Shown here: piece after piece, positions 1 through 64,000 of the stretch
Layout: every line of letters begins with the position of its first letter
Numbering within the stretch: the stretch's first letter is position 1
Sequence record: PP400788
Strand: one strand, 5' to 3'
Origin: Escherichia phage FL33
DNA length: 64,000 nt
Notes under the pieces: model-generated
Seen by the model: the letters and a program-made list of their open reading frames with translations, nothing else
What the model was told of the DNA's origin: nothing
The model's database searches: none
Translations under genes and position numbers: made by a program

Positions 1-1
1 A

Positions 2-493
<492 letters not shown>

Positions 494-521
494 TATTAAA
501 GCATATTAAAGAGGATTAAAA

Positions 522-2501
522 ATGACTTTATTATCTCCGGGCATTGAGCTCAAAGAAACTACGGTTCAAAGCACCGTTGTTAATAACTCTACTGGTACAG
601 CAGCTTTGGCCGGTAAATTCCAGTGGGGTCCTGCTTTTCAGATTAAACAGGTTACAAATGAAGTAGATTTAGTTAATACTTTTGGTCAACCTACAGCTGA
701 AACTGCTGATTATTTTATGTCTGCAATGAATTTCTTACAATATGGAAATGATTTGCGAGTTGTGCGTGCTGTCGATAGAGATACCGCTAAAAACTCATCT
801 CCGATTGCTGGTAATATTGAATACACTATTTCAGCCCCAGGTAGTAACTACGCGGTTGGAGATAAAATCACGGTTAAGTATGTTTCAGAAAATGTTGAAA
901 CAGAGGGTAAAATTACCGAAGTAGATGCTGATGGAAAAATTAAGAAAATTAATATTCCTACCGCAAAAATTATCGCTAAAGCGAAAGAAGTCGGTGAATA
1001 TCCAGCATTAGGTTCTAACTGGACCGCGGAAATTTCTTCGTCTTCCTCTGGTTTAGCTGCAGTAATAACTCTTGGAAAAATTATTACTGATTCCGGTATT
1101 TTATTAGCTGAAATTGAAAATGCTGAAGCTGCTATGACAGCGGTTGACTTTCAGGCAAATCTCGAAAAATATGGAATTCCAGGAGTAGTAGCTCTTTATC
1201 CAGGCGAGTTGGGCGATAAAATCGAAATTGAAATCGTATCTAAAGCTGACTACGCAAAAGGTGCTTCTGCATTACTCCCAATTTATCCAGGTGGTGGAAC
1301 ACGCGCATCTACTGCCAAGGCAGTGTTTGGATATGGACCACAAACTGATTCACAATACGCTATTATAGTTCGTCGTAATGATGCTATTGTTCAAAGCGTT
1401 GTTCTTTCAACAAAGCGTGGTGAAAAAGATATTTACGATAGTAACATCTATATTGATGACTTTTTCGCAAAAGGTGGTTCAGAATATATTTTTGCAACTG
1501 CACAAAACTGGCCAGAAGGCTTCTCTGGAATTTTAACTCTGTCTGGTGGATTATCATCAAATGCTGAAGTAACAGCAGGAGATTTGATGGAAGCCTGGGA
1601 CTTCTTTGCTGACCGTGAATCCGTTGACGTTCAGTTGTTTATTGCGGGTTCTTGTGCCGGTGAATCTTTAGAAACAGCATCTACTGTCCAAAAACACGTC
1701 GTTTCAATTGGGGATGCTCGCCAAGATTGCTTAGTATTGTGCTCACCACCGCGTGAAACTGTAGTTGGAATTCCTGTAACTCGTGCTGTCGATAACTTAG
1801 TCAATTGGAGAACTGCAACGGGTTCATACACTGATAATAACTTTAATATCAGTTCAACCTATGCAGCAATTGATGGTAACTACAAATATCAGTATGACAA
1901 ATATAATGATGTAAATCGCTGGGTTCCATTAGCAGCTGATATTGCCGGTTTATGTGCAAGAACCGATAACGTTTCTCAGACTTGGATGTCTCCAGCTGGT
2001 TATAATCGCGGTCAGATTCTTAACGTTATTAAACTTGCTATTGAAACTCGCCAAGCTCAGCGCGACCGTTTATACCAAGAAGCTATCAACCCAGTAACTG
2101 GTACAGGTGGTGATGGTTACGTATTATATGGTGATAAAACAGCTACTTCTGTTCCTTCTCCATTTGATCGTATTAACGTTCGTCGTCTGTTTAATATGTT
2201 GAAAACGAATATCGGACGTAGTTCAAAATATCGTTTGTTCGAATTAAACAACGCGTTTACTCGTTCATCATTCCGCACAGAAACTGCCCAATACTTACAG
2301 GGAATTAAAGCTCTCGGTGGAATTTATGAATATCGTGTAGTTTGCGATACAACAAATAATACTCCGTCAGTAATTGATAGAAATGAGTTTGTTGCAACAT
2401 TCTACATCCAACCGGCTAGAAGCATTAACTACATTACCTTGAACTTCGTAGCAACTGCTACTGGTGCAGATTTCGATGAGTTAACTGGTCTTGCAGGTTA
2501 A
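522..2501 (+). CDS. 18: tail sheath protein gp18
   Basis: 659-aa ORF, length and sequence as T4 gp18; position between 17 and 19. Confidence 0.97.
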   Translation: MTLLSPGIELKETTVQSTVVNNSTGTAALAGKFQWGPAFQIKQVTNEVDLVNTFGQPTAETADYFMSAMNFLQYGNDLRVVRAVDRDTAKNSSPIAGNIEYTISAPGSNYAVGDKITVKYVSENVETEGKITEVDADGKIKKINIPTAKIIAKAKEVGEYPALGSNWTAEISSSSSGLAAVITLGKIITDSGILLAEIENAEAAMTAVDFQANLEKYGIPGVVALYPGELGDKIEIEIVSKADYAKGASALLPIYPGGGTRASTAKAVFGYGPQTDSQYAIIVRRNDAIVQSVVLSTKRGEKDIYDSNIYIDDFFAKGGSEYIFATAQNWPEGFSGILTLSGGLSSNAEVTAGDLMEAWDFFADRESVDVQLFIAGSCAGESLETASTVQKHVVSIGDARQDCLVLCSPPRETVVGIPVTRAVDNLVNWRTATGSYTDNNFNISSTYAAIDGNYKYQYDKYNDVNRWVPLAADIAGLCARTDNVSQTWMSPAGYNRGQILNVIKLAIETRQAQRDRLYQEAINPVTGTGGDGYVLYGDKTATSVPSPFDRINVRRLFNMLKTNIGRSSKYRLFELNNAFTRSSFRTETAQYLQGIKALGGIYEYRVVCDTTNNTPSVIDRNEFVATFYIQPARSINYITLNFVATATGADFDELTGLAG

Positions 2502-2517
2502 TACGGTGCATTCTAAA

Positions 2518-2535
2518 GGCCTGTTTCGGCAGGCC
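2518..2535 (+). terminator. GC hairpin after gene 18 (attenuator/RNA-stability hairpin)
   Basis: ggcctg-tttcgg-caggcc inverted repeat 17 nt after stop; no strong T-run, so partial terminator at best. Confidence 0.45.
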
Positions 2536-2595
2536 ATATAAATACACTATATCCTTAATTCTTTAATTCTATATGCCCTAGGTTAAACATAGGGA

Positions 2596-2603
2596 TATAA
2601 ATA
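2596..2603 (+). promoter_or_regulatory. late promoter TATAAATA upstream of gene 19
   Basis: Exact TATAAATA 15 nt upstream of ATG at 2618; second copy at 2537-2544. Confidence 0.65.
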
Positions 2604-2617
2604 CTACAGAGGCTAAT

Positions 2618-3109
2618 ATGTTTGTAGATGATGTAACACGAGCGTTTGAATCTGGTGATTTTGCTCGACCTAACTTATTCCAAGTAGAAATTTCTTATCT
2701 TGGACAAAATTTTACGTTTCAATGCAAAGCCACTGCTTTACCAGCTGGTATTGTAGAAAAAATTCCAGTCGGATTTATGAACCGTAAAATTAACGTAGCA
2801 GGCGATCGTACATTCGATGACTGGACTATTACAGTAATGAATGATGAGGCACATGATGCACGCCAGAAGTTTGTTGACTGGCAAAGCATTGCTGCTGGGC
2901 AAGGAAACGAAATTACTGGTGGAAAACCAGCAGAGTATAAAAAGAGTGCTATTGTACGCCAATATGCTCGTGACGCTAAAACTGTAACAAAAGAAGTCGA
3001 AATTAAAGGCCTGTGGCCTACTAACGTGGGTGAACTTCAGTTAGATTGGGATTCAAACAATGAAATCCAAACCTTTGAAGTAACTCTTGCTCTCGATTAT
3101 TGGGAATAA
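2618..3109 (+). CDS. 19: tail tube protein gp19
   Basis: 163-aa ORF, length and sequence as T4 gp19. Confidence 0.97.
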   Translation: MFVDDVTRAFESGDFARPNLFQVEISYLGQNFTFQCKATALPAGIVEKIPVGFMNRKINVAGDRTFDDWTITVMNDEAHDARQKFVDWQSIAAGQGNEITGGKPAEYKKSAIVRQYARDAKTVTKEVEIKGLWPTNVGELQLDWDSNNEIQTFEVTLALDYWE

Positions 3110-3116
3110 AATGAAT

Positions 3117-3130
3117 GGGGAGAAATCCCC
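3117..3130 (+). terminator. hairpin after gene 19
   Basis: gggg-agaaat-cccc stem-loop 8 nt after stop. Confidence 0.4.
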
Positions 3131-3141
3131 ATCCTGCTTAA

Positions 3142-4766
<1,625 letters not shown>

Positions 4767-4767
<1 letters not shown>

Positions 4768-5012
4768 TGGAAGGTTTAATTGAAGCTATTAAATCAAACG
4801 ACCTCGTAGCCGCTCGTAAATTATTTGCTGAAGCCATGGCTGCAAGAACGATTGATTTAATTAAAGAAGAAAAAATCGCTATCGCTCGTAATTTCTTAAT
4901 CGAAGGTGAAGAACCTGAAGACGAGGATGATGAAGACGAAGATAGTGATGATAAAGAAGACAAAAAAGACAAAGACTCTGATGAAGATGACGAAGACGAG
5001 GATGATGAATAA
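4767..5012 (+). CDS. 67: prohead core protein gp67 (acidic C-terminus)
   Basis: 81-aa ORF with poly-Asp/Glu tail; start overlaps gene 20 stop (ATGA-type coupling); T4 synteny. Confidence 0.85.
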
Positions 5013-5437
5013 TGCTTCTGATCCCTGAAACTCATGAATTAGTTCTCGAGAATGTCGAAGCACTTATTCCTGAAGCACAGGGTCGCTTTGACGAATTGTC
5101 TTCTGCTTTAAATAAAGACGATATAAATACAATTATCGAGAATATGCTTGATGATGAAACTGATTTAGCAGTTGCATTAGCTTCTATTAATGAAAATATG
5201 CCGTTAAATGAATTCATTGTTAAGCATGTTTCAGCTCGTGGTGAAATTACACGTACTAAAGACCGCAAAACACGCGAACGTAATGCATTTCAAACCACTG
5301 GGCTGTCTAAAGCAAAACGTAGACAAATTGCTCGCAAAGCTACCAAAACGAAGATTGCCAATCCAGCAGGTCAATCTCGTGCTCAGCGTAAGCGTAAAAA
5401 AGCTCTTAAACGCCGTAAAGCATTAGGATTAAGCTAA
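5012..5437 (+). CDS. 68: prohead core protein gp68
   Basis: 141-aa ORF, basic C-terminus; coupled starts with 67 and 21; T4 synteny. Confidence 0.85.
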
Positions 5438-6075
5438 TGAATGAACCCCAATTACTAATTGAAACTTGGGGTCAACCTGGCGAAATTATTGATGGTGTGC
5501 CAATGCTTGAATCCCACGATGGAAAAGACTTAGGTTTAAAACCGGGTTTATACATCGAAGGAATATTCATGCAAGCGGAAGTCGTCAATAGAAATAAACG
5601 TCTTTATCCAAAACGTATATTAGAAAAAGCGGTAAAAGACTATATTAATGAGCAAGTTTTAACTAAACAAGCTCTCGGAGAATTAAATCATCCTCCACGC
5701 GCTAATGTTGACCCGATGCAAGCCGCTATCATTATAGAAGATATGTGGTGGAAAGGAAATGACGTATACGGACGAGCTCGTGTTATTGAAGGTGACCATG
5801 GTCCTGGAGATAAATTAGCAGCTAATATTCGTGCCGGATGGATTCCAGGAGTTTCTTCTCGTGGATTAGGTTCATTGACTGACACAAATAAAGGTTATCG
5901 TATCGTAAACGAAGGATTCAAATTAACTGTAGGTGTTGATGCAGTATGGGGTCCAAGTGCTCCAGATGCATGGGTAACTCCTAAGGAAATTACCGAATCA
6001 CAGACGGCGGAAGCCGATACAAGTGCCGATGACGCCTATATGGCTCTCGCAGAGGCCATGAAAAAAGCGTTATAA
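5437..6075 (+). CDS. 21: prohead core protease gp21
   Basis: 212-aa ORF, sequence and position as T4 gp21. Confidence 0.95.
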   Translation: MNEPQLLIETWGQPGEIIDGVPMLESHDGKDLGLKPGLYIEGIFMQAEVVNRNKRLYPKRILEKAVKDYINEQVLTKQALGELNHPPRANVDPMQAAIIIEDMWWKGNDVYGRARVIEGDHGPGDKLAANIRAGWIPGVSSRGLGSLTDTNKGYRIVNEGFKLTVGVDAVWGPSAPDAWVTPKEITESQTAEADTSADDAYMALAEAMKKAL

Positions 6076-6078
6076 ATA
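6071..6078 (+). promoter_or_regulatory. late promoter TATAAATA upstream of gene 22
   Basis: Exact TATAAATA overlapping gene 21 stop, 28 nt before gene 22 ATG. Confidence 0.7.
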
Positions 6079-6105
6079 TTATTATCTAAACAACAGGACT
6101 ACAAA

Positions 6106-6915
6106 ATGCTTAAAGAACAACTGATTGCCGAAGCGCAGAAAATTGATGCTTCCGTTGCTCTTGATAGTATTTTCGAATCAGTTAATATTTCTCCGGAAGC
6201 AAAAGAAACTTTCGGCACTGTATTCGAAGCTACCGTCAAGCAGCACGCCGTTAAATTAGCTGAATCTCATATCGCTAAAATTGCTGAAAAAGCAGAAGAA
6301 GAAGTAGAAAAAAATAAAGAAGAAGCCGAAGAAAAAGCTGAGAAGAAAATCGCTGAGCAAGCTTCTAAATTCATTGACCATCTTGCAAAAGAATGGCTCG
6401 CTGAAAATAAATTAGCAGTTGATAAAGGCATCAAAGCCGAACTGTTTGAATCCATGCTTGGTGGATTAAAAGAGCTCTTTGTTGAACACAACGTTGTTGT
6501 TCCAGAAGAATCGGTTGATGTTGTAGCTGAAATGGAAGAAGAGCTGCAAGAACATAAAGAAGAATCAGCTCGTCTGTTCGAAGAACTCAATAAGCGTGAC
6601 GCATATATCAATTATGTGCAGCGTGAAGTGGCATTGAGCGAAAGTACTAAAGATCTGACTGAGTCTCAAAAAGAAAAAGTCTCTGCTCTGGTCGAAGGTA
6701 TGGATTATTCAGATGCATTCTCAAGTAAATTGAGTGCAATCGTAGAAATGGTGAAGAAATCTAATAAAGATGAAAGCACTATTACTGAGAGTATAAATAC
6801 TCCTGATACTGAAGCAGCCGGACTGAATTTCGTCACTGAAGCTGTAGAAGATAAAGCTGCACAGGGTGCAGAAGATATTGTAAGTGTATATGCGAAAGTC
6901 GCATCTCGTTTCTAA
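6106..6915 (+). CDS. 22: prohead scaffold core protein gp22
   Basis: 269-aa Glu/Lys-rich coiled-coil ORF; T4 gp22 position and length. Confidence 0.95.
   Translation: MLKEQLIAEAQKIDASVALDSIFESVNISPEAKETFGTVFEATVKQHAVKLAESHIAKIAEKAEEEVEKNKEEAEEKAEKKIAEQASKFIDHLAKEWLAENKLAVDKGIKAELFESMLGGLKELFVEHNVVVPEESVDVVAEMEEELQEHKEESARLFEELNKRDAYINYVQREVALSESTKDLTESQKEKVSALVEGMDYSDAFSSKLSAIVEMVKKSNKDESTITESINTPDTEAAGLNFVTEAVEDKAAQGAEDIVSVYAKVASRF
6792..6799 (+). promoter_or_regulatory. late promoter TATAAATA inside 3' end of gene 22 (serves gene 23)
   Basis: Exact TATAAATA about 135 nt upstream of gene 23 ATG. Confidence 0.6.
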
Positions 6916-6933
6916 TTTTAAAGGTTAACACAA

Positions 6934-8499
6934 ATGACTATCAAAACTAAAGCTGAACTTTTAAACAAATGGAAGCCATTACTGGAAGGTGAAGGTTTAC
7001 CGGAAATTGCTAATAGCAAACAAGCGATTATCGCTAAAATCTTTGAAAACCAGGAAAAAGATTTCCAGACAGCTCCAGAATATAAAGACGAAAAAATTGC
7101 TCAGGCATTTGGTTCTTTCTTAACAGAAGCTGAAATCGGTGGTGACCACGGTTACAATGCTACCAACATCGCTGCAGGTCAGACTTCTGGCGCAGTAACT
7201 CAGATTGGCCCAGCTGTTATGGGTATGGTACGTCGTGCTATTCCTAACCTGATTGCTTTCGATATTTGTGGTGTTCAGCCGATGAACAGCCCAACCGGTC
7301 AGGTATTCGCACTCCGCGCGGTATATGGTAAAGATCCGATCGCTGCCGGTGCTAAAGAAGCATTCCACCCAATGTATGGTCCAGATGCAATGTTCTCTGG
7401 TCAGGGTGCTGCTAAGAAATTCCCAGCTCTGGCTGCTAGCACAGAAACCACAGTAGGTGATATCTATACTCACTTCTTCCAGGACACTGGTACTGTGTAT
7501 CTGCAAGCTTCTGCTCAAGTAACAATTAGTGCAAGCGCAACTGATGCAGATAAATTAGATGCTGAAATTAAGAAACAAATGGAAGCTGGTGCACTGGTAG
7601 AAATCGCTGAAGGTATGGCTACTTCTATCGCTGAACTCCAGGAAGGTTTCAACGGTTCTACCGATAACCCATGGAATGAAATGGGCTTCCGTATCGATAA
7701 ACAAGTTATCGAAGCTAAATCTCGCCAGCTGAAAGCTGCTTACTCTATCGAATTAGCACAAGACCTCCGCGCTGTTCACGGTATGGATGCTGACGCTGAA
7801 CTGTCTGGTATTCTGGCTACAGAAATTATGCTGGAAATCAACCGTGAAGTTGTTGATTGGATTAACTACTCAGCTCAGGTTGGTAAATCTGGTATGACTC
7901 TGACTCCGGGTTCTAAAGCTGGTGTATTTGACTTCCAGGACCCAATCGATATTCGTGGTGCTCGCTGGGCGGGTGAATCCTTTAAAGCTCTGTTGTTCCA
8001 GATTGACAAAGAAGCAGTTGAAATTGCTCGTCAAACCGGTCGCGGCGAAGGTAACTTCATTATCGCTTCTCGTAACGTAGTTAACGTACTGGCTTCTGTT
8101 GATACTGGCATTTCTTATGCTGCTCAAGGTTTGGCAACCGGTTTTAATACTGATACTACTAAGTCAGTATTTGCAGGTGTTCTGGGTGGTAAATACCGTG
8201 TATATATCGACCAGTATGCTAAACAGGATTATTTCACTGTAGGTTATAAAGGTCCGAACGAAATGGATGCTGGTATTTACTATGCTCCATATGTAGCTCT
8301 GACTCCGCTGCGTGGTTCCGATCCGAAGAACTTCCAACCAGTAATGGGATTCAAAACTCGTTACGGTATCGGTATCAACCCATTTGCAGAATCCGCTGCT
8401 CAGGCTCCGGCTTCTCGCATTCAGAGTGGTATGCCTTCTATCCTGAATAGCCTTGGTAAAAACGCTTACTTTAGACGTGTATATGTTAAAGGTATCTAA
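6934..8499 (+). CDS. 23: major capsid protein gp23
   Basis: 521 aa; MTIKTKAELLNKWKPLLEGEGLPEIANSKQAIIAKIFENQEKDF... essentially T4 gp23. Confidence 0.98.
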   Translation: MTIKTKAELLNKWKPLLEGEGLPEIANSKQAIIAKIFENQEKDFQTAPEYKDEKIAQAFGSFLTEAEIGGDHGYNATNIAAGQTSGAVTQIGPAVMGMVRRAIPNLIAFDICGVQPMNSPTGQVFALRAVYGKDPIAAGAKEAFHPMYGPDAMFSGQGAAKKFPALAASTETTVGDIYTHFFQDTGTVYLQASAQVTISASATDADKLDAEIKKQMEAGALVEIAEGMATSIAELQEGFNGSTDNPWNEMGFRIDKQVIEAKSRQLKAAYSIELAQDLRAVHGMDADAELSGILATEIMLEINREVVDWINYSAQVGKSGMTLTPGSKAGVFDFQDPIDIRGARWAGESFKALLFQIDKEAVEIARQTGRGEGNFIIASRNVVNVLASVDTGISYAAQGLATGFNTDTTKSVFAGVLGGKYRVYIDQYAKQDYFTVGYKGPNEMDAGIYYAPYVALTPLRGSDPKNFQPVMGFKTRYGIGINPFAESAAQAPASRIQSGMPSILNSLGKNAYFRRVYVKGI

Positions 8500-8525
8500 T
8501 CTCTAACGATAGAAACACAATTTTA

Positions 8526-8548
8526 GGGAACCTTCGGGTTCCCTTTTT
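8526..8548 (+). terminator. intrinsic terminator after gene 23
   Basis: gggaacc-ttcg-ggttccc hairpin with UUCG tetraloop followed by TTTTT. Confidence 0.85.
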
Positions 8549-9211
8549 CTATTTTATACGATAGCAATCAGGCATATCATCCGCATTTATCCAATTGCGA
8601 ATAGTTTTAGGACTAACTTTAAAATGCTCCGCTGCGTAATCAGGATTATCAAATTTAACGCCCTTTATACATATTGGAATAAATTTTTTAATACCACCAA
8701 GTTTTTCAGAAATAGCTTTACGATGTGAAATCGATATAGGTTTATTTTTTCGTGGATGAACATGTGTTTTATAGTATTCATTGCGCCCTTTAACTCGCTT
8801 CGCAATAGTTTCATCAGATTGCTTAACGCCTGTTTTTGCCTTTGATATTTTTCGTTTAGCTTCCACAGTCATTCCTTCTTTTGTTCGTATTGATAACATA
8901 TTACGATATGAAGGATCTTGCAAATGAACTATAACTGGATTTCCTCTGCCACCAATAGCAGCATTATAGGTATCAGTTCTCATAACGAATTCCTCATTGA
9001 CTAGTAAAGCTTCCATTTTATACATCTCCTCAGATGAGGAGAAAGAATAAAGAATTTCTTTTTTAAAGTTATGAATACCATATTTTTTGATGGATTTTTT
9101 GATGTTTACTCCAGAACCCATATAACCATCGTTTTTGTCAAGAGTAGCATGAGCTCCGATGTAAATTTTTCCATTGATGATATTAGTAATTTGATATATT
9201 AAATATTTCAT
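8549..9211 (-). CDS. segD: GIY-YIG free-standing homing endonuclease (SegD-like)
   Basis: N-terminal GIY-YIG module KYLIYQITNIINGKIYIGAH...GYMGSG; GGAG upstream of ATG at 9211 (ORF extends to 9250); lies between 23 and 24 as in T4. Confidence 0.8.
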   Translation of the reverse strand: MKYLIYQITNIINGKIYIGAHATLDKNDGYMGSGVNIKKSIKKYGIHNFKKEILYSFSSSEEMYKMEALLVNEEFVMRTDTYNAAIGGRGNPVIVHLQDPSYRNMLSIRTKEGMTVEAKRKISKAKTGVKQSDETIAKRVKGRNEYYKTHVHPRKNKPISISHRKAISEKLGGIKKFIPICIKGVKFDNPDYAAEHFKVSPKTIRNWINADDMPDCYRIK

Positions 9212-9275
9212 TTTAAACATCGCTCCGTTTGTATATGAATATAATATCATATTACTTTGGTCTTGTAAATAACTT

Positions 9276-9283
9276 TATAAATA
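9276..9283 (+). promoter_or_regulatory. late promoter TATAAATA upstream of gene 24
   Basis: Exact TATAAATA 28 nt upstream of ATG 9311. Confidence 0.7.
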
Positions 9284-9310
9284 GTATTATATTTCAACAA
9301 GGAAAATACA

Positions 9311-10594
9311 ATGGCTAAAATCAACGAACTTCTGCGCGAATCAACCACAACGAATAGCAACTCAATCGGTCGCCCAAATCTCGTTGCTTTGACTCGCGCT
9401 ACCACTAAATTAATATATTCTGACATTGTAGCAACGCAAAGAACTAATCAACCTGTTGCTGCTTTTTATGGTATCAAATACCTTAACCCAGACAATGAAT
9501 TTACATTTAAAACTGGTGCTACTTACGCTGGTGAAGCCGGATATGTAGACCGAGAACAAATCACAGAATTAACAGAAGAGTCTAAATTAACTCTCAATAA
9601 AGGCGATTTATTCAAATATAATAATATCGTTTATAAAGTATTAGAAGATACTCCATTTGCTGATATTGAAGAAAGCGACTTAGAGTTAGCTCTTCAGATT
9701 GCAATTGTTCTTTTAAAGGTTCGTCTATTTTCTGACGCAGCGTCAACAAGCAAATTTGAAAGCTCTGATAGTGAAATTGCGGATGCTAGATTCCAGATTA
9801 ATAAATGGCAAACCGCGGTTAAATCTCGTAAACTTAAAACTGGCATCACAGTTGAATTAGCGCAAGATTTAGAAGCAAATGGATTCGATGCTCCTAATTT
9901 CTTGGAAGATTTGCTTGCAACTGAAATGGCAGATGAAATCAATAAAGATATTCTGCAGTCTTTGATTACAGTGTCAAAACGCTATAAAGTTACAGGAATT
10001 ACTGATAGTGGATTCATCGATTTGAGTTATGCATCTGCACCTGAAGCGGGTCGTTCATTATATCGAATGGTATGTGAAATGGTTTCGCATATCCAAAAAG
10101 AATCAACTTATACAGCAACGTTCTGTGTTGCTTCAGCTCGTGCCGCTGCGATTCTTGCTGCATCAGGTTGGTTAAAACATAAACCAGAAGATGACAAATA
10201 TCTTTCACAAAATGCCTACGGGTTCTTAGCTAATGGTTTACCACTTTATTGTGATACTAACAGCCCATTAGATTATGTAATCGTTGGCGTAGTAGAAAAT
10301 ATCGGTGAAAAAGAAATTGTTGGATCAATTTTCTATGCTCCGTATACAGAAGGTCTCGACTTAGATGACCCTGAACATGTAGGTGCATTTAAAGTTGTTG
10401 TTGATCCAGAAAGCTTACAACCGTCTATCGGTTTATTAGTTAGATATGCTTTATCAGCAAATCCTTATACCGTAGCAAAAGATGAAAAAGAAGCAAGAGT
10501 AATTGATGGTGGAGACATGGATAAAATGGCGGGTCGTTCAGATTTGTCTGTTTTATTAGGTGTTAAATTACCAAAAATTATTATTGATGAATAA
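9311..10594 (+). CDS. 24: head vertex protein gp24
   Basis: 427-aa ORF; gp23 paralogue at T4 gp24 position and length. Confidence 0.95.
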   Translation: MAKINELLRESTTTNSNSIGRPNLVALTRATTKLIYSDIVATQRTNQPVAAFYGIKYLNPDNEFTFKTGATYAGEAGYVDREQITELTEESKLTLNKGDLFKYNNIVYKVLEDTPFADIEESDLELALQIAIVLLKVRLFSDAASTSKFESSDSEIADARFQINKWQTAVKSRKLKTGITVELAQDLEANGFDAPNFLEDLLATEMADEINKDILQSLITVSKRYKVTGITDSGFIDLSYASAPEAGRSLYRMVCEMVSHIQKESTYTATFCVASARAAAILAASGWLKHKPEDDKYLSQNAYGFLANGLPLYCDTNSPLDYVIVGVVENIGEKEIVGSIFYAPYTEGLDLDDPEHVGAFKVVVDPESLQPSIGLLVRYALSANPYTVAKDEKEARVIDGGDMDKMAGRSDLSVLLGVKLPKIIIDE

Positions 10595-10600
10595 AACAAA

Positions 10601-10621
10601 GGGACCGAAAGGTCCCTTTTT
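10601..10621. terminator. bidirectional hairpin terminator between 24 and rnlB
   Basis: gggacc-gaaa-ggtccc hairpin with GAAA tetraloop, T-runs on both sides. Confidence 0.8.
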
Positions 10622-10623
10622 AT

Positions 10624-11631
10624 TTAGCTCACCAACTCAATCCAATATGGACGAAGTACATCTTGTACCATTTTAACTAATTCCTTTTTAATCAAAGAAG
10701 GATTATCTGCTTGAGTTAGAGTAATACCTTCACGAGAAGTTTCTTCCAAAATATCTTGAACAGTTAGCCCCATCACCTTTCCAAAATCCTTTGGACCAAT
10801 TTCGCCAATTTTAGAAATAACGTTATTTACGCGGTTTAGTGTAACGTAACAAGCTAAAATTCCAACCAATTTGTTATCAGCTTCTGATAGCTCAACTTTA
10901 GCTTTAATAGGCTTATCAGACTTTTTCTTTTCACTAAATTTAGAGTTCTTGCATTTAATCGCTACACGAGCACCGTTTGGCAGCCATTTAGGGAAACAAG
11001 GCTTCAGAACATAACCTTCTGCAGTATTATCACCAATAACATTAGCATCAAATACACAATTATTTGCTTCGACAAGGTCTTCCGATGCCGTAGCGTTATA
11101 AGCGGCTAAGACGGAATCAAGGTCGTTTGGAATCATGATAAGAGCATCAAATGTTCCACGTCCAAGCATTGGTGCCATTTTAAAACCAAACGTATTACAG
11201 AAATCTTGCATTTCGTAATCACTCATGTAATAAGTATCACCGCTTTCCGTGTTTATGATGATATCGAATACATAGAAATCTTTTTCACCGTAGTCAACAC
11301 CTTTCTGAATTCCACCACCAGCGAATTCACCAAAGACTTGATATGTCACCGGCACTGAAGTTGAAATACTGTCCATGACTTCTTGAACGCCTTTAATAGC
11401 TTTATCATACTTTTTGAGTACTATTTCATAGCCATAAAAATCTTCTGCTGGAAGAATAGGGCCAGTACGTTTAGCGCAAGTTACTTTATCACGCTCAATA
11501 ATCAATGAGAAATTTGTGCCGTGAATTTTTTCACGAGCTACCCACTCCCCACCAATCAATCCCAAGCTATAAAGTTTTTCAATAAATTTAGAGTTGTAAT
11601 GATTTTCAAGACTGCTATACTTTTTAAACAT
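10624..11631 (-). CDS. rnlB: RNA ligase 2 (Rnl2)
   Basis: 335-aa ORF; N-terminus [16 protein letters not shown] and adenylyltransferase lysine context EKIHGTN as T4 Rnl2. Confidence 0.93.
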
Positions 11632-11640
11632 AATTAATCC

Positions 11641-11919
11641 TCAAAATGTAATTTCTAACCAATCACCATCACGCTGATCACTATTAACTTTAAAGCTGAA
11701 TCCTTCTTTTCTCAGCCAATCACCAATTTCTTCAGTAATCAATTTATCACGAGCAATACAATAATAACTAAAATGCGTTTTACCTTGTTCAGCTGCTTTA
11801 TTAGCAAGTTCCGAAAAATCTTTAATAAAACACTCTAGCTTAAACTGTTTACTTTTGAATGCTTTTTCGCGTAATTGATTAGCAAAAGATTCATTTTCAT
11901 AAAGATCATACTGTTCCAT
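11641..11919 (-). CDS. hypothetical protein (T4 24.2 position)
   Basis: 92-aa ORF co-oriented with rnlB, tightly packed. Confidence 0.6.
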   Translation of the reverse strand: MEQYDLYENESFANQLREKAFKSKQFKLECFIKDFSELANKAAEQGKTHFSYYCIARDKLITEEIGDWLRKEGFSFKVNSDQRDGDWLEITF

Positions 11920-12121
11920 TTTTCACCTTTTTATTGATATGTCTTTTTCTATAGACAACTTTTTCTCGAGTTTCAAATTTATTCTTAGCAGTCATAGCTC
12001 GAGCCCATAATACAGCCACTTCTTTTGCCTGTAAGTTTAATTCACGAGCAATTTCAATGAATGACTTTCCAGACTCATGGAGTGTAAACACCACAACCTC
12101 AGTTCTCATAATCAATCTCAT
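11906..12121 (-). CDS. hypothetical small protein, possible HTH (T4 24.3 position)
   Basis: 71-aa ORF overlapping the start of the previous ORF; basic C-terminus. Confidence 0.55.
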   Translation of the reverse strand: MRLIMRTEVVVFTLHESGKSFIEIARELNLQAKEVAVLWARAMTAKNKFETREKVVYRKRHINKKVKNGTV

Positions 12122-12190
12122 GTTATCGAGTTGGTGCCATTATATACATCGTTTTCTGATTGTGTTTTGTGTGCTTTCAAAATGAAGAAA

Positions 12191-12204
12191 GGGGCCGAAG
12201 CCCC
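12191..12204 (-). terminator. hairpin terminator after hoc
   Basis: ggggc-cgaa-gcccc hairpin followed by T-run on minus strand. Confidence 0.7.
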
Positions 12205-12209
12205 TGAGA

Positions 12210-13340
12210 TTATGGATAGGTATAGATGATACCAGTTTCTAAAGCAGTTTTATGAATGATGTATCCATTACGCGATTCTTGAACATCAACTTCTGGATAG
12301 TCTTTCATCATCTTCTGAAGAGTGTAACGATGCAAGTAGTACTTACTATCTGGATCGTCAGTTTTCCAATCTTTACCTTCTTCAGTCATTTTTTGGATTT
12401 CATCCATAACCCACCAACCGCACCAGATATAAGCTGAAGTACGATGTGGAAGAGGATGAACATAAGGCAATTCACCTTCTGGTTCCGGAGCAACTTTATC
12501 AGTTACCTGAACTTGACCAGTCGCTTTAACTGTTTTACTATCATAGTCAGTTGCTGTAACGACAGCAGTAACTTCAATAGTTTGGCTTCCAATAGATGAG
12601 GTATCAACAGTATATACGTTAGTTGACCCTTCTACAGGAGAAGAATCTTTCTTCCATGAATACGTAATTTGTGCTTCTTCCGGAGCATCCGTAACATTAG
12701 CGGTAAATGTAGCCGAAGCATCTTGCTGAACATTAATAGAAGGAGGAGTCAATGTAACCTGTGGATTCATTGTCTTCTTATTAACTGTCAATGATACTTC
12801 ATTAGAAGTAACTTCCTTTTCATTGTAATTTTCAGCAGTTACTTGGGCTACGCATTTAATTCTTTTTACTCCACTTGTAGTTGGAGTATAGCTAAATGTA
12901 GAGTTAGTTTCTCCACCAACTTGTGAATCATCTACATACCACTGATACGTAGCAGACGCTCCATCAGGTTGAGAAGCTAAGGCAGCAGTAAATTGAACTG
13001 GGGCTCCGATTACTCCAGCGTCAGGGCTATTAGGAGTTACAGCTAAGGTGGTCGTTTGTGTCTTATTTTGAACTGTGATAGTTGTAGTAGCTTCTGCTGT
13101 TTCAGCATCAGTATCTGGAACTGTATTTGTTGCAACTACTTTAATAGTCTTTTGTCCAGCAGGTCCTTTTAATACATAATCAAAAGTTGCTTCAGCTCCA
13201 TCTTGTGGAGCATCATCTACAGTCCAAGCATATGTAATAGTTCCGCCTTCAGTTTCACCACTGGGTGTAGCAGTAAACTGCTTAGTTTCATCAATAACCC
13301 CTGTCGGTGTTTTAGGAGTTATATCAACTGTAAAAGTCAT
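12210..13340 (-). CDS. hoc: Hoc, highly immunogenic outer capsid protein (Ig-like domains)
   Basis: 376-aa ORF with repeated Thr/Val-rich Ig-like segments; T4 Hoc length and position. Confidence 0.93.
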   Translation of the reverse strand: MTFTVDITPKTPTGVIDETKQFTATPSGETEGGTITYAWTVDDAPQDGAEATFDYVLKGPAGQKTIKVVATNTVPDTDAETAEATTTITVQNKTQTTTLAVTPNSPDAGVIGAPVQFTAALASQPDGASATYQWYVDDSQVGGETNSTFSYTPTTSGVKRIKCVAQVTAENYNEKEVTSNEVSLTVNKKTMNPQVTLTPPSINVQQDASATFTANVTDAPEEAQITYSWKKDSSPVEGSTNVYTVDTSSIGSQTIEVTAVVTATDYDSKTVKATGQVQVTDKVAPEPEGELPYVHPLPHRTSAYIWCGWWVMDEIQKMTEEGKDWKTDDPDSKYYLHRYTLQKMMKDYPEVDVQESRNGYIIHKTALETGIIYTYP

Positions 13341-13349
13341 AAGTTATCC

Positions 13350-14030
13350 TTATTTTAATGTTACGAAAGAAGAGTTGCGTGTTTCACGAATTAAAACTGA
13401 TCCGTCACGGTTAATGTAATAAATTAAGCTAAATAAAGTTTGGTGTGCTGACGCATGTTCAAAACTAGTTGGGTGAGATTTCCAATCAGGAGTTTCAGCA
13501 ATCCATTGATAAATCCACCAAGGAACAGTACAGAATCCTGGATTTTTTCCAATCAACTGAAGATTCGGGCTAAAGTTTTCCGGAAGAGTAAATACAGACG
13601 GCTTTTCAGATTCAATAATCTCAGCTACAGCCTGTTCAAATTTTTCTTCAACAAATGGAGTATCTTCAATCAAAACATCGGTATTTTCAGGAATTTTATC
13701 TGTTTCTACTACTTCAATTTTAATGTCAGATTTAACCGGAGAATCAATCAAAAGTGCTGCTTCTGGATTGACTTCTTCATCGTCATATTTTAACCCCTCT
13801 GCGGCATCAGCAGCATCAATTAAGTCTTTAATAGATAACCCATCAGTCTCCGGCATAGGTTCACTAGCGAGCTTCTGGAGGGCTTCTTCAATATCAACAA
13901 CGATATTATCAAAAGATTTATTCTTTTTGACCTTTATACCAAACTGTTCAGCATATTCAGCTAATTTAGCTTTAGCTTCTTTATTATCATCAAGAGCCTT
14001 CAGCTCTGCAATATAATCTTTATCTATCAT
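13350..14030 (-). CDS. inh: Inh, inhibitor of prohead protease
   Basis: 226-aa acidic ORF directly upstream of hoc, as in T4. Confidence 0.8.
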   Translation of the reverse strand: MIDKDYIAELKALDDNKEAKAKLAEYAEQFGIKVKKNKSFDNIVVDIEEALQKLASEPMPETDGLSIKDLIDAADAAEGLKYDDEEVNPEAALLIDSPVKSDIKIEVVETDKIPENTDVLIEDTPFVEEKFEQAVAEIIESEKPSVFTLPENFSPNLQLIGKNPGFCTVPWWIYQWIAETPDWKSHPTSFEHASAHQTLFSLIYYINRDGSVLIRETRNSSFVTLK

Positions 14031-14043
14031 AATATTTCCTCAG

Positions 14044-14051
14044 TATAAATA
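14044..14051 (+). promoter_or_regulatory. late promoter TATAAATA upstream of segE-like gene
   Basis: Exact TATAAATA 29 nt upstream of ATG 14080. Confidence 0.55.
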
Positions 14052-14079
14052 TAGATATATTTATTACTCGGAAAATAGT

Positions 14080-14697
14080 ATGTACCACTTTGTATATGAA
14101 ACAACAAATCTAATAAACGGTAAAAAGTATATAGGAAAACACTCTACTGATGACTTGAATGATGGTTACCTTGGTTTCGGTAAGGCAATTCAGCAGGCTA
14201 TAAAGAAATATGGTGAAAACAATTTCTCTAGAACAATACTAAAAGAGTTTAAAACTTCCGAAGAAGCGTACATGTATGAAGAAGAAATTATAACTCCTGA
14301 AATAATAAAAAGCAAAAATTATTATAATATGAAACCTGGTGGAATTGGTGGAATTGTTATGACTACAGAGGTTATAGCAAAGATGAAAGAATCTTCCGCT
14401 AAGAGATTTGAAAACTCACCGGGCACGGTATTAGGTACAACTTGTTACACTAATGGAACTAAAAATATTTTTATTAAACCTGGAGAACTTGTTCCAGAAG
14501 GATTTGTAAAAGGAATGGTTCATCCTAATAGAAAGTCCAGAAAAGGATGTAAAGTCAAACCGACTACCACAGGAACTTTTTGGGTCAATAACGGTGCAAT
14601 AAATAAATTAATACAACCAGACGGTATTATTCCCGACGGATTTATTAAAGGTCGTCTCATGAAAAGAGATTCTAAAGGCAAATTTAGTAAGGCATAA
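14080..14697 (+). CDS. segE: GIY-YIG free-standing homing endonuclease (SegE-like)
   Basis: N-terminal MYHFVYETTNLINGKKYIGKH...GYLGFG GIY-YIG module; between inh and uvsW as in T4. Confidence 0.8.
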   Translation: MYHFVYETTNLINGKKYIGKHSTDDLNDGYLGFGKAIQQAIKKYGENNFSRTILKEFKTSEEAYMYEEEIITPEIIKSKNYYNMKPGGIGGIVMTTEVIAKMKESSAKRFENSPGTVLGTTCYTNGTKNIFIKPGELVPEGFVKGMVHPNRKSRKGCKVKPTTTGTFWVNNGAINKLIQPDGIIPDGFIKGRLMKRDSKGKFSKA

Positions 14698-14699
14698 TT

Positions 14700-16208
14700 A
14701 TGGATATTAAAGTACATTTTCACGACTTCAGCCATGTACGCATCGATTGTGAAGAGAGCACGTTCCACGAATTAAGAGATTTCTTTTCGTTTGAGGCCGA
14801 TGGATATAGGTTTAATCCTCGCTTCAGATATGGCAACTGGGATGGACGAATCCGTCTATTAGATTATAATCGCCTTCTTCCATTCGGCTTAGTTGGGCAA
14901 ATTAAAAAGTTCTGCGATAACTTTGGCTATAAAGCCTGGATTGACCCTCAAATTAATGAAAAAGAAGAATTATCAAGAAAAGATTTTGATGAATGGCTTT
15001 CTAAATTAGAAATCTATTCAGGAAATAAAAGAATTGAACCACACTGGTATCAAAAAGATGCAGTGTTCGAAGGATTAGTTAATCGTCGCAGAATTCTTAA
15101 TCTTCCAACATCCGCAGGTAAATCTTTAATTCAAGCTTTGCTTGCACGTTATTATTTGGAAAATTATGAAGGTAAAATTCTTATCATTGTTCCAACAACT
15201 GCTCTGACAACTCAGATGGCTGATGACTTTGTTGACTATCGTTTATTCAGTCATGCAATGATAAAGAAAATTGGTGGCGGAGCATCAAAAGATGATAAAT
15301 ATAAAAATGATGCACCAGTCGTTGTTGGTACATGGCAAACTGTAGTAAAACAACCGAAAGAATGGTTCTCACAGTTTGGAATGATGATGAATGATGAATG
15401 TCATCTTGCTACAGGAAAAAGTATTTCATCTATCATATCAGGTTTAAATAACTGCATGTTCAAATTTGGTTTGTCTGGTTCATTACGTGATGGCAAAGCC
15501 AATATCATGCAGTATGTTGGAATGTTTGGTGAAATATTTAAGCCAGTAACGACTTCTAAATTAATGGAAGATGGACAAGTAACTGAGCTAAAAATTAATA
15601 GTATTTTTCTTCGCTATCCCGATGAGTTCACTACTAAATTAAAGGGAAAAACTTATCAAGAAGAAATAAAAATTATTACTGGGCTTAGTAAAAGAAATAA
15701 ATGGATCGCTAAATTAGCTATTAAGCTTGCGCAAAAAGATGAAAACGCTTTTGTCATGTTTAAACATGTATCACATGGTAAAGCTATTTTCGATTTAATT
15801 AAAAATGAATACGATAAAGTTTATTACGTATCAGGGGAAGTTGATACCGAAACCCGCAATATAATGAAAACCTTAGCTGAAAACGGTAAAGGAATAATTA
15901 TAGTAGCTAGTTATGGTGTATTTTCTACTGGTATTTCAGTTAAAAATCTGCATCACGTTGTTTTAGCGCATGGTGTTAAATCTAAAATTATTGTATTGCA
16001 AACAATAGGTCGTGTATTACGTAAGCATGGTTCTAAAACAATCGCAACGGTCTGGGACCTCATAGATGATTGTGGTGTTAAGCCAAAATCTGCTAATACG
16101 AAAAAGAAATACGTTCATTTGAACTATCTTTTAAAACACGGCATTGATCGTATTCAGCGCTACGCAGATGAAAAATTTAATTACGTAATGAAAACAGTTA
16201 ATTTATAA
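14700..16208 (+). CDS. uvsW: UvsW DNA/RNA helicase (SF2)
   Basis: 502-aa ORF with Walker A-like PTSAGKS and DECH box (MMNDECHL). Confidence 0.93.
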   Translation: MDIKVHFHDFSHVRIDCEESTFHELRDFFSFEADGYRFNPRFRYGNWDGRIRLLDYNRLLPFGLVGQIKKFCDNFGYKAWIDPQINEKEELSRKDFDEWLSKLEIYSGNKRIEPHWYQKDAVFEGLVNRRRILNLPTSAGKSLIQALLARYYLENYEGKILIIVPTTALTTQMADDFVDYRLFSHAMIKKIGGGASKDDKYKNDAPVVVGTWQTVVKQPKEWFSQFGMMMNDECHLATGKSISSIISGLNNCMFKFGLSGSLRDGKANIMQYVGMFGEIFKPVTTSKLMEDGQVTELKINSIFLRYPDEFTTKLKGKTYQEEIKIITGLSKRNKWIAKLAIKLAQKDENAFVMFKHVSHGKAIFDLIKNEYDKVYYVSGEVDTETRNIMKTLAENGKGIIIVASYGVFSTGISVKNLHHVVLAHGVKSKIIVLQTIGRVLRKHGSKTIATVWDLIDDCGVKPKSANTKKKYVHLNYLLKHGIDRIQRYADEKFNYVMKTVNL

Positions 16209-16223
16209 GGGCTTCGGCCCTTT
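16209..16223 (+). terminator. hairpin after uvsW
   Basis: gggc-ttcg-gccc UUCG hairpin + TTT immediately after stop; overlaps RBS of next ORF. Confidence 0.6.
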
Positions 16224-16233
16224 GGAGAAAAAG

Positions 16234-16464
16234 ATGTTACTAGAATTTAAACAATTTCTTTATGAAGCTTCTATTGATGAATTTATGGGTAAAATTGCAT
16301 CATGCCAAACATTAGAAGGTCTAGAAGAACTTGAAGCTTATTATAAGAAAAGAGTTAAAGAAACTGAATTAAAAGATACTGATGACATCTCTGTGAGAGA
16401 TGCTTTGGCAGGAAAAAGAGCTGAATTAGAAGATTCAGACGATGAAGTAGAAGAAAGCTTTTAA
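16234..16464 (+). CDS. uvsW.1: UvsW.1 small acidic protein
   Basis: 76 aa from ATG 16234 with GGAG 6 nt upstream (track starts at TTG 16222). Confidence 0.7.
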   Translation: MLLEFKQFLYEASIDEFMGKIASCQTLEGLEELEAYYKKRVKETELKDTDDISVRDALAGKRAELEDSDDEVEESF

Positions 16465-16519
16465 ATTAAAAAAGGCCCAACCAAAAAGGAAGGGCCAAAA
16501 CTATAGACTAAAGGTCACA

Positions 16520-16687
16520 CTATAGCAAAAGTTGTGTTTCATTTAATTGTTCTTCCGAACTTTCTGAAACTGGTAGTTCTTTAATGTAATTATAGCAAGG
16601 CCCAGGATGTACAGGACCTTTGTCTGTTTCAACAACCAATGCAGAATCGATTGGAGTTTTACAGACAACACAAATCTTATCTGACAT
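16520..16687 (-). CDS. hypothetical 55-aa Cys-containing protein (below ORF-track cutoff)
   Basis: Read by hand: MSDKICVVCKTPIDSALVVETDKGPVHPGPCYNY...; strong SD AGAGGAGA 5 nt upstream of ATG 16687. Confidence 0.45.
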   Translation of the reverse strand: MSDKICVVCKTPIDSALVVETDKGPVHPGPCYNYIKELPVSESSEEQLNETQLLL

Positions 16688-16715
16688 GATTGTCTCCTCT
16701 GAATTATATATCTAT

Positions 16716-16940
16716 TTATACAACTCTCATATGCATATCAATGCCCATATCTTTAGAATAAAAATATTCATCAAGATATCCGGCAAATTTTCCTTTAATA
16801 TAAAGGACATCTTCACCACACGGGTGGTCGGTCAGGATACGAATATCCTGACGCTTAAGATTATGCTTTTTCATTAAGAATTGAATTTCCGTTTCAAATT
16901 CTTCTTCATAATTAAAAGCATCATCAATGCTATATCTCAT
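16716..16940 (-). CDS. hypothetical protein upstream of uvsY
   Basis: 74-aa ORF whose start overlaps uvsY stop region; co-oriented. Confidence 0.6.
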   Translation of the reverse strand: MRYSIDDAFNYEEEFETEIQFLMKKHNLKRQDIRILTDHPCGEDVLYIKGKFAGYLDEYFYSKDMGIDMHMRVV

Positions 16941-17353
16941 TATTTTCCAGCCTCAAATGCCCGCATGTCTTGAATATGCTTAATAGCAAATCCGCGTGAT
17001 TTGATAGCATCAAGAGCTCCGCTACAGAAATCTAATAAAATCCCCCAATACTGTAACGAGGTATCAACCTTTAAAACATCCTTATCAGCTGATAGAACTG
17101 TCTTCATTTCTGATTTCTCGTAACGATCCATACTAAATTCATCACCATCTCCTCGTCCCGAGTAGTAGTCTAATTTAGCTTTAAGAGCAACTTTCTTTTG
17201 CGCGTCAATTCTAAGCATTTCCTTTTTAATACTTGAATGCTTATTAAGCCATTTACTATATAACATCACATTATTAGCTGCTTCATACTGTAATTTAGTC
17301 GAATCTATAAACACATCTTTCTTCAATTCTTCTTGAAGATCTTCTAATCTCAT
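16940..17353 (-). CDS. uvsY: UvsY recombination mediator
   Basis: 137-aa ORF, T4 UvsY length and position. Confidence 0.92.
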   Translation of the reverse strand: MRLEDLQEELKKDVFIDSTKLQYEAANNVMLYSKWLNKHSSIKKEMLRIDAQKKVALKAKLDYYSGRGDGDEFSMDRYEKSEMKTVLSADKDVLKVDTSLQYWGILLDFCSGALDAIKSRGFAIKHIQDMRAFEAGK

Positions 17354-17419
17354 ATTGTTCTCTATTCAATTGTTATTGGATGGACTTAGATTCATTATAC
17401 CACGTTTTAACGTGAAGCA

Positions 17420-17818
17420 TTATACTCTATTACTAGAAGCCAATTGCAGTTTTATTTGCTCAATATCATCGGGGTTATCGATGACCGAAAAGCGTATTTC
17501 TACTATCAGAGTATAATCATCATAAACTGGTATCACATTAACTGCTAATTTATCAATACGTGGCTCATAGTTTCTTACTGCGCTTTCGATGTTACGCTCA
17601 ACCGTATCAGCAGTAAGAGGAGTCATATTTTCAAAAAGCTGATCTGATAAATCACATCCAAATTCTGGGTCAAACGGTCTCGACCCTTTTCTGGTTGTGA
17701 TAATTCCCAAAAGGCTATTTTTAATTGACCTTAATCCAAGAGATCTAGAAACATCTTTGTCCCAATCCATTTTCATTTCTGGGTCAATGTCAGAATAAAG
17801 CTTATTAATATTTGCCAT
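17420..17818 (-). CDS. 25: baseplate wedge protein gp25
   Basis: 132-aa ORF; T4 gp25 length and position. Confidence 0.93.
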   Translation of the reverse strand: MANINKLYSDIDPEMKMDWDKDVSRSLGLRSIKNSLLGIITTRKGSRPFDPEFGCDLSDQLFENMTPLTADTVERNIESAVRNYEPRIDKLAVNVIPVYDDYTLIVEIRFSVIDNPDDIEQIKLQLASSNRV

Positions 17819-18444
17819 TACAATAGCTCAAAGAATTCTTTGAGTCCTCTTATTACATGAGCGTGAGTTTTTCCACACTCTGGACACTTAATTGGAACAG
17901 CCAAATAAACAGTAGGCTTTAAAAGCATATCTTTTATAGCTACAATATCTGACTCTGTGATGATAGAATATAAATCTTCCAGTTCCTTTTCATTTAAATC
18001 TTCAACTGGAATGCTTTCCCCGTTAGCATGAATCGTTTCTATGCATGATACTATCATGTGGGCTATATTTTTATCATCAAAAATTTTAGGGTAATGGAAC
18101 TTAATTTTAATGTCACCCAGTGTATACCAGAGGTCTTCTGGTGCATCTATTTGTGTATGTAATAGATTTATATGGGTTGGTATTTCAGTTCCACAGGTGC
18201 ATTTCCAGGAGTTTTCGTGATTAACTTCTCCAAGAGAATGCGCCCATAAATGAATCAGCAGTAGTTCTGATTCTTGGCGGTTTAAATCTTTTGCATTTGT
18301 GCAGTCTTTGATTAGCTTTTTAACAATTTCTTCGACTGAACCGTTCTTTTTAGCAGTAATAAGTTCTAGATATTCTTTAAGAGTAAATGCGCGACAGTTG
18401 ATTATTTTAGAACCAACTCTCACGTCAAATTTGTATTCATACAT
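17818..18444 (-). CDS. 26: baseplate hub protein gp26
   Basis: 208-aa ORF, stop overlaps gene 25 start; T4 synteny. Confidence 0.9.
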
Positions 18445-18465
18445 ATTTAGCTCCTTTATTTATCA

Positions 18466-18477
18466 TATTTATAAATA
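18466..18477. promoter_or_regulatory. palindromic bidirectional late promoter TATTTATAAATA (genes 26 and 51)
   Basis: 12-nt perfect palindrome giving TATAAATA on both strands between divergent genes 26 and 51. Confidence 0.65.
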
Positions 18478-18494
18478 GAATAAAAGGAGCATCT

Positions 18495-19244
18495 ATGGCA
18501 AACATTATTCGTTGTAAATTACCAGATGGTGTTCATCGTTTTAAACCATTTACGGTAGAAGATTATCGAGATTTTTTGTTAGTTCGAAACGATATAGAAC
18601 ATCGGTCACCACAAGAACAAAAAGAAATAATTGCTGATTTAATTGCCGATTATTTTGGAGACTATCCGAAGACTTGGCAACCATTTATATTTTTGCAGGT
18701 ATTTGTAGGGTCAATAGGTAAAACTAAAGTACCGGTCACATTTGTATGTCCAAAATGTAAAAAAGAAAAGACAGTTCCATTTGAAATATATCAAAAAGAA
18801 TTAAAGGAACCTGTTTTTGATGTAGCTAATGTTAAAATTAAATTAAAGTTTCCTTCTGAGTTTTATGAAAATAAAGCAAAGATGATTACTGAAAATATTC
18901 ATTCTGTTCAAGTAGATGAAACATGGTATGATTGGAAGGAAATTAGTGAATCAAGTCAAATAGAACTTGTTGATGCCATCGAGATAGAAACATTAGAAAA
19001 AATTCTCGATGCAATGAATCCTATTAATTTAACGCTACATATGTCCTGCTGTGATAAGTATGTAAAAAAATACACTGATATAGTAGACGTGTTTAAGCTA
19101 TTAGTTAACCCAGATGAGATATTTACTTTTTATCAAATTAATCACACACTCGTAAAAAGTAATTATAGCTTAAATTCAATAATGAAAATGATTCCTGCTG
19201 AGCGCGGATTCGTATTAAAACTGATTGAGAAGGATAAACAATAA
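18495..19244 (+). CDS. 51: baseplate hub assembly protein gp51
   Basis: 249-aa ORF; T4 gp51 length and position. Confidence 0.9.
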
Positions 19245-20419
19245 TGAGTATGTTGCAACGCCCCGGATATCCAAATCTCAGCGTTAAATTATTTGATAGC
19301 TACGACGCTTGGAGTAATAATAGATTTGTTGAATTAGCTGCTACTATTACCACATTAACTATGCGGGATTCTCTTTATGGCCGAAATGAAGGAATGCTGC
19401 AGTTTTATGATTCTAAAAACATCCATACAAAAATGGATGGAAATGAAATAATTCAGATTTCTGTAGCTAATGCAAATGATATTAATAATGTTAAAACACG
19501 AATTTATGGATGTAAGCATTTTTCCGTGTCAGTAGATTCAAAAGGTGATAACATCATTGCTATTGAATTGGGAACTATTCATTCTATAGAAAATCTTAAA
19601 TTTGGTAGACCATTTTTCCCTGATGCGGGTGAATCTATAAAAGAAATGCTTGGCGTCATTTATCAAGACCGTACATTATTAACTCCAGCGATAAATGCTA
19701 TAAATGCTTATGTTCCTGATATTCCATGGACTAGTACATTTGAAAATTATTTGTCATATGTAAGAGAAGTTGCTCTAGCTGTAGGAAGTGACAAATTTGT
19801 ATTTGTATGGCAAGACATCATGGGAGTTAACATGATGGACTATGATATGATGATAAATCAAGAACCATACCCAATGATTGTCGGTGAGCCATCTTTAATA
19901 GGTCAATTCATCCAAGAATTAAAATATCCATTAGCATATGATTTTGTTTGGTTGACTAAATCGAATCCTCACAAACGTGACCCAATGAAAAACGCTACTA
20001 TCTATGCTCATTCATTTTTAGATTCTTCATTGCCAATGATTACTACAGGAAAGGGCGAAAACTCTATTGTAGTGTCAAGGTCAGGTGCTTATTCTGAAAT
20101 GACTTATAGGAATGGATATGAAGAAGCTATTCGTCTTCAAACTATGGCGCAATACGATGGCTATGCTAAATGTTCTACTGTCGGTAATTTTAACTTGACA
20201 CCTGGCGTTAAAATTATTTTTAATGATAGTAAAAACCAATTTAAAACAGAATTTTACGTTGATGAAGTTATCCACGAATTATCCAATAATAATTCAGTAA
20301 CTCATCTATATATGTTCACTAATGCAACGAAACTGGAAACAATAGACCCAGTTAAGGTTAAAAATGAATTTAAATCTGATACTACCACTGAAGAAAGTAG
20401 TTCTTCCAATAAGCAATAA
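19244..20419 (+). CDS. 27: baseplate hub protein gp27
   Basis: 391-aa ORF; T4 gp27 length; coupled start with gene 51 stop. Confidence 0.93.
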
Positions 20420-20897
20420 AGAAGTTTCTATTCCTAAAATGGGTCTTAAACATTATAACATTTTAAAAGATGTTAAAGGTCCTGATGAAAATTTAAAACT
20501 TTTGATCGATTCTATTTGTCCGAATTTATCACCGGCAGAAGTTGATTTCGTTTCTATTCATTTATTGGAATTTAATGGAAAGATTAAATCTCGCAAAGAA
20601 ATAGATGGTTATACTTATGACATTAATGATGTTTATGTATGCCAAAGATTGGAATTTCAATACCAAGGAAATACATTTTATTTTAGACCTCCTGGAAAAT
20701 TTGAACAATTTTTAACGGTGAGCGATATGTTATCCAAGTGCTTACTTAAGGTCAATGATGAAGTTAAAGAAATTAATTTTCTTGAGATGCCAGCATTCGT
20801 TTTAAAATGGGCAAATGACATTTTTACAACTTTAGCAATTCCTGGCCCTAATGGTCCAATAACCGGAATTGGCAATATTATTGGATTATTTGAATGA
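20364..20897 (+). CDS. 28: baseplate hub distal subunit gp28
   Basis: 177-aa ORF overlapping 3' end of gene 27 in another frame, as in T4. Confidence 0.85.
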
Positions 20898-22666
20898 AAA
20901 AGCCACAAGAAATGCAAACGATGCGCAGAAAAGTTATTTCAGATAATAAACCAACACAGGAAGCGGCTAAATCCGCTTCTAACACTTTATCTGGACTTAA
21001 CGATATATCTACGAAATTGGATGATGCTCAAGCTGCTTCTGAATTAATTGCTCAAACTGTTGAAGAAAAATCGAATGAAATAATTGGGGCAATTGACAAC
21101 GTAGAAAACGCAGTGAGTGATACTACTGCTGGTTCTGAGTTAATTGCTGAAACTGTCGAAATTGGCAATAATATTAATAAAGAAATCGGTGAATCACTCG
21201 GGAGCAAATTAGATAAATTAACAAGTTTACTAGAGCAAAAAATTCAGACAGCTGGAATTCAACAGACGGGAACTAGTTTAGCCACGGTTGAAAGTGCTAT
21301 TCCTGTTAAAGTTGTTGAGGATGATACAGCTGAATCTGTGGGTCCTTTATTACCGGCTCCTGAAGCAGTTAATAATGATCCTGATGCTGATTTTTTCCCT
21401 ACCCCTCAGCCAGTTGAGCCCAAACAAGAATCGCCAGAAGAAAAACAGAAAAAAGACGCATTTAACTTAAAATTATCTCAAGCTTTAGATAAATTAACAA
21501 AGACTGTTGATTTTGGATTTAAGAAATCCATTTCAATTACTGATAAAATATCAAGCATGTTATTTAAGTATACCGTCAGTGCTGCTATTGAAGCTGCTAA
21601 AATGACTGCAATGATATTGGCTGTTGTTGTAGGAATAGACCTGTTGATGGTTCATTTTAAATATTGGTCAGATAAATTTTCGCAGGCTTGGGATTTGTTT
21701 AGTACAGACTTTACTAAATTCTCTAGCGAAACCGGAACATGGGGTCCTTTATTACAGAGCATCTTTGGTTCTATTGATAAAATTAAACAGCTTTGGGAAG
21801 CTGGAGATTGGGGCGGATTGACAGTAGCTATTGTAGAAGGGCTTGGAAAGGTTCTTTTTAATTTAGGAGAGCTTATTCAATTAGGTATGGCTAAATTATC
21901 TGCTGCAATTCTTCGAGTCATTCCTGGCATGAAGGATACCGCTGATGAAGTAGAAGGAAGAGCACTAGAAAATTTCCAAAATACTACAAATGCTTCTCTT
22001 AACAAAGAAGACCAAGAAAAAGTTGCAAACTATCAATATAAAAGAATGAATGGAGAACTTGGTCCGATAGCAAAAGGACTAGACAAAATTGCGAACTGGA
22101 AAACTCGTGCATCTAACTGGATTCGCGGTGTTGATAATAAAGAAGCACTAACGACTGATGAAGAGAGAGCAGATGAAGAAGAAAAATTAAAGCAACTTTC
22201 TCCGGAGGAAGCTAAAATTGCTTTAATGAAAGCTAATGAAGCTCGTGCTGCTATGAATCGTTTTGATGAATATGCTGATTCAGCTGATATGAGTAAAGAC
22301 TCAACAGTTAAATCAGTTGAAGCTGCCTATGAAGACCTTAAAAAACGGATGGATGACCCGGATTTAAATAATTCGCCGGCAGTTAAAAAAGAACTTGCTG
22401 CTAGATTTTCTAAAATTGATGCTACTTATCAAGAGCTCAAGAAAAATCAGCCTAATGCCAAACCTGAAACTTCTGCTAAATCGCCAGAAGCAAAACAAGT
22501 CCAGGTAATAGAAAAGAACAAAGCACAGCAAGCTCCTGTTCAACAAGCATCTCCTTCAATCAATAATACTAATAATGTTATTAAGAAAAATACTGTCGTT
22601 CATAATATGACACCCGTAACGAGCACGACTGCTCCTGGTGTATTTGATGCGACTGGAGTTAATTAA
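20894..22666 (+). CDS. 29: tail length tape-measure / baseplate hub protein gp29
   Basis: 590-aa ORF; T4 gp29 length and position. Confidence 0.9.
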   Translation: MKKPQEMQTMRRKVISDNKPTQEAAKSASNTLSGLNDISTKLDDAQAASELIAQTVEEKSNEIIGAIDNVENAVSDTTAGSELIAETVEIGNNINKEIGESLGSKLDKLTSLLEQKIQTAGIQQTGTSLATVESAIPVKVVEDDTAESVGPLLPAPEAVNNDPDADFFPTPQPVEPKQESPEEKQKKDAFNLKLSQALDKLTKTVDFGFKKSISITDKISSMLFKYTVSAAIEAAKMTAMILAVVVGIDLLMVHFKYWSDKFSQAWDLFSTDFTKFSSETGTWGPLLQSIFGSIDKIKQLWEAGDWGGLTVAIVEGLGKVLFNLGELIQLGMAKLSAAILRVIPGMKDTADEVEGRALENFQNTTNASLNKEDQEKVANYQYKRMNGELGPIAKGLDKIANWKTRASNWIRGVDNKEALTTDEERADEEEKLKQLSPEEAKIALMKANEARAAMNRFDEYADSADMSKDSTVKSVEAAYEDLKKRMDDPDLNNSPAVKKELAARFSKIDATYQELKKNQPNAKPETSAKSPEAKQVQVIEKNKAQQAPVQQASPSINNTNNVIKKNTVVHNMTPVTSTTAPGVFDATGVN

Positions 22667-22674
22667 GGAATAAT

Positions 22675-23769
22675 ATGGCAATTGTTAAAGAAATAACTGC
22701 TGATTTAATTAAAAAGTCCGGTGAGAAAATTTCAGCCGGACAGAGTACTAAATCAGAAGTAGGAACTAAAACATACACTGCCCAGTTTCCAACTGGGCGT
22801 GCTAGTGGTAATGACACTACAGGGGACTTCCAGGTAACAGATCTATATAAGAATGGATTATTATTTACTGCATACAATATGTCATCTAGGGATTCTGGAA
22901 GTCTTAGATCGATGAGATCTAACTACTCTTCTTCATCTTCGAGTATTTTACGTACAGCCAGAAACACTATCAGTAATACAGTATCAAAACTGTCAAATGG
23001 ATTAATATCAGATAATAATTCAGGAACAATAAGTAAAGCCCCTGTTGCAAATATTCTTTTACCAAGATCTAAATCTGATGTTGATACATCATCGCACAGA
23101 TTTAATGATGTTCAAGAAAGCCTTATCAGTAGAGGCGGAGGTACTGCTACTGGTGTGCTAAGTAATATTGCTTCAACTGCAGTATTTGGGGCACTGGAAA
23201 GTATAACACAAGGTATAATGGCTGATAATAATGAACAGATTTATACTACAGCCAGAAGTATGTATGGTGGTGCTGAGAATAGAACTAAAGTGTTTACATG
23301 GGATTTGACTCCACGTTCAACAGAAGATTTAATGGCTATTATTAATATCTATCAGTATTTTAACTATTTTTCTTATGGTGAAACGGGCAAATCTCAATAT
23401 GCTGCTGAAATAAAGGGGTATTTAGATGATTGGTATCGTTCTACGTTAATTGAACCTTTATCTCCGGAAGACGCAGCTAAAAATAAAACACTATTTGAGA
23501 AAATGACAGCAAGTTTAACGAACGTTCTAGTAGTTTCAAACCCGACAGTTTGGATGGTGAAAAACTTTGGTGCAACATCTAAGTTTGATGGAAAAACGGA
23601 AATATTTGGTCCATGCCAAATACAGAGCATCAGATTTGATAAAACACCTAATGGTAACTTTAACGGATTAGCTATTGCTCCAAACCTCCCTAGTACATTT
23701 ACTCTCGAGATTACTATGAGAGAAATTATCACGTTAAACCGTGCTTCTTTATATGCGGGGACTTTTTAA
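22675..23769 (+). CDS. 48: baseplate-tail tube junction protein gp48
   Basis: 364-aa ORF; T4 gp48 length and position. Confidence 0.9.
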   Translation: MAIVKEITADLIKKSGEKISAGQSTKSEVGTKTYTAQFPTGRASGNDTTGDFQVTDLYKNGLLFTAYNMSSRDSGSLRSMRSNYSSSSSSILRTARNTISNTVSKLSNGLISDNNSGTISKAPVANILLPRSKSDVDTSSHRFNDVQESLISRGGGTATGVLSNIASTAVFGALESITQGIMADNNEQIYTTARSMYGGAENRTKVFTWDLTPRSTEDLMAIINIYQYFNYFSYGETGKSQYAAEIKGYLDDWYRSTLIEPLSPEDAAKNKTLFEKMTASLTNVLVVSNPTVWMVKNFGATSKFDGKTEIFGPCQIQSIRFDKTPNGNFNGLAIAPNLPSTFTLEITMREIITLNRASLYAGTF

Positions 23770-24734
23770 TGTATTCTTTAGAGGAATTTAATAATCAAGC
23801 AATAAACGCAGACTTCCAACGTAATAATATGTTTAGCTGCGTTTTTGCAACAACTCCATCAACTAAAAGCTCTTCGTTGATAAGTTCAATTAGCAACTTT
23901 TCTTATAATAACTTGGGCCTAAATTCAAATTGGTTAGGATTAACTCAAGGTGATATTAATCAGGGAATTACCACGCTAATTACAGCTGGCACACAAAAAC
24001 TGATAAGAAAATCAGGGGTTAGTAAATATCTTATTGGTGCCATGAGTCAACGTACAGTTCAAAGTTTATTAGGCTCATTTACAGTTGGTACATATTTAAT
24101 TGACTTCTTTAACATGGCATATAACTCATCTGGATTGATGATATACTCTGTAAAAATGCCAGAGAATAGATTATCCTATGAAACTGACTGGAACTATAAT
24201 TCTCCTAATATTCGTATAACTGGGAGAGAATTAGACCCTTTGGTTATTTCATTTAGAATGGATTCAGAATCATGTAATTATCGTGCAATGCAAGACTGGG
24301 TTAACGCTGTTCAAGACCCAGTAACTGGACTGCGTGCTTTGCCACAAGATGTCGAGGCAGACATTCAGGTTAATCTTCATGCTCGTAATGGATTACCTCA
24401 TACTGCTGTGATGTTCACCGGATGCATTCCGGTGTCAGTGAGCGCTCCTGAGTTATCATACGATGGAGATAACCAAATAACTACATTTGATGTTACTTTT
24501 GCGTATAGAGTCATGCAGGCTGGAGCGGTTGATAGACAAGCTGCGCTTGAGTGGCTTGAATCTGCTACTATAAATGGCATTCAAAGCGTTCTCGGAAATA
24601 GCGGAGGTGTTACTGGACTATCTAATTCGCTTTCACGACTTAGTAGATTAGGAGGAACTGCAGGAAGCATTTCAAACATTAATACTATGACAGGAATTGT
24701 CAATTCGCAAAGTAAAATATTAGGAGCAATATAA
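23769..24734 (+). CDS. 54: baseplate-tail tube initiator gp54
   Basis: 321-aa ORF; T4 gp54 position. Confidence 0.9.
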   Translation: MYSLEEFNNQAINADFQRNNMFSCVFATTPSTKSSSLISSISNFSYNNLGLNSNWLGLTQGDINQGITTLITAGTQKLIRKSGVSKYLIGAMSQRTVQSLLGSFTVGTYLIDFFNMAYNSSGLMIYSVKMPENRLSYETDWNYNSPNIRITGRELDPLVISFRMDSESCNYRAMQDWVNAVQDPVTGLRALPQDVEADIQVNLHARNGLPHTAVMFTGCIPVSVSAPELSYDGDNQITTFDVTFAYRVMQAGAVDRQAALEWLESATINGIQSVLGNSGGVTGLSNSLSRLSRLGGTAGSISNINTMTGIVNSQSKILGAI

Positions 24735-24737
24735 CAA

Positions 24738-24757
24738 TGGGGACCGAAAGGTCCCCA
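24738..24757. terminator. bidirectional hairpin terminator between 54 and the alt cluster
   Basis: tggggacc-gaaa-ggtcccca hairpin flanked by A/T runs. Confidence 0.8.
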
Positions 24758-24762
24758 TATTT

Positions 24763-25053
24763 TTATTTACGGAATGAAATAAAAGCAGCAACTGAAGCAA
24801 CTAAACTGTCTTCAATATAAACTTCAATTTTTACCGGAGCTTCTGACTCAAATTTACCTGTTACTACACCTTGGAAAATGCTTTCAGTCTGTTCTGGCTT
24901 TGAAAAATTTTCAGAAGGAAAAATTCCGAACTTTTTATCTGTTCCAAAAATTTTGATAAATTCGTCGTAAACCGCTTCATTAAAAGCGTTATCAGCAGGA
25001 ATAACGCCTTCAACTACGAGTTCTTGACCTAAAAAGCGCAAAGAAGATTTCAT
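24763..25053 (-). CDS. hypothetical protein downstream of alt paralogue
   Basis: 96-aa ORF; GAGGA 8 nt upstream of ATG, supplied by the 54-bp repeat cassette. Confidence 0.6.
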   Translation of the reverse strand: MKSSLRFLGQELVVEGVIPADNAFNEAVYDEFIKIFGTDKKFGIFPSENFSKPEQTESIFQGVVTGKFESEAPVKIEVYIEDSLVASVAAFISFRK

Positions 25054-25060
25054 TTTGTGT

Positions 25061-25114
25061 TCCTCATGTTATGTCAGTAAGATTACTATAACACAACACG
25101 AGGGACTTGTAAAC
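25061..25114 (-). repeat. 54-bp exact direct repeat, copy 1 (early-promoter + RBS cassette)
   Basis: Identical to 40404-40457; minus strand reads GTTTAC-18 nt-TATAGT...GAGGA. Confidence 0.9.
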
Positions 25115-27171
25115 TACATCTTGAACTTTTTAGACATTCCGTTGATGTTAACCAAAGAAGCCAAGATTTGAGAAACTTCGTTTTCCTCTTCTTTTGATTC
25201 TTCTACAAGGAATTGATTAAATCCAGCCATTAGACGAACTTCACCAGTTTCCATTAGATGGTCGCCATCATATACCGATTCTTCTAATTGTTCAGAAGGA
25301 GGAACGATTGTGCCTTCGATTAGATACTTATTATAAGCAGTTTCTTTCATCATGTACGTACTCACTTTATTAATCTTCAGCAAAATTCCACGCGGTAAAA
25401 TAACTTCAGCTTCTGATGGAAATCCTGATAAATGTCCTGGAACGATAACTTTGATTCGCTCAGCTCCTTTAATTACCATACCCACGCTAGTTTCAGCATC
25501 TTCATTCGCATAAGCAGAGTGACTGCCCATATGCATCAAATCTTCTGCGTCAACTGAACCTTCTCCTTCACCAGAAAATACTGCGCCGGAATCATCTAGA
25601 GCCATATAGTTTTTACCATACTCACCGAAGATATTTGGTTTAAGCGATGTGGATACGAAGTTCTTGAAGTAGAACATTTTATTTTCAATATTATGACGTA
25701 AAGTTTTAAAGGTAACTTCTTGTCCACGGTAAAGCGTAGTTCCTGGAGGAAGAACTGATCCTTTGGCAAAGGCAGAATCCATTGTCTCGATGTGTTTAAT
25801 AGCTCGTTCCATATATTCTTCACGGGTAGAATCCGGTTTACCTAAAAGGAACGAGTTCATTTCAACATATGAATCTGCACAATAATCTTCAATTACATCA
25901 GACTCAGCCTGAGTTAATCCTTTTAGAGTTACTTCAGTACTTGCATATTCATACGCTTGAGAAGCAGACTCATTAATCAATTTATAAACGCCATTCATGA
26001 CAAATTGAACAATAGCTACCTTTTCATCTGGTGTGGCTTTAGAACCTTTAACTAAATCATTGACAATTTTCTTAATAACATCAAAGCTATTAGAAATATT
26101 AATGTCAGCGAGATCGCTCAAAATTTTATCGGTTTTATAATCAAAAAATTCTTTATTCTTTAAATATTCTTGAGAACCTTGATGTGTTATATCGCTCTGC
26201 AGTCTGATAGACGGATCACGTAAACGCGCGTGGGCCAATGCAATATGATTTCGGAAGTTTTCTAGTTCATAATCGTTAGATTTAAAACGAGAAGCACTTC
26301 TCATACCACCGATAGCTCCTTTGCTGAAGTTTGAACCAATCTGAATAACGCCAGAGTTCATTGGTCCTTCTGCTTTATATACCGGAACTTTAGATTCAAA
26401 CTCTTGATATTTCTTGGCAGCGAAGCTATCACCCTGAAGTGAAGCATCAACAGTAGAATATTGAGCTTGTGCTGCTAATCGACGACTAATTTTAGTTTTC
26501 TGAATAACAGCTTGATCAGTGCGCTTATCATTTTCTAAAGCAATAGAAGCAGCAACAGCGACAGCTTTAGGAACAGCATTACCTGTTTTAACGTCTACAT
26601 AAACATCACCAACCTTTGATTCAACTTTTGTGAATAACTCAGTTGAAATAGGAGGTACACCTGGAATGTCTTCTAAATTGGCATTTTTACGGTAAACCAT
26701 AATATATGCATATTTTTTATCATAGTCCCAGATTTCCTTTAAAAGAACATATCGACCTGCTCCCTTAGTACGTACTAAACGGTCAGCAATAACTTGCATT
26801 TGACGAGCTGCGCCATTTGTTTTACTCTTTAGTACGCGGAATAGGCATGCGTCGATTTTATACTGTTTCATTGTTTGAAGAGCAGTATCAAAAACAGCAT
26901 TAATGACGCCAATTGGATTTCCACCCAAGTTTCTAAGCTTAACCAGCGATAATTTCTCGTTGACACCTATCATTACGATATGCATCATTTTATCGCCCGG
27001 CTTAACGTTTTTATTTGTATCACCGCCAGAGGTGTATGTACAAAATCTAAATCCAGGAAGCACGCTTTCTTCACCGGCTTGAATAGCAAAAATTTGAGGT
27101 ATTTTATGCTTAGGATTTAAGTTAACAACCGGCGCCGAAGCGCCGTCAAATAATTCTGTAATAAGTTCCAT
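25114..27171 (-). CDS. Alt-like ADP-ribosyltransferase, paralogue 2
   Basis: 685 aa; N-terminus MELITELFD... shared with the adjacent Alt; C-terminal R/S/E motifs (YRGQ, STS, EAEVILPRG). Confidence 0.85.
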   Translation of the reverse strand: MELITELFDGASAPVVNLNPKHKIPQIFAIQAGEESVLPGFRFCTYTSGGDTNKNVKPGDKMMHIVMIGVNEKLSLVKLRNLGGNPIGVINAVFDTALQTMKQYKIDACLFRVLKSKTNGAARQMQVIADRLVRTKGAGRYVLLKEIWDYDKKYAYIMVYRKNANLEDIPGVPPISTELFTKVESKVGDVYVDVKTGNAVPKAVAVAASIALENDKRTDQAVIQKTKISRRLAAQAQYSTVDASLQGDSFAAKKYQEFESKVPVYKAEGPMNSGVIQIGSNFSKGAIGGMRSASRFKSNDYELENFRNHIALAHARLRDPSIRLQSDITHQGSQEYLKNKEFFDYKTDKILSDLADINISNSFDVIKKIVNDLVKGSKATPDEKVAIVQFVMNGVYKLINESASQAYEYASTEVTLKGLTQAESDVIEDYCADSYVEMNSFLLGKPDSTREEYMERAIKHIETMDSAFAKGSVLPPGTTLYRGQEVTFKTLRHNIENKMFYFKNFVSTSLKPNIFGEYGKNYMALDDSGAVFSGEGEGSVDAEDLMHMGSHSAYANEDAETSVGMVIKGAERIKVIVPGHLSGFPSEAEVILPRGILLKINKVSTYMMKETAYNKYLIEGTIVPPSEQLEESVYDGDHLMETGEVRLMAGFNQFLVEESKEEENEVSQILASLVNINGMSKKFKM

Positions 27172-27174
27172 GAT

Positions 27175-29271
27175 TTATCCTTGAACGAACTTGTAAGGCA
27201 TGTTTGTAATATCTATGCAAGACGCAATAATTCCAAGAGATGATTCTACTTTCTGTTTAATATTTGATGAAACAAATGATGCAAAGTCAACTCTGTCTTC
27301 TATTTCAATATCACCTGTCATTGCAACTACTTCGCCGGTTTCCATTAAATGGTCTCCGTCATAGATTACCGATTCAGTGAGTTCTTCTGTGGTCATAACT
27401 TCAGCTTGAATGAGTTTTGTATTATTAGACGTGGTTCCGTCATTATTAGAAGCATCAGTTATTTTATTAACTTTAACCATCAATCCGCGCGGTAGAATAA
27501 CTTCAGCTTCTGTTGCTATTCCGAGACTTCCTGGATATACAACATTAACTTTATGAGCTCCATCAATTGCCCATCCTATTTGAACTTTAACGTATTCAGG
27601 ATTTTCTTTATACGCTCTTATTTCGTTTGGATTAATAGTTATTCCTTCTTCATTTTTATCAACCGTTAATTCGTTACGAGCTTCTGGTTCTAAAAGACCA
27701 ATACCAGCATGTGTAATTCCAAAACGCCCAAAAATGATAGGAGTTAAAGAAGTAGATACAAAATTTCTGAAATAGAACACTTTATTTTTAACTAGCGCTT
27801 CGTATATAGGAGCAGTCATACTTTGAGCACGATAAACTGTAATGCCTTCCGGTATGCGGTCACCATTTTCAAAAGCTGAATCTAAATTATTTATAGCAGA
27901 TTCAATTTCTTTTTCACTCATTACATCATATCGTTCTGGATTGTAACGACCTAAAAGAAGATTATTGATGTCAGTATATCCTGAACCACAATACTCTCTA
28001 ATGCCGCGCTTTTGTGATGGAGTATATTTAGAACCATCACGGGCAATAGTAATATCAATCATTGGACCTGCACCAATTCCAGAAAAACTATAAATCATTC
28101 TTTTGAGGAATTTAGTTTTTGCTGCGTTCCAGGAATTTTTAGTCATTTCTTCCCAGACTTCATCTGGCTGCCCTTTACGAGTTTTATTATGTTTATCAAG
28201 CCAATTATCTTTATATTCTTCAAAGAGTTGATTAACAGCTGCTGCGTATTTCTCTAAACATTTTATTGAAGTAGTTGGTTCATTTTTAATCGCATTAAGA
28301 ATTACATCTTTAATTTTTTCAGAAACTTCATTAACCTCACTTTTTGAAAAGAATTTATAGTCATAATGAAGTTCATTCGCAGTTCCTTCGGCAATAATTT
28401 TTGCTGCCTTAGTTTTAGAAGCTAATGAATTAATTCCAAGCTTCATTTCTTCTGCTTCGGGAATTAAAGGAGCGGTAGCAGGTTTATTGAAATTAGCTGC
28501 GGTAGATTCATACTTCTGGAATAATTCACTTTCAAATCTAGAAGATTCCAATGACTGACTTTGTGCAATTGCTCTACGGGAAATTTTAACTTTAACGATT
28601 ACAGCTTGGTCAGAACGTTTATCATTTTCTTGTGCAATAGATGCTGCAATTGCCTCATTTTTAGTTACTTGAGCTCCAGTATCTTTATTGATATAAACAT
28701 CACCGACCTTCGATTCAACTTTAGTAAAGAGCTCGGTACTAATTTCCGGAACCCCTGGAATGTCTTCTAGTGATACATTTTTGCGATGTATAAGAATATA
28801 TGCATACTTTTTATCATAATCCCAGAGTTCCTTAAGAAGGACGTATCTGCCACCTGAACGACTACGGATAAGTCTATCAGCAATAACTTGAATTTGTCTA
28901 GCTTGACCAGCAGTTTTAGACTTAAGAATACGGAGCATACAAGCATCAATTTTATACTGACGCATTGTTTGCATTGCAACAGTAAAAACCGAATTGATAT
29001 AATTAATTGGGCTTGGACCAAGACCTTTCAATTTAGCAATTGAACCTTTAGCAGTTAATGTAAAAGGAACAATATGCATCATTTTATCGCCCATCTTTAA
29101 ATCACGGTTAGTATCACCTCCAGATGTATAGGTACATAAACGAAAGCCTGGTTGCTCAATTGCGTCATCAACATGAACTGAAAAAATTTGCGGTATTTTC
29201 TTCTTTGGATTTAAGTTTGTAATCGGAAGAGTAGTATCTTCGTCAAATAATTCTGTAATAAGTTCCATCAT
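27175..29271 (-). CDS. alt: Alt ADP-ribosyltransferase (virion-packaged)
   Basis: 698 aa; MMELITELFDEDTTLPITNL...; motifs YRAQ, STS, EAEVILPRG; late promoter upstream; start may be the second Met (29268). Confidence 0.88.
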   Translation of the reverse strand: MMELITELFDEDTTLPITNLNPKKKIPQIFSVHVDDAIEQPGFRLCTYTSGGDTNRDLKMGDKMMHIVPFTLTAKGSIAKLKGLGPSPINYINSVFTVAMQTMRQYKIDACMLRILKSKTAGQARQIQVIADRLIRSRSGGRYVLLKELWDYDKKYAYILIHRKNVSLEDIPGVPEISTELFTKVESKVGDVYINKDTGAQVTKNEAIAASIAQENDKRSDQAVIVKVKISRRAIAQSQSLESSRFESELFQKYESTAANFNKPATAPLIPEAEEMKLGINSLASKTKAAKIIAEGTANELHYDYKFFSKSEVNEVSEKIKDVILNAIKNEPTTSIKCLEKYAAAVNQLFEEYKDNWLDKHNKTRKGQPDEVWEEMTKNSWNAAKTKFLKRMIYSFSGIGAGPMIDITIARDGSKYTPSQKRGIREYCGSGYTDINNLLLGRYNPERYDVMSEKEIESAINNLDSAFENGDRIPEGITVYRAQSMTAPIYEALVKNKVFYFRNFVSTSLTPIIFGRFGITHAGIGLLEPEARNELTVDKNEEGITINPNEIRAYKENPEYVKVQIGWAIDGAHKVNVVYPGSLGIATEAEVILPRGLMVKVNKITDASNNDGTTSNNTKLIQAEVMTTEELTESVIYDGDHLMETGEVVAMTGDIEIEDRVDFASFVSSNIKQKVESSLGIIASCIDITNMPYKFVQG

Positions 29272-29291
29272 ATCCTCTCTAGTGTTTATTC

Positions 29292-29299
29292 TATTTATA
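29292..29299 (-). promoter_or_regulatory. late promoter TATAAATA (minus strand) upstream of alt
   Basis: Plus-strand tatttata is TATAAATA on minus, 21 nt upstream of alt ATG. Confidence 0.6.
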
Positions 29300-29304
29300 A
29301 AATT

Positions 29305-29322
29305 AAAGGCCCGAAGGCCTTT
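29305..29322 (-). terminator. hairpin terminator after gene 30 operon
   Basis: ggcc-cgaa-ggcc hairpin with flanking T-run right after the 62-aa ORF stop. Confidence 0.65.
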
Positions 29323-29509
29323 AATAATCTAGTGGTAAGAGAGTACGATATATTTCAAATTTTGGACCTTTTTCATAGGCATCAAATGTTTCTGTGAATT
29401 TATTATAAGCATATGCATCTATAAATTCAAGCATGATTTGTGATACAGAAGTAGAAACATCTCCACCTTCTTTTTGAGCAATGACAATTGTTTCTAAGTA
29501 AGCTTTCAT
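29321..29509 (-). CDS. hypothetical small protein translationally coupled to ligase
   Basis: 62-aa ORF whose ATG overlaps the ligase stop by 4 nt. Confidence 0.55.
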   Translation of the reverse strand: MKAYLETIVIAQKEGGDVSTSVSQIMLEFIDAYAYNKFTETFDAYEKGPKFEIYRTLLPLDY

Positions 29510-30966
29510 AGACCAGTTACCTCATGAAAATCACCAAATACATCTTCGAATGTATTAGCTTTAGTTTTATCTTCACGTAAACGAATCGCAATCGGAAGAA
29601 ATAATTTAACGTAATCAGTACGGCCATCAGATTTTAACCAACCGTTGCATTCGCACTCTAGAATTTTTCCAATATAATAATTTTGGTTTTCCATAATGCG
29701 AGTACGGTCAAGTTCATGCGATTTTACGCCGGCTTTATCTTTTAAGCCTGAACCAGCATTTACCTTAATTTTTCCACACTCTGATTCAAGAATAAATCCA
29801 CCTGCTTTAGTAGGGTCTTTACGGTGAGGATAAATTCCTACAATTTTTAAATCAACATCAATTACTTCTTTAAATTTATAAAGATTTTTTGAACGAGCAT
29901 TTTCCCACAATCCATCGGTATTTTTGAGAATAATACCTTCAAGACCTTGGTCAATATATTTTTTATAAATTACCTTAGCTTCATCTAGGTTATTTACTAC
30001 TTGGTTTTCAATTAAAATTACTTTATCATATCCTGATGTCATTTGTTCTAGTTTAGAAAAACGTACATCATATTTTAAACGAAACGCCGGAAGACCGTAT
30101 ATTTCTACCAACGGAACATAATCCCAGACCTGAAACTTCATGCATTTGGCTTCTTTTTCTGAAATAGTTCCCTTTAAAGATTTATTGGCGATTCCATTAG
30201 AAGCAGTACGAGATTCAGCTACTTCGGCAAACTCTTTAGCTTTACTATTTTCAGGAGCATCAAAAAGAAAATCTAGGCCTTCTGGTTCCTTTTCAACTTG
30301 CTCATGGTATACCAATTCGCCATCGATTAACACGCCTTCTGGATGAATCTGGCGGGCTTCAGCAGTCATTTTGATTAACTCTTCCTTAAGAAGATCTAAT
30401 CCTAGGTATTCATTGCCAGCTCGCGATAAAAGACGAACATCATCTAATTCATCACCTCGGACTTCAGCAAAACACCGAGCTCCATCTGCTTTTAACTGCG
30501 CAAAAGCTGGAAATTTGATATTCTTACTAATGCCTTTTTCATCATAAGAACTTGCAAGCATTTGAGGTTGTTCAGGAATTAAACCTGGCCAAACTTTGTT
30601 TGCAATAGATACTGAAGCACCGCATTCAAGGTCTCGCATCATAACTCGACGTAGTACTTCAACATCATCCTTTTTACCATCGGTGATATATCCAGTTAAT
30701 TCCTCAATTGCTGCATTTCCAGTCAATTTCCGAGTAGCTAACGTAAATTCAATAAAGTCAAGCATATCGGTAATAGTCAGCATTCCAAAACTCTGGGTAG
30801 CAATACCGGGTTTAGGCCATTTCTTGATATAATACTGTAACCCACGAGAATAAGTCAGACGATATACTCGTTTAAGCAATTCATTATCTTTATTCTTTTC
30901 AAGAATTGCTTGCTTCTGCTTAGTTGATCCAATAGATGCTATTTCATTCAGAATTTTAAGAATCAT
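29506..30966 (-). CDS. 30: ATP-dependent DNA ligase gp30
   Basis: 486 aa; MILKILNEIASIGSTKQKQAILEKNKDNELLKRVYRL... and adenylation lysine motif KADGAR as T4 DNA ligase. Confidence 0.97.
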   Translation of the reverse strand: MILKILNEIASIGSTKQKQAILEKNKDNELLKRVYRLTYSRGLQYYIKKWPKPGIATQSFGMLTITDMLDFIEFTLATRKLTGNAAIEELTGYITDGKKDDVEVLRRVMMRDLECGASVSIANKVWPGLIPEQPQMLASSYDEKGISKNIKFPAFAQLKADGARCFAEVRGDELDDVRLLSRAGNEYLGLDLLKEELIKMTAEARQIHPEGVLIDGELVYHEQVEKEPEGLDFLFDAPENSKAKEFAEVAESRTASNGIANKSLKGTISEKEAKCMKFQVWDYVPLVEIYGLPAFRLKYDVRFSKLEQMTSGYDKVILIENQVVNNLDEAKVIYKKYIDQGLEGIILKNTDGLWENARSKNLYKFKEVIDVDLKIVGIYPHRKDPTKAGGFILESECGKIKVNAGSGLKDKAGVKSHELDRTRIMENQNYYIGKILECECNGWLKSDGRTDYVKLFLPIAIRLREDKTKANTFEDVFGDFHEVTGL

Positions 30967-31232
30967 TGTTCATCCTTCAGAGTTTGATTTACATCTCTAT
31001 TATAAATCAATTCATCATTAAGCTCAGGCAAAGACTTATGATATGTAGTTCTAACTTTATTTCCTTGCATCCAATGCTTGACGTAAATGAAACCTTGTTC
31101 TACACATTTTTTAAAAATTCGTTCGTCTTTTTGAGCACGGAATTCTGGATTGCATCTAAAAAATTGATTTACGTGACCGTAATCACGTGTAGTATTACCT
31201 TCATTTTCATAAATAGTATGAACAACAAACAT
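30963..31232 (-). CDS. hypothetical protein (gene 30 early cluster)
   Basis: 89-aa ORF, overlapping stop/start with neighbours. Confidence 0.6.
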   Translation of the reverse strand: MFVVHTIYENEGNTTRDYGHVNQFFRCNPEFRAQKDERIFKKCVEQGFIYVKHWMQGNKVRTTYHKSLPELNDELIYNRDVNQTLKDEQ

Positions 31233-32077
31233 TAGAATGCTCCTTGAAAAATATTATCACCACTAGTAGGTCTATTATACAAATACTCTATGCCACCAGG
31301 TTTAATATAGTTCCATGTCTGAAACGGATGTGTCTGATATGGATGATATAGATAATATGGATTATAAGGATTTAATCCAGGCGTTCTCCAGGTAGTGTTC
31401 CAAGGAAAAGAATCGTTTTTAACCATCTTCTCAATTAGATCTTTTATAGCTTTTTCACTATCAAAACTTTCTTTATTTTCCTTCGGTGAAAAAAGCTTAT
31501 TTTCTACATCATTCCATGTATAAACTCGCTGTGCAGTTTTTGGAATATTATCACGCTCTCCTCGAGCCATCCAATAAACAGGAACATTTAATATTTCACT
31601 CGCGTGGTCGCAGTGGTGAGCGAGATCGTCAATATAACAAATTACGTTATATTTCTCTTTTGCCTTTTTGAACAGCTCTTCTTTTGAAGAATCATGACCA
31701 CACATCATTACTTCTGAGAAGGCACCAGGAAAAAGAGCATTCAAATTAAATTGACGATTCAACAGAGCGTCAATAGAATCACCCAATGCTGTAACAGCTA
31801 CAAAATTATAATCTTCTTTTAATTTGTTAATTACACACAAGGCATCTTTATACGGAGACAAGTAACGAATAAAATCTGAACGATTGTATTTTTCAATTAA
31901 CTTGACGCCAAGTTCTTCGTCACAATTAAAGAGTTTACCTGGAGAAATAAATTTCTCATCTTGGATCATTTTTAAAATATGTTCTAATGGAAGATTATAT
32001 TTTTGAGCAAAATAAGGAAGACCTGATTGCCAGCTTAAACATACTCCATCAATATCAGTTAAAATAGTAGGCTTCAT
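31232..32077 (-). CDS. HAD-superfamily hydrolase-like protein
   Basis: 281 aa; N-terminal ILTDIDGVCLSW resembles HAD motif I (DxDG). Confidence 0.7.
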   Translation of the reverse strand: MKPTILTDIDGVCLSWQSGLPYFAQKYNLPLEHILKMIQDEKFISPGKLFNCDEELGVKLIEKYNRSDFIRYLSPYKDALCVINKLKEDYNFVAVTALGDSIDALLNRQFNLNALFPGAFSEVMMCGHDSSKEELFKKAKEKYNVICYIDDLAHHCDHASEILNVPVYWMARGERDNIPKTAQRVYTWNDVENKLFSPKENKESFDSEKAIKDLIEKMVKNDSFPWNTTWRTPGLNPYNPYYLYHPYQTHPFQTWNYIKPGGIEYLYNRPTSGDNIFQGAF

Positions 32078-32538
32078 AGAGAGTCTCTTAATAGGTTTAA
32101 CACATCAATAAATTCAGCTTCGGTTAGTATTGTATCATCTTTTGTTAGACCACTAGCCATGCTGTGCTTCAAAACTTTTCCTTTCGAGGCTTGTAATGCA
32201 TCACGAAAGCCCTTGTTTTGGATCGCTGCTTCAAAGTATGCATTTGTGTATAATTCTTTCCACGCTGGAGAGTATCTTGAAAACGGAACTCCAAGCCAGA
32301 AGAGGGTCCCACGGTCTTGAGCTCTAGCATAAGACCTTCCAGCTTGTTGGGCGGCAAGCCCGGATAACCCAAATATACGACGTTGTTGTTCAGCATTTTT
32401 CACCTTACATCCTTGAAGGAATCCTTCGAGACCTCCAAATTGGATACCATCCATAACGAAAGGCCATTGGGCGAAATTGCTTAATGCACATGATGGCCAT
32501 CTAAAATTGCTTCTTATTTCTAGCTCAGACATTTTCAA
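32074..32538 (-). CDS. NADAR (YbiA/DUF1768) family protein
   Basis: 154 aa; SCALSNFAQWPFVMDGIQF matches the NADAR signature (compare E. coli YbiA GDFSNFAAWPIKVDGKTW). Confidence 0.65.
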   Translation of the reverse strand: MKMSELEIRSNFRWPSCALSNFAQWPFVMDGIQFGGLEGFLQGCKVKNAEQQRRIFGLSGLAAQQAGRSYARAQDRGTLFWLGVPFSRYSPAWKELYTNAYFEAAIQNKGFRDALQASKGKVLKHSMASGLTKDDTILTEAEFIDVLNLLRDSL

Positions 32539-32731
32539 TACTTATAATTTCAACATCAGCCCAATGACCATAGCAAGGAAGACGAAATTCAACTGGCCAG
32601 TTAGGGTCCTTTTCTAATATAATAGACTTAACTTGTGGTTCTTCATGTTCATCGGTATACGGACCTTTATACGTTACTTTATATGTGACCTTAATGTACT
32701 GAATTCCAAAAATCTTATTAATTATATTCAT
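32525..32731 (-). CDS. hypothetical small protein
   Basis: 68-aa ORF in tightly overlapping early ORF chain. Confidence 0.5.
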   Translation of the reverse strand: MNIINKIFGIQYIKVTYKVTYKGPYTDEHEEPQVKSIILEKDPNWPVEFRLPCYGHWADVEIISIENV

Positions 32732-32925
32732 ACTAATTCCTTTAATCCATAGATAGGAGATAATTCATCACCCATACGAAGGTCTTCATTTCCATCTACC
32801 CAGGAAACAATATAAGCCTCTTTTATTTGAATACCACTCCATTTAAATGGAGGTAGAACCTTAGAAATTAATCCAGGTATACCGACTCCCTTTAATTCAA
32901 CAGTTTGACCCAAAAAGAATTTCAT
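32728..32925 (-). CDS. hypothetical small protein
   Basis: 65-aa ORF, 4-nt overlaps with neighbours. Confidence 0.5.
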   Translation of the reverse strand: MKFFLGQTVELKGVGIPGLISKVLPPFKWSGIQIKEAYIVSWVDGNEDLRMGDELSPIYGLKELV

Positions 32926-33212
32926 TAGAACCTCATCTGAAAACCATGCGATTTAACATTACCGCCGTCAATATCAGAAATGTTAATTTCACGCGCAATT
33001 GAAGGGTCAATGTCAATTTCACGATTGAGTTTAGCGATAGCTAGAGTATCACGCCCATTTACAGTACGGAACTCTAAAGGGCAGACTGCATTAACATAGT
33101 TTTTAATCGATTCACTGGTAGGCTGCAAATGAGCAGGAAGGTCTTTAGGCGCCTTAGAGAAAACTACTTCGCAAAAATTTTTACGAGTATCAAAATAAGT
33201 AGTCATAAACAT
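32925..33212 (-). CDS. hypothetical protein
   Basis: 95-aa ORF, coupled with downstream ORF. Confidence 0.55.
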   Translation of the reverse strand: MFMTTYFDTRKNFCEVVFSKAPKDLPAHLQPTSESIKNYVNAVCPLEFRTVNGRDTLAIAKLNREIDIDPSIAREINISDIDGGNVKSHGFQMRF

Positions 33213-33230
33213 AGTATTTTCCTCAGTAAG

Positions 33231-33244
33231 GGGCCGAAGCCCCT
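33231..33244 (-). terminator. hairpin between early ORFs
   Basis: ggggc-cgaa-gcccc hairpin followed by T-run. Confidence 0.6.
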
Positions 33245-33252
33245 ATTTTATT

Positions 33253-33618
33253 TTAAATATCAAATTCATTAAGAACTACATCAAAGATTGCTTCAAGATG
33301 CTCAGGTTTAGCTCTGTTGCTCAGAATATGACGAATCCAAGTTTTAACCAGAAGCTTGCGATTAACGCCATTCCAACAAGGATGAGTACCTAAATCACGT
33401 TGACGGAAATCATCATCTAATGCGATTTTAAAGGAAGAACCTTCTTTCGTGATTGAAACCGTGATGCCATTTTCAAATCGCATATAAACGTAGTTAGGAG
33501 TCATATACTGTTCAATTTCGCATACTGATCCATTTTGATGTTTCCAAAGGCAGATAGTATCAATAGAACCTGCAATACCATTAGAAACATATTTACGTTC
33601 AAAGTTGATGTAGTTCAT
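33253..33618 (-). CDS. hypothetical protein
   Basis: 121-aa ORF with early promoter just upstream. Confidence 0.6.
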   Translation of the reverse strand: MNYINFERKYVSNGIAGSIDTICLWKHQNGSVCEIEQYMTPNYVYMRFENGITVSITKEGSSFKIALDDDFRQRDLGTHPCWNGVNRKLLVKTWIRHILSNRAKPEHLEAIFDVVLNEFDI

Positions 33619-33654
33619 TTTTATTCTCCGAGATGTTTAATTGCGGTACAGGTA

Positions 33655-33683
33655 TATAATATCATATCCTGTACCAAAGTAAA
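33655..33683 (-). promoter_or_regulatory. T4-type early promoter (GTTTAC -35, 17-nt spacer, TATTAT -10)
   Basis: Minus strand GTTTAC...TATTAT then GGAGAATAAAA ATG at 33618. Confidence 0.6.
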
Positions 33684-33686
33684 CAA

Positions 33687-34019
33687 TTATTTTACTACTT
33701 TCCAGTGCTGCATGTCAAGTTTGCCAACTTTTTTCATCTTCTCAATTAAGCGTTCGGCACGTTGGCGAGCTGTAACATAATACCATTCACCTAATTCATT
33801 TTGTTCAATTTTTCCAACGATTACTGTATTCAACTCATAAATCCAACCGGTAAAGAAATTATGAACTTGAATTGTAAAGGTGAAATCTGTTCCCATACCT
33901 TCTGTTGTTTCTACTTCAATAATATCACCTTCAACTGCCATTAAGAACCACATAGTTTCATCATATTTACCATTGAAGCATTTAGTTTTAACTGTAGCGT
34001 TCAGATTAATCGTTTTCAT
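33687..34019 (-). CDS. hypothetical protein
   Basis: 110-aa ORF with early promoter and SD upstream. Confidence 0.6.
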   Translation of the reverse strand: MKTINLNATVKTKCFNGKYDETMWFLMAVEGDIIEVETTEGMGTDFTFTIQVHNFFTGWIYELNTVIVGKIEQNELGEWYYVTARQRAERLIEKMKKVGKLDMQHWKVVK

Positions 34020-34046
34020 TTTATTCTCCTTTGTTTGTGTAAGATA

Positions 34047-34076
34047 ATACTATCACAAAGGAACTATACTGTAAAC
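34047..34076 (-). promoter_or_regulatory. T4-type early promoter
   Basis: Minus strand GTTTAC-18 nt-TAGTAT, then AAGGAGAATAA ATG at 34019. Confidence 0.6.
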
Positions 34077-34105
34077 AACTTTGTGCAATCTTTGGAAAAT
34101 AAAAA

Positions 34106-34125
34106 AGGACTCCCGAAGGAGTCCT
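34106..34125 (-). terminator. hairpin terminator
   Basis: aggactcc-cgaa-ggagtcct hairpin followed by T-run (minus strand). Confidence 0.7.
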
Positions 34126-34129
34126 TAAC

Positions 34130-34348
34130 TTATGCTTTCTGCTTACCAAAACGAGAAGCATCATCTCGAAGAACCGCACGTGCTCGGCGCATGATCTTCT
34201 CAACAGTTTGATTGATACGAGAGTTCGACCCACGCTTGTAACCAGCGCGTTTAGAATCACCAACTTTCTTTTCAACTGCTTTCTTTGCTTTAGCTTGTTT
34301 TGCCATTATAAATTCTCTTTTAAATGAAAATGCAGGACTTATTGGCAT
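34130..34348 (-). CDS. hypothetical small basic protein
   Basis: 72-aa ORF; Lys/Arg-rich; alternative start at Met15 (34306) gives 58 aa. Confidence 0.5.
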   Translation of the reverse strand: MPISPAFSFKREFIMAKQAKAKKAVEKKVGDSKRAGYKRGSNSRINQTVEKIMRRARAVLRDDASRFGKQKA

Positions 34349-34593
34349 TGCCTGCGCAAGCCCTCAAGGGGAACATAGGTTTTGAATATTTACCGACAGG
34401 ATAACCATAAACCTCGTCAACATACCACCAAGACTTACACAGATAACACTTTTCTGACGCATGATAGTAACATTCAAGAGGTACACCATAAAACTGCCGG
34501 GGTCTTAAAACTATAATGATTCGCAAATCATTAATCAGACAGTTCGATGGCTCCTCGATTTAGCTCACACTAAGGCAGTGAATCTCCAATAAA

Positions 34594-34842
34594 TTACTTC
34601 AGTGTTACCACAAAGTGACGAACTGCTTTTCGTGCAGCAGAAGCCAAAGGCTTAGCATATTTAAGTTCATCTTTTTCCTGAAGCTCAGCAGCTAATGCAG
34701 TTTGAGCAGGATTCAGATGTTTGAAATAACGCAGGATTTCAAGAGCTTCGGCTTCAACATCAATAGATGCGCCATAGTTTTCGTGACCATTATTCCATGC
34801 GTTTCGTTGCAGTTCAAGAGCGTGTTGTAATTGTTTAATCAT
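34594..34842 (-). CDS. rIII: RIII lysis-inhibition accessory protein
   Basis: 82-aa ORF at T4 rIII position and length. Confidence 0.85.
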   Translation of the reverse strand: MIKQLQHALELQRNAWNNGHENYGASIDVEAEALEILRYFKHLNPAQTALAAELQEKDELKYAKPLASAARKAVRHFVVTLK

Positions 34843-34989
34843 TTAAAAATTCTCGTTAGAGATTAAAACTCGGTAGTCACGTTCTTCTGAATTTCATCTT
34901 CTTTCGACAGATCTCTCAGTTGTAGACTACCACGTAGAATTGTTCGGTTAACTTATTATTCCGACACCCAATTCATATTATTATTTATA

Positions 34990-35325
34990 TCACTTATAAA
35001 GACATGGAATAGCTTTATAATGACATGTTACGAATTTTTGTTTAATTTCTTTTGGCTGCTTAAGACCCAGAGCTACAAAAGGATGCGGAACATTTCGAAT
35101 TTGACCAACTGGAAGAGAAGTCAAATCACCAACTTCGCAGAAACCTTCAGGAACATCAGGACCAACAGAGTGAACTACACACAGTTCAGGAACTTCACCT
35201 TGAACACGTTTACCGATAATGAGTCCTGATTCTGTAACTTCTTCATCACCAGCTTGCGCAGGTTCAGAAACTAAAATAACAAATTCACCGACAGCACGAA
35301 TTGGTAGCTGTTGTACTTCAGACAT
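34990..35325 (-). CDS. 31: gp31 co-chaperonin (GroES-like)
   Basis: 111-aa ORF; T4 gp31 length and position. Confidence 0.93.
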
Positions 35326-35381
35326 TGTTTTTCCTTTTTGTTAACAGATGAATTAATAATAACAAATAATTCTTAAAGCAT

Positions 35382-35690
35382 TTATTTACCAATAAATTGA
35401 AGCAAATGCTCAACTTTCATACCATTAACGGAAATCAATTTGTCAATAGAAAAACCTCGCCATGCACCAAGCTCAACATCAAATACTGGAATCATATCAG
35501 TAGATTCTTTCCGAGTAAATTCAGTCAATTTACCGGTTTGCATGGTTGGCATAAAGTCAGCATCGCGTGTGCCTTTCATAGTACGAATAGTACCGTCAGA
35601 CTTTTCAAAAACTACATTTGAAATACCCATGGACAATTTAGTTTTCAAAATTTCACGAATTGCTACTTTCTGTTCAGTCGTCAGTTTCAT
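35382..35690 (-). CDS. hypothetical protein (31.1 position)
   Basis: 102-aa ORF. Confidence 0.6.
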   Translation of the reverse strand: MKLTTEQKVAIREILKTKLSMGISNVVFEKSDGTIRTMKGTRDADFMPTMQTGKLTEFTRKESTDMIPVFDVELGAWRGFSIDKLISVNGMKVEHLLQFIGK

Positions 35691-35927
35691 TTATTTACCT
35701 ATCACAGTTTTAATATGAGTTGTTCCACGTTCTTTAAGAGTGGAAAGCAATTTTTGGCATTTTTCTAAATCAGATTTCCAACTATACGGTCTATCAATAC
35801 AAACCCAGTTTGACTTATAATACTGCTTCCATTTAGAGAAAAAATATTTCTTATACTCTACAGCAAATGAAATGTTCTCGTTGGAATAAGAACTAATTGC
35901 TGTGAGTTGTACCAAACGAAATTTCAT
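35691..35927 (-). CDS. hypothetical protein (31.2 position)
   Basis: 78-aa ORF directly upstream of cd. Confidence 0.55.
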   Translation of the reverse strand: MKFRLVQLTAISSYSNENISFAVEYKKYFFSKWKQYYKSNWVCIDRPYSWKSDLEKCQKLLSTLKERGTTHIKTVIGK

Positions 35928-36508
35928 TATTCACCACAGAATTCGTTGATATTTTCCCAGTTTAACTTATTCAAGTTTTTCTTAGGAACATTAAACACTT
36001 CAATACCTGCATTTCGCAGAATATCATCCCAGCCAGATTTATTTTTATCGTATGTTTCGCAATAAACCAGCTTTTTAATACCAGATTGAGCTATCGCTTT
36101 TGCACAATCTGGGCAAGGAGAAAGTGTTACATACATAGTAGCACCTTCAATTGAAGAACCGTTTCGTGCAGCAAACAAAATCGCATTTAGTTCAGCATGA
36201 ATTTCATTTTTAGACGACCATTCAGAGTGAGCACTGCGGTGTTCTTTCGCCAAGACAAAACGATCAGTTGAACCAAATGATACGCATTCAGGCTTATGAC
36301 CTTGAATGATAGTATGTTTAGGCTTATTCAGCAACCAACCTTGCTCAGCAGCATAATCACAGCAATTCACACCACCTGCAGGCGAACCATTATACCCAGT
36401 AGAAATAATACGTCCATTCTTTTCAATTACTGCTCCTACCTTCCAGGAGCAACATTTTGATTCTTGTGATACTAAATATGCAATTTGAAGTACTGTACTC
36501 GCTTTCAT
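35927..36508 (-). CDS. cd: dCMP deaminase
   Basis: 193 aa; zinc-binding deaminase motifs HAELNAI and SPCPDCAKAI. Confidence 0.93.
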   Translation of the reverse strand: MKASTVLQIAYLVSQESKCCSWKVGAVIEKNGRIISTGYNGSPAGGVNCCDYAAEQGWLLNKPKHTIIQGHKPECVSFGSTDRFVLAKEHRSAHSEWSSKNEIHAELNAILFAARNGSSIEGATMYVTLSPCPDCAKAIAQSGIKKLVYCETYDKNKSGWDDILRNAGIEVFNVPKKNLNKLNWENINEFCGE

Positions 36509-36843
36509 TTCATAATCACCAGATAAGCAGATTTAGCAGTTTCAACACGATAAATTTCGTGACGAAGTTTAGTTATACTTTTAATAACAGAACTAATTAT
36601 ATTCTGCCCATCTTTAAAGCGGTTTTTCTTATCAATAAAAATTGCGCCAACCATCTTTTTGTGAAGCTCAACTGGATACTTCGTCACAATAATAGCATCA
36701 TACACAGAAGGATGAATACTATTCACTAGAGTGTCATTCATTAAAGTTATTCTAATGAACTTTGCTGTTTCAGAGTCAAGCGCTCTATGATCACCAGTAT
36801 CATTTTCAAGACAATTATCAATTATATCAGTTAAATTCATCAT
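36505..36843 (-). CDS. hypothetical protein
   Basis: 112-aa ORF, 4-nt overlap with cd. Confidence 0.55.
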   Translation of the reverse strand: MMNLTDIIDNCLENDTGDHRALDSETAKFIRITLMNDTLVNSIHPSVYDAIIVTKYPVELHKKMVGAIFIDKKNRFKDGQNIISSVIKSITKLRHEIYRVETAKSAYLVIMK

Positions 36844-37076
36844 AGTACGCCATACACCCTTTGTGCTTCAACTAATCCATCAAAATCCAATTTGAGATGT
36901 GTTATTTGATCACCATCACCTGGATTCACAATTACTAATACTGAACGAGGAGTTTCGGTAATAACACGAACCAATGTTTCTGGAAATCGTTCAGAAACCT
37001 TATTTACTAATTCCTGTGCAAATAGTTTAACTTTTTCTTGGAATTCTTTAACAGTAATTGGTTTTTCACTTAGCAT
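36840..37076 (-). CDS. hypothetical protein
   Basis: 78-aa ORF with early promoter upstream. Confidence 0.55.
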   Translation of the reverse strand: MLSEKPITVKEFQEKVKLFAQELVNKVSERFPETLVRVITETPRSVLVIVNPGDGDQITHLKLDFDGLVEAQRVYGVL

Positions 37077-37106
37077 TTTGTTTTCCTCATTTATTTTGGT
37101 AGAGCT

Positions 37107-37136
37107 ATAATATCACAACTCTACCATAAAGTAAAC
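37107..37136 (-). promoter_or_regulatory. T4-type early promoter
   Basis: Minus strand GTTTAC-18 nt-TATTAT upstream of ORF starting at 37076. Confidence 0.55.
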
Positions 37137-37138
37137 CA

Positions 37139-37420
37139 TTAAATTGCTTTGAATTCTGATGTCTGTGATTCAAAGCGAATATCGCCTTTGATGACTAGCT
37201 CAGCATCAAGACCAAATACGACAATGATATGCGCGGAACCCGGATACAGCGTAATTGCAATAGAATCCACCTGGTCTGGAAGCAAAGTGTTCAATACATG
37301 AGTCACTTGAGCATGAATTCGAAGCTCGGCTGCGTTATCAAGCTTTTCAAACATATTATTAGCGATAATTTGACTAAACACTACTTCTACGATTTTAGAA
37401 TAAGTCGGAAACATATTCAC
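37139..37420 (-). CDS. hypothetical protein
   Basis: 93-aa ORF. Confidence 0.55.
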   Translation of the reverse strand: MNMFPTYSKIVEVVFSQIIANNMFEKLDNAAELRIHAQVTHVLNTLLPDQVDSIAITLYPGSAHIIVVFGLDAELVIKGDIRFESQTSEFKAI

Positions 37421-37609
37421 CCCACATAATTTTCTTCAAGCCAATTAATAACATCCAACGCATTATCAAAAGTTGAACCATCTACTATGTCTTCTGTTTC
37501 ATAATCAAGAATATCTAAGTCTATTCTTCCATCAACAATAGGCCATAAACAAAATAGATATTTCTTTTCTTTTTCAATTTTATCGCAAAGTTGATAAATC
37601 TTTTCTATG

Positions 37610-37617
<8 letters not shown>
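37417..37617 (-). CDS. hypothetical small protein
   Basis: 66-aa ORF, 4-nt overlap. Confidence 0.5.
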
Positions 37618-39025
<1,408 letters not shown>

Positions 39026-39029
<4 letters not shown>

Positions 39030-39256
39030 TTATTTTTCTCAACCAATGATTGAATATAATCATGCAGGTCTTTAGATGCTTTACCCCACTTATTTTGATA
39101 TTCATTTTTGAGATTAGCACGTGATTGAGCTAATAAAACATCATTAGTTGGAGGTAAAGATTCTAATCGCTGAATCTGACGTCCATAAATCATTGCAGCC
39201 ATCTCGGATTCATAAATCAATCCTTTGAGATGTTCAAATTGATGCCATGAAATCAT
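39026..39256 (-). CDS. hypothetical small protein
   Basis: 76-aa ORF. Confidence 0.5.
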
Positions 39257-39552
39257 TTACATTTATCCTCTTTTAACTCTTGGCGATAATAACATATCAT
39301 AGTTTTCTGGTCGTGTACATATCGTTTTACATCATTAAGCCAAATACGAAATTCCTGGGAATCTTCAAATGGCATACCAACCCAAGCTTTACCATCAATA
39401 ACTTTAACTTGCCAAGATAGTTTAGCTTCGTCATATGACTTTATTTGTACAGGCCAATTAGGATGAATTGTTTCTTTCTTTACTTCTAGAGGCTTTGTCG
39501 AACAACCAACTAGAAGACCAATAGATAATATTACTGCTGATAGTTTAATCAT
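39253..39552 (-). CDS. outer-membrane spanin (lipoprotein)
   Basis: 99 aa; signal peptide with lipobox LLVGC; overlaps upstream i-spanin-like ORF by 4 nt. Confidence 0.6.
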   Translation of the reverse strand: MIKLSAVILSIGLLVGCSTKPLEVKKETIHPNWPVQIKSYDEAKLSWQVKVIDGKAWVGMPFEDSQEFRIWLNDVKRYVHDQKTMICYYRQELKEDKCK

Positions 39553-39902
39553 TTAGAAAGGTCCTGGATGTCTTCTGCGAACTTGTTGAAGGAGTTGTTG
39601 ATTTGTTTTTCAACCAATCCTGGCTTATGAGCCACCACATCCGCCTTCTTTGCGTCTTTGCGCAGTTTTTCATTTTCACGCTCAATAGCAGCAATTGCCT
39701 CACGATTTTTAGTATTCATCGCATCAATATAATTATACTGAATTCGCAAATTATTTAATGCTAAGGCGTTTTCATTGGCCGTTTTTGTAATTTCAGTAAC
39801 TGATGTTTCTAATCTTTCTACCTTATTTTTTAAAATAATAGATGTTCCGCCAAATGCTATTACAAGTAATAGCAATCCAGCTGTAAAATTACTTACATGC
39901 AT
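39549..39902 (-). CDS. inner-membrane spanin (N-terminal TMD + coiled coil)
   Basis: 117 aa; hydrophobic N-terminus GLLLLVIAFGG then charged coiled-coil. Confidence 0.55.
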   Translation of the reverse strand: MHVSNFTAGLLLLVIAFGGTSIILKNKVERLETSVTEITKTANENALALNNLRIQYNYIDAMNTKNREAIAAIERENEKLRKDAKKADVVAHKPGLVEKQINNSFNKFAEDIQDLSK

Positions 39903-40396
39903 AAAGTTTTAATAACCTCTACAATATCGTCTTGAGAAAGACCGTTAATTAAAATATGATGTTCAGCTGGAGATTTAGAAATTTTAAAGCATGCCTCAAC
40001 ATCTTCTGCCATATCCGATGCACTACGATTTGGATTACTAATTCCAAGACGATGTTTTCCCGTCAAAGGATTAACGATGATATAGCATTTACAACTATTG
40101 ATATGAACATTAGGTTGTGTCTGATTAATGAACACTTCACAATCATACTTAGCGAGTTGATTTTCTAAAAAGACTTTCATCTCCTCAACTGCATCAGGAA
40201 GCATATCACGGGCTTGCTCAAGACGACGATTTCGATATTCTTTAATGGTCGTTTTCCGCTTGACTTGTTTAGCTAAATCTTTCTTAAGATCAGTGATATA
40301 TCCAACTCGACGATTTCCTTTGAATACAGAAATCCCATCTGTAGTATCACCGTATGCTTCAACGACCATTTCAGTAGTAATAAGCTGCAAATCCAT
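39893..40396 (-). CDS. alc: Alc, inhibitor of host transcription
   Basis: 167 aa from second Met (ORF extends to 40399); T4 Alc position; RBS from the repeat cassette. Confidence 0.85.
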   Translation of the reverse strand: MDLQLITTEMVVEAYGDTTDGISVFKGNRRVGYITDLKKDLAKQVKRKTTIKEYRNRRLEQARDMLPDAVEEMKVFLENQLAKYDCEVFINQTQPNVHINSCKCYIIVNPLTGKHRLGISNPNRSASDMAEDVEACFKISKSPAEHHILINGLSQDDIVEVIKTLCM

Positions 40397-40403
40397 CATA
40401 AAG

Positions 40404-40457
40404 TCCTCATGTTATGTCAGTAAGATTACTATAACACAACACGAGGGACTTGTAAAC
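40404..40457 (-). repeat. 54-bp exact direct repeat, copy 2 (early-promoter + RBS cassette)
   Basis: Identical to 25061-25114; between rnlA stop and alc start. Confidence 0.9.
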
Positions 40458-40460
40458 AGC

Positions 40461-42048
<1,588 letters not shown>

Positions 42049-42056
42049 AATAAAAT

Positions 42057-42070
42057 GGGCCTTGCGGCCC
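42057..42070 (-). terminator. hairpin after nrdB
   Basis: gggcc-ttgc-ggccc hairpin immediately downstream of nrdB stop. Confidence 0.5.
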
Positions 42071-42075
42071 ACTCC

Positions 42076-43245
42076 TTAAAAGTATTTTTTAAAACTCATC
42101 ATAACTTTATCATCAACATCATTATCAATCTGTGCAACAAGGTAAGATGACAGTTCTACTTCTTGTGGCGCGGATTGAACATTATCAGAATTAAGATATT
42201 CACGAATCCAAGGATATGGATGTTTAACCGGAGCATCGGTAATTGGGCATGGAAGACCACACTGTTTCATACGAGATACAGTTAAGTAATCAATAAAGCT
42301 CCACATGCTATTTGTATTTAATCCAGGAACATCACCATCTTTAAATAAATGAACTGCCCAATCTTTTTCTTGGCGGTTAACTTCCATGAAAATATCAACT
42401 GCTTCTTGTTCACACTCTTGAGCAATTTTAACCCATTCATCGCCATCAGTGCCAAGTTGAAGTTGACGAATAATATATTGGGTGCCTTTAAGGTGAAGCT
42501 GCTCATCACGAGCAATGAACTTCATAATCTTGGCATTACCTTCCATGATTTCCATGTTTTTGTGGAAGTTAAATGTACACGCGAAAGATACGTAAAAACG
42601 AATAGCTTCCAGGGCGTTGATTACATGAAGGCAAAGATAAAGAGATTTCATTAGTGCTCGTTTAGTACATTCAACAACTTTGCCTAACTCTTCTTTACGA
42701 AATCCTTCTGATAAAATTCCTTCATAATCTTCAACCGCATTCTGATATTCACGAGTCTTAACTAGAACATCATCGTAATAGCGACCAATGGACTCGGCAC
42801 GTTTCATAATAGCTTTATCTAATACAATCTCATCAAATACCTTTGACGGATCAGTATAAAGATTTCGCATAATATGAGTGTATGAACGACTGTGAATAGT
42901 TTCACTAAAAGTCCATGTAGCAACCCATGTATCAAGACTTGGGTCTGAAATTAACGACATAAGTACAGCAGACGGCGCACGACCCTGAATGCTATCCAAA
43001 AGTGATTGATACTTCAAGTTATTAGTAAAAATATCTTGCTGATATTGAGGAAGCTTGTTAAATTGTGCAGCATCCATCATCAAGTTTACTTCTTCAGGAC
43101 GCCAGAAAAATGACAACTGCTTTTCGGTTAAATCTTCAAAAACTTTATGACGTTGAATATCATAACGCGCAATACCAAGACCTGAACCGAAGAACATAGG
43201 TTCTTTTAAAACATCAACTGGATTTGTATTAAAAACTGTGCTCAT
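42076..43245 (-). CDS. nrdB: ribonucleotide reductase small subunit NrdB (uninterrupted)
   Basis: 389-aa continuous ORF with class Ia R2 features; no intron. Confidence 0.95.
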   Translation of the reverse strand: MSTVFNTNPVDVLKEPMFFGSGLGIARYDIQRHKVFEDLTEKQLSFFWRPEEVNLMMDAAQFNKLPQYQQDIFTNNLKYQSLLDSIQGRAPSAVLMSLISDPSLDTWVATWTFSETIHSRSYTHIMRNLYTDPSKVFDEIVLDKAIMKRAESIGRYYDDVLVKTREYQNAVEDYEGILSEGFRKEELGKVVECTKRALMKSLYLCLHVINALEAIRFYVSFACTFNFHKNMEIMEGNAKIMKFIARDEQLHLKGTQYIIRQLQLGTDGDEWVKIAQECEQEAVDIFMEVNRQEKDWAVHLFKDGDVPGLNTNSMWSFIDYLTVSRMKQCGLPCPITDAPVKHPYPWIREYLNSDNVQSAPQEVELSSYLVAQIDNDVDDKVMMSFKKYF

Positions 43246-43296
43246 AAATTTTCCGCTTAGTTAATAGATAGTGACTCGTCCGTGAGTCAAATTATA

Positions 43297-44286
43297 TCAT
43301 AATTTACAGGATGAACAATCTTCAGCTTTTGGAGTTTCTATTTCATAATCATCAGTACCAGAACCATCACGGGTATTATGATAATAGAAATTTTTTCCGC
43401 CAAAATACCAAAAATACAAAAGGTCATCAATCATTACAGACATTGGAACCTTTCCTTTTGGAAAAATCTGCGGGTCATAATATGTATTCGCTGAAGCTGA
43501 TTGACATACCCATTTCAGCATAATAGCTACCTGCGTAAGATAAGGTTTATTACCTTTCTTAGCTAATTTCCATGTATAATCATAGAGGTCTATGTTATGT
43601 TCAATATTGGGCACGACTTGATTAAAGGAACCCTCTTTTGATTCTTTAACCGAGACTGGTCCACGTGGAGGCTCGATACCATTTGTACTGTTAGAAACTT
43701 GGGAAGATGACTCACATGGCATAAGTGCTGATAATGTGCTATTACGGATGCCAAAGAGCTTAAGGTCTTCCCGCAGCGACGACCAGTCACAAACGTATTT
43801 TGGAGCTGCGATTTGGTCAATCTTTTTATTGTACCAGTCGATAGGTAATTCGCCTCGAGACCAACGAGTGTCTGAATAATATTCGCAAGGTCCTTTTTCT
43901 TTGGCGAGCTTAATGGATGCTTTGATGAGTCCATACTGTAATCTCTCAAATAGTTCATGTGTTAAATCGTTAGCATCTTCATAAGAAGCAAAGTTACTTG
44001 CCAGCCAAGCTGCATAGTTAGTAACACCTACACCAAGATTTCGACGCTTTTTAGCTTTTTCTGCTTCAGGAACTGGATATCCTTGGTAATCCAAAAGATT
44101 ATCAAGAGCACGAACTTGAACTTCTGCTAATTCATTAATTTTATCTTGGTCTTGCCAATCGAAGTTATCTAATACGAATGCGCTAAGGGTACAAAGCCCC
44201 ACTTCTCCCTTGTTTTCAATAACTTCTATTGTAGTATACTCATCATCTTCGTAAAATTCATCTACAAATTCATAATCAATATTCAT
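43297..44286 (-). CDS. nrdA: ribonucleotide reductase large subunit NrdA, C-terminal piece
   Basis: 329 aa; own ATG; ...GEVGLCTLSAF...NSTLSALMP...GIEPPRG... to C-terminus CSSCKL, aligns with E. coli NrdA from ~residue 455. Confidence 0.9.
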   Translation of the reverse strand: MNIDYEFVDEFYEDDEYTTIEVIENKGEVGLCTLSAFVLDNFDWQDQDKINELAEVQVRALDNLLDYQGYPVPEAEKAKKRRNLGVGVTNYAAWLASNFASYEDANDLTHELFERLQYGLIKASIKLAKEKGPCEYYSDTRWSRGELPIDWYNKKIDQIAAPKYVCDWSSLREDLKLFGIRNSTLSALMPCESSSQVSNSTNGIEPPRGPVSVKESKEGSFNQVVPNIEHNIDLYDYTWKLAKKGNKPYLTQVAIMLKWVCQSASANTYYDPQIFPKGKVPMSVMIDDLLYFWYFGGKNFYYHNTRDGSGTDDYEIETPKAEDCSSCKL

Positions 44287-44986
44287 TTAATTCTTCTACC
44301 TTTTTTCTAGTAATTCCTAAAGCTTTAGATGCTCGATGTATTGATTGATATTCTATACCGTTTATTTTTACAGCAATTAAGTTATGGGGTTTTAATCCCT
44401 TTGGATGAGGTTTACTGACGAAAACTAAATTATCAAGCTCTGAAATCTTATCCAATTTCTTACACTTAAATCCTTTGTGATGCGACCGTTTACCTTTACA
44501 AACGGCTGACATAGTAGACGGATTTAAATTATGCTCTTTACAAAATTCGTTAAGACCTCGATGAATTTCCTCATGACCATCCGGAAATGTAAACACCCAA
44601 GATGTTTGAAGTCGAGATTTAACTTCTGGAGACATAGGAATACCTTTGTTCCAAGCTGGTTTGCCTTTATTATTTTCAGATACAGAAATAGCCAATTTTC
44701 TTCTAAGCCACCCATGACGTTTATTGGTGTTCTTTCGTTCAATATTATCTTCAGAATAAACACACATCATATTAGCAGCAAATATCAATTTATGATTATC
44801 TGGATATATCTTTACTAATAATTGATGAGCTATGTAATGCTCTTCTGGTGTCAAATCTACCAGGTTTTCCTTTGTATCAGAACCACCAATACACAGAGGT
44901 ATAATATGGTGTGATTCGGTATAGCAATCTAATTTTCTGTTCTTAGCTTTAGAAATAAGGTTATTGTAAATTTTAGAATAATCCAT
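44276..44986 (-). CDS. HNH homing endonuclease (MobE-like) inserted in nrdA
   Basis: 236 aa; HNH motif HHIIPLCIGGSDTKENLVDLTPEEHYIAH, NUMOD-like GKPAWNKG / KPHPKG repeats, C-terminal HTH; GAGG RBS upstream. Confidence 0.85.
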   Translation of the reverse strand: MDYSKIYNNLISKAKNRKLDCYTESHHIIPLCIGGSDTKENLVDLTPEEHYIAHQLLVKIYPDNHKLIFAANMMCVYSEDNIERKNTNKRHGWLRRKLAISVSENNKGKPAWNKGIPMSPEVKSRLQTSWVFTFPDGHEEIHRGLNEFCKEHNLNPSTMSAVCKGKRSHHKGFKCKKLDKISELDNLVFVSKPHPKGLKPHNLIAVKINGIEYQSIHRASKALGITRKKVEELNEY

Positions 44987-45031
44987 AACTTTTCCTCTTG
45001 TTATGGATTATTTATTAACGGTCTGTGTACT

Positions 45032-46465
45032 TTATTTGCTTTGAATTATACCGCCAGGATTAGCTTCATAAAACTTAGCTACATCCGACTTCTTAATTTT
45101 GATTAAACGGGTTTGTTGGCTATTCACATCATTTGTTGGAATAGCAATTTCACAGCACAAGTTACTCTGACGAATAGGTGCCTTTTCACGAATAAACGGA
45201 GTATAGTTATTCGTATTATCAATGAACTGCACATAAATCCTTGCTGTTCCTGAGCGTTCAGTCATGAGTAATTCAAATAGTTCACGGGCTTTAATACGCT
45301 TTTTACGAATATTAGGGTCTTTTTCTGCGGCTTCGTACAATTCACGGAAACGGTCTTGGTCTTTAAAATAAGAATAATAAAGCTCGCCACCCATTTCATG
45401 CGGACTGAACAAAGTAATGTAGTCGTTCTTTCCAAAACGTTCCATCATCAAATCATTCAGCTGGACGCCATAATCCATATGACGGATACGGTTTTCTTCT
45501 ACGCCTTTGTTATTTTTCAAAACGAGAAGATTTTCAACTTCCAAATGCCAAATAGGATAATAAGCAGTAGCAGCGCCGCCACGAATTCCGCCCTGTGAAC
45601 ATGATTTAACAGCAGTCTGAAAATGTTTCCAAAAAGGAATAACACCAGTATGACGCACTTCACCTGTGCCAATCTTAGAACCTTCGGCACGAATCATACC
45701 AACGTTAATACCAATTCCAGCGCGTTTGGAGATATATTCAACAATTGAAGCAGAAGCCTTATTGATAGACTTCAGCGAATCACCTGCTTCAATAACAACG
45801 CATGAACTAAATTGCCGAGTCGGAGTACGACAACCAGCCATAATAGGAGTTGGCAATGAAATCTGTCGAGTAGATACTGCTTCATAAAAACGAATAACAT
45901 GTTTTAATCTGTCAACAGGTTCATCTTGATGCAATGCCATTCCAATAGTCATAAATGCAAACTGTGGAGTTTCATAAATTTGACCAGTGGTTTTATCTTT
46001 AACGAGATATTTTTCTTTTAATTGCATCGCCCCGGAATAAGTAAATTCCATATCCCGCTCGTGCTTAATTTTTGATTCTAAAAATGTAATTTCTTCTGCA
46101 GAATATTTTGACAACAATTCAGGGTCATATTTACCTTCATTTACACAGTAAGAAATATGGTCAATAAATGAACGTGGTTCATACTGACCGTAAACATGCT
46201 TACGAAGAGCAAACATTAAACAGCGTGCAGCTACATATTGATAATCAGGCTCTTCAACTGAAATAGAATTCGCAGCAGCCTTAATTACAATGGTTTGAAT
46301 GTCATCAGTGGTCATTCCATCACGGAGATATGATTTAATATTTTCATATAATTCATAAGGATCTACAGATGTTCCTTCAGCTGCCCAAGATAAAACTTTA
46401 ATAATTTTTTGCGGGTCAAAGCTTTGAGAAACACCACTACTTTTGATAACATTAATTAATTGCAT
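45032..46465 (-). CDS. nrdA: ribonucleotide reductase large subunit NrdA, N-terminal piece
   Basis: 477 aa; ATP-cone N-terminus through ...PIRQSNLCCEIAIPTNDVNS, then a 28-aa non-homologous tail and stop. Confidence 0.9.
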   Translation of the reverse strand: MQLINVIKSSGVSQSFDPQKIIKVLSWAAEGTSVDPYELYENIKSYLRDGMTTDDIQTIVIKAAANSISVEEPDYQYVAARCLMFALRKHVYGQYEPRSFIDHISYCVNEGKYDPELLSKYSAEEITFLESKIKHERDMEFTYSGAMQLKEKYLVKDKTTGQIYETPQFAFMTIGMALHQDEPVDRLKHVIRFYEAVSTRQISLPTPIMAGCRTPTRQFSSCVVIEAGDSLKSINKASASIVEYISKRAGIGINVGMIRAEGSKIGTGEVRHTGVIPFWKHFQTAVKSCSQGGIRGGAATAYYPIWHLEVENLLVLKNNKGVEENRIRHMDYGVQLNDLMMERFGKNDYITLFSPHEMGGELYYSYFKDQDRFRELYEAAEKDPNIRKKRIKARELFELLMTERSGTARIYVQFIDNTNNYTPFIREKAPIRQSNLCCEIAIPTNDVNSQQTRLIKIKKSDVAKFYEANPGGIIQSK

Positions 46466-46782
46466 AAGTCCTCAACTTGAAAATCGTCTTTAAACAATCG
46501 GTTAACTATATGAGCTATTATATCACCATGACACGGCTTTGGTTTACATGTGCATCCTAGCCTCATTCCACGTAAAGGCTCTAAATGTGCTTTAGTTATT
46601 TCTCCGGATTTAATTCGACGTATAAAATCTTTTTTGAATAATTCAATGGCAGCCTCCCGGCTGCCAGCATCTTTACCGACGTAATTTCCCCAAAATGTAC
46701 CACGGTGAATATTAACATCAAAGTCGGATTTATATTTATTCACTACCTGGCATAGACGGCCCGCGCGGTGATAATTCGTCAT
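46456..46782 (-). CDS. hypothetical Cys/His-containing protein upstream of nrdA
   Basis: 108-aa ORF overlapping nrdA start; [11 protein letters not shown] motif. Confidence 0.6.
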
Positions 46783-46999
46783 ATTGTTTTTCCGTTAAAA
46801 CAGTAATATCATAGTAACAATCTGAAGAAGTTTTAACTGTAGAAATTTTATTATCAAAATACTCACGAGTCATTTTATGAGTATAATATTTTTTGCCATA
46901 AATGATAATAGGCTGATTTGGTCCTGGAACTTCTAACTCACTTGGGTTAGGAAGTGTAAAAAGAACTACACCAGAAGTATCTTTAAATCGTAAAATCAT
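46736..46999 (-). CDS. hypothetical protein
   Basis: 87-aa ORF between td and nrdA cluster. Confidence 0.5.
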
Positions 47000-47022
47000 A
47001 TATCCTCACAATTAATAATTAA

Positions 47023-47334
47023 TTACACCGCCATTTTTCCTTTCAAGACGCCGTGGGACTGATAATCTTTGAGAACGAAATCTTTAGGCCTGAGTTTAAG
47101 AATGTATTCCAATTGTTCTTTAGTAGAAAGATAGCGGAATTTATAAGGCAATCCGCCTATTACCAGTTCACAAAGCTCTTTAGGTTCACGACGCAAAATT
47201 TCTTTACATTGTTCTACGTGATTCATATAGATATGAGTATTACCACCGGAAAATATCAAATCTCCCGGAATAAGATTACACATCTTAGCTACAATATGAA
47301 CTAACGTAGCATATGATGCAATATTAAATGGAAG
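47023..47334 (-). CDS. td: thymidylate synthase, exon 2
   Basis: 103 codons LPFNIASYATLVHIVAKMCNLIPGDLIFSGGNTHIY... to stop, continuing exon 1 ...VDVFLG. Confidence 0.95.
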   Translation of the reverse strand, partial: LPFNIASYATLVHIVAKMCNLIPGDLIFSGGNTHIYMNHVEQCKEILRREPKELCELVIGGLPYKFRYLSTKEQLEYILKLRPKDFVLKDYQSHGVLKGKMAV

Positions 47335-48350
47335 CATTATGTTCAGATAAGGTCGTTAATCTTACCCCGGAATTATATCCAGCTGCATGTCACCATGCAG
47401 ATCAGACTATATCTCCAACTTGTTAAAGCAAGTTGTCTATCGTTTCGAGTCACTTGACCCTACTCCCCAAAGGGATAGTCGTTAGGCATTTATGTAGAAC
47501 CAATTCCATTTATCAGATTTTACACGATAAGTAACTAATCCAGACGAAATTTTAAAATGTCTAGCTGCATCTGCTGCACAATCAAAAATAACCCCATCAC
47601 ATGAAATCTTTTTAATATTACTAGGCTTTTTACCTTTCATCTTTTCTGATATTTTAGATTTAGTTATGTCTGAATGCTTATGATTAAAGAATGAATTATT
47701 TTCACCTGAACGATTTCTGCATTTACTACAAGTATAAGCAGAAGTTTGTATGCGAACACCGCACTTACAAAACTTATGGGTTTCTGGATTCCAACGCCCG
47801 TTTTTACTTCCGGGTTTACTGTAAAGAGCTTTCCGACCATCAGGTCCAAGTTTAAGCATCTTAGCTTTAACAGTTTCAGAACGTTTCTTAATAATTTCTT
47901 CTTTTAATGGATGCGTAGAACATGTATCACCAAACGTTGCATCAGCAATATTGTATCCATTAATTTTAGAATTAAGCTCTTTAATCCAAAAATTTTCTCG
48001 TTCAATAATCAAATCTTTCTCATATGGAATTTCTTCCAAAATAGAACATTCAAACACATTACCATGTTTGTTAAAAGACCTCTGAAGCTTTATAGAAGAA
48101 TGGCATCCTTTTTCTAAATCTTTAAAATGCCTCTTCCATCTCTTTTCAAAATCTTTAGCACTTCCTACATATACTTTATTGTTTAAAGTATTTTTAATCT
48201 GATAAATTCCGCTTTTCATAAATACCTCTTTAAATATAGAAGTATTTATTAAAGGGCAGTCCTACAATTTAGCACGGGATTGTCTACTAGAGAGGTTCCC
48301 CGTTTAGATAGATTACAAGTATAAGTCACCTTATACTCAGGCCTCAATTA
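47335..48350 (-). mobile_element. td group I intron (1016 nt) carrying I-TevI
   Basis: Exon 1 ends at ...FLG with in-frame TAA as first intron codon; exon 2 resumes at 47334; boundaries placed by protein homology. Confidence 0.9.
47482..48219 (-). CDS. I-TevI: I-TevI GIY-YIG intron homing endonuclease
   Basis: 245 aa; MKSGIYQIKNTLNNKVYVGSAKDFEKRWKRH... with zinc finger and C-terminal DNA-binding domain. Confidence 0.95.
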   Translation of the reverse strand: MKSGIYQIKNTLNNKVYVGSAKDFEKRWKRHFKDLEKGCHSSIKLQRSFNKHGNVFECSILEEIPYEKDLIIERENFWIKELNSKINGYNIADATFGDTCSTHPLKEEIIKKRSETVKAKMLKLGPDGRKALYSKPGSKNGRWNPETHKFCKCGVRIQTSAYTCSKCRNRSGENNSFFNHKHSDITKSKISEKMKGKKPSNIKKISCDGVIFDCAADAARHFKISSGLVTYRVKSDKWNWFYINA

Positions 48351-48899
48351 ACCCAAGAAAACATCTACTGATCGTTGATACCACTGCAAATCCAAATAGC
48401 CATTACGCACATTAAACTGATAGAACATATGACAAGGCGGTAATGCCATCTGCTTGAGTTCAGCTGGATTCCATGCTGAAACAATTTGACGCCTATCATT
48501 TGGCAATTTTTTAATACGATCAATAACTTCTATAATTTGGTCTACACCACCAAAATCACGCCACTGTTTTCCATAAATTGGACCAAGTTCACCGCTATGG
48601 TATCCTAAATCTTTTGCTTGATTTTCGTAATTTTCATCCCAAACTGTTTTGCCTTGGATTAACGAATCATGTTGAATTAATCGCAAATCATTTACGTTAG
48701 TACTTCCTGACAAAAACCATATTAGCTCAGCAATACAAGCTTTCCAGGCGAGCTTCTTAGTCGTTACTGCAGGAAAACCTTTAGTTAAATCCCAGCGTAA
48801 TTTAGTACCGAACAAAGCAATTGTTCCTGTGCCTGTTCGGTCATCGGTTTCATAGCCATTTTCAAAAATGTCTTTAATTAAATCTTGGTATTGTTTCAT
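48351..48899 (-). CDS. td: thymidylate synthase, exon 1
   Basis: 183 codons MKQYQDLIKDIFENGYETDDRTGTGTIALFG... incl. active-site region ALPPCHMFYQF. Confidence 0.95.
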
Positions 48900-48944
48900 T
48901 TAGTACCTTATATAAATTATAATACATTTTATGAAGCTAAATAA

Positions 48945-49295
48945 TCAATACGGTTTAGCATCAAATTTTCTTTCAATTTCAGGCGTGAAATACAATTCTT
49001 TACCGCGTTTGGAAAAGCGACCAATAATATGATAATTATTCTCATCAAACGTAATATTGCCAATATCCATAGCTTTCAACCAAATATCGATATTTCTATC
49101 CAGTTTTATATCAAAATTCCAATACGGAGAACTATTACCGAAAATACTGCAAGCGGATTCAGTGCAATAACTGCTGCTATAAATCTTGTCTTTGGGAACT
49201 ACTAATTGATAGACGCCTTTGATAAACTGAGGACCCTGCCATTTTGGTTGTTTCGCGTCTTTTTCTAATAGAATAGGATAATAATTAAAGTTCAT
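48945..49295 (-). CDS. hypothetical protein inserted between frd and td
   Basis: 116 aa from ATG 49295 (120 aa if GTG 49307); no recognisable motif; fills a gap that is absent in T4. Confidence 0.55.
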   Translation of the reverse strand: MNFNYYPILLEKDAKQPKWQGPQFIKGVYQLVVPKDKIYSSSYCTESACSIFGNSSPYWNFDIKLDRNIDIWLKAMDIGNITFDENNYHIIGRFSKRGKELYFTPEIERKFDAKPY

Positions 49296-49315
49296 ATTTT
49301 CCGCCACGCGTTATT

Positions 49316-50145
<830 letters not shown>

Positions 50146-50155
50146 ATTATTTTCC

Positions 50156-50398
50156 TTAAACAGACTTTTTCACAATTTTCCAATCAGCTTTAAACTGTTC
50201 AACGTCAGAGTGGTAAATCCAGAATCCTGCGCTTTCTCCATCCTCATAAAGAGGGCATCCATCGCATTCATCTTCCCATCCCATGTCACGTAAAAGATGT
50301 TCAGCTTTTTCAACAAGTTCAGAATCTTTACCTATGATATTAAAATACCATTTACCTCTAACTTCTGAATCTTTAATGCTCTGGCGTTGTAATCTCAT
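50156..50398 (-). CDS. hypothetical protein
   Basis: 80-aa ORF with early promoter and SD upstream. Confidence 0.55.
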   Translation of the reverse strand: MRLQRQSIKDSEVRGKWYFNIIGKDSELVEKAEHLLRDMGWEDECDGCPLYEDGESAGFWIYHSDVEQFKADWKIVKKSV

Positions 50399-50423
50399 TT
50401 TATTCTCCTTAGTTGATAGGGTA

Positions 50424-50453
50424 ATAGTATCACACTACTACCCTACTGTAAAC
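50424..50453 (-). promoter_or_regulatory. T4-type early promoter
   Basis: Minus strand GTTTAC-18 nt-TACTAT then AAGGAGAATAAA ATG at 50398. Confidence 0.55.
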
Positions 50454-50833
50454 TACTTTTTGAAAGTTTTTCGCAAAAGTTCAATGATTTCATCTACATT
50501 GTTTTCGTCTACAATGCAGTGAATTTTTGTTACGCCAGAAATCTTGTCTTCGACTTCATCTTCTTCAGAAGTCGGTTCTTTATACTCACGAAAACAATGA
50601 AATTCGTCTTCACAAATTTCTAAAAGTCTATCTTTGAGGTAAAAATGCTTTCCATTTGCGCATTCAATGTGTTTTACTGCTTTATATCCATTAGCGACAG
50701 AAACTTCTTTAACTTCAAACCATCCGCCATTATCTCGAATAGCTTTAACTATTGATGAATTAGAACGTGGGCTATAATTAATAAATGTATCAATAAGTCT
50801 TGGAACAAGTTCATACTTTCTACCAGTATACAT
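50453..50833 (-). CDS. hypothetical protein
   Basis: 126-aa ORF. Confidence 0.55.
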   Translation of the reverse strand: MYTGRKYELVPRLIDTFINYSPRSNSSIVKAIRDNGGWFEVKEVSVANGYKAVKHIECANGKHFYLKDRLLEICEDEFHCFREYKEPTSEEDEVEDKISGVTKIHCIVDENNVDEIIELLRKTFKK

Positions 50834-50853
50834 TGTGTTTTCCTCATTTTAAC

Positions 50854-50870
50854 GGGGCTGTAATAGCCCC
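50854..50870 (-). terminator. hairpin
   Basis: ggggct-gtaat-agcccc stem-loop between ORFs. Confidence 0.45.
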
Positions 50871-50877
50871 TTGATAA

Positions 50878-51108
50878 TTATTGTTCAATCAGTCCCATAT
50901 AAAATTCTGCATCTTCAGAATCCATGCCATCACAATATTCATTAGCCATAAAGCGGGTGAGGTCTTCAAGAGGACCTTCAATGACAATAGAAAAATTGCA
51001 ATAATTGGGATCATCATGAATACTTGTGATACTAAGTTCAGGATAACGATTACGAATAATTTCTTCAATATATTCAAAATCAACGATGTCAATATCAACT
51101 TTAGCCAT
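50878..51108 (-). CDS. hypothetical acidic protein
   Basis: 76-aa ORF downstream of gene 32. Confidence 0.5.
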
Positions 51109-51212
51109 ATTATTTTCCTCTTTTAATCATCAGCAGTATTGCCGATAGTTGTATAGTACCATGGAATGACAAGAATGTAAACTGTTTTGTGAAAAAATTT
51201 TAAAATAAAAAA

Positions 51213-51231
51213 GGGGACCTCTAGGGTCCCC
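51213..51231 (-). terminator. intrinsic terminator after gene 32
   Basis: ggggacc-ctaga-ggtcccc hairpin followed by T-run on minus strand. Confidence 0.8.
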
Positions 51232-51253
51232 AATTAATTAGTAATATAATCTA

Positions 51254-52162
51254 TTAAAGGTCATTCAAAAGGTCATCCAGGTCCGTGTCATCAGCACCAG
51301 ATGAACTGCCAGAGCTTGAGCTCATAAAATCATCTTCAGTTTTTGTTTTGAAGTCATCAACATTGAATGCATCCAAATCATCAGCAACTTTATCAGCTTT
51401 CTTAGCGGCAGTTGCTGCGGCACCGCCCATAGCAGCAGTTCCCATAACTTGACTGAACTTAGTGCTCAGTTCTTCAAACGATTTGAATTTATCTTTAGAA
51501 GTCATTTCAGAAAGGTCAACCATTTGTTCGAACAGTTCTTTCTGGAAAGATTCATCATCAATGTTTGGAATCGCAGATTGATTCAGGAATTTAGATTCGT
51601 CGTAGTTACTAAAACCAGAAACTTGTTTAACTTTCAGTACAAAGTTAGCACCTTCCCACGGACAAGTTACATCAACCGGAGTTTCACCCATTTCAACATC
51701 AACTGCAATCATTGCATTGATTTTATCCCAGATTTTCTTACCGAAACGGTATTTAAATACTTTACCTTCATTTTCTGGAGCAGCTGGGTCTTTTACTACA
51801 AGAATGTTAGCCCAGTAAGAAGTTTTACGTTTAACAAGACCGTACTCTTTATTGTCAGTGTTATACAAATCATTTTTACTGATGTACTGACATACTGGAC
51901 AAGAATCGTAATCACCGTGGGTAGATGAACAGTTTTCAATATACCATTTACCATTTTTCTTGAAACCGTGATTTACAAGAATTGCGAATGGTGCTTGTTC
52001 ATCATTTTTAGACGGAAGAAAACGAATTACTGCTTGACCGTTACCCGCATTATCGAGTTTCAGTTTCCACTCGCCTTTATCTTCAGAAGAAAAACCACCT
52101 TTATTTCCAGCCAGTTTAGCCATTTGTGCAGCGAGTTCAGCAGTAGATTTACGTTTAAACAT
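51254..52162 (-). CDS. 32: gp32 single-stranded DNA-binding protein
   Basis: 302-aa ORF; [17 protein letters not shown]... N-terminus and acidic Ser-rich C-terminal tail. Confidence 0.97.
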
Positions 52163-52261
52163 TTTTATTTCCTTTTTAATTTAATTAACAGTTGGTGCTA
52201 TGACGATGTATGACCTCATAGCTGGTCAGTGAGATAATTATAATCTATTTATAATAAGCAA

Positions 52262-52915
52262 TTAATACTTACAGGATTTCACAGTTTCAATGAAAACATT
52301 TTTAGCTTTCTGTGAATCAATATTTAAAATTTTTCTATAAGCTTTTAACTTTATAGAATAATTATTCCAGACTAAATTATCAGTCTGTTCATCATGTTTA
52401 TCAATTATATTTAAAAACGAATCAAGCAAGATAAACGTCTCAAACGAAATTATATTCGATTGAAGTAGTTTAAAAATATAACTTGATTGAACTTTTGGAT
52501 TATATTCAAAGATTTCTTTAAAAGCAGAAACTTCAACTTTTTTACTAAAATAGTAAATATTGCGAATATCTTCTTCAAATTTAAATTTAACTTGCTTTAA
52601 GCGACCGATATATTCACGATAAAATACTAATGCATCAGCGTCAGAGATATCACCAATCCAAGCATCTTGGTTAGCTACAAGATTGCTAATAAAAATTAAA
52701 GTCAATTCTTTTAATTTATACTTTTCTGATAGCTTTTGGAAAAAATACTTATCCCTTCGCTTTTGATAAGCGGCATCAGACACCCGCATGCACCAATTGT
52801 ACTTAATAACATCATATTTTCCATTCATATGTTGTTTTATCATTAAGTATAATTTATAAACTGATTTACCATCAATATATCTTTCACCACCAGCAGGCAT
52901 GCGGAGTTTAATCAT
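52262..52915 (-). CDS. 59: gp59 helicase loader
   Basis: 217-aa ORF; T4 gp59 length and position next to 32. Confidence 0.93.
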   Translation of the reverse strand: MIKLRMPAGGERYIDGKSVYKLYLMIKQHMNGKYDVIKYNWCMRVSDAAYQKRRDKYFFQKLSEKYKLKELTLIFISNLVANQDAWIGDISDADALVFYREYIGRLKQVKFKFEEDIRNIYYFSKKVEVSAFKEIFEYNPKVQSSYIFKLLQSNIISFETFILLDSFLNIIDKHDEQTDNLVWNNYSIKLKAYRKILNIDSQKAKNVFIETVKSCKY

Positions 52916-53250
52916 AGCAGAAAGTCTAACGTATTCGTTTTTTCACATCTAACAACAGAAGGGCGTAAAAGATTTTCGTCAATAGCTTCTGACTGAATTT
53001 TTTCAATTATACCCGAAGGAATAAATTTAGCAAATTGAGTTTCAGGAATAGAGTTTTCTTCCAAGAATGCTGTCGTAGCTTCAAGATAACTCATTCCAAA
53101 TTCTTCTACCATTTTTTCAATAATAAATCCATTTTCTTGGCGGTCAAGAAGCTTTGCAATTTCATCCTTTTCTTTCTTAATTGAAAGTTCTTTTTCTGAA
53201 AGCCCGGCCTCATCGACCGGGCGAATATCATTTAGAGAAAACTGTGTCAT
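52912..53250 (-). CDS. 33: gp33 late-transcription co-activator
   Basis: 112 aa from MTQFSL (ORF extends to 53259); T4 synteny. Confidence 0.85.
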   Translation of the reverse strand: MTQFSLNDIRPVDEAGLSEKELSIKKEKDEIAKLLDRQENGFIIEKMVEEFGMSYLEATTAFLEENSIPETQFAKFIPSGIIEKIQSEAIDENLLRPSVVRCEKTNTLDFLL

Positions 53251-53497
53251 AAAGTTCAACTACCTCTTCAGTTTCAGCTTCAAACACATCACGGTTATCT
53301 TTATGATATAGAGCCAAAAGACGATTAAACATCTTACCATCAACACCAAGTTCATCTTTGGCACGAATTCGAATATCTTTAATCAATTCATTATAACCAG
53401 AAATTTTCAGTTTATGATCAGATGCTTCTTTAATAAATTTAGCCAAATCTTCGCCATGGATAGCTTCATCAAATTCAACCATTTCTTTTTTAGCCAT
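53228..53497 (-). CDS. dsbA: DsbA double-stranded DNA-binding protein
   Basis: 89-aa ORF overlapping gene 33 start, as in T4. Confidence 0.8.
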   Translation of the reverse strand: MAKKEMVEFDEAIHGEDLAKFIKEASDHKLKISGYNELIKDIRIRAKDELGVDGKMFNRLLALYHKDNRDVFEAETEEVVELYDTVFSK

Positions 53498-53505
53498 TAT
53501 TCACC

Positions 53506-54423
53506 TCAAAATTCATTAATGCTATTAGTTAATTTAGAAAGACCCGCTTTTACAAAATATGAATAAATTTTGCCACGCGGTGGTAATTTATATGAATTAT
53601 AGTAATTCACAATGTTTGAAGCAATATTATCAGGAATATAATCAAAATCAATTAGAACTAAATTTTCTTTATAACGATTATATTCAGATTCTGTAAGAAG
53701 CACCTTAGCTTGCTCACGGTCATTAGCAATAGCTTCAACTATTGAAGTTTTCATTGAAGGAGTTCGTTCACCTTCAACTTTGGTAAACCAAAAGTCAGAT
53801 CGTACTTTAACTGAAGCAACGTTATCCTTTTTGTCGCCTTTAAGGATTTTAGTCATACAATCAATTTCAGCAGAACCGCTTTTAATTTTAACCCATTTCT
53901 TATGCATCGGCGACCATTGCTTAACATTTGGGTATTTGTGAAGCTGTGTAAAGTCACCATCCGATGAAATGATTAAAATCTTATGTCCTTCTAAAGAGAA
54001 CTTTTTAACAAGAACAGCAATATGGTCATCTGCTTCATACTTATCAATATCCATAACAATGTATGGCATATAAGCTTTCAATTCATCTATAACTTTATGG
54101 CTGGATTCAAAATAACCTTCCCAGTCCCAAGTAGATTCTTCTCGTGCTTTTCCACGGTTTTTCTTATAGTAATAAGCAAAATCACGACGCCAGTATCCAG
54201 ATTTCGCGTTATCGATACACAGTACAATTTTAGTGTATCCAAACGTTTTTGCTTTTTTGACATTAAACTTAATTGAGTTCAATATCAAATGACGAACCAT
54301 TGATAAATTAATTTTTTCTTTATCTGGGAAGTTTACTAAAGCAGTTGAAAGCGCAATTTGACTAAAGTCAATAAAGCAAATTCCTTCTTTGTAATCTTCA
54401 TCCAACATCATTTCTAAATCCAT
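53506..54423 (-). CDS. rnh: RNase H (5'-3' exonuclease / flap endonuclease)
   Basis: 305 aa from MDLEMMLDEDYKEG (ORF extends 5 codons upstream); FEN-family acidic motifs. Confidence 0.93.
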   Translation of the reverse strand: MDLEMMLDEDYKEGICFIDFSQIALSTALVNFPDKEKINLSMVRHLILNSIKFNVKKAKTFGYTKIVLCIDNAKSGYWRRDFAYYYKKNRGKAREESTWDWEGYFESSHKVIDELKAYMPYIVMDIDKYEADDHIAVLVKKFSLEGHKILIISSDGDFTQLHKYPNVKQWSPMHKKWVKIKSGSAEIDCMTKILKGDKKDNVASVKVRSDFWFTKVEGERTPSMKTSIVEAIANDREQAKVLLTESEYNRYKENLVLIDFDYIPDNIASNIVNYYNSYKLPPRGKIYSYFVKAGLSKLTNSINEF

Positions 54424-54452
54424 ATGAACCTCGTTCAATTAGTGAGATTTCT

Positions 54453-54482
54453 ATTATATACCATCCAAATCTTAAAGTAAAC
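54453..54482 (-). promoter_or_regulatory. T4-type early promoter for rnh
   Basis: Minus strand GTTTAC-18 nt-TATAAT about 30 nt upstream of rnh ATG. Confidence 0.65.
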
Positions 54483-54485
54483 AAG

Positions 54486-54493
54486 TATAAATA
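54486..54493 (+). promoter_or_regulatory. late promoter TATAAATA upstream of gene 34
   Basis: Exact TATAAATA 35 nt upstream of ATG 54528. Confidence 0.7.
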
Positions 54494-54527
54494 CTTATTA
54501 TTGAAAACACAATAGGAGCCCGGGAGA

Positions 54528-57500
54528 ATGGCCGAGATTAAAAGAAAGTTCAGAGCAGAAGATGGTCTGGACGCAGGTGGTGATAAAATAATCAACGTAG
54601 CTTTAGCTGATCGTACCGTAGGAACTGACGGTGTTAACGTTGATTACTTAATTCAAGAAAACACAGTTCAACAATATGATCCAACTCGTGGATATTTAAA
54701 AGATTTTGTAATCATTTATGATAACCGCTTTTGGGCTGCTATAAATGATATTCCAAAACCAGCAGGAGCTTTTAATAGCGTACGATGGAGAGCGTTACGT
54801 ACTGATGCAAACTGGACAACTGTTTCATCAGGACCTTATCAATTAAAGTCAGGTGAATCAATTTCAGTTGATACTGCAGCTGGTAATGACATTACATTTA
54901 CTTTACCATCTTCTCCAATTGATGGTGATACTATCGTTCTCCAAGACATTGGAGGAAAACCTGGAGTTAACCAAGTTTTAATTACAGCTCCGGTACAAAG
55001 CATTGTAAATTTTAGAGGTCAGCAAGTACGATCAGTACTAATGACTCATCCAAAATCACAGATAGTTTTAATTTTTAGTAATCGTCTGTGGCAAATGTAT
55101 GTCGCTGATTATAGTAGAGAAGCTGTAGTTGTAACGCCTGCGAGTCTCTATCAGGCGCAATCAAACGATTTTATCGTACGTAGATTTACTTCTGCTGCAC
55201 CAATTAATGTTAAACTTCCAAGATTTGCTAATCATGGCGATATTATTAATTTCGTCGATTTAGATAAACTGAATCCACTTTATCATACAATTGTTACTAC
55301 ATACGATGAAACGACTTCAGTACAAGAAGTTGGAACTCATTCCATTGAAGGCCGTACATCGATTGACGGTTTCTTGATGTTTGATGATAATGAGAAATTG
55401 TGGAGATTGTTTGACGGGGATAGTAAAGCACGTTTACGCATTATAACGACTAATTCTAATATTCGTCCAAACGAAGAAGTTATGGTATTTGGTGCGAATA
55501 ACGGAACAACTCAAACAATTGAGCTTCAGCTTCCAACTAATATTTCTGTTGGTGATACTGTTAAAATTTCCATGAATTACATGAGAAAAGGACAAACAGT
55601 TAAAATCAAAGCTGCTGGTGAAGATAAAATTGCTTCTTCAGTTCAATTGCTGCAATTCCCAAAACGTTCAGAATATCCGCCTGAAACTAAATGGGTTACA
55701 GTTCAAGAATTAGTTTTTAATGGTGAAACTAATTATGTTCCAGTTTTGCAACTTGCTTATATAGAAGATTCTGATGGAAAATATTGGGTTGTGCAACAAA
55801 ATGTTCCAACTGTAGAAAGAGTTGATTCTTTAAATGATTCTACTAGAGCAAGATTAGGCGTAATTGCTTTAGCTACACAAGCTCAAGCTAACGTCGATTT
55901 AGAAAATTCTCCACAAAAAGAATTAGCAATTACTCCAGAAACATTAGCTAACCGTACTGCTACTGAAACTCGCAGAGGTATTGCAAGAATAGCAACTACT
56001 GCTCAAGTGAATCAGAACACCACATTCTCTTTTGCTGATGATATTATCATCACTCCTAAAAAGCTGAATGAAAGAACTGCTACAGAAACTCGCAGAGGTG
56101 TCGCAGAAATTGCTACGCAGCAAGAAACTAATGCAGGTACTGATGATACAACCATCATTACTCCTAAAAAGCTTCAAGCTCGTCAAGGTTCTGAATCATT
56201 ATCTGGTATTGTAACTTTTGTATCTACTGCAGGTGCTACTCCAGCTTCTAGCCGTGAATTAAATGGTACGAATGTTTATAATAAAAACACTAATAACTTA
56301 GTTGTTTCGCCAAAAGCTTTGGATCAGTATAAAGCTACTCCAACGCAACAAGGTGCAGTAATTTTAGCAGTTGAAAGTGAAGTAATTGCTGGACAAAGCC
56401 AAGAAGGATGGGCAAATGCGGTTGTAACGCCAGAAACGTTACATAAAAAGACATCAACTGATGGAAGAATTGGTTTAATTGAAATTGCTACGCAAAGTGA
56501 AGTTAATACAGGAACTGATTATACTCGTGCAGTCACTCCTAAAACTTTAAATGACCGTAGAGCAACTGAAAGTTTAAGTGGTATAGCTGAAATTGCTACA
56601 CAAGTTGAATTCGACGCAGGCGTCGACGATACTCGTATCTCTACACCATTAAAAATTAAAACCAGATTTAATAGTACTGATCGTACTTCTGTTGTTGCTC
56701 TATCTGGATTAGTTGAATCAGGAACTCTCTGGGACCATTATACCCTTAATATTCTTGAAGCAAATGAGACACAGCGTGGTACACTTCGTGTAGCTACACA
56801 GGTTGAAGCTGCTGCAGGAACATTAGATAATGTTTTAATAACTCCTAAAAAGCTTTTAGGTACTAAATCTACCGAATCGCAAGAAGGTGTTATTAAAGTT
56901 GCAACTCAGTCTGAAACTGTGACTGGAACGTCAGCAAATACTGCTGTATCTCCAAAAAATTTAAAATGGATTGTGCAGAGTGAACCTACTTGGGCAGCTA
57001 CTACTGCAATAAGAGGTTTTGTTAAAACTTCATCTGGTTCAATTACATTCGTTGGTAATGATACAGTAGGTTCTACCCAAGATTTAGATCTATACGAGAA
57101 AAATAGCTATGCGGTATCACCATATGAATTAAACCGCGTATTAGCAAATTATCTGCCGTTAAAAGCAAAAGCTGTAGATAGTAATTTATTGGATGGTCTA
57201 GATTCATCTCAGTTCATTCGTAGGGATATTGCACAGACGGTTAATGGTTCACTAACCTTAACCCAACAAACGAATCTGAGTGCCCCTCTTGTATCATCTA
57301 GTACTGCTACGTTTGGTGGTTCAGTTTCGGCAAATAGTGTACTAACTATTTCTAATACTGGAACAGCAACTCGTCTGATTTTTGAAAAAGGACCTCAGAC
57401 TGGAACGAACCCGGCTCAAACGATGACAGTCAGCGTGTGGGGGAATCAATTTAGTGGGGAATCAAACACAACACGTTCTACCGTATTTGAAGTTAGTGAT

Positions 57501-58397
57501 GAAACATCTTATCACTTTTATTCTCAACGCGATAAAGATGGCAATATAGCATTTAGCATTAATGGTACTGTAATGCCAATAAATGTGAATGCTTTAGGTT
57601 CTTTGAACGCGAACGGCGTTGCAACATTCGGTAGTTCAGTTACTGCTAATGGCGAATTTATCAGTAAATCGTCGAATGCTTTTAGAGCAATAAACGGTGA
57701 TTATGGATTCTTTATTCGTAATGATGCTGCTAACACCTATTTTATGCTTACTGCATCTGGTGATCAGACTGGTGGATTTAATGGATTACGTCCATTATCA
57801 ATTAATAATCAATCTGGTCAGGTTACAATTGGTGAAAGCTTAATCATTGCCAAAGGCGCTACTATAACTTCAGGTGGTTTAACTGTCAACTCGAGAATTC
57901 GTTCTCAAGGTACTAAAACCTCTGATTTATATACTCGTGCGCCAACATCTGATACTGTAGGATTCTGGTCAATCGATATTAATGATTCAGCCACTTATAA
58001 CCAGTTCCCGGGTTATTTTAAGATGGTTGAAAAGACTAATGAAGTGACTGGACTTCCATACTTAGAACGTGGCGAAGAAGTTAAATCTCCTGGTACATTG
58101 ACTCAGTTTGGTAACACACTCGATTCGCTTTATCAAGATTGGATTACTTATCCAACGACCCCAGAAGCGCGCACCACTCGCTGGACGCGCACATGGCAGA
58201 AAACCAAAAACTCTTGGTCAAGTTTTGTTCAGGTATTTGATGGGGGTAACCCTCCTCAGCCGTCTGATATCGGTGCTTTACCATCTGATAATGCTATAAT
58301 GGGGAATCTTACTATTCGTGATTTCTTACGAATTGGTAATGTTCGCATTATTCCTGACCCAGTGAATAAAACGGTTAAATTTGAATGGGTTGAATAA
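54528..58397 (+). CDS. 34: long tail fibre proximal subunit gp34
   Basis: 1289-aa ORF with repeated beta-rich segments; T4 gp34 length. Confidence 0.95.
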   Translation: MAEIKRKFRAEDGLDAGGDKIINVALADRTVGTDGVNVDYLIQENTVQQYDPTRGYLKDFVIIYDNRFWAAINDIPKPAGAFNSVRWRALRTDANWTTVSSGPYQLKSGESISVDTAAGNDITFTLPSSPIDGDTIVLQDIGGKPGVNQVLITAPVQSIVNFRGQQVRSVLMTHPKSQIVLIFSNRLWQMYVADYSREAVVVTPASLYQAQSNDFIVRRFTSAAPINVKLPRFANHGDIINFVDLDKLNPLYHTIVTTYDETTSVQEVGTHSIEGRTSIDGFLMFDDNEKLWRLFDGDSKARLRIITTNSNIRPNEEVMVFGANNGTTQTIELQLPTNISVGDTVKISMNYMRKGQTVKIKAAGEDKIASSVQLLQFPKRSEYPPETKWVTVQELVFNGETNYVPVLQLAYIEDSDGKYWVVQQNVPTVERVDSLNDSTRARLGVIALATQAQANVDLENSPQKELAITPETLANRTATETRRGIARIATTAQVNQNTTFSFADDIIITPKKLNERTATETRRGVAEIATQQETNAGTDDTTIITPKKLQARQGSESLSGIVTFVSTAGATPASSRELNGTNVYNKNTNNLVVSPKALDQYKATPTQQGAVILAVESEVIAGQSQEGWANAVVTPETLHKKTSTDGRIGLIEIATQSEVNTGTDYTRAVTPKTLNDRRATESLSGIAEIATQVEFDAGVDDTRISTPLKIKTRFNSTDRTSVVALSGLVESGTLWDHYTLNILEANETQRGTLRVATQVEAAAGTLDNVLITPKKLLGTKSTESQEGVIKVATQSETVTGTSANTAVSPKNLKWIVQSEPTWAATTAIRGFVKTSSGSITFVGNDTVGSTQDLDLYEKNSYAVSPYELNRVLANYLPLKAKAVDSNLLDGLDSSQFIRRDIAQTVNGSLTLTQQTNLSAPLVSSSTATFGGSVSANSVLTISNTGTATRLIFEKGPQTGTNPAQTMTVSVWGNQFSGESNTTRSTVFEVSDETSYHFYSQRDKDGNIAFSINGTVMPINVNALGSLNANGVATFGSSVTANGEFISKSSNAFRAINGDYGFFIRNDAANTYFMLTASGDQTGGFNGLRPLSINNQSGQVTIGESLIIAKGATITSGGLTVNSRIRSQGTKTSDLYTRAPTSDTVGFWSIDINDSATYNQFPGYFKMVEKTNEVTGLPYLERGEEVKSPGTLTQFGNTLDSLYQDWITYPTTPEARTTRWTRTWQKTKNSWSSFVQVFDGGNPPQPSDIGALPSDNAIMGNLTIRDFLRIGNVRIIPDPVNKTVKFEWVE

Positions 58398-58405
58398 GAG
58401 GTATT

Positions 58406-59521
58406 ATGGAAAAATTTATGGCAGAGTTTGGACAAGGATATGTCCAAACGCCATTTTTATCGGAAAGCAATTCAGTAAGATATAAAATAAGTATAGCGGG
58501 TTCTTGCCCGCTTTCTACCGCAGGACCATACGTTAAATTTCAAGATAATCCTGTAGGAAGTCAAACATTTAGTGCAGGTCTTCATTTAAGAGTTTTTGAC
58601 CCTTCCACGGGAGCATTGGTTGATAGTAAGTCATATGTTTTTTCTACTTCAAATGATACAACATCTGCTGCTTTTGTTAGTTTCATGAATTCTTTTTCAA
58701 GCAATAGACTTGTTGCCATATTAACTAGCGGAAAGGTTAATTTTCCTCCTGAAGTAGTATCTTGGTTAAGAACGGCAGGAACATCTGCTTTTCCATCTGA
58801 TTCTTTATTGTCAAGATTTGACGTATCATATGCTGCCTTTTACACTTCTTCTAAAAGAGCTATCGCACTAGAGCATGTTAAACTGAGTAACAGAAAAAGC
58901 ACAGATGACTATCAAACTATATTAGATGTAGTATTTGATAGTTTAGAAGATGTTGGAGCGACAGGATTTCCTAAAAGAACATATGAAAGCGTTGAGCAAT
59001 TTATGTCAGCTGTTGGTGGAACTAATAACGAAATTGCACGTCTACCTACAGCATCTGCAATAAGTAAACTCTCTGATTATAATTTAATTCCTGGAGATGT
59101 TCTTTATCTTAAAGCACAACTATATGCTGATGCTGATTTACTTGCTCTTGGAACTACAAATATATCTATCCGTTTTTATAATGCGTCGAATGGATATATT
59201 TCCTCGACACAAGCTGAGTTTACAGGACAGGCTGGATCTTGGGAATTAAAAGAAGATTATGTAGTTGTTCCTGAAAATGCAGTAGGATTTACGATATACG
59301 CACAGAGAACTGCACAAGCGGGTCAAGGCGGTATGAGAAATTTAAGCTTTTCTGAAGTGTCAAGAAATGGCGGCATTTCAAAACCTGCTGAGTTTGGCGT
59401 CAATGGTATTCGAGTTAATTATATCTGTGAATCTGCTTCACCTCCGGATATAATGGTACTTCCTACGCAAGCATCGTCTAAAACTGGTAAAGTGTTTGGA
59501 CAGGAATTTAGAGAAGTTTAA
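58406..59521 (+). CDS. 35: long tail fibre hinge protein gp35
   Basis: 371-aa ORF directly after 34. Confidence 0.9.
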   Translation: MEKFMAEFGQGYVQTPFLSESNSVRYKISIAGSCPLSTAGPYVKFQDNPVGSQTFSAGLHLRVFDPSTGALVDSKSYVFSTSNDTTSAAFVSFMNSFSSNRLVAILTSGKVNFPPEVVSWLRTAGTSAFPSDSLLSRFDVSYAAFYTSSKRAIALEHVKLSNRKSTDDYQTILDVVFDSLEDVGATGFPKRTYESVEQFMSAVGGTNNEIARLPTASAISKLSDYNLIPGDVLYLKAQLYADADLLALGTTNISIRFYNASNGYISSTQAEFTGQAGSWELKEDYVVVPENAVGFTIYAQRTAQAGQGGMRNLSFSEVSRNGGISKPAEFGVNGIRVNYICESASPPDIMVLPTQASSKTGKVFGQEFREV

Positions 59522-59526
59522 ATTGA

Positions 59527-59549
59527 GGGAGCCTTCGGGTTCCCTTTTT
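59527..59549 (+). terminator. hairpin terminator after gene 35
   Basis: gggagcc-ttcg-ggttccc UUCG hairpin + TTTTT, closely related to the gene 23 terminator. Confidence 0.75.
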
Positions 59550-59552
59550 CTT

Positions 59553-59560
59553 TATAAATA
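59553..59560 (+). promoter_or_regulatory. late promoter TATAAATA upstream of gene 36
   Basis: Exact TATAAATA 24 nt upstream of ATG 59584. Confidence 0.7.
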
Positions 59561-59583
59561 CTATTAAAATAAAGGGGCATACA

Positions 59584-60240
59584 ATGGCTGATTTAAAAGT
59601 AGGTTCAACAACTGGAGGCTCTGTCATTTGGCATCAAGGAAATTTTCCATTGAATCCAGCCGGTGACGATGTACTCTATAAATCATTTAAAATATATTCA
59701 GAATATAATAAACCACAAGCTGCTGATAACGATTTCGTTTCTAAAGCTAATGGTGGTACATATTTAAAAAAAGTAATTTTTAATAAAGGAATGGCTGTTC
59801 CTGGTGCTGGGTCAGGTGACAACGGTATTTTTGCCGGTCCTGGTGATAATGCCACATATGATACTACAAATATGGATATTGTTTCATGGTATGGTATCGG
59901 CTTTAAATCATCACAAGGGGCAGCAGGTAGAACTGTAGTAATTAACACACGAAACGGAGATATTAGCTCAAAGGGTGTAATTGAAGCATCACAAATACGC
60001 GCAACTTCGTTATCACCAGTAAATAATTATGACCTTACGAGGAAAGATTATGTTGATGGAGCAATAAATATTGTTACAGCAAACGCAAACTCTAGGGTAT
60101 TACGCTCTGGAGACACTATGATAGGAAATTTAACTGCGCCAAACCTTTTTTCACAGAATCCTGCATCTCAACCCTCGCATGTTCCACGATTTGACCAAAT
60201 TGTTATTAAGGATTCTGTTCAAGATTTCGGCTATTATTAA
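59584..60240 (+). CDS. 36: long tail fibre distal connector gp36
   Basis: 218-aa ORF between 35 and 37. Confidence 0.9.
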   Translation: MADLKVGSTTGGSVIWHQGNFPLNPAGDDVLYKSFKIYSEYNKPQAADNDFVSKANGGTYLKKVIFNKGMAVPGAGSGDNGIFAGPGDNATYDTTNMDIVSWYGIGFKSSQGAAGRTVVINTRNGDISSKGVIEASQIRATSLSPVNNYDLTRKDYVDGAINIVTANANSRVLRSGDTMIGNLTAPNLFSQNPASQPSHVPRFDQIVIKDSVQDFGYY

Positions 60241-60248
60241 GAGGACTT

Positions 60249-63200
60249 ATGGCTACTTTAAAACAAATACAATTTAAAAGAAGCAAAACTGCAGGAGCAC
60301 GTCCTGCCGCTTCAGTATTAGCCGAAGGTGAATTGGCTATAAACTTAAAAGACCGTGTACTTTTTACTAAAGATGACCAAGGAAATATTATTGATCTGGG
60401 TTTTGCTAAAGGCGGTAGTATTGACGGGAATGTTATTCATACAGGCAATTATAACCAAACTGGCGATTATACTTTAAACGGTACATTCACCCAGACTGGT
60501 AATTTTAATTTAATCGGTATTGCTCGAGTAACTCGTGATATTATTGCTGCTGGGCAGATTATGACTGAAGGCGGAGAACTTATTACAAAAAGTTCAGGAA
60601 CGGCACACGTTCGTTTTCATGATTCCGCCGACCGTGAACGCGGTATTATTTTTTCTCCTGCTAATGACGGTTTAACTACACAAGTAATTAACATCAGAGT
60701 TCAAGATTACAAAGCCGGTTCAGAAAGCACTTTCGCTTTTAATGGAAATGGTTTGTTTTCTTCACCAGAAGTTTTTGGGTGGAAATCTGTATCAACTCCG
60801 GTAATTTATACCAATAAAGTTATCACCAATAAAAAAGTTAAAGATGATTATGACATCTATTCGATGGCAGACAATGTTCCATTGTCTGAAAGCACTACTG
60901 CTATTAATCATCTTCGTGTCATGCGTAATGCCGTTGGTTCTGGTATTTTCCATGAAGTTAAAGATAATGATGGAATAACTTGGTATGCAGGTGATGGACT
61001 TGACACCTATCTTTGGTCATTTACTTGGAGCGGCGGAATTAAATCAAGTCACTCAATTTCTATTGGTTTAACACCTGGTAATAAAGATTATTCAATATTA
61101 GGACCATCTAGTATTGCTTTAGGAGATAATGATACTGGATTTAAATGGCATCAAGATGGATATTATTTTAGCGTTAATAATGGAACAAAAACGTTTTTAT
61201 TTAGTCCTAGCGAAACAACTAGCCTAAGAAAATTTGTAGCTGGATATTCTACTAACGGAACCGATTTAACTACTCCTCCAACTGAAAACTATGCTCTCGC
61301 TACTGTCGTGACATATCACGATAATAACGCGTTTGGAGATGGTCAGACTCTTTTAGGATATTATCAAGGCGGTAACTATCATCATTATTTCCGCGGCAAG
61401 GGTACCACAAACATTAATACTCACGGCGGTTTGTTAGTTACTCCTGGTAATATTGACGTTATTGGTGGTTCTGTTAATATCGATGGTAGAAATAATGCTT
61501 CTACACTGATGTTTAGAGGTAACACAACTGGTAGTAGTTCAGTTGATAATATGACAATTTCCGTGTGGGGTAATACATTTACTATTCCTAGTGAAGGTAA
61601 TCGCAAAAATGTCATGGAAATTTCTGATGCAACTAGTTGGATGAGCTATATTCAAAGACTTACAACAGGTGAAGTAGAAATGAACGTTAACGGTTCATTT
61701 GAATCATCTGGTGTTACTGCTGGACATAGAGGAGTTCACACAACAGGTGAAATTTCATCTGGAGCAGTGAATGCGCTTCGCATTTGGAATGCAGATTATG
61801 GAGCCATTTTTAGACGTTCAGAAGGAAGTCTTCATATTATTCCGACTGCTTATGGTGAAGGCAAAAATGGTGATATCGGTCCACTTCGCCCGTTTAGTAT
61901 GGCTTTAGATACCGGTAAAGTTACTATTCCAGATTTACAATCAAGTTACAATACGTTCGCTGCGAACGGCTATATTAAATTTGTTGGTCATGGCGCTGGC
62001 GCTGGTGGTTATGACATTCAATATGTTCAAGCGGCTCCTATTTTTCAGGAAATCGATGATGATGCTGTAAGCAAATATTATCCTATTGTTAAACAGAAGT
62101 TTCTAAACGGTAAATCCGTTTGGTCTTTAGGTACTGAAATTAATTCAGGTACATTCGTGATACACCATATCAAAGAAGATGGAACACAGGGCCATGCATC
62201 AAGATTTAATGCTGATGGTACAGTTAACTTCCCGGATAACGTTCTGGTCGGCGGTGATATTAACATGAAAGGCTTGATGACTTTTGACGCCGGACGTTTA
62301 GGATCACGAGATTATTTTAAATTTAACCATTGGGGTGATAGCAATAACGCTCGTGATAACATCATCCAGTTAGAAGATAGTCAAGGCGCCCATTTTTCCA
62401 CTGAACGTACTTTAGCGACAGGTGCAATTAAAACTCGTTTCTTTGGCGAAACATTCACTGATGGTACATTATACCTAAATCAGATGCATAATAGCTCTGA
62501 ACGATTCTCTATCAGCAATTGGGGAAATTCAGAAGTTGGACGCGCGGCAGTATTGGAAGTCGGCGATTCAAAAGGTTATCACTTCTATGCTGAACGCAGG
62601 ACAGATAACAGTTTGATGTTTGATGTTGCTGGTTCTTTGACCGTACATGGACCTAGCGGAATAACCATCAAAAACTCAACTGGTGCTCGCCATATCTGGT
62701 TTAGAGATGATAGCGATGCAGAAAAGGCTGTTATCTGGGCTACAGATGAGGGTATTTTACATATACGAAATAATCATGGGGGTTCATTTAGTCATCACTT
62801 CCAGGGTGCAATGATTAAAGCGGGAGAGCAAGTTCCTTATAATAGTGAATACGCTCTTATCCGTGGTGATGTTTTTGGTGGTGCTTGGGATGACTGGCGC
62901 AACCGTCCTGCTGGTATTCTCTTAGATTGTCAGGATTCACATACCCGAGCATATTCAATTTGGAAAGCAACTCATTGGGGTGTTGATCATCTTGCGGCAA
63001 TGGGTGTTCATGCTGGCGGTGGTCAAGCTACCGTAATGATGCATATGAACAAAGGCGGCTGGTATTCATGGGCTGCAAATGGTGATTTCACATCTAGTGC
63101 GTCGGTTTACTGTAACGATGTTTATATTCGTTCCGACCGTCGTCTGAAAATTAACGTTGAAGACTACGAAGAAAATGCGGTAGATAAGGTAAATAAACTA

Positions 63201-63485
63201 AAAGTTAAAACCTACGATAAAGTTAAGTCTCTTTCTGACCGAGAAGTCATCGCACATGAGATTGGTATTATCGCGCAGGATTTACAAGAAATTTTACCGG
63301 AAGCTGTTAGCACTTCTAATGTCGGATCTCTTGATAACCCAGAAGAGATTTTAACAATTTCTAACTCTACAGTGAATGCTCTTTTAATTAAGGCTATTCA
63401 GGAAATGAGTGAAGAAATTAAAGAATTGAAAACGCCTCTCTTTACTAAAATTGCTCGCAAAATTAGTAAATATTTTAAATTCTAA
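60249..63485 (+). CDS. 37: long tail fibre distal subunit gp37 with C-terminal intramolecular-chaperone-like domain
   Basis: 1078-aa ORF; N-terminus MATLKQIQFKRSKTAGARPAASVLAEGELA...; C-terminal ~120 aa resembles autoproteolytic chaperone domains. Confidence 0.9.
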   Translation: MATLKQIQFKRSKTAGARPAASVLAEGELAINLKDRVLFTKDDQGNIIDLGFAKGGSIDGNVIHTGNYNQTGDYTLNGTFTQTGNFNLIGIARVTRDIIAAGQIMTEGGELITKSSGTAHVRFHDSADRERGIIFSPANDGLTTQVINIRVQDYKAGSESTFAFNGNGLFSSPEVFGWKSVSTPVIYTNKVITNKKVKDDYDIYSMADNVPLSESTTAINHLRVMRNAVGSGIFHEVKDNDGITWYAGDGLDTYLWSFTWSGGIKSSHSISIGLTPGNKDYSILGPSSIALGDNDTGFKWHQDGYYFSVNNGTKTFLFSPSETTSLRKFVAGYSTNGTDLTTPPTENYALATVVTYHDNNAFGDGQTLLGYYQGGNYHHYFRGKGTTNINTHGGLLVTPGNIDVIGGSVNIDGRNNASTLMFRGNTTGSSSVDNMTISVWGNTFTIPSEGNRKNVMEISDATSWMSYIQRLTTGEVEMNVNGSFESSGVTAGHRGVHTTGEISSGAVNALRIWNADYGAIFRRSEGSLHIIPTAYGEGKNGDIGPLRPFSMALDTGKVTIPDLQSSYNTFAANGYIKFVGHGAGAGGYDIQYVQAAPIFQEIDDDAVSKYYPIVKQKFLNGKSVWSLGTEINSGTFVIHHIKEDGTQGHASRFNADGTVNFPDNVLVGGDINMKGLMTFDAGRLGSRDYFKFNHWGDSNNARDNIIQLEDSQGAHFSTERTLATGAIKTRFFGETFTDGTLYLNQMHNSSERFSISNWGNSEVGRAAVLEVGDSKGYHFYAERRTDNSLMFDVAGSLTVHGPSGITIKNSTGARHIWFRDDSDAEKAVIWATDEGILHIRNNHGGSFSHHFQGAMIKAGEQVPYNSEYALIRGDVFGGAWDDWRNRPAGILLDCQDSHTRAYSIWKATHWGVDHLAAMGVHAGGGQATVMMHMNKGGWYSWAANGDFTSSASVYCNDVYIRSDRRLKINVEDYEENAVDKVNKLKVKTYDKVKSLSDREVIAHEIGIIAQDLQEILPEAVSTSNVGSLDNPEEILTISNSTVNALLIKAIQEMSEEIKELKTPLFTKIARKISKYFKF

Positions 63486-63492
63486 CAACAAG

Positions 63493-63510
63493 GGGGAAAT
63501 GCCCCCTTTG
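63493..63510 (+). terminator. hairpin after gene 37
   Basis: ggggg-aaatg-ccccc hairpin + TTT 8 nt after stop; must be leaky since gene 38 follows. Confidence 0.5.
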
Positions 63511-63521
63511 GAGTATAAATT

Positions 63522-64000
63522 ATGGCAGTAGTTGGAGTTCCTGGCTGGATTGGAAGTTCAGCCGTAAATGAAACGGGTCAGCGCTGGATGAGTCAAGCAG
63601 CTGGTCAATTAAGATTGGGTGTTCCTTGCTGGATGAGTCAATTTGCAGGTCGCTCAAGAGAAATTATTCATACACTTGGAGCAGACCATAACTTCAATGG
63701 TCAATGGTTCCGAGATAGATGTTTTGAGGCAGGTAGTGCACCTATAGTGTTTAATATCACTGGAGAATTAGTATCATATTCTAAAGATGTTCCTTTATTC
63801 TTTATGTATGGAGATACCCCTAACGAATATGTTACTTTGAATATTCATGGTGGTGTTCATATGTGGGGCCGAGGTGGTAACGGTACTGTAAACGGAAACC
63901 CAGGCACAAATGGTGGCGATGTAATCCAAAATGATATCGGCGGAAGACTTCGTATTTGGAACTATGGCGTTATTGCATCAGGCGGCGGCGGCGGTGGTGC
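63522..64000 (+). CDS. 38: gp38 receptor-recognising adhesin, T2-type (3' end outside window)
   Basis: Frame open to window end; [47 protein letters not shown]... ending in polyglycine run; GGAG RBS upstream. Confidence 0.85.

Follow-up and report, generated by a model that had tools for sequence, protein, structure and literature searches.

Among the closest known relatives of the genes described here is alt of the model bacteriophage T4, a late gene (PMC9697503) whose product (gpAlt, NP_049811 / P0120) is a capsid-packaged, injected NAD+:arginine ADP-ribosyltransferase (ART), present in about 40 copies per head, from which gp21 removes a small N-terminal peptide (PMC9958956). ADP-ribosylation of RNA polymerase alpha (at Arg265) and of other host proteins is known only for T4 Alt (PMC5512222, PMC9958956). 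T4 ModA and ModB belong to the same Alt/VIP2 R-S-E ART clade, according to Iyer et al. (PMC5512222). By description, these two proteins are set apart from the Alt-type proteins analyzed below, having neither the Tevenvirinae domain at the N-terminus nor the helical region. Each is a single-domain protein of about 200 aa that is made early, is not packaged, and is encoded elsewhere in the genome.

The ART fold and the R-S-ExE arrangement are also found in bacterial toxins, namely, C3 exoenzyme, Vis, Certhrax and the iota/CDTa/VIP2 group, which are delivered by secretion signals or binary-toxin adaptor domains and carry no phage-capsid module. In phages, MuF-ART fusions and polyvalent proteins pair a head-associated delivery module with an effector domain that can be swapped (PMC5512222, PMC9503650). 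A tandem arrangement of two Alt-type genes, altA and altB, flanked by alt.1 and alt.-3, is present in JS10/JS98-type phages of the genus Dhakavirus (EU863409).

Two intact Alt-type genes at the alt locus

The window, that is, the whole 64,000-nt stretch that was analyzed, comes from a T2-like coliphage of the genus Tequatrovirus. The alt locus in the window contains exactly two minus-strand open reading frames (ORFs), one of 698 aa at 27175..29271 and one of 685 aa at 25114..27171, with 3 nt between them (TAA ATC ATG). The two products, AltA and AltB, are 41% identical over the full length (BLASTP, E 6e-158), so their similarity is not due to chance. These data bear out the preliminary description of the locus as two adjoining, intact Alt-type paralogues, and all the motifs cited there were found (MELITELFD, CTYTSGGDTN, KIDAC, RYVLLKE(L/I)WDYDKKYAY, YR(A/G)Q, FVSTSL, EAEVILPRG, HLMETGEV). 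The 698-aa product given there is present as the maximal ORF, but Shine-Dalgarno spacing and the annotations of T4, T2 and RefSeq favor the second ATG of altA, at 29268, and a protein of 697 aa.

Both proteins score above the gathering cut-off (23.4) of the Pfam family PF03496 (ADPrib_exo_Tox), with 129.5 bits for AltA and 73.3 bits for AltB, and both match phrog_802 from end to end (aa 1-696, E 4.5e-273, and aa 1-685, E 2.1e-253, respectively). The gene order of the family is kept (gene 30, alt.1, altA, altB, alt.-3, gene 54), with the pair located between gene 30/alt.1 and alt.-3/gene 54. Genomic position, neighbors, Pfam and PHROG families, the R / STS / ExE residues and the MELITE start are thus all as in T4 Alt, whose activity, packaging and targets are known, whereas AltA and AltB of the window are known here from sequence.

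The pair itself is already known. It is annotated in hundreds of relatives, with the RefSeq label "Alt-like RNA polymerase ADP-ribosyltransferase" on both genes; the names altA and altB are those of the same pair in phage JS10, and T2 carries the pair as well. JS10 altB and the T2 ORF that carries the label 'alt.-1' are orthologues of the window altB, which 396 phage records contain at 95% identity or more as an intact, full-length ORF. The details that are new here concern the T4 remnant, the residues and selection of AltB, the grouping of modules, and the mosaic altA.

Table 1. Genes, protein domains, key residues and candidate regulatory signals at the altA-altB locus
Feature	Position	Strand	Details
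Bidirectional terminator	24737-24758		after alt.-3
alt.-3	24763..25053	(-)	96 aa; DUF5498, PF17602 E 1.4e-64; downstream of the pair
alt.-3 promoter	25085-25113		early type
altB	25114..27171	(-)	685 aa; second Alt-type ADP-ribosyltransferase
altB C-terminal tail	25117..25296	(-)	aa 626-685; YDGDHLMETGEV motif, low-confidence linker, terminal helix ending KFKM
Downstream 9-bp repeat CTAAAAAGT	25125..25133	(-)	in T4, one repeat copy left and the intervening 1,699 bp missing
altB ART catalytic domain	25297..25914	(-)	aa 420-625
altB F584	25420-25422	(-)	position -3 of the ARTT loop (substrate-recognition loop)
altB catalytic residues		(-)	R482 25726-25728; S507-T-S509 25645-25653; E587 25411-25413; E589 25405-25407
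altB all-helical middle	25915..26457	(-)	aa 239-419; B-type specific; helices predicted at pLDDT 85-95
altB N-terminal domain	26458..27171	(-)	aa 1-238; includes I4-T5-E6
Upstream 9-bp repeat CTAAAGAGT	26824..26832	(-)	T4-type deletion site
altA	27175..29268	(-)	697 aa from second ATG (maximal ORF from 29271, 698 aa); T4 alt orthologue, T2-type allele
altA central cassette (helical region and ART domain)	27406..28524	(-)	gene nt 745-1863
altA catalytic residues	27502..27831	(-)	R480 27829-27831; S505-T-S507 27748-27756; E587 27508-27510; E589 27502-27504
altA N-terminal alpha/beta domain	28552..29268	(-)	aa 1-239; N-terminal motif I4-T5-E6; secondary structure from AF2 model
T4-type late promoter consensus TATAAATA	29292..29299	(-)	exact match, 21 nt upstream of altA MELITE start codon
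Hairpin AGGCC-TTCG-GGCCT, then TTAATTTT	29307..29320	(-)	downstream of alt.1; read from sequence
alt.1	29321..29509	(-)	62 aa; Pfam 'Phage blade protein'; upstream neighbor of altA

Catalytic residues and predicted architecture

The AF2 models of AltA (pLDDT 85.5) and AltB (pLDDT 83.8) predict the same four-part layout, with an alpha/beta N-domain, an all-helical region, an ART domain and a flexible tail, and one SP18 Alt model can be aligned with each of them from end to end (query-length TM-score, TMq, of 0.71 and 0.65 for the two alignments). In a Foldseek search of the PDB, for which only the AltB model was used, the ART domain matched Vis (4xzk, E 8.4e-7), C3 (1gze, E 1e-5) and VIP2 (1qs1, E 9e-5), as well as Certhrax and CDTa, with a target-normalized TM-score of about 0.6; across these toxins, E-values range from 8e-7 to 1e-4, and sequence identity to AltB is only 15-20%. 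For AltA, the ART fold is indicated by the PF03496 and BFVD matches. No fold match was obtained for the N-domain alone or for the helical region alone. The N-domain can be aligned across all 62 Alt family representatives, and PF26846 (Tevenvirinae_ADPRT) has precomputed matches on relatives of AltB (87-98% identity) and on AltA-type proteins. The AltB tail contains the YDGDHLMETGEV motif, which is conserved across the Alt family, and two stretches (aa 630-636 and 645-659) modelled with a pLDDT under 50.

The preliminary description had named loss of catalytic residues in one copy as an observation that would count against it. Both copies retain the Arg / Ser-Thr-Ser / Glu-x-Glu set: R480, S505, E587 and E589 of AltA and R482, S507, E587 and E589 of AltB, with codons verified, occupy invariant columns of the 62-sequence alignment. 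The N-terminal LxE-(V/L)-F-D / (I/L)-x-E motif is likewise conserved across the family. The two types differ systematically in the ARTT loop and the Arg motif. The residue at position -3 of the loop is F or Y in the B type versus I, P, Q or M in the A type, and the Arg motif is YRG in the B type versus YRA, YRS or WRA in the A type. ARTT loops, such as those of C3 and iota, typically have an aromatic residue at this position, three residues ahead of the first Glu, as AltB does with F584, whereas T4 Alt, which is 41% identical to AltB overall and has an unrelated helical region, carries Pro at this position.

Evidence for an old duplication and a mosaic altA

The N-terminal regions of the two proteins, previously described as near-identical, in fact share 67-68% identity across about 238 aa, and the synonymous divergence between them has reached saturation (dS 1.38). 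The middle does differ, as had been stated, but the unalignable part spans about 180-190 residues (aa ~240-420, 7-20% identity) rather than about 250. Profiles of the B-type and A-type middles showed no detectable homology to each other (hhalign probability 0.7%, E 0.083). The ART domains also differ strongly, with 36% identity, such that the whole effector part, helical region and ART domain together, is distinct between the copies.

Comparison with JS10 shows that the modules follow different patterns. The middle of AltB is 45% identical to that of JS10 altB versus 13% to altA (13-16% to A-type middles in general), and its ART domain 56% versus 34%; for AltA, identity to JS10 AltA is 68% in the middle and 94% in the ART domain. 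All informative quartet sites in these two modules support grouping by paralogue type (36:0 in the middle, 49:0 in the ART domain), in agreement with a neighbor-joining tree in which the middle and ART domain of AltB join the altB type of the other genus. In contrast, the N-domains group by phage (48 vs 8 sites, 1000/1000 bootstraps): identity is 42-46% between phages (46% for AltB with JS10 AltB) and 66-68% between paralogues within each phage. The N-domain is therefore lineage-specific, whereas each paralogue type has its own helical region and ART domain, which are conserved across genera.

The grouping of the middle and ART domain by type across genera indicates that the duplication predates the Tequatrovirus/Dhakavirus split. 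The paralogues do stem from tandem duplication, as had been proposed, but a simple scenario of duplication followed by divergence of the middle does not hold, given that JS10 has the same pair with identical gene order, 3-nt gap and neighbors. The sequence comparisons instead show an old duplication with N-domains homogenized within genomes: the N-termini are alike through later within-genome homogenization or module exchange, together with purifying selection, and not through recent common origin.

The altA gene itself is a mosaic, with T4-like ends and a central cassette nearer to JS10 altA. AltA is 100% identical to T4 Alt over aa 1-252, including the whole N-domain, and about 95% identical over the last ~100 aa, but differs from it in the 1.1-kb central cassette, which is what sets the T2-type altA allele apart from the T4 type (14-70% protein identity). 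In sliding windows, nucleotide identity of the cassette is 46-75% to T4 alt and 60-95% to JS10 altA, as against 92-100% to T4 alt in the flanks, and dS between altA and JS10 altA is 0.49 in the ART domain but 1.9 in the N-domain.

A truncated altB in T4

The statement in the preliminary description that the second copy corresponds to smaller ORFs in T4 proved correct: at the position of altB, T4 annotates alt.-1 (186 nt, NP_049810) and alt.-2 (204 nt, NP_049809). The T4 DNA shares 95% identity with altB across the initial 357 nt of the gene and 96% across the final 84 nt together with the intergenic region, and AltB matches the PHROG families of alt.-1 and alt.-2 (phrog_23015 and phrog_15247) at 138 and 129 bits. 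Two lesions separate the sequences, namely, a 1-nt deletion in an A-run, which shifts the reading frame, and the loss of 1,699 bp flanked by 9-bp repeats (CTAAAGAGT and CTAAAAAGT). Judging by this alignment, T4 alt.-1/alt.-2 is the remnant of a full-length altB. Where the T4 annotation speaks of an 'old duplication of the first part of gene alt', the data show a recent truncation of a full-length paralogue.

A contiguous T4-type deletion junction is present in 91 of the 499 phage records (~18%). Natural isolates without altB (T4, RB55, RB59, ACG-C40 and others) do well, and altB is therefore dispensable under at least some conditions. The loss of most of the gene from T4 explains why the model phage has yielded no studies of AltB, and in the searchable literature we found neither proteomic nor biochemical work on the protein, be it on translation, packaging, processing, injection or activity.

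Expression signals

The TATAAATA late promoter consensus, which has 18 matches in the window versus 8.8 expected, occurs upstream of altA, just after the alt.1 hairpin, and is probably the promoter from which both altA and altB are transcribed. The hairpin followed by TTAATTTT was not flagged by a consensus scan; from its sequence, it looks like a candidate terminator parting the ligase/alt.1 unit from the alt unit, and a conserved terminator upstream of alt has been described (Nolan et al. 2006, PMC1524935). The consensus scan found no late promoter close upstream of altB, so altB would have to be expressed by read-through from altA.

Function of the pair

We propose, with a probability of roughly 70%, that the altA-altB pair of T-even phages encodes two arginine-specific mono-ADP-ribosyltransferases that are packaged and injected, AltB having different substrates. 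Under this proposal, both would be Alt-family enzymes of the R-S-ExE clade with a C3/VIP2-like fold, translated from one late message that would start at the single TATAAATA promoter and cover both genes. The common N-domain with its (I/L)-x-E motif would bring the proteins into the prohead core, where the gp21 protease would trim their N-termini, as it does that of T4 gpAlt. Ejected alongside the DNA, they would then use host NAD+ to ADP-ribosylate arginines of host proteins. The AltB substrates would most likely be a different set from those of AltA because the helical region is unrelated, the ART domain is only 36% identical, and the ARTT loop differs.

An unlikely alternative is that AltB is redundant with AltA, a second dose or backup that modifies the host proteins AltA acts on, RNA polymerase alpha among them, with more injected ART being useful. 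The shared ExE arginine-specific signature and overall layout fit such a role, as do the continued success of the ~18% of relatives, T4 included, that lack altB, and the hybrids with an A-type N-terminus and B-type body, which in some assemblies are the only alt gene present at this locus. However, the divergence of the ART and helical regions and the systematic differences in the ARTT loop and Arg motif argue against redundancy, and the maintenance of both types, the two genes alike being subject to strong purifying selection, from a time before Tequatrovirus and Dhakavirus diverged would be unexpected for redundant genes.

Still less probable, in our estimate, is that AltB is made late but not delivered, acting in the producing cell or as a dispensable prohead-core component, with its ART activity secondary. 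The predicted expression of altB solely as the downstream gene of a late operon is compatible with this possibility, as is the fact that no virion proteomics recording AltB turned up in the searchable literature, and alt-minus T4 packages more DNA, so Alt fills head volume (PMC3012670). Against it, constraint on AltB is strongest in the N-domain (dN/dS 0.03-0.04 among orthologues, compared with 0.11-0.21 in the middle), which is hard to reconcile with lack of delivery and which tracks the phage lineage as that of AltA does; the family-wide MELITE/LxE motif is the same as in packaged, gp21-processed T4 Alt; and invariant catalytic residues are hard to explain in a purely structural protein. That altB is a decaying duplicate heading for loss, as the frameshifted and deleted remnant in T4 and 90 other records might suggest, is highly improbable, being effectively refuted by the overall dN/dS of 0.06-0.13 (dS up to 1.5), which indicates strong purifying selection; the intact catalytic residues, the many full-length orthologues and their retention in another genus also argue against it.

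Packaging, injection and distinct substrates of AltB, as posited in the two-effector proposal, are plausible, and it is similarly plausible, from conservation patterns, that the N-domain serves packaging while the helical middle serves substrate choice or target recognition. The concept of a delivery module is the same as in MuF-ART fusions, but the Alt N-domain is the Tevenvirinae-specific PF26846 and not MuF. T-even phages that retain the pair may inject two arginine-specific ADP-ribosyltransferases with a common N-domain and different host substrates.

A tandem pair of Alt-type genes

The preliminary description had proposed two adjacent, paralogous Alt-type genes separated by 3 nt, and a six-frame list of open reading frames yielded exactly such a pair, of 698 and 685 aa, both on the minus strand. 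The spacer reads TAA-ATC-ATG, with both genes in one reading frame. We adopted the names altA (upstream) and altB (downstream) from the GenBank record of phage JS10. By BLASTP, AltA and AltB are 41% identical over their full length (E 6e-158), in keeping with paralogy, and every motif quoted for them was found in the two proteins. Across the window, Escherichia phage FL34 (PP400789), a Tequatrovirus, matches at 100% identity, and hundreds of relatives match at 97%; the two proteins are cited here under the name FL34. As in T4 alt, altA adjoins alt.1 and the DNA ligase gene; because of the Shine-Dalgarno spacing and the T4, T2, and RefSeq annotations, its start is probably the second ATG (29268), giving 697 aa.

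The similarity between the two proteins required correction. Their N-termini, called near-identical, are 67-68% identical across ~238 residues. The middle regions do differ, with residues ~240-420 only 7-20% identical and effectively unalignable, but the ADP-ribosyltransferase (ART) domains are also far apart, at 36% identity; the C-terminal tails are 43% identical.

The 3-nt spacing also occurs in JS10, T2, IME340, SHFML-26, and T4. Since TAA-ATC is in frame, a hypothetical read-through of the altA stop codon would produce a fusion of about 1,384 aa. The alt.1 gene shares its first 4 nt with the end of the ligase gene, and its product gave a Pfam match to "Phage blade protein" (PF24647, E 1.6e-29).

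Features of the altA-altB region and hybrid alt genes in public assemblies
Feature	Position	Strand	Remarks
Bidirectional hairpin terminator	24737-24758		common to alt.-3 and gene 54
alt.-3	24763-25053	-	96 aa, normal form; DUF5498
alt.-3 early-type promoter	25085-25113	-	TTTACA-17-TATAGT; directly after the altB stop codon
altB	25114-27171	-	685 aa
Direct repeat CTAAAAAGT	25125-25133		9 bp
AltB YDGD motif	~25237-25272	-	aa 634-645
Direct repeat CTAAAGAGT	26824-26832		9 bp
altA/altB spacing	27172-27174		3 nt
altA open reading frame	27175-29271	-	698 aa
AltA YDGD motif	~27328-27363	-	aa 636-647
Second exact TATAAATA	27888-27895	-	within the altA ART domain; 717 nt 5' of altB
Late-promoter consensus TATAAATA	29292-29299	-	T4 late consensus match, 21 nt before the altA start
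alt.1	29321-29509	-	62 aa
Hybrid alt gene, Logan contig L002	5001-7055		
Hybrid alt gene, Logan contig L003	5001-7061		

Catalytic residues and predicted fold

Both proteins scored well above the gathering score (23.4) of Pfam ADPrib_exo_Tox (PF03496), AltA with 129.5 and AltB with 73.3 bits, and each matched PHROG 802, "Alt-like RNA polymerase ADP-ribosyltransferase", along its whole length (AltA, E 4.5e-273; AltB, E 2.1e-253). Close database relatives of both carry precomputed PF26846 (Tevenvirinae_ADPRT) and PF03496 assignments; no NCBIfam family matched AltA or AltB. A search of 1.8 billion cluster representatives supplied 62 members of the family for alignment. Just ten columns are invariant, among them the catalytic Arg, the first Ser of STS, and both Glu of ExE. 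Shared catalytic motifs had been described, and we located the catalytic residues, with codons checked, at R482, S507, E587, and E589 in AltB and at R480, S505, E587, and E589 in AltA. Judged by sequence, AltA and AltB are bona fide Alt-family enzymes.

AlphaFold models of AltB (pLDDT 83.8, pTM 0.75) and AltA (pLDDT 85.5, pTM 0.80) share one layout. An alpha/beta N-domain extends to ~aa 200 and an all-helical region to ~aa 415; the ART domain occupies ~aa 420-625, and a disordered linker leads to short terminal helices. A Foldseek search of the PDB, run with the AltB model only, matched the ART domain to Vis, C3, Certhrax, CDTa, and VIP2 (E 8e-7 to 1e-4). The whole-model lists, dominated by ART-domain matches, identified no fold for the N-domain or the middle, and searching solved structures by sequence returned only a marginal match to Vis (E 0.55) and no solved Alt structure.

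A further motif, YDGD-x-(L/F)-x-E-(T/S)-GE, is kept family-wide and is followed by the disordered linker and a conserved C-terminal end, P-x-K-F-x-x. It holds an (L/I)-x-E tripeptide, the form of site cut by the gp21 protease; in AltB this is L-M-E, ending at E641. Either a second processing site or a C-terminal signal may lie here.

T4 carries a remnant of a widely maintained altB

The preliminary description had the T4 counterpart of altB annotated as smaller ORFs; indeed, the T4 record places alt.-1 (186 nt) and alt.-2 (204 nt) here and calls them an "old duplication of the first part of gene alt". Comparison of the DNA gives a different origin. The T4 segment is 95% identical to the first 357 nt of altB, ribosome-binding site included, and its 3' part matches the final 84 nt of altB and the spacer before alt.-3 at 96% identity. 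T4 has a 1-nt deletion in an A-run and lacks 1,699 bp between the 9-bp direct repeats CTAAAGAGT and CTAAAAAGT. The PHROG families of alt.-1 and alt.-2 match AltB (138 and 129 bits) more strongly than AltA (78 and 70 bits). On these DNA identities, the repeat-flanked deletion, and the stronger AltB matches, T4 carries a recent truncation of a full-length altB. A deletion-junction probe was contiguous in 91 of 499 records, comprising T4 stocks, RB55, RB59, ACG-C40, HY03, slur03, and others, and the deletion therefore marks a natural lineage rather than a laboratory artifact.

T4 belongs to a minority: about 80% of sequenced Tequatrovirus genomes, T2 included, encode the second full-length enzyme. 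By tblastn, full-length altB at at least 95% identity was present in 396 phage records, among them T2, where it is labelled "alt.-1". Against three orthologs, altB showed an overall dN/dS (Nei-Gojobori) of 0.06-0.13, at dS values reaching 1.5; by region, constraint is strongest in the N-domain (0.03-0.04) and weakest in the middle (0.11-0.21). The full-length frame in so many records and the low dN/dS effectively rule out a decaying copy, and on these comparisons altB is a maintained gene under purifying selection.

Separate histories of the N-domain and the effector part

JS10, a Dhakavirus (EU863409), encodes an AltA of 694 aa and an AltB of 707 aa, with the same 3-nt spacing and between the same neighbors, alt.1 and alt.-3. 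N-domain identity groups the four proteins by phage: AltA and AltB share 68% in FL34 and 66% in JS10, and the cross-genus values are 42-46%. In the middle and the ART domain, respectively, the two AltA proteins are 68% and 94% identical and the two AltB proteins 45% and 56%, compared with 13-16% and 34-38% between A-type and B-type, as we term AltA-like and AltB-like effector parts. Quartet site counts for grouping by phage versus by type were 48 versus 8 in the N-domain (1000/1000 bootstraps), 0 versus 36 in the middle, and 0 versus 49 in the ART domain, and neighbor-joining trees of the 62 representatives agreed.

The pair had been attributed to duplication followed by divergence of the middle. 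Duplication stands, but the middle and the ART domain group together by type across genera and the N-domain by phage, a pattern which that scheme does not capture. A duplication before the genus split explains the effector part; the N-domain then needs later homogenization within each genome, or module exchange. Recent gene conversion is ruled out as the cause of the similar N-termini, given a saturated dS of 1.38 between the FL34 N-domains and a longest identical run of 27 nt; because of the quartet result, an older homogenization is required.

The A-type and B-type middles showed no detectable homology by hhalign (probability 0.7%, E 0.083) and may have diverged or been replaced. That both are all-helical in the models, and that both models align over their full length to a predicted SP18 Alt structure (TMq, the TM-score normalized to query length, 0.71 for AltB and 0.65 for AltA), hints at a shared fold.

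Chimeric proteins in public assemblies (P0004, P0006, and P0007) join an A-type N-terminus to a B-type body, with crossovers at ~aa 111, 195, and 225. On the 65-kb contig L002, alt.1 and alt.-3 flank a single alt gene, the hybrid. The hybrids are suggestive of unequal crossing-over in the N-domain; coming from single Logan assemblies, with contigs from SRR24155011 and SRR19633722, they were rejected as proof of natural recombination. An assembly artifact would fit as well, even though FL34 has no 31-mer shared at the crossover points. Acinetobacter phages ZZ1 and Henu6 encode separate N- and C-terminal Alt proteins, annotated as a "split RNA polymerase ADP-ribosylase" (BFVD matches I3WW50, A0A410T5F4, and A0A410T542), a further indication that N-domain and effector part can be separated as modules.

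Diversity of the alt locus

The altA gene is a mosaic in its own right. Identity between FL34 AltA and T4 Alt is 100% over aa 1-252, about 95% over the last ~100 aa, and 14-70% in between. At the DNA level, identity to T4 is 92-100% over nt 1-745 and again from nt 1864 to the end. In the central 1.1 kb it drops to 46-75%, compared with 60-95% to JS10 altA; the cassette breakpoints lie near aa 240-250 and aa 620. Relative to JS10 altA, dS is 0.49 in the ART domain and 1.9 in the N-domain. This "T2-type" altA allele was found at at least 90% identity in about 318 records, and a further 212 fall in the 60-80% band that holds the T4-type allele. Each of the four possible pairings of alt allele with altB state is represented (FL34 and T2; SHFML-26; T4; SG1). 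Some coliphages, including KAW1E185 (NC_054922), vB_EcoM_SCS4 (ON506924), and dhabil (MN850621), carry one or two copies of Alt proteins that share only ~47-49% identity with AltA and with AltB alike, and the effector types at the locus therefore exceed the three compared.

Expression signals

The evidence on expression consists of consensus matches. A late-promoter consensus precedes altA, and a hairpin lies directly 3' of alt.1. altB has a Shine-Dalgarno sequence, and a scan of the window for signals found no promoter close upstream of it. The simplest reading would be one late message spanning altA and altB. The second exact TATAAATA, the sole candidate altB promoter, may drive a separate altB transcript or may be a chance match, the window holding 18 late-promoter consensus matches versus 8.8 expected. 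Downstream, alt.-3 has an early-type promoter and a terminator shared with gene 54; in T4, mutations extending the C-terminus of Alt.-3 escape the CmdTAC defense system (PMC11618068).

A putative second injected enzyme

T4 gpAlt is a late protein, incorporated at about 40 copies into the prohead core; gp21 trims a small N-terminal peptide from gpAlt, and gpAlt is injected with the DNA (PMC9958956, PMC9697503, PMC5512222). AltB too begins with MELITE, and I/L-x-E followed by V/L-F-D is kept family-wide, with E6 and F8 present in at least 90%. Because AltB has this N-terminus, and an N-domain that is its most constrained part and follows the phage lineage, we infer the same route for it, such that AltA and AltB would both be packaged and injected; tracking of the phage lineage is expected of a module fitting that phage's head-assembly machinery.

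The ExE signature denotes arginine specificity in R-S-E ARTs, and both enzymes would be predicted to ADP-ribosylate arginines. Their substrates likely differ, since the helical regions lack detectable homology, identity between the ART domains is no higher than 36%, and the substrate-recognition (ARTT) loops are unlike. B-type proteins carry Phe or Tyr at the third position ahead of the first Glu, as in 37 of the 62 family members, together with YRG; in the A-type clade, which includes T4 Alt, this position holds I, P, Q, or M, and the second motif reads YRA, YRS, or WRA. By these two features, T4 Alt belongs to the derived clade, and AltB looks nearer the family norm. The substrates of AltB are possibly defense or translation proteins.

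Overall, we put at about 50% the probability that AltB is a second capsid-delivered ART with its own host substrates, and that the N-domain is a phage-specific, exchangeable delivery module, kept alike in both paralogs by within-genome recombination, while the helical/ART cassettes move between genera.

Significance

The tandem pair as such is already known: JS10 altA and altB are annotated, RefSeq names both genes "Alt-like RNA polymerase ADP-ribosyltransferase" in many genomes, and alt duplications were noted in T4 and 44RR (Nolan et al. 2006, PMC1524935). In the literature searched, that paper alone mentions the duplication, and we found no functional study of the second copy and no virion proteomics with two Alt proteins. 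Added here are the exact origin of T4 alt.-1 and alt.-2, the minority status of T4, the selection on altB and its intact catalytic residues, and the pattern of a putative phage-specific delivery module with exchangeable effector cassettes. A specialist would not be surprised, and the interest is modest; the results point to a simple, worthwhile experiment in T2.

The domain pattern is a clear natural example of a putative delivery module held constant within a phage and effector cassettes exchanged between genera, and it suggests cut points for engineering proteins into T4-type capsids. T4 is the reference for how injected ARTs take over E. coli, and classical T4 work would have missed AltB entirely because T4 carries the 1.7-kb altB deletion. 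Should AltB prove to be packaged and to act on substrates of its own, T-even phages would modify a larger and more variable set of host proteins within seconds of infection than T4 leads one to expect, with a bearing on host range and on counter-defense in therapy phages.

Follow-up and report, generated by a model that had tools for sequence, protein, structure and literature searches.

In bacteriophage T4, the genes e, soc, 49 and I-TevI have their Shine-Dalgarno sequences buried in a helix of the transcripts that arrive from upstream, and an internal promoter, located in the DNA of the 5′ strand or the loop of this helix, gives rise to a local RNA that can be translated (PMC3014915). For the lysozyme gene e, a 100-fold effect was reported (PMC3014915). 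Another group of composite elements, known as PeSLs, consists of cassettes of an early promoter and a stem-loop that end in a Shine-Dalgarno sequence and an ATG; the consensus for the T4/PST pair is TTTACW-N17-TAYWAT (PMC4122927; PMC2839356). T4 early promoters themselves are built from UP, -35, TGn and -10 elements (PMC2988021).

Here we analysed a 54-bp cassette that is present twice in a 64,000-nucleotide stretch (the window) of Escherichia phage FL33 (PP400788), a Tequatrovirus (T4-like phage) with 100% identity to phage FL34 across the 1.2 kb compared. The cassette looks like an early promoter with its leader and ribosome-binding site, and complementarity between the promoter spacer and both leader and Shine-Dalgarno sequence may make translation depend on where the RNA begins.

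Results

A pattern search of the window found the 54-mer at two loci, both on the minus strand and with 0 mismatches (Table 1), which bears out the exact repeat reported by the first-pass annotation. No third copy was present in the window, even at 3 mismatches, with 0 matches expected from shuffles. When the window was compared with itself by a k-mer scan, the 54-mer was the longest exact repeat on either strand and could not be extended to 55 nt; the runner-up, of 24-29 nt at 27144/29241, corresponds to the starts of two alt paralogues.

Each copy directly follows the stop codon of the upstream gene, as had been noted for the Alt paralogue and rnlA. The stop codon TAG of the Alt paralogue shares one base with the first G of copy 1, and the ATG of alt.-3 (at 25053) lies 7 nt past the GAGGA of this copy. 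At the second locus, the rnlA stop codon TAA (40461-40463) is 3 nt upstream of copy 2, and the ATG of alc (at 40399, followed by a second ATG at 40396) lies 4 nt past GAGGA. A terminator scan detected no terminator-like sites between the Alt paralogue and alt.-3 or between rnlA and alc. The rnlA-alc junction is syntenic in 7 of 7 other phage groups examined, and the alt-alt.-3 junction in 5 of 5. Compared with FL33, T4 carries a deletion of most of the Alt paralogue, which ends about 25 nt upstream of copy 1. A crossover between the two copies would remove 15.3 kb, including DNA ligase and gene 31.

Table 1. Features of the two cassette loci in the window; hairpin arms and transcription starts are predicted.
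Feature	Position	Strand	Remarks
Alt paralogue, 685 aa	25114..27171	-	Stop codon adjoins copy 1; source of read-through RNA
54-bp cassette, copy 1 (alt.-3 locus)	25061..25114	-	-35, spacer, -10, leader, Shine-Dalgarno; exact match
-35 hexamer TTTACA, copy 1	25108..25113	-	Preceding G (25114) is the last base of the upstream stop TAG
Hairpin 5′ arm, copy 1 (CCUCGUGUUGUGUUA)	25089..25103	-	Within promoter spacer; only in read-through RNA
Extended -10, copy 1	25085..25093	-	TG 25093-25092, one base, TATAGT 25090-25085; in hairpin loop region
Predicted transcription start, copy 1	25078	-	A seven bases past TATAGT, between the arms; placed by the usual -10 to +1 spacing
Hairpin 3′ arm, copy 1 (UGACAUAACAUGAGG)	25062..25076	-	Includes GAGG of the Shine-Dalgarno GAGGA (25065-25061)
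alt.-3, 96 aa	24763..25053	-	Served by copy 1; DUF5498 in some records; named as in T4 and PP01
Bidirectional terminator-like hairpin	24737..24758	.	Lies between alt.-3 and gene 54 and closes the alt.-3 unit
rnlA (RNA ligase 1)	40461..41585	-	Upstream of copy 2; source of read-through RNA
54-bp cassette, copy 2 (alc locus)	40404..40457	-	Exact match and promoter-like site
-35 hexamer TTTACA, copy 2	40451..40456	-	G at 40457
Hairpin 5′ arm, copy 2	40432..40446	-	RNA fold
Extended -10, copy 2	40428..40436	-	TG 40436-40435, one base, TATAGT 40433-40428
Predicted transcription start, copy 2	40421	-	Putative
Hairpin 3′ arm, copy 2	40405..40419	-	Includes the Shine-Dalgarno; GAGGA is 40408-40404
alc (inhibitor of host transcription)	39893..40399	-	Served by copy 2

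On the minus strand, both copies read G-TTTACA, a 17-nt spacer, TGn, TATAGT, a leader of 17 nt and the Shine-Dalgarno sequence GAGGA. A promoter scan confirmed the order of elements given in the first-pass annotation, whose spacer of 18 nt was counted from GTTTAC rather than from TTTACA, and in both copies scored 10 of 12 hexamer matches with TG present before the second hexamer. The extended -10 element (TGT-TATAGT) fits TGn plus TAnnnT, and G-TTTACA, 17 nt ahead of the -10 box, fits the element GTTTAC(A/T) at 17±1 nt, in both copies. The UP element of T4-type early promoters was taken as A/T-rich sequence at about -40 to -60; upstream of copy 1 there is AAAAA at about -49 to -53, and upstream of copy 2 the A-tract is further out, at about -61 to -66, both tracts lying outside the repeat and in coding sequence. 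Together with the position between a stop codon and the next start codon, the promoter scan supports the earlier view of an early-promoter cassette with leader and ribosome-binding site; the promoter is of the T4 type and would be recognised by the host sigma-70 RNA polymerase. We infer that transcription starts at A37 of the 54-mer, 2 nt ahead of the 3′ arm of the hairpin described below. The cassette was rejected as a late promoter, as it lacks TATAAATA and has TATAGTAA and a -35 element instead, and as a middle promoter, as it has no MotA box. In T4 omics data, alc and alt.-3 are classed as early RNA and early protein, alt.-1 and alt.-2, located upstream of alt.-3, as middle RNA, and rnlA as early RNA and late protein (PMC9697503 supplement). 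We found no 5′-end mapping of either cassette in the accessible literature, and likewise no usable T4 transcription-start map.

The cassette contains an inverted repeat, overlooked in the first-pass annotation and probably its most informative feature: the leader together with the Shine-Dalgarno sequence can pair with the promoter spacer. The predicted stem of 14-15 bp includes three G-U pairs and is stable on the sense strand only. The sense-strand fold was predicted at -26.5 kcal/mol (z -4.7) for copy 1 and -27.4 kcal/mol (z -3.8) for copy 2; the fold of the antisense strand is weaker (z -1.9 and -1.2, respectively), because three of the stem pairs are G-U. Owing to the complementarity of the spacer to leader and Shine-Dalgarno sequence, both arms are present in read-through RNA coming from rnlA or the Alt paralogue. 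In read-through RNA, the Shine-Dalgarno sequence has a predicted probability of being unpaired of about 0, compared with about 0.8 in promoter-started alc RNA; in promoter-started alt.-3 RNA, it is predicted to pair weakly with the coding sequence, yet to be cheap to open. To open a segment that begins 4 nt ahead of the Shine-Dalgarno sequence and runs 10 nt past the AUG, read-through RNA would need a predicted 21.2 and 23.7 kcal/mol, and promoter-started RNA 5.7 and 5.7 kcal/mol. For T4 gene e, the same calculation gave 15.6 versus 1.2-4.2 kcal/mol.

Across 14 Tequatrovirus variants, 98% of cells in the comparison were paired. Covariation within Tequatrovirus was weak, amounting to one compensatory pair (15-50), and 57 of 500 shuffles do as well; three variants (C12A, G29A and G40T) break a pair. 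The possibility that the hairpin is an intrinsic terminator was rejected, as there is no T-run, the hairpin is followed by ACACAAAAUG or CUUUAUGAUG, and the scanner was silent at both cassettes. A RegB target was rejected as well, the Shine-Dalgarno sequence of the cassette being GAGGA and not GGAG. Rfam gave 0 matches at the gathering score in the entire window; at the alc cassette there was only a chance miRNA match (E = 0.91).

We compared the alc locus with that of other phage groups. The gap between rnlA and alc is 58-63 bp in the seven other groups, and the Shine-Dalgarno sequence of alc was paired with the spacer in 6 of the 8 groups examined: in Tequatrovirus and, with different arm sequences, in Karamvirus (z -7.1), Moonvirus (z -6.6), Dhakavirus (z -3.7), Marfavirus (z -3.6) and Klebsiella phage Roth34 (z -2.3). 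The two groups without masking are Mosigvirus, where the alc hairpin is confined to the spacer (z -0.5), and Kanagawavirus PEi26, where it ends 6 nt short of the Shine-Dalgarno sequence. The register of the helix relative to the promoter varies between genera. In most of the 73 records that match the Karamvirus-type alc cassette, it occurs only once (79 places in total), and in five other genera alt.-3 has a promoter of another type than that of alc.

A similar inverted repeat brackets the -10 box in about 40% of the predicted T4 early promoters. Among 34 predicted promoters of T4 and the window, spacers paired far better with their cognate leaders than with non-cognate ones, with 13 falling below the 5th percentile against 1.7 expected (p < 1e-5). 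Shifted controls of this test were all null, and so was a search for cognate stems ahead of the -35 box. The sense strand was the more stable one in 11 of the 13 strong cases (mean difference 4.4 kcal/mol, p = 0.002), which points to the sense-strand RNA. Spacer/leader pairing was replicated in a Karamvirus (p = 0.0005), where the three strongest cases all cover GGAG. Arm sequences differ between promoters. In more than half of the other early promoters whose -10 box is flanked by such a repeat, the Shine-Dalgarno sequence is left uncovered and the 3′ arm lies at +1 to +14; masking, therefore, may not be the general purpose of these repeats. It is conceivable, and we put it forward tentatively, that the cassette is the clearest instance of a general T4-like design, where the spacer of an early promoter complements its own leader, and often the Shine-Dalgarno sequence, so that the origin of the RNA would be sensed and its translation or fate would differ. 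No earlier description of such repeats was found in accessible reviews; the older T4 literature may contain one.

Two copies of the cassette are present in 499 of 499 matching phage records, T4 included. The two copies of one genome show 0-4 base differences, and in most genomes 1-4. There is no fixed difference between the alc and alt.-3 loci, and five polymorphisms are common to both, indicating that the duplication is old and that its copies have been kept alike by gene conversion. Consistently, the copies were more alike within a genome than in random pairings (p = 0.004; permutation, 14 genomes). The mean divergence of paralogues (2.0 differences) is of the same order as that of orthologues (1.6-3.2); the case for conversion, thus, comes from the shared polymorphisms and the permutation test on 14 genomes, not a large sample. 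Diversity (pi) was similar in the cassette (0.03-0.06) and in the coding flanks (0.02-0.04). Perfect identity is a minority state, with the alc-locus copy and its 8-nt flanks being identical to those of FL33 in 36 of 499 records. A pattern scan of IMG/VR returned only 9 loci. From the identity of the two copies the first-pass annotation had proposed recent copying or gene conversion; the second part agrees with the shared polymorphisms and the likeness within genomes, but the first is contradicted by the two copies in every record, and what is recent is only the perfect identity in the lineage of FL33, not the duplication. Its remark that nothing beyond the two boxes is common to other early promoters is true of the window, but not genome-wide in T4, which has further families of near-identical promoters and leaders.

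Discussion

The above results are probably best explained by a single account, in which each cassette provides the host sigma-70 RNA polymerase with an early promoter of the T4 type, its spacer forms a hairpin that gates translation of read-through RNA, and the two copies are an old duplication maintained by conversion. The spacer encodes a sequence complementary to leader and Shine-Dalgarno sequence and, according to this account, read-through RNA would fold into a hairpin of 14-15 bp that buries GAGG and has the -10 box in its loop. RNA from the cassette's own promoter would start between the arms, and, lacking the 5′ arm, would leave the ribosome site open. Alc and Alt.-3 would then be translated mainly from their own early-promoter transcripts, and their synthesis would be confined to the first minutes of infection, despite later read-through transcription.

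As to the history of the cassette, the hairpin type is probably ancestral at alc. In a Tequatrovirus ancestor, a cassette of the alc type would have overwritten a different alt.-3 promoter, between the shared ends GTTTACA and CATGAGGA, and ectopic gene conversion would have kept both copies alike since then. In the lineage of FL33, a later conversion, probably from alt.-3 to alc, would have made them identical.

Another explanation is that the cassette is a mobile element of the PeSL type, which provides portable homology for recombination or modular shuffling and uses its hairpin as a terminator or insulator. In agreement with this, the cassette is composite and repeated, ends in a Shine-Dalgarno sequence and an ATG, and fits the T4/PST consensus; its copies exchange sequence, as the shared polymorphisms and within-genome likeness suggest; T4 has other near-identical promoter/leader families; and the T4 deletion of the Alt paralogue ends close to copy 1. 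However, the stem-loop of a PeSL is a terminator upstream of the promoter, whereas the stem of the cassette brackets the -10 box and has no T-run. Furthermore, there is no room for a stem upstream, because the upstream stop codon abuts the -35 box, and the search for cognate stems in this position among early promoters was null. Both junctions are syntenic and stable in the other groups examined (seven for rnlA-alc and five for alt-alt.-3), which speaks against hyperplastic regions, although the T4 deletion next to copy 1 would fit one, and a crossover between the copies would come with the loss of DNA ligase and gene 31. We consider a PeSL-type element unlikely.

It seems quite unlikely that the hairpin acts instead on the fate of RNA, through processing, stability or a pause in long early transcripts, since what is conserved at alc is the pairing of the Shine-Dalgarno sequence itself (6 of 8 groups), the three strongest Karamvirus cases all cover GGAG, and the Shine-Dalgarno sequence of the cassette is GAGGA rather than the RegB motif GGAG. 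Nevertheless, most of the repeats that bracket the -10 box in T4 early promoters stop short of the Shine-Dalgarno sequence, and RNA structure protects sites from RegB (PMC3014915). Examples of such a role are a barrier to exonucleases and a shield that keeps RegB or RNase E away from the GGAG/GAGG region. Roles of the hairpin in RNA fate and in translation are not mutually exclusive.

The exact identity of the two copies in the window would also be expected of a plain promoter/ribosome-binding-site cassette that was copied recently, so that identity reflects youth only and the inverted repeat has no function; the cassette being no more conserved than its coding flanks is consistent with this. 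The presence of two copies in all related records, T4 included, and their non-identity in most genomes argue against it, as do the recurrence of spacer/Shine-Dalgarno pairing at alc in five other groups with different arms, and the sense-strand bias of the G-U pairs, which is unexpected for a functionless repeat. We find this explanation very unlikely. Finally, an inverted repeat acting at the DNA level, as a cruciform or a protein-binding palindrome that tunes promoter firing (for example, early shut-off), is extremely improbable: although the repeat is centred on the -10 box and how early promoters are shut off is said not to be understood (PMC3014915), the arms differ between promoters, and thus provide no common protein site, and the G-U pairs of the stem are A-C mismatches on the other strand.

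If the proposed translation gate works, it would explain how proteins such as Alc, the host transcription shut-off factor, are confined to the first minutes of infection despite being encoded on longer messages as well, and it bears on the old questions of immediate-early versus delayed-early expression. As the 5′ arm is the promoter spacer, the demands of the promoter and of the RNA structure fall on the same bases, and this superposition might account for the additional conserved positions described for T4 early promoters. In annotation and phage engineering, it would follow that a promoter moved without its leader, or read through, changes expression predictably. Apart from the gate, the alc/alt.-3 pair provides a clean natural case in which two regulatory cassettes separated by 15 kb undergo ectopic gene conversion.

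With T4 early promoters (PMC2988021), the cassette has in common G-TTTACA, the 17-nt spacer, TGn, TAnnnT and, at the alt.-3 copy, A-rich sequence upstream (AAAAA at about -49 to -53). It differs from them in that identity spans the entire spacer and leader, that the spacer carries the anti-Shine-Dalgarno sequence CCTC, and that the A-rich upstream parts are outside the repeat, within coding sequences, and unlike between the copies. As in the PeSLs described from T4-like phages (Arbiol et al. 2010; Comeau et al. 2014), its copies exchange sequence by homologous recombination; a PeSL, however, has an AT-rich region between stem-loop and promoter, whereas the stem of the cassette spans the promoter, pairing spacer with leader.

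The cassette closely resembles e, soc, 49 and I-TevI, in that its Shine-Dalgarno sequence is predicted to be paired in upstream transcripts and that RNA from its own promoter, with the start placed as above, would be devoid of the 5′ strand. The predicted difference in energy, about 15-18 kcal/mol, equals or exceeds that of T4 e calculated in the same manner (11-14 kcal/mol). In contrast to these genes, where the internal promoter is late (TATAAATA), the cassette has an early sigma-70 promoter (TTTACA/TGn/TATAGT), and the gate would therefore keep translation early instead of postponing it, a mirror image of what is known for lysozyme. The cassette further differs from these genes in that the 5′ arm is the promoter spacer itself, that the gate is here a prediction from sequence, and that the whole arrangement is duplicated at two loci.

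A duplicated early-promoter cassette

We analysed the 54-mer TCCTCATGTTATGTCAGTAAGATTACTATAACACAACACGAGGGACTTGTAAAC, which occurs with no mismatches at two loci of the window (pattern search). A third copy is absent from the window even when three mismatches are allowed (0 expected by chance). On neither strand does the window hold a longer exact repeat than the 54-mer, which cannot be extended to 55 nt; the second-longest is 24–29 nt. All relevant genes around both copies lie on the minus strand, on which the repeat reads GTTTACAAGTCCCTCGTGTTGTGTTATAGTAATCTTACTGACATAACATGAGGA (numbered 1–54 from the first G) and contains, in order, TTTACA, a 17-nt spacer, an extended −10 (T22 G23), TATAGT, a leader and GAGGA, with consensus bases at 10 of the 12 hexamer positions. 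The first-pass annotation had described an exact two-copy repeat with promoter boxes, leader and GAGGA between a stop codon and the next gene; this anatomy is accurate on the minus strand, and the annotation was also correct to read the repeat as a cassette of promoter and ribosome-binding site. No terminator-like site was found between the upstream gene and the cassette at either locus. The window belongs to a Tequatrovirus (T4-like phage), and a 1.2-kb stretch that surrounds copy 1 matches Escherichia phage FL34 at 100% and hundreds of T4 relatives at 97–99% identity.

Features of the window, and of T4 where stated
Feature	Coordinates	Strand	Description
Cassette copy 1 (alt.-3 locus)	25061–25114	minus	First base is the last base of stop TAG of the 685-aa Alt paralogue; ends 7 nt ahead of ATG of the 96-aa alt.-3 ORF
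Cassette copy 2 (alc locus)	40404–40457	minus	Starts 3 nt past rnlA TAA; ends 4 nt ahead of alc ATG
Predicted transcription starts (A37)	25078; 40421	minus	Seven bases past TATAGT
Bidirectional terminator-like hairpin	24737–24758		Closes the alt.-3 unit
Alt-like ADP-ribosyltransferase genes	25114–27171; 27175–29271	minus	Tandem, full-length; 685 and 698 aa
nrdB	42076–43245	minus	Single uninterrupted ORF, 389 aa
Terminator-like hairpin GGGAACCTTCGGGTTCCCTTTTT	8519–8550; 59520–59551		51 kb apart, 91% identity, 20-nt exact core
Terminator-like hairpin GGGACCGAAAGGTCCC	10601–10626; 24740–24765		Two sites
Imperfect direct repeats	55929–56854	plus	Three families, 44–68 nt, 66–80% identity, spacings 108–681 nt
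−10-bracketing repeats (−35 G)	50453; 37136; 34076; 33684	minus	Arms GGTAGAG/CTCTACC at 37136, GGTACAGG/CCTGTACC at 33684, TCCTTTG/CAAAGGA at 34076 (SD covered)
−10-bracketing repeats, T4 (L032/L033)	20612; 8218; 7215; 73939; 65799; 65413; 62797; 57990; 53943
Internal-hairpin spacers, T4	2458 (L032); 50973 (L033)		AAGGA or TGGA loop
Near-identical promoter/leader families	T4 (L032/L033) 27080, 70696, 55384, 53943, 20612, 57990; window about 51182

Time-resolved RNA and protein data for T4 (PMC9697503, supplementary files 4 and 6) assign early RNA and early protein to alc and alt.-3, early RNA and late protein to rnlA, and middle RNA to alt.-1 and alt.-2. The expression class thus shifts exactly at the cassettes, which is consistent with an active early promoter there and compatible with translation tied to early transcripts. 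We found no 5′-end mapping for either site in the accessible literature.

Predicted masking of the ribosome-binding site

The first-pass annotation had overlooked that positions 12–26 (CCTCGTGTTGTGTTA, within the spacer) are complementary, with three G–U pairs, to positions 39–53 (TGACATAACATGAGG, the leader including GAGG). The sense-strand RNA is predicted to fold with −26.5 and −27.4 kcal/mol (z −4.7 and −3.8), with the −10 box in the loop region; the antisense fold, in which the G–U pairs become A–C mismatches, reaches z of only −1.9 and −1.2. The predicted start at A37 precedes the 3′ arm by 2 nt; read-through RNA would therefore carry both arms and cassette-started RNA the 3′ arm only. 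Accordingly modelled, the alc GAGG is unpaired with a probability of about 0 in read-through RNA versus about 0.8 in promoter-started RNA, and the predicted cost of opening the region from four bases before the Shine–Dalgarno sequence (SD) to AUG+10 is 23.7 versus 5.7 kcal/mol for alc and 21.2 versus 5.7 kcal/mol for alt.-3. The identical calculation for the T4 lysozyme gene e, for which a review reports a roughly 100-fold effect on translation (PMC3014915), gives 15.6 versus 1.2–4.2 kcal/mol. A ribosome stopping at the upstream stop codon would touch just the first one to three stem pairs, and translational coupling, therefore, should not open the stem. These models suggest that the hairpin folds in vivo and affects translation. 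Covariation in the stem was not significant within Tequatrovirus.

The cassette is not an intrinsic terminator, since the U-run is missing, nor a RegB site, as it carries GAGGA instead of GGAG; it matched no Rfam family.

Age of the duplication and probable exchange between the loci

Searched by blastn against 50,697 phage records, the 54-mer matched 499 of them, all T4-like, at 997 places in total, or two per genome. Identity at the best place was at least 99% in 77 records, 95–99% in 408 and 90–95% in 14. T4 itself has both copies, with A32G in both and G40A additionally in the alt.-3 copy, which comes after alt.-2; the T4 Alt paralogue has shrunk to the remnants alt.-1 and alt.-2. The presence of two copies in all matching genomes, T4 included, indicates that the duplication is as old as the genus. 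The earlier proposal of a recent copy, thus, does not hold for the duplication itself, but does for the perfect identity: an alc copy identical to that of the window, including 8-nt flanks, is found in only 36 of the 499 records, among them AR1, wV7, slur phages, Sf23 and Sf25.

We compared the two loci in 14 genomes with both copies readable. Copies within a genome are 0–4 bases apart (mean 2.0), fixed differences between alc and alt.-3 are absent, and five polymorphisms (C12A, G16A, T27C, A32G and T33A) are common to the two loci, though carried by different phages. Same-genome copies are closer than random alc/alt.-3 pairings (permutation p = 0.004). The likeness was not due to unusually strong conservation, because the nucleotide diversities of the cassette, 0.030 at alc and 0.058 at alt.-3, resemble those of the coding flanks (0.02–0.04). 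Judging from these alleles, exchange between the loci would be needed to explain it. The window allele A32 is commoner at alt.-3 (4 of 14 genomes) than at alc (1 of 15), and for the perfect identity, a lineage-specific state, the simplest explanation would be a conversion with alt.-3 as donor and alc as recipient. If the copies underwent a reciprocal crossover, 15.3 kb would be lost, and with it DNA ligase, gene 31, cd and pseT; only conversions or duplications can survive.

The window contains other repeats. The two Alt-like genes share about 71–78% DNA identity over long stretches and a 24–29 nt exact repeat at their starts; T4 retains only remnants of the first. The far-apart, near-identical terminator-like hairpins are another class of repeated regulatory element. 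The repeats at 55929–56854 look like repeated peptide motifs within a structural (fibre-like) gene. As nrdB is uninterrupted and Rfam detects no group I intron over the full length of the window, the nrdB intron is apparently missing here, unlike in T4.

The alc and alt.-3 junctions in other phage groups

In seven other phage groups the rnlA–alc gap is always 58–63 bp and has the order stop, (G)TTTACA, 16–17 nt, TAnnAT, leader, SD, ATG. SD masking at alc is absent in two of the eight groups examined, Kanagawavirus PEi26 and Mosigvirus.

Predicted pairing at the alc junction of other groups
Group	Pairing	SD	z
Karamvirus	CTCCATTTGGTTGTGT with ACACTAACCAAATGGAG	covered	−7.1
Moonvirus	Arms as in Karamvirus	covered	−6.6
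Dhakavirus	TCTCCTCAT with ATGAGGAGA	covered	−3.7
Marfavirus	CCTTG with CGAGG	covered	−3.6
Klebsiella phage Roth34	TCCTCAT with ATGAGGA	covered	−2.3
Kanagawavirus PEi26	Hairpin around −10 box	ends 6 nt short	−4.1
Mosigvirus AV118	Small hairpin, spacer only		−0.5

None of the alt.-3 promoters of five other genera is of the alc type, and four of the five have a small hairpin within the spacer. At alt.-3 of Kosakonia phage 305 (L030 342–415), the spacer CGAATGAACGTG is predicted to pair not with the SD but with the start codon and first codons, ATGCGTTCATTC (−25.6 kcal/mol, z −5.4), which would be a different route to the same masking. In most of the 73 records that match it, the Karamvirus-type alc cassette is present only once (79 places in all). 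From the masking at alc elsewhere, the alt.-3 promoters of other types and the single-copy Karamvirus cassette, we conclude that the hairpin is probably ancestral at alc. In the Tequatrovirus ancestor, the alc cassette would then have replaced the alt.-3 promoter between the common GTTTACA and CATGAGGA.

Spacer–leader pairing at other early promoters

We predicted early promoters by a fixed rule ([GA]TT[TG]ACN, 16–18 nt, TAnnnT, then SD and start codon of an ORF of at least 30 aa, minus strand) in T4 1–78 kb and the window, which gave 34 unique promoters, and computed the duplex of each spacer with the 36 nt after its own −10 box (cognate) or another promoter's (non-cognate). The mean predicted duplex was −11.4 kcal/mol for cognate versus −7.4 for non-cognate pairs (permutation p < 1e-5). 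Thirteen cognate pairs fell below the 5th percentile of the non-cognate ones (1.7 expected), nine below the 1st, and ten were mutual best matches. Four shifted controls (upstream of the −35 box versus leader; spacer versus the next 36 nt; a far-upstream stretch versus spacer, or versus the region upstream of the −35 box) gave no signal (p 0.44–0.90). Eleven of the 13 strong cases had the more stable fold on the sense strand (mean sense–antisense difference 4.4 kcal/mol, p = 0.002); among the 11 cases passing the same cut-off on antisense energy, this still holds for 9. The bias points to RNA. Strong cases include the T4 promoters of dmd, dexA, motB, ipI, ipII, denV and regB and those at 37136 and 33684 in the window. 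The pattern was replicated with 12 promoters of a Karamvirus (p = 0.0005), where GGAG is covered in all three strongest cases. The SD is covered only in a subset (alc, alt.-3, regB, denV, dexA, T4 53943 and 58780). As most −10-bracketing repeats elsewhere stop short of the SD, what they do in general may concern the fate of the RNA and not its translation. The accessible reviews of T4 early promoters, as distinct from the older literature, speak of "additional regions of consensus" and do not mention an inverted repeat around the −10 box.

A second class of early-promoter spacers has a small internal hairpin whose loop is AAGGA or TGGA: CCACAAGGATGTGG in T4, ACACCAAGGAAGGTGT at Mosigvirus alc (L023 444–506), and similar spacers at alt.-3 of Dhakavirus, Mosigvirus, Marfavirus and Karamvirus (L027, L028, L029 and L031). 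Here sequence as well as structure looks conserved.

T4 has further families of near-identical promoter and leader, one sharing ...CCATGGTACTATACAACTATCAACTAC... and another AG(C/T)TGACAAGA(C/T)TATGGTATAGTA(G/A)TCTTGTC. These families suggest that copying or conversion of cassettes is common, and make the alc/alt.-3 pair the extreme case of a pattern rather than a singularity.

Comparison with known systems

The repeat is best explained as an early promoter lying within a hairpin by which the ribosome-binding site is masked, a unit anciently duplicated and homogenised by gene conversion. Should the genome-wide pattern be functional and previously undescribed, its significance would be larger. 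The PeSL cassettes of T4-like phages (PMC2839356, PMC4122927) likewise are repeated, recombining units of early promoter and ribosome-binding site; what defines them, however, is a layout in which a stem-loop acting as terminator precedes the promoter, and the cassette does not have it. The cassette has the same logic as T4 e, soc, 49 and I-TevI (PMC3014915), but with an early promoter instead of a late one, and the gate, thus, would restrict translation to early times rather than delay it.

Follow-up and report, generated by a model that had tools for sequence, protein, structure and literature searches.

In the gene 30 cluster of Escherichia phage FL33, an open reading frame (ORF) with a NADAR-like sequence signature lies directly against a second ORF whose product begins like a HAD-type hydrolase. 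This arrangement raises two questions: what does the NADAR-like protein do during infection, and do the two neighbours work together? A first-pass annotation of the 64,000-nucleotide stretch analysed here (the window; sequence record PP400788) had suggested, from motifs in the raw sequence, that the NADAR-like protein might reverse a host defence based on ADP-ribosylation or, alternatively, handle NAD-derived metabolites, and had pointed out its HAD neighbour. We followed up these suggestions with homology searches, structure prediction, a comparison of viral loci, and the published work on the corresponding genes of phage T4.

Gene order and reading frames

Over the 1.9 kb around both ORFs, Escherichia phage FL34 has the same sequence (100% identity) and several hundred Tequatrovirus records are 95-99% identical; on sequence identity, the window comes from a Tequatrovirus. 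The minus-strand genes follow the T4 order (alt, alt.1, 30 (ligase), 30.1, 30.2, 30.3, 30.4, 30.5, onward), in agreement with the gene 30 cluster setting proposed at the outset. By tblastn, 1510 phage records contain a relative of the 30.3 ORF and 1452 a relative of the 30.2 ORF, and by this measure of sequence conservation both are genuine conserved genes, not chance ORFs.

Both ORFs are present in the ORF list on the minus strand, exactly where the first-pass annotation had put them: a 154-aa mechanical ORF with a TTG start at 32074-32538, and the 281-aa ORF of gene 30.2, with an ATG start, at 31232-32077. The limits given for the 154-aa frame are correct as those of an ORF, but the start of the gene has to be moved. 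The T4 annotation assigns 152 aa to gene 30.3, beginning at an ATG two codons downstream of the TTG (window position 32532), and gene 30.3, or adfN, accordingly spans 32074-32532 on the minus strand. This ATG sits within the final codons of gene 30.4 (ATGTCTGA), with an overlap of 8 nt, so the TTG is probably no more than the mechanical limit of the ORF.

Similar overlaps run through the neighbouring genes. Gene 30.4 (68 aa; 32525-32731, minus strand) was placed from the ORF list, the sequence, and a match to phrog_2042. The stop codon of 30.3 overlaps the ATG of 30.2 by 4 nt (ATGA), and 30.2 shares a single base with 30.1, a gene of 89 aa at 30963-31232 (minus strand) that encodes a DUF3045 protein (PF11243, E 4.7e-62, and T4 annotation) and separates 30.2 from the ligase gene. 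Gene 30 itself, assigned from the T4 annotation as an ATP-dependent DNA ligase, occupies 29506-30966 (minus strand) and overlaps both 30.1 and alt.1 by 4 nt. In view of these overlaps, genes 30.4 to alt.1 form a chain of frames that are probably translationally coupled. A scan for promoters and terminators between 29 and 36 kb gave counts no higher than in shuffled sequence. The T4 annotation also includes 30.3', an out-of-frame internal ORF of 75 aa that corresponds to 32169-32396 (minus strand) in the window. Relatives have lost its ATG or have a stop codon in the frame, which diverges faster than 30.3. Conservation does not support 30.3' as a real overlapping gene and, on these sequence comparisons, it is probably not a conserved one.

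The gene 30.3 protein

Read from the ATG, gp30.3 is identical to T4 gp30.3 at 150 of 152 residues, the only differences being two conservative substitutions, A47V and M125I. It matches the Pfam family PF08010 (Phage_30_3) over the full model, at E 5.4e-70 and with 234 bits against a cut-off of 36. The motif ALSNFAQWPFVMDG, from which the NADAR assignment had originally been made, is present at residues 16-29 (152-aa numbering). The Pfam NADAR model, PF08719, did not match the window gp30.3 itself at E up to 0.1; it was matched by 15 of 38 members of the gp30.3 family, the best at E 1.5e-7. A profile built from 38 gp30.3 homologs reached E. coli YbiA at E 0.009, and a single-sequence phmmer search of the PDB found YbiA at E 1.3 only. 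Searches with single sequences are too weak for gp30.3 and for gp30.2, so that profiles and structure prediction were needed for both.

The AlphaFold model of gp30.3 has a pLDDT of 94.1. When it was searched with Foldseek, only three PDB entries were credible matches, each with a probability of at least 0.99: 2b3w (YbiA, E 5.7e-5), 8bau (PnNADAR, a Phytophthora NADAR with ADP-ribose) and 8bat (a NADAR from Geobacter lovleyi). Matches beyond these three NADAR structures were noise. All 38 homologs have E36 and H123, and at least 90% have K43; all three residues are kept in the window protein, and a C-terminal helix (residues 138-151) is intact in its model. The proposed family assignment therefore holds, both by family membership and by predicted structure: gp30.3 belongs to the gp30.3 branch (PF08010) of the NADAR superfamily. 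Because the protein has no significant PF08719 match of its own, its link to the superfamily rests on fold, transitive matches, and the literature.

The function of the T4 protein has been studied directly. Johannesman et al. (Nat Commun 2025, PMC11825919) renamed T4 gp30.3 AdfN, for anti-DarT factor NADAR, and showed that it is both necessary and sufficient against the DarTG1 system: T2 and T4 no longer form plaques on DarTG1 hosts once adfN is deleted, and ectopic expression of AdfN rescues RB69, whose own allele is inactive and has lost the C-terminal helix (PMC11825919). Activity was reduced by E36A, by K43A, and by C-terminal truncation (PMC11825919). Purified AdfN strips ADP-ribose from DarT1-modified DNA and does not counter the thymine-specific DarTG2 (PMC11825919), and an independent study also found guanine-specific de-ADP-ribosylation in vitro (PMC11125620). 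In HIDEN-SEQ, a transposon screen of T4, insertions in 30.3 were lost on a DarTG1 host (log2FC -7.25, adjusted p 0). In the same data, 30.3 was dispensable on hosts without DarTG1 and was without effect on fitness in minimal medium (log2FC 0.12). The reversal of a host ADP-ribosylation-based defence, offered by the first-pass annotation as plausible, has thus been demonstrated experimentally for a protein 99% identical to the one encoded here (PMC11825919; HIDEN-SEQ).

In vivo, the T4 protein depends on its setting. AdfN(T4) fails to detoxify DarT1 in cells that are not infected and rescues T5 and Bas25 only weakly (PMC11825919), which means that the mechanism in vivo has a T-even-specific component; AdfN(T4) is reported to need a further T-even factor for full activity.

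The gene 30.2 protein

The product of gene 30.2 is 96% identical to T4 gp30.2, with a 3-residue insertion in its tail, and matches phrog_420 at E 7.9e-93. Single-sequence searches of Pfam, NCBIfam and the PDB returned no direct match. Four HAD motifs are nevertheless recognizable in residues 1 to ~197 (31487-32077, minus strand), which comprise a HAD phosphatase core and a helical C1 cap. The DIDGV at residues 8-12 that had first drawn attention to this ORF is motif I (D8-x-D10-G-V); T96, K132 and D150-D151 represent motifs II, III and IV, respectively. In an alignment of 36 homologs, D8, D10, G11 and K132 are invariant, and T96, D150 and D151 are conserved in at least 90%. The structural model has a pLDDT above 90 for residues 1-190 and contains the HAD core fold together with the cap, a helical element between motifs I and II at residues ~16-86. 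The remainder, residues ~198-281 (31232-31486, minus strand), is a variable tail that is predicted to be disordered except for one helix, with a pLDDT below 50 for residues 242-281.

Foldseek returned 105 matches to this model at E up to 0.001; the best 50 of the 105 are all HAD-fold proteins, and the top match is mouse cytosolic 5'(3')-deoxyribonucleotidase (cdN). The only PDB match of the gp30.2 family profile is likewise 2jao, at E 0.026, and in that match the conserved W16 of gp30.2 aligns with the Phe of the cdN segment DGVLADF. With the cdN/mdN enzymes (NT5C, PF06941; 2jao, 2i7d, 1mh9), gp30.2 shares the HAD core, the C1 cap, and a DxDGV motif I that is followed by an aromatic residue. 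When the 36 family members were compared with Pfam, 10 matched PF00702 and 5 matched PF06941 weakly (best E 1.2e-4); the window gp30.2 itself had no PF06941 match at E up to 0.1. Membership of NT5C was rejected, as gp30.2 falls short of the PF06941 threshold and its link to that family is weak, and we therefore file it as a HAD phosphatase. Motifs, fold and Foldseek matches agree with the HAD call that had been made from motif I.

Within the HAD superfamily, a DxD motif I combined with a DD motif IV marks a phosphatase rather than a dehalogenase, and a C1 cap typically limits the enzyme to small substrates. Judged from sequence motifs and model, gp30.2 is probably a Mg-dependent HAD phosphomonoesterase with nucleotidase-like action. 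Because of the DxD motif I and the C1 cap, its substrate is most likely a small phosphorylated metabolite, a (deoxy)nucleoside monophosphate being the most probable. A few GenBank records label homologs as HAD hydrolase, phosphatase or 5'-nucleotidase, and a literature search for the function of gp30.2 found no functional study. Genes 30.1 and 30.2 are non-essential and the ligase gene is essential; gp30.2 is dispensable in the laboratory. A conditional role in minimal medium was considered and rejected, since insertions in 30.2 were neutral in M9 in HIDEN-SEQ (log2FC -0.10).

Near its end, the tail carries the peptide GGIEYLYNRPT (31265-31294). Of 58 long-tailed homologs, 17 have a corresponding motif, G-[TG]-G-[IVL]-E-Y-[LWY]-x-x-[QR]-P-T, and in each of them it lies 16-20 residues from the C-terminus. 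The peptide bears a loose likeness to TLDFLL, the T4 clamp-binding motif at the C-terminus of gp33 (window 52915-52932).

Linkage of genes 30.2, 30.3 and 30.4

The question of whether genes 30.2 and 30.3 belong together was addressed by comparing their neighbourhoods in other viruses. Of 80 viral-contig loci with a gp30.3 homolog, only 19 have a gp30.2-type HAD gene no more than 8 kb away, and all 19 are T4 relatives. It is missing from the gp30.3 locus in Krischvirus, Aeromonas, Vibrio, Sinorhizobium and Ralstonia phages, and in several T4-like genomes of ~170 kb the 30.2 and 30.3 homologs are ~50-60 kb apart. Counted from gp30.2 instead, all 59 viral loci have the homolog immediately upstream of the DNA ligase gene, with or without 30.1 in between, and gp30.3 is nearby in about half of these. 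The conserved linkage is that of 30.2 to the ligase gene, not of 30.2 to adfN; it may reflect inherited synteny or a functional tie.

The genetic data from T4 point the same way. In the DarTG1 table of HIDEN-SEQ, insertions at 71 sites in 30.2 were neutral (log2FC -0.12, p 0.61). We accordingly rejected gp30.2 as a cofactor of AdfN or as the enzyme of a second step, given this neutrality and an adjacency that is limited to close T4 relatives. A functional coupling of the two genes is not supported by these comparisons.

Gene 30.4 is a different matter. It lies directly against 30.3 in all the loci of Tequatrovirus and Mosigvirus type that we examined, and among genes 26 to cd.4 of the DarTG1 table it is the only other gene with an adjusted p below 0.05, its insertions being depleted with a log2FC of -1.79 (adjusted p 0.014). 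By tblastn, 30.4 was found in close relatives only, at 39-47% identity where 30.3 has 86%. That 30.4 encodes the T-even-specific factor needed for full AdfN activity is unlikely. A polar or translational-coupling effect of the insertions on 30.3 is the more likely cause of the depletion, and it is the simplest reading because 30.4 contains the start codon of adfN. The HIDEN-SEQ authors argue that polar effects are rare in their data, which leaves a small probability for a helper role of 30.4. A weaker lead, based on analogy, is that the tail peptide of gp30.2 could anchor the enzyme at the replication or ligase machinery.

Discussion

We put at roughly 0.9 the probability of a joint explanation in which the window gp30.3 is a copy of T4 AdfN and gp30.2 is an independent HAD phosphomonoesterase linked to the ligase gene. 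Once the DarTG1 toxin-antitoxin system of a host has set free the DarT1 toxin, guanines of the phage DNA become ADP-ribosylated and replication is blocked. AdfN, a NADAR-fold ADP-ribosylglycohydrolase produced early in infection, then cleaves the guanine-ADP-ribose bond by hydrolysis and makes the DNA replicable again. The enzyme works through E36, K43 and the branch-specific H123 and requires its C-terminal helix, and thymine-ADP-ribose, the product of DarT2, is not a substrate. In the window, orthology, fold and intact catalytic residues were observed directly. The window protein resembles T4 AdfN in length, in its position between 30.4 and 30.2, in E36, K43 and H123, and in the C-terminal helix; the activity data are those of the T4 protein, from which we infer by analogy, at 99% identity, that FL33 would resist DarTG1 through gene 30.3.

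Among the closest known relatives of AdfN are the NADAR antitoxins associated with DarT1, such as DarG1 and the Geobacter lovleyi protein (8bat). They have the same fold as the phage protein and catalyse the same reaction as T4 AdfN, the hydrolysis of guanine-linked ADP-ribose on DNA. Unlike them, the phage protein has no N-terminal extension, and its last strand carries His where theirs carries Asp. It is also an orphan without a partner toxin, and the T4 protein is no substitute for DarG1 when cells are uninfected. H123 sets the gp30.3 branch apart from both the YbiA (Glu) and the DarT1-associated (Asp) branches (PMC11125620).

Among the alternatives, the one that fares best concerns gp30.2, which might act as a 3'-phosphatase on DNA ends and heal nicks for the neighbouring ligase, in the manner of the HAD domain of T4 polynucleotide kinase. 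The constant position of 30.2 upstream of the ligase gene would fit such a role, but synteny in T4-like genomes can be plain inheritance. The helical C1 cap predicted at residues ~16-86 of gp30.2 argues against it, as do the better matches to small-molecule HADs and nucleotidases. T4-type phages already encode Pnk, and the contrast between the essential ligase gene and the non-essential 30.1 and 30.2 also counts against this function. We consider it quite improbable.

A second possibility is that the NADAR and HAD proteins form a two-step module, in which the HAD enzyme would process the ADP-ribose released by AdfN or would itself be the T-even factor that AdfN requires. The two genes are co-oriented and overlapping, and the reported need of AdfN(T4) for such a factor makes the idea attractive. 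It is, however, difficult to reconcile with a DarTG1 screen in which 30.2 was neutral and 30.3 was strongly depleted, and with a HAD gene that is mostly absent from the vicinity of gp30.3 or far removed from it. We regard this reading as largely refuted and as very improbable.

Even less credence is due to the proposal that gp30.3 is a YbiA-like housekeeping N-glycosidase acting on riboflavin intermediates or free NAD-derived metabolites rather than on DNA. E. coli YbiA (2b3w) is its best match in the PDB by structure and by single sequence, and the SNF...W/HP and EGF/EHYFQ core is common to both. YbiA-type NADARs have been linked to riboflavin metabolism, YbiA itself having housekeeping roles in riboflavin metabolism and swarming (PMC11125620). 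The Glu that YbiA-type proteins carry in the last strand is, however, replaced by His (H123) in the gp30.3 branch, and YbiA, unlike AdfN, gives no protection against DarT1 in vivo (PMC11125620). The cluster nearest to the gp30.3 branch is that of the DarT1-associated NADARs, and in vitro the T4 protein removes ADP-ribose from guanines of DNA by hydrolysis (PMC11825919, PMC11125620). This activity on DNA, together with the neutrality of 30.3 in minimal medium in HIDEN-SEQ, also speaks against the role in NAD-derived metabolism that had been raised as an alternative function.

Equally weak is the proposal that gp30.3 acts by reversing or editing the modifications that Alt, ModA and ModB of the phage itself introduce, instead of countering a host defence. 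The alt gene is only ~3 kb away in the same cluster, but homologs of gp30.3 also occur in phage loci without Alt nearby. Alt and ModA/ModB, moreover, modify mainly protein arginines. The NADARs that have been assayed, T4 gp30.3 included, cleave guanosine-linked and not thymidine-linked ADP-ribose on DNA (PMC11825919, PMC11125620), 30.3 is dispensable on hosts without DarTG1 in HIDEN-SEQ, and we give this proposal scarcely any weight.

The AdfN finding is correct but already published, and it is not new. It is instructive that a motif-only reading of raw sequence matched a counter-defence function that experiments did not establish until 2024-2025. For the phage itself, an intact adfN predicts that FL33 would be resistant to DarTG1-type defence, and not to DarTG2.

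Linkage of gp30.2 to DNA ligase

The gene for gp30.2, a predicted HAD-superfamily phosphatase, is tied to the DNA ligase gene (gene 30.2 through gene 30, positions 29506-32077, minus strand) far more tightly than it is to gp30.3. In all 59 viral loci that carry a gp30.2 homolog, the ligase gene lies directly downstream of the HAD gene, with the small gene 30.1 either intervening or absent, and gene content between 30.2 and gene 31 varies among these same loci. A 302-aa gp30.2 homolog from a metagenome (P0015) also matches DUF3045, the gp30.1 family, in Pfam, reflecting either an apparent fusion of 30.2 with 30.1 or read-through in gene calling.

The C-terminal tail of gp30.2 is predicted to be disordered and is variable except for a short conserved peptide, G-[TG]-G-[IVL]-E-Y-[LWY]-x-x-[QR]-P-T, which occupies residues 262-271 or thereabouts (31265-31294, minus strand). 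It is present in 17 of the 58 long-tailed homologs and, wherever present, is found 16-20 residues from the C-terminus. The peptide looks like a putative docking motif.

Elsewhere in the window, an ORF ends in TLDFLL followed by a stop codon (52915-52932, minus strand). This ending matches the C-terminus of T4 gp33, which binds the sliding clamp, and the position of the ORF, a candidate gp33 gene, agrees with that of gp33 on the T4 map.

Reading frames and family lengths of gp30.3

The T4 annotation includes an out-of-frame ORF inside gene 30.3, termed 30.3' (32169-32396, minus strand). This frame is open in the window; in relatives, its ATG has been lost or a stop codon gained, and the 30.3' frame diverges faster among them than the 30.3 frame. 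30.3' is probably not a conserved gene. The PHROG profile that contains gp30.3, phrog_652, spans 296 positions, of which gp30.3 aligns only to 126-272, so some members may possess an N-terminal extension. Separately, a Toxins 2024 study (PMC11125620) describes in its methods a 'T4 phage NADAR (gp30.3)' construct spanning residues 1-208, a length at odds with the 152 aa of T4 gp30.3.

Transcriptional and translational context of adfN

A strong terminator-like hairpin (9-bp stem and T-run; 34105-34126, minus strand) falls between 30.8 and a 72-aa ORF at 34130-34348, probably 30.9, and a sigma-70-like promoter match (11/12; 33689-33718, minus strand) lies immediately upstream of 30.7. Together they may mark the beginning of the transcription unit containing adfN (gene 30.3), in a scan whose total promoter and terminator counts were not above those in shuffled sequence.

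From 30.4 through 30.3, 30.2, 30.1 and 30 to alt.1 (29321-32731, minus strand), every stop codon overlaps the following start codon (by 8, 4, 1, 4 and 4 nt), and this unbroken chain suggests translational coupling across the entire block. The 8-nt overlap places the adfN ATG inside the final codons of gene 30.4 (32525-32731, minus strand). The DarTG1 table of HIDEN-SEQ, a published T4 transposon screen, lists gene 30.4 as significantly depleted (log2FC -1.79, adjusted p 0.014). Polarity on adfN could be the cause of this depletion; alternatively, gene 30.4 could be a candidate for the T-even factor that AdfN reportedly requires.

Follow-up and report, generated by a model that had tools for sequence, protein, structure and literature searches.

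An HNH endonuclease cassette with charged peptide tails divides nrdA in Escherichia phage FL33 and its relatives, a probable Aeh1-type gene in pieces

Introduction

In a 64,000-nucleotide stretch of Escherichia phage FL33 (sequence record PP400788; hereafter the window, which is 100% identical to Escherichia phage FL34), the minus-strand nrdA gene for the RNR large subunit is divided in two by a 236-aa HNH gene, leaving an N-terminal piece of 477 aa and a C-terminal one of 329 aa. This arrangement raises the question of what kind of element interrupts the gene and whether two separately encoded halves can still provide a working enzyme. A genes-in-pieces RNR, nrdA-a / mobE / nrdA-b of phage Aeh1, is reportedly the subject of Friedrich et al. 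2007. The same Aeh1 arrangement was addressed by Crona et al. 2011 (PMC3045599). Considering both the sequence comparisons and the analogy with Aeh1, we favor, at a probability of roughly 0.88, a cassette-split nrdA of this type, in which assembly and homing would proceed as proposed below.

Organization of the split nrdA locus

The features of the locus are given below by position in the window.

42076-43245, minus strand: nrdB, 389 aa, the uninterrupted partner small subunit, 51 nt downstream of nrdA-C
43297-44286, minus strand: nrdA-C ORF, 329 aa
43297-44199, minus strand: nrdA-C core, with the second barrel half, the CTLS cysteine and the C-terminal CSSCKL (from the ORF, Pfam and PP01)
44170-44199, minus strand: recoded GLCTLSAFVL codons, including the Cys462 equivalent, immediately 3' of the cassette
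44200-44286, minus strand: N-terminal leader of nrdA-C, MNIDYEFVDEFYEDDEYTTIEVIENKGEV, the end of the cassette
44276-44986, minus strand: HNH gene, a split-type MobE homing endonuclease of 236 aa (from Pfam and Aeh1 MobE homology)
44977-45012, minus strand: RNA hairpin whose 3' arm contains the HNH AUG (from folding and covariation)
44987-45031, minus strand: 45-nt intergenic region, with a GTACA motif at 45026-45030 and the late-promoter-like AATAAATA at 45009-45016
45032-45118, minus strand: C-terminal tail of nrdA-N, QQTRLIKIKKSDVAKFYEANPGGIIQSK, plus stop, the first part of the cassette, absent from intact alleles
45032-46465, minus strand: nrdA-N ORF, 477 aa
45119-46465, minus strand: nrdA-N core, NrdA residues 1-449 (from the ORF, Pfam and the PP01 comparison)

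The initial annotation had described nrdA as two ORFs with an HNH gene between them, and all three ORFs lie on the minus strand exactly where it placed them. The nrdA-N core comprises the ATP-cone, the all-alpha domain and the first barrel half with the NLCCE active-site loop (Pfam matches to the ATP-cone, RNR all-alpha and barrel positions 1-221), and nrdA-C matches barrel positions 219-523. Relative to the intact nrdA of phage PP01, nucleotide identity is 97.6% for nrdA-N as far as 45120, and identity is 99% for the nrdA-C core. The intact PP01 allele (754 aa) reads ...NDVNS-PDAEI-GLCTLSAF; nrdA-N reads ...PTNDVNS followed by the 28-aa tail, and nrdA-C consists of an acidic leader, the last five residues of which are the counterpart of PDAEI, and then GLCTLSAF, such that zero NrdA residues are lost when the insertion is mapped against PP01. 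An alignment to intact NrdA had been suggested for fixing the breakpoint, which falls between the equivalents of E. coli NrdA D454 and E455, in the loop that separates the C439/E441 strand from the C462 strand. Two further claims are borne out: the break parts the active-site elements, with NLCCE encoded by the N piece and CTLS by the C piece, and the HNH gene and nrdA-C share 11 nt that run from the nrdA-C ATG to the HNH stop, as seen in GAATTAAATGAATATTGA. mobE is absent between nrdA-C and nrdB in FL33, and T4 has a single nrdA (2265 nt) with mobE between nrdA and nrdB, as the initial annotation stated.

The NUMOD/HNH character attributed to the middle ORF also holds in Pfam, where the I-HmuI_NUMOD-like match reaches 36.7 bits (cut-off 27) and the HNH match is weak, at 18.2 bits and below its 21.4-bit gathering threshold. 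The HHIIP...NLV...EH motif of the enzyme aligns with the MobE proteins of T4 and Aeh1. Among 50,697 phage records, Aeh1 MobE finds its closest relative in this endonuclease, by reciprocal best match (46% identity over 227 of its 236 aa, E 3e-58); the best non-self matches of Aeh1 MobE are coliphage enzymes at 44.5-47.6%, followed by a next tier at 31% from other contexts. Identity with T4 MobE, about 45%, is limited to the N-terminal HNH domain.

Distribution and mobility of the cassette

The cassette spans 919 nt (44200-45118, minus strand) and is made up of the tail, the hairpin, the HNH gene and the leader. The cassette was found in 34 phage records and, among metagenomes, in seven lineages, always inside nrdA. 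These seven metagenomic intermediates, at 50-67% identity, all have a split nrdA, and a relative at 40% shows no split. Between phages AV111 and HY01 the cassette is 99.9% identical and the host nrdA 77.8%, while between FL34 and HY01 the cassette is 91.0% identical and the host nrdA 98.4%. Presence/absence polymorphism occurs in both nrdA lineages. Because nearly identical genomes differ in carrying the cassette, and it is common to the two nrdA lineages, these patterns constitute direct evidence of its mobility; as far as allele comparison can show it, the cassette moves horizontally as a unit. The comparison of nine lineages also gives evidence for regarding the tails as cargo of a mobile element and not as a local accident.

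At the right junction, the 30-nt recoded zone carries many synonymous differences from the intact allele, with the remaining flank being 99% identical, and the junction is mosaic, the switch to host-type sequence falling at a different point in each split allele. This GLCTLSAFVL zone is probably a target-site or co-conversion zone. Cassette variants diverge in one swapped block alone. Split-type and T4-type MobE are both present in IME537 and L013, and their occurrence together indicates paralogs with different sites.

Peptide tails and selection on the two halves

The 28-aa tail of nrdA-N had been called unrelated, a description that has to be corrected: alignment shows it to be a homolog of the NrdA-a tail of Aeh1, just as the acidic leader of nrdA-C is of the Aeh1 NrdA-b tail, and both Aeh1 tails are essential for activity (PMC3045599). 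The nrdA-N tail is basic (pI 10.0, net charge +3.8) and the nrdA-C leader is acidic (pI 4.05, net charge -10.5), compared with +6.0 and -10.4 in Aeh1. In nine lineages, the core L[IVF]K[IV][KR]Kx[DE][IV]xxF of the basic tail is kept, with up to five synonymous codons used for its invariant residues, and YED[DE]EYTT in the acidic leader is almost invariant. Despite extensive synonymous variation, these tail motifs are better conserved than the endonuclease across the nine lineages. That coliphage alleles show no change in the N tail and spacer, on the other hand, is not evidence of selection, because the divergence between variants is confined to the one swapped block. A profile search with an 88-aa leader alignment returned short fragments alone and is uninformative on distribution.

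In Aeh1, tails that were without database matches in 2010 are retained on the mature proteins, as determined by mass spectrometry, and their deletion lowers activity about 2000-fold (PMC3045599). By analogy, the basic and acidic tails of FL33 probably serve to reassemble the NrdA halves, and the conserved motifs LIKIKKSDVxKF and EFYEDDEYTTIEV may represent a portable heterodimerisation pair.

With regard to selection, dN/dS is about 0.11 for the nrdA-C core, about 0.08-0.16 for both halves between split lineages (whose endonucleases are as diverged as NrdA) and about 0.11-0.24 for the HNH gene between lineages, all of these values being rough because dS is saturated. At the level of codon comparison, purifying selection is shown for the NrdA halves, the tails and the endonuclease.

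Spacer, hairpin and translational control

The intergenic region is invariant among coliphage alleles, and an xATAAATA-like box together with the GTACA motif is present in nine of nine lineages. AATAAATA matches TATAAATA at 7 of 8 positions, which makes it a candidate late promoter. The hairpin has a 13-bp stem and a 10-nt loop containing a GAGG Shine-Dalgarno sequence, with a predicted dG of -13.8 kcal/mol (z -4.5), a stability reached by 0 of 200 shuffles. In the alignment, 98.4% of cells are paired, as against 26-45% when it is slid, and three pairs have changed on both sides; stable hairpins are also found in other lineages, including the characterised one of Aeh1. A hairpin over the endonuclease start would match the way in which translation of Aeh1 mobE is known to be controlled.

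Translational coupling of nrdA-C to the HNH ORF, which the initial annotation derived from the overlap, is unlikely as the main route, since the HNH start is covered by the hairpin, nrdA-C has its own SD-like purine run upstream of its ATG, kept by every lineage, and each Aeh1 polypeptide is translated on its own (PMC3045599, Fig. 5 legend). A TGTAC-centered sequence of 5-8 nt per lineage is shared, in addition to 10 nt between Aeh1 and the coliphage target; as a lead that is not claimed here, the GTACA after the N-piece stop could be an operator mimicking the homing site.

Proposed mechanism

The cassette encodes, in order, a basic tail that continues the reading frame of the upstream NrdA half, a stop, the 45-nt regulatory spacer, the MobE-type HNH gene, and an acidic leader that has its own start codon and reads in frame into the downstream NrdA half. 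Judging from Aeh1 (PMC3045599), the two NrdA polypeptides would be translated separately and then form a heterodimer; driven by the opposite tail charges, an active (a/b)2 large subunit would form and bind NrdB2, and neither RNA nor protein splicing would be involved. Function is transferred here from Aeh1, the NrdA of which is only 50-58% identical to that of FL33; a tail-dependent active holoenzyme, as in Aeh1, has indirect support in the purifying selection described above. Under the T4/Aeh1 paradigm (PMC2988022), the hairpin would block endonuclease translation from the early nrdA operon mRNA, and a late transcript, beginning within the 5' arm of the hairpin downstream of AATAAATA, would free the start codon. 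The allele patterns further suggest that the endonuclease cleaves close to the GLCTLS codons of intact nrdA alleles and that repair copies in the entire cassette, so that a single homing event would turn an intact gene into a working two-piece gene.

A broader proposition, to which we give even odds, is that the cassette is a self-sufficient split-and-repair element with its own two assembly peptides of opposite charge and its own translational lock, generating a functional two-piece gene in one homing event. If so, coding sequence could be invaded by a third route, beside introns and inteins, and one seen actively crossing the nrdA lineages of E. coli phages. The swapped DNA-binding block (HNH residues 118-189) and the GLCTLSAFVL codons, hypervariable at synonymous positions, would then record a continuing conflict between target and endonuclease.

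Alternative explanations

Could the HNH ORF instead lie in a group I intron, with splicing restoring a continuous nrdA mRNA? Introns in the RNR genes of T-even phages are a classic finding, the neighboring td gene in the window carries a group I intron, and an HNH ORF in a peripheral intron loop is possible in principle. However, an Rfam scan of 43000-49000 with E values up to 10 recovered the td intron core as a positive control (42.5 bits, E 1.6e-8) and gave no intron (RF00028) match in nrdA (43000-46500); a scan of the whole window at the gathering threshold gave zero matches, the td intron included, and is uninformative. The flanking tails, moreover, are kept as protein in nine lineages with synonymous codon turnover, and they show an in-frame stop and a conserved ATG preceded by the SD-like run. 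The homologous arrangement in Aeh1 yields two tail-bearing polypeptides (PMC3045599) and has been described as being without a self-splicing intron (PMC3653736). An intron is thus extremely improbable, and the initial annotation's preference for an Aeh1-type gene in pieces is supported by the MobE homology and the use of the same loop as well as by the Rfam result. The tails and HNH gene could also be a degenerate or split intein, the halves being joined by protein trans-splicing, an origin that Crona et al. raised as possible (PMC3045599). RNR active-site loops are intein hot spots, charge complementarity is also known for split-intein halves, and a real intein lies 12 codons upstream at locus L014. 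This explanation is nevertheless highly improbable: the tails are short (28 and about 24 residues), neither NrdA piece has a Hint/intein Pfam match, although the L014 intein was found by the same kind of annotation, the junction ...NKGEV|GLC does not have a C-terminal HN followed by Cys/Ser/Thr, and mature Aeh1 proteins retain their tails.

It is also conceivable that the insertion killed nrdA, that the phage uses the host NrdAB, and that the ORFs are intact because the event is recent. A table in PMC5931544, which cites Miller 2003, gives T4 nrdA as dispensable, or auxiliary, in nrd+ hosts; a split without function could therefore last for a while, and the recent spread of the cassette among coliphages, at 99.9% identity, would leave little time since insertion in any single genome. 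Such a dead gene is quite unlikely, as both halves are intact in the 34 records and the seven divergent metagenomic lineages, with the low, if rough, dN/dS between split-bearing lineages noted above, the tail motifs are conserved beyond the endonuclease, and the Aeh1 homolog is fully active (PMC3045599). A sequencing or assembly artefact, or a chimeric contig, is ruled out by the identical structure in 34 phage records that many laboratories deposited independently, to which several metagenome assemblies can be added.

Comparison with known systems

The closest known system is the split nrdA of Aeh1. FL33 and Aeh1 share the insertion loop, the homologous HNH endonuclease, the basic C-tail and acidic N-leader, similar product lengths (477/236/329 aa in FL33 and 473/237/323 aa in Aeh1), a 45- or 46-nt spacer, an endonuclease stop overlapping the downstream ATG, a hairpin over endonuclease translation initiation and an AT-rich cassette. 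They differ in that FL33 is a T4-like coliphage with nrdA in the canonical td-nrdA-nrdB-denA position, whereas the Aeh1 operon is relocated: its nrdA is absent from the T4-syntenic td-denA position and the adjacent region and is located at 41-45 kb. The FL33 hairpin has its AUG in the stem and its SD in the loop, in contrast to the SD in the stem of the Aeh1 hairpin, and the two sequences differ. In addition, the coliphage cassette is present or absent in otherwise nearly identical genomes, while Aeh1 is a single isolate.

T4 MobE shares the HNH domain and the RNR gene neighborhood, but this 141-aa enzyme is free-standing and intergenic and splits no gene; in the split-type enzyme, the C-terminal DNA-binding part is longer and of a different kind. 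T4 MobA (gene 39/60) is likewise an HNH Mob endonuclease flanked by extensions (CTE/NTE) on split-gene halves; its right junction has a homologous replacement region, and it has inserted multiple times in different phages (bioRxiv 10.1101/2022.08.31.505936). Its topoisomerase target and extension sequences are different, and nothing comparable to its 50-nt translational bypass is seen in FL33. A 2022 preprint mentions such split cases as unpublished. The intron-encoded HNH/GIY-YIG endonucleases of T4 (I-TevI, I-TevIII) and RNR inteins also target conserved active-site-coding DNA of nucleotide-metabolism genes, and the T4 intron endonucleases are subject to late-promoter plus hairpin translational control of the kind proposed for FL33 (PMC2988022). 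With introns and inteins, however, RNA or protein splicing regenerates the host product, whereas in FL33 a ribozyme core and a Hint domain were not found and repair would occur by non-covalent assembly.

Implications

The split RNR of Aeh1 is the textbook example of a homing-endonuclease break repaired without splicing, and it has rested on one Aeromonas phage. The FL33 locus is a second, E. coli-tractable lineage of this arrangement. Since the same cassette occurs in close T4 relatives growing on E. coli K-12, T4 genetics, crosses and RNR biochemistry become directly applicable, and the nine-lineage comparison offers conserved tail motifs as mutation targets together with a covarying regulatory hairpin. 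On the practical side, annotation pipelines mis-handle the split nrdA locus: in HY01 neither nrdA half is annotated, and other records list two separate 'alpha subunits'.

Locus Architecture

Escherichia phage FL34 (PP400789.1), a T4-like myovirus, is 100% identical to the window, and its name is used below. A T4-type block lies on the minus strand: frd, td (with an I-TevI intron), nrdA.2, nrdA.1, nrdA, nrdB, denA and rnlA. The positions of three ORFs given for nrdA in the initial annotation were exactly confirmed, as was the 11-nt overlap between the HNH stop and the nrdA-C ATG:

45032-46465, minus strand: nrdA-N, ORF of 477 aa
44276-44986, minus strand: HNH ORF, 236 aa
43297-44286, minus strand: nrdA-C, ORF of 329 aa

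By Pfam, the ATP-cone and all-alpha domain fall on the N piece together with barrel positions 1-221, and barrel positions 219-523 fall on the C piece; the ORF between them has an above-threshold match to I-HmuI_NUMOD-like and a weak one to HNH. T4 itself, as the initial annotation stated, has a single 754-codon nrdA and a 141-aa mobE between nrdA and nrdB. The proposed alignment of both parts to an intact NrdA, that of phage PP01 (754 aa, ...PTNDVNS-PDAEI-GLCTLSAF...), fixes the breakpoint: DNA homology extends on the upstream side to 45120 (97.6% over 1381 nt) and restarts cleanly at 44181 (99.0% over 982 nt). The N piece follows NrdA through NDVNS and then adds QQTRLIKIKKSDVAKFYEANPGGIIQSK (the tail) and a stop, while the C piece begins with MNIDYEFVDEFYEDDEYTTIEVIE-NKGEV-GLCTLSAF, its leader included; NKGEV replaces PDAEI, so that all NrdA residues are retained. 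The inserted unit, or cassette, spans 919 nt (44200-45118) in the order tail, 45-nt spacer, HNH gene and leader, and is richer in AT than nrdA (GC content 32% vs 37-38.5%). In E. coli NrdA numbering, the break falls between D454 and E455, in the loop connecting the C439/E441 strand with the C462 strand.

Downstream, a terminator-like hairpin, TGACTCACGGACGAGTCA (43272-43289), lies inside the 51 nt that separate nrdA-C from nrdB (43246-43296) and may be the counterpart of the nrdA-nrdB terminator discussed for T4 (PMC2988022). FL34 has no T4-MobE-like gene downstream of nrdA-C and no nrdB intron. In IME537 (L011 3504-4235) and a metagenomic locus (L013 4169-4810), a canonical T4-MobE-like gene (~61% identical to T4 MobE) is found between nrdA-C and nrdB, which places NrdA-C between two paralogous HNH genes.

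Homology to the Aeh1 Element

In Aeromonas phage Aeh1, the split operon (NC_005260, 41.5-44.6 kb) encodes nrdA-A of 473 aa, mobE of 237 aa and nrdA-B of 323 aa, with a 46-nt spacer (45 nt in FL34) and a 14-nt stop/ATG overlap (11 nt in FL34). Aeh1 MobE and the FL34 endonuclease share 46% identity over 227 residues (E 3e-58). When Aeh1 MobE is queried against the phage collection, the best non-self matches are these coliphage enzymes (44.5-47.6% over 95%), followed by a tier at ~31% adjoining helicase genes. On sequence grounds, the FL34 element is the Aeh1 element.

The N tail, regarded as unrelated sequence in the initial annotation, proves to be homologous to that of Aeh1 (FL34 RLIKIKKSDVAKF vs Aeh1 MLFKVKKSEVDKF), and so are the C leaders (FL34 YEDDEYTTIEVIE vs Aeh1 YEDEEYTTVEIEV). 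Their charges are alike, at +3.8 (tail) and -10.5 (leader) in FL34 and +6.0 and -10.4 in Aeh1. In Aeh1, both tails are kept in the mature proteins, their deletion lowers activity ~2000-fold, and they are required for (a/b)2 formation, not for a/b pairing (Crona et al., PMC3045599); in 2010, they had no database match (PMC3045599). These parallels support the view that the FL34 tails are functional homologs. The genes-in-pieces mechanism very probably holds for the window's nrdA (probability about 0.88), with function transferred from a homolog at 50-58% NrdA identity.

In Aeh1 (NC_005260), nrdAB is absent from the td-nrdA.1-denA-rnlA block; the split operon lies ~160 kb away, at 41-45 kb, so the cassette occupies nrdA loci of differing placement.

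Alternative Explanations

A group I intron would equally interrupt nrdA, and one is present nearby: td is split by such an intron (47338-48347, minus strand) with an I-TevI-like GIY-YIG ORF (47482-48219). An Rfam scan of the window at gathering thresholds gave no matches and is uninformative, because it also missed the td intron. A scan of 43000-49000 in E-value mode recovered the td core (RF00028, 47383-47613, 42.5 bits, E 1.6e-8) and gave no intron-like match within 43000-46500 at E up to 10, which supports the original preference for an Aeh1-type split. The td score lies below the 50-bit cut-off, so ORF-bearing introns can be missed by default scans. An intein is likewise disfavored: Pfam detected no Hint or intein domain in either NrdA part, and the HN-plus-nucleophile signature is missing from the junction residues. 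For comparison, the 614-aa NrdA-N of a metagenomic locus (L014, ERZ14207129 NODE_16, 607-2451) contains a real intein (PT-HINT, Intein_splicing) that ends ...HN|CLEIAIPT. This intein sits just before the catalytic Cys439-equivalent, and the MobE-split site follows only ~12 codons further downstream; one active-site loop is occupied by two different mobile elements.

The N-tail peptide is found in 34 phage records (hosts Escherichia, Shigella, Yersinia and Salmonella), set against ~830 records with T4-like nrdA; since these 34 records, from many groups, have the same structure, an assembly error is excluded. The insertion might also have left a dead nrdA, but between split-bearing lineages both NrdA parts and the endonuclease have a dN much lower than dS, which is saturated: dN/dS is ~0.08-0.16 for NrdA-N and NrdA-C and ~0.11-0.24 for the endonuclease.

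Conservation across Deep Lineages

Protein searches yielded full-length endonuclease homologs in a graded series from 82% to 45% identity. Among eight genomic contexts checked, all seven relatives at 50-67% identity lie inside nrdA with an identical layout, and one at 40% has an unrelated context. Across nine lineages, the cores L[IVF]K[IV][KR]Kx[DE][IV]xxF (N tail) and EYE[IF]VxEFYED[DE]EYTT[ILV][EQ][IV] (C leader) are conserved; as many as five synonymous codons encode an invariant tail residue, which places the constraint on the protein. Endonuclease divergence roughly tracks that of NrdA, which fits an old association overlaid by recent spread among coliphages.

Spacer Hairpin and Translation

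A hairpin in the spacer region (44977-45012) has a 13-bp stem; its loop holds a GAGG Shine-Dalgarno sequence, and the HNH AUG falls within the 3' arm (dG -13.8 kcal/mol, z -4.5; 0/200 shuffles equally stable). In the five lineages with an FL34-type hairpin, 98.4% of cells pair, vs 26-45% with the partner slid; at three pairs both partners are altered (A-U/G-C, C-G/U-A, A-U/G-C), in one case through the second endonuclease codon. The other lineages, Aeh1 included, have stable hairpins of their own (z -3.4 to -7.4), and sequestration of the mobE ribosome-binding site by the hairpin has been shown experimentally in Aeh1 (PMC2988022; PMC3045599 Fig. 5 legend). Every spacer contains an xATAAATA-like box; that of FL34, AATAAATA (45009-45016), overlaps the hairpin's 5' arm and is a putative late promoter (7/8 consensus match), a combination resembling I-TevI and Aeh1 mobE. 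The operon mRNA probably does not allow HNH translation, so nrdA-C is unlikely to depend on the translational coupling once suggested; in all lineages, an SD-like purine run lies 6-14 nt upstream of its ATG.

Just past the NrdA-N stop, the motif [AT]AG[TC]GTACA[TC]A recurs in 9/9 lineages (window 45026-45030; L012-L018; Aeh1 locus L005), sharing TGTAC with the Cys-Thr codons of the insertion site. An RNA processing site is one possible role; another is an operator that, like that of I-TevI, imitates the homing site. The Aeh1 spacer also has a 10-nt match, GTGTACGTTA, to intact coliphage nrdA.

Horizontal Mobility of the Cassette

Segment-wise comparison revealed strongly discordant cassette and host gene identities.

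Segment-wise identity of host nrdA and cassette
AV111 (annotated Mosigvirus) vs HY01 (Tequatrovirus): host nrdA 77.8%, cassette 99.9%
FL34 vs HY01: host nrdA 98.4%, cassette 91.0%

Many cassette-free alleles occur in both nrdA lineages at ≥95% identity; together with the discordance, they indicate that the cassette, tails included, transfers horizontally as a unit. Its left junction is sharp. On the right, the GLCTLSAFVL codons form a synonymous mosaic whose switch point to host-type sequence differs per allele, a pattern that independent recombination endpoints or target-site protection would give. Divergence between FL34-type and HY01-type cassettes is confined almost wholly to one ~250-nt block (window ~44420-44635; HNH residues 118-189, a NUMOD-like DNA-binding region), with up to 19/50 nt different. 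Because divergence is limited to this block and F2 is intermediate there, it looks like a recombinational module swap, which might alter target recognition.

Relation to Published Work and Annotation

The Aeh1 split nrdA system was reportedly described by Friedrich in 2007. It is well described by Crona 2011 (PMC3045599), and a 2022 preprint (bioRxiv 10.1101/2022.08.31.505936) refers to such cases as unpublished, with 'MobE_split' sequences in a supplementary file. A literature search found no description of the split in HY01, vB_EcoM_112, UFV-AREG1, fPS-90 or PEC04. The tail homology between lineages, the quantitative evidence for mobility of a tag-bearing cassette between nrdA lineages, and the hairpin covariation go beyond the published work found. 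The phenomenon is striking yet known, and the present case is of value as an instance tractable in E. coli and for its comparative data set. Annotation pipelines treat split nrdA inconsistently: the HY01 GenBank record (KF925357.1, L008 336-3504) annotates the endonuclease and neither nrdA part, and other records enter two separate 'alpha subunit' genes.
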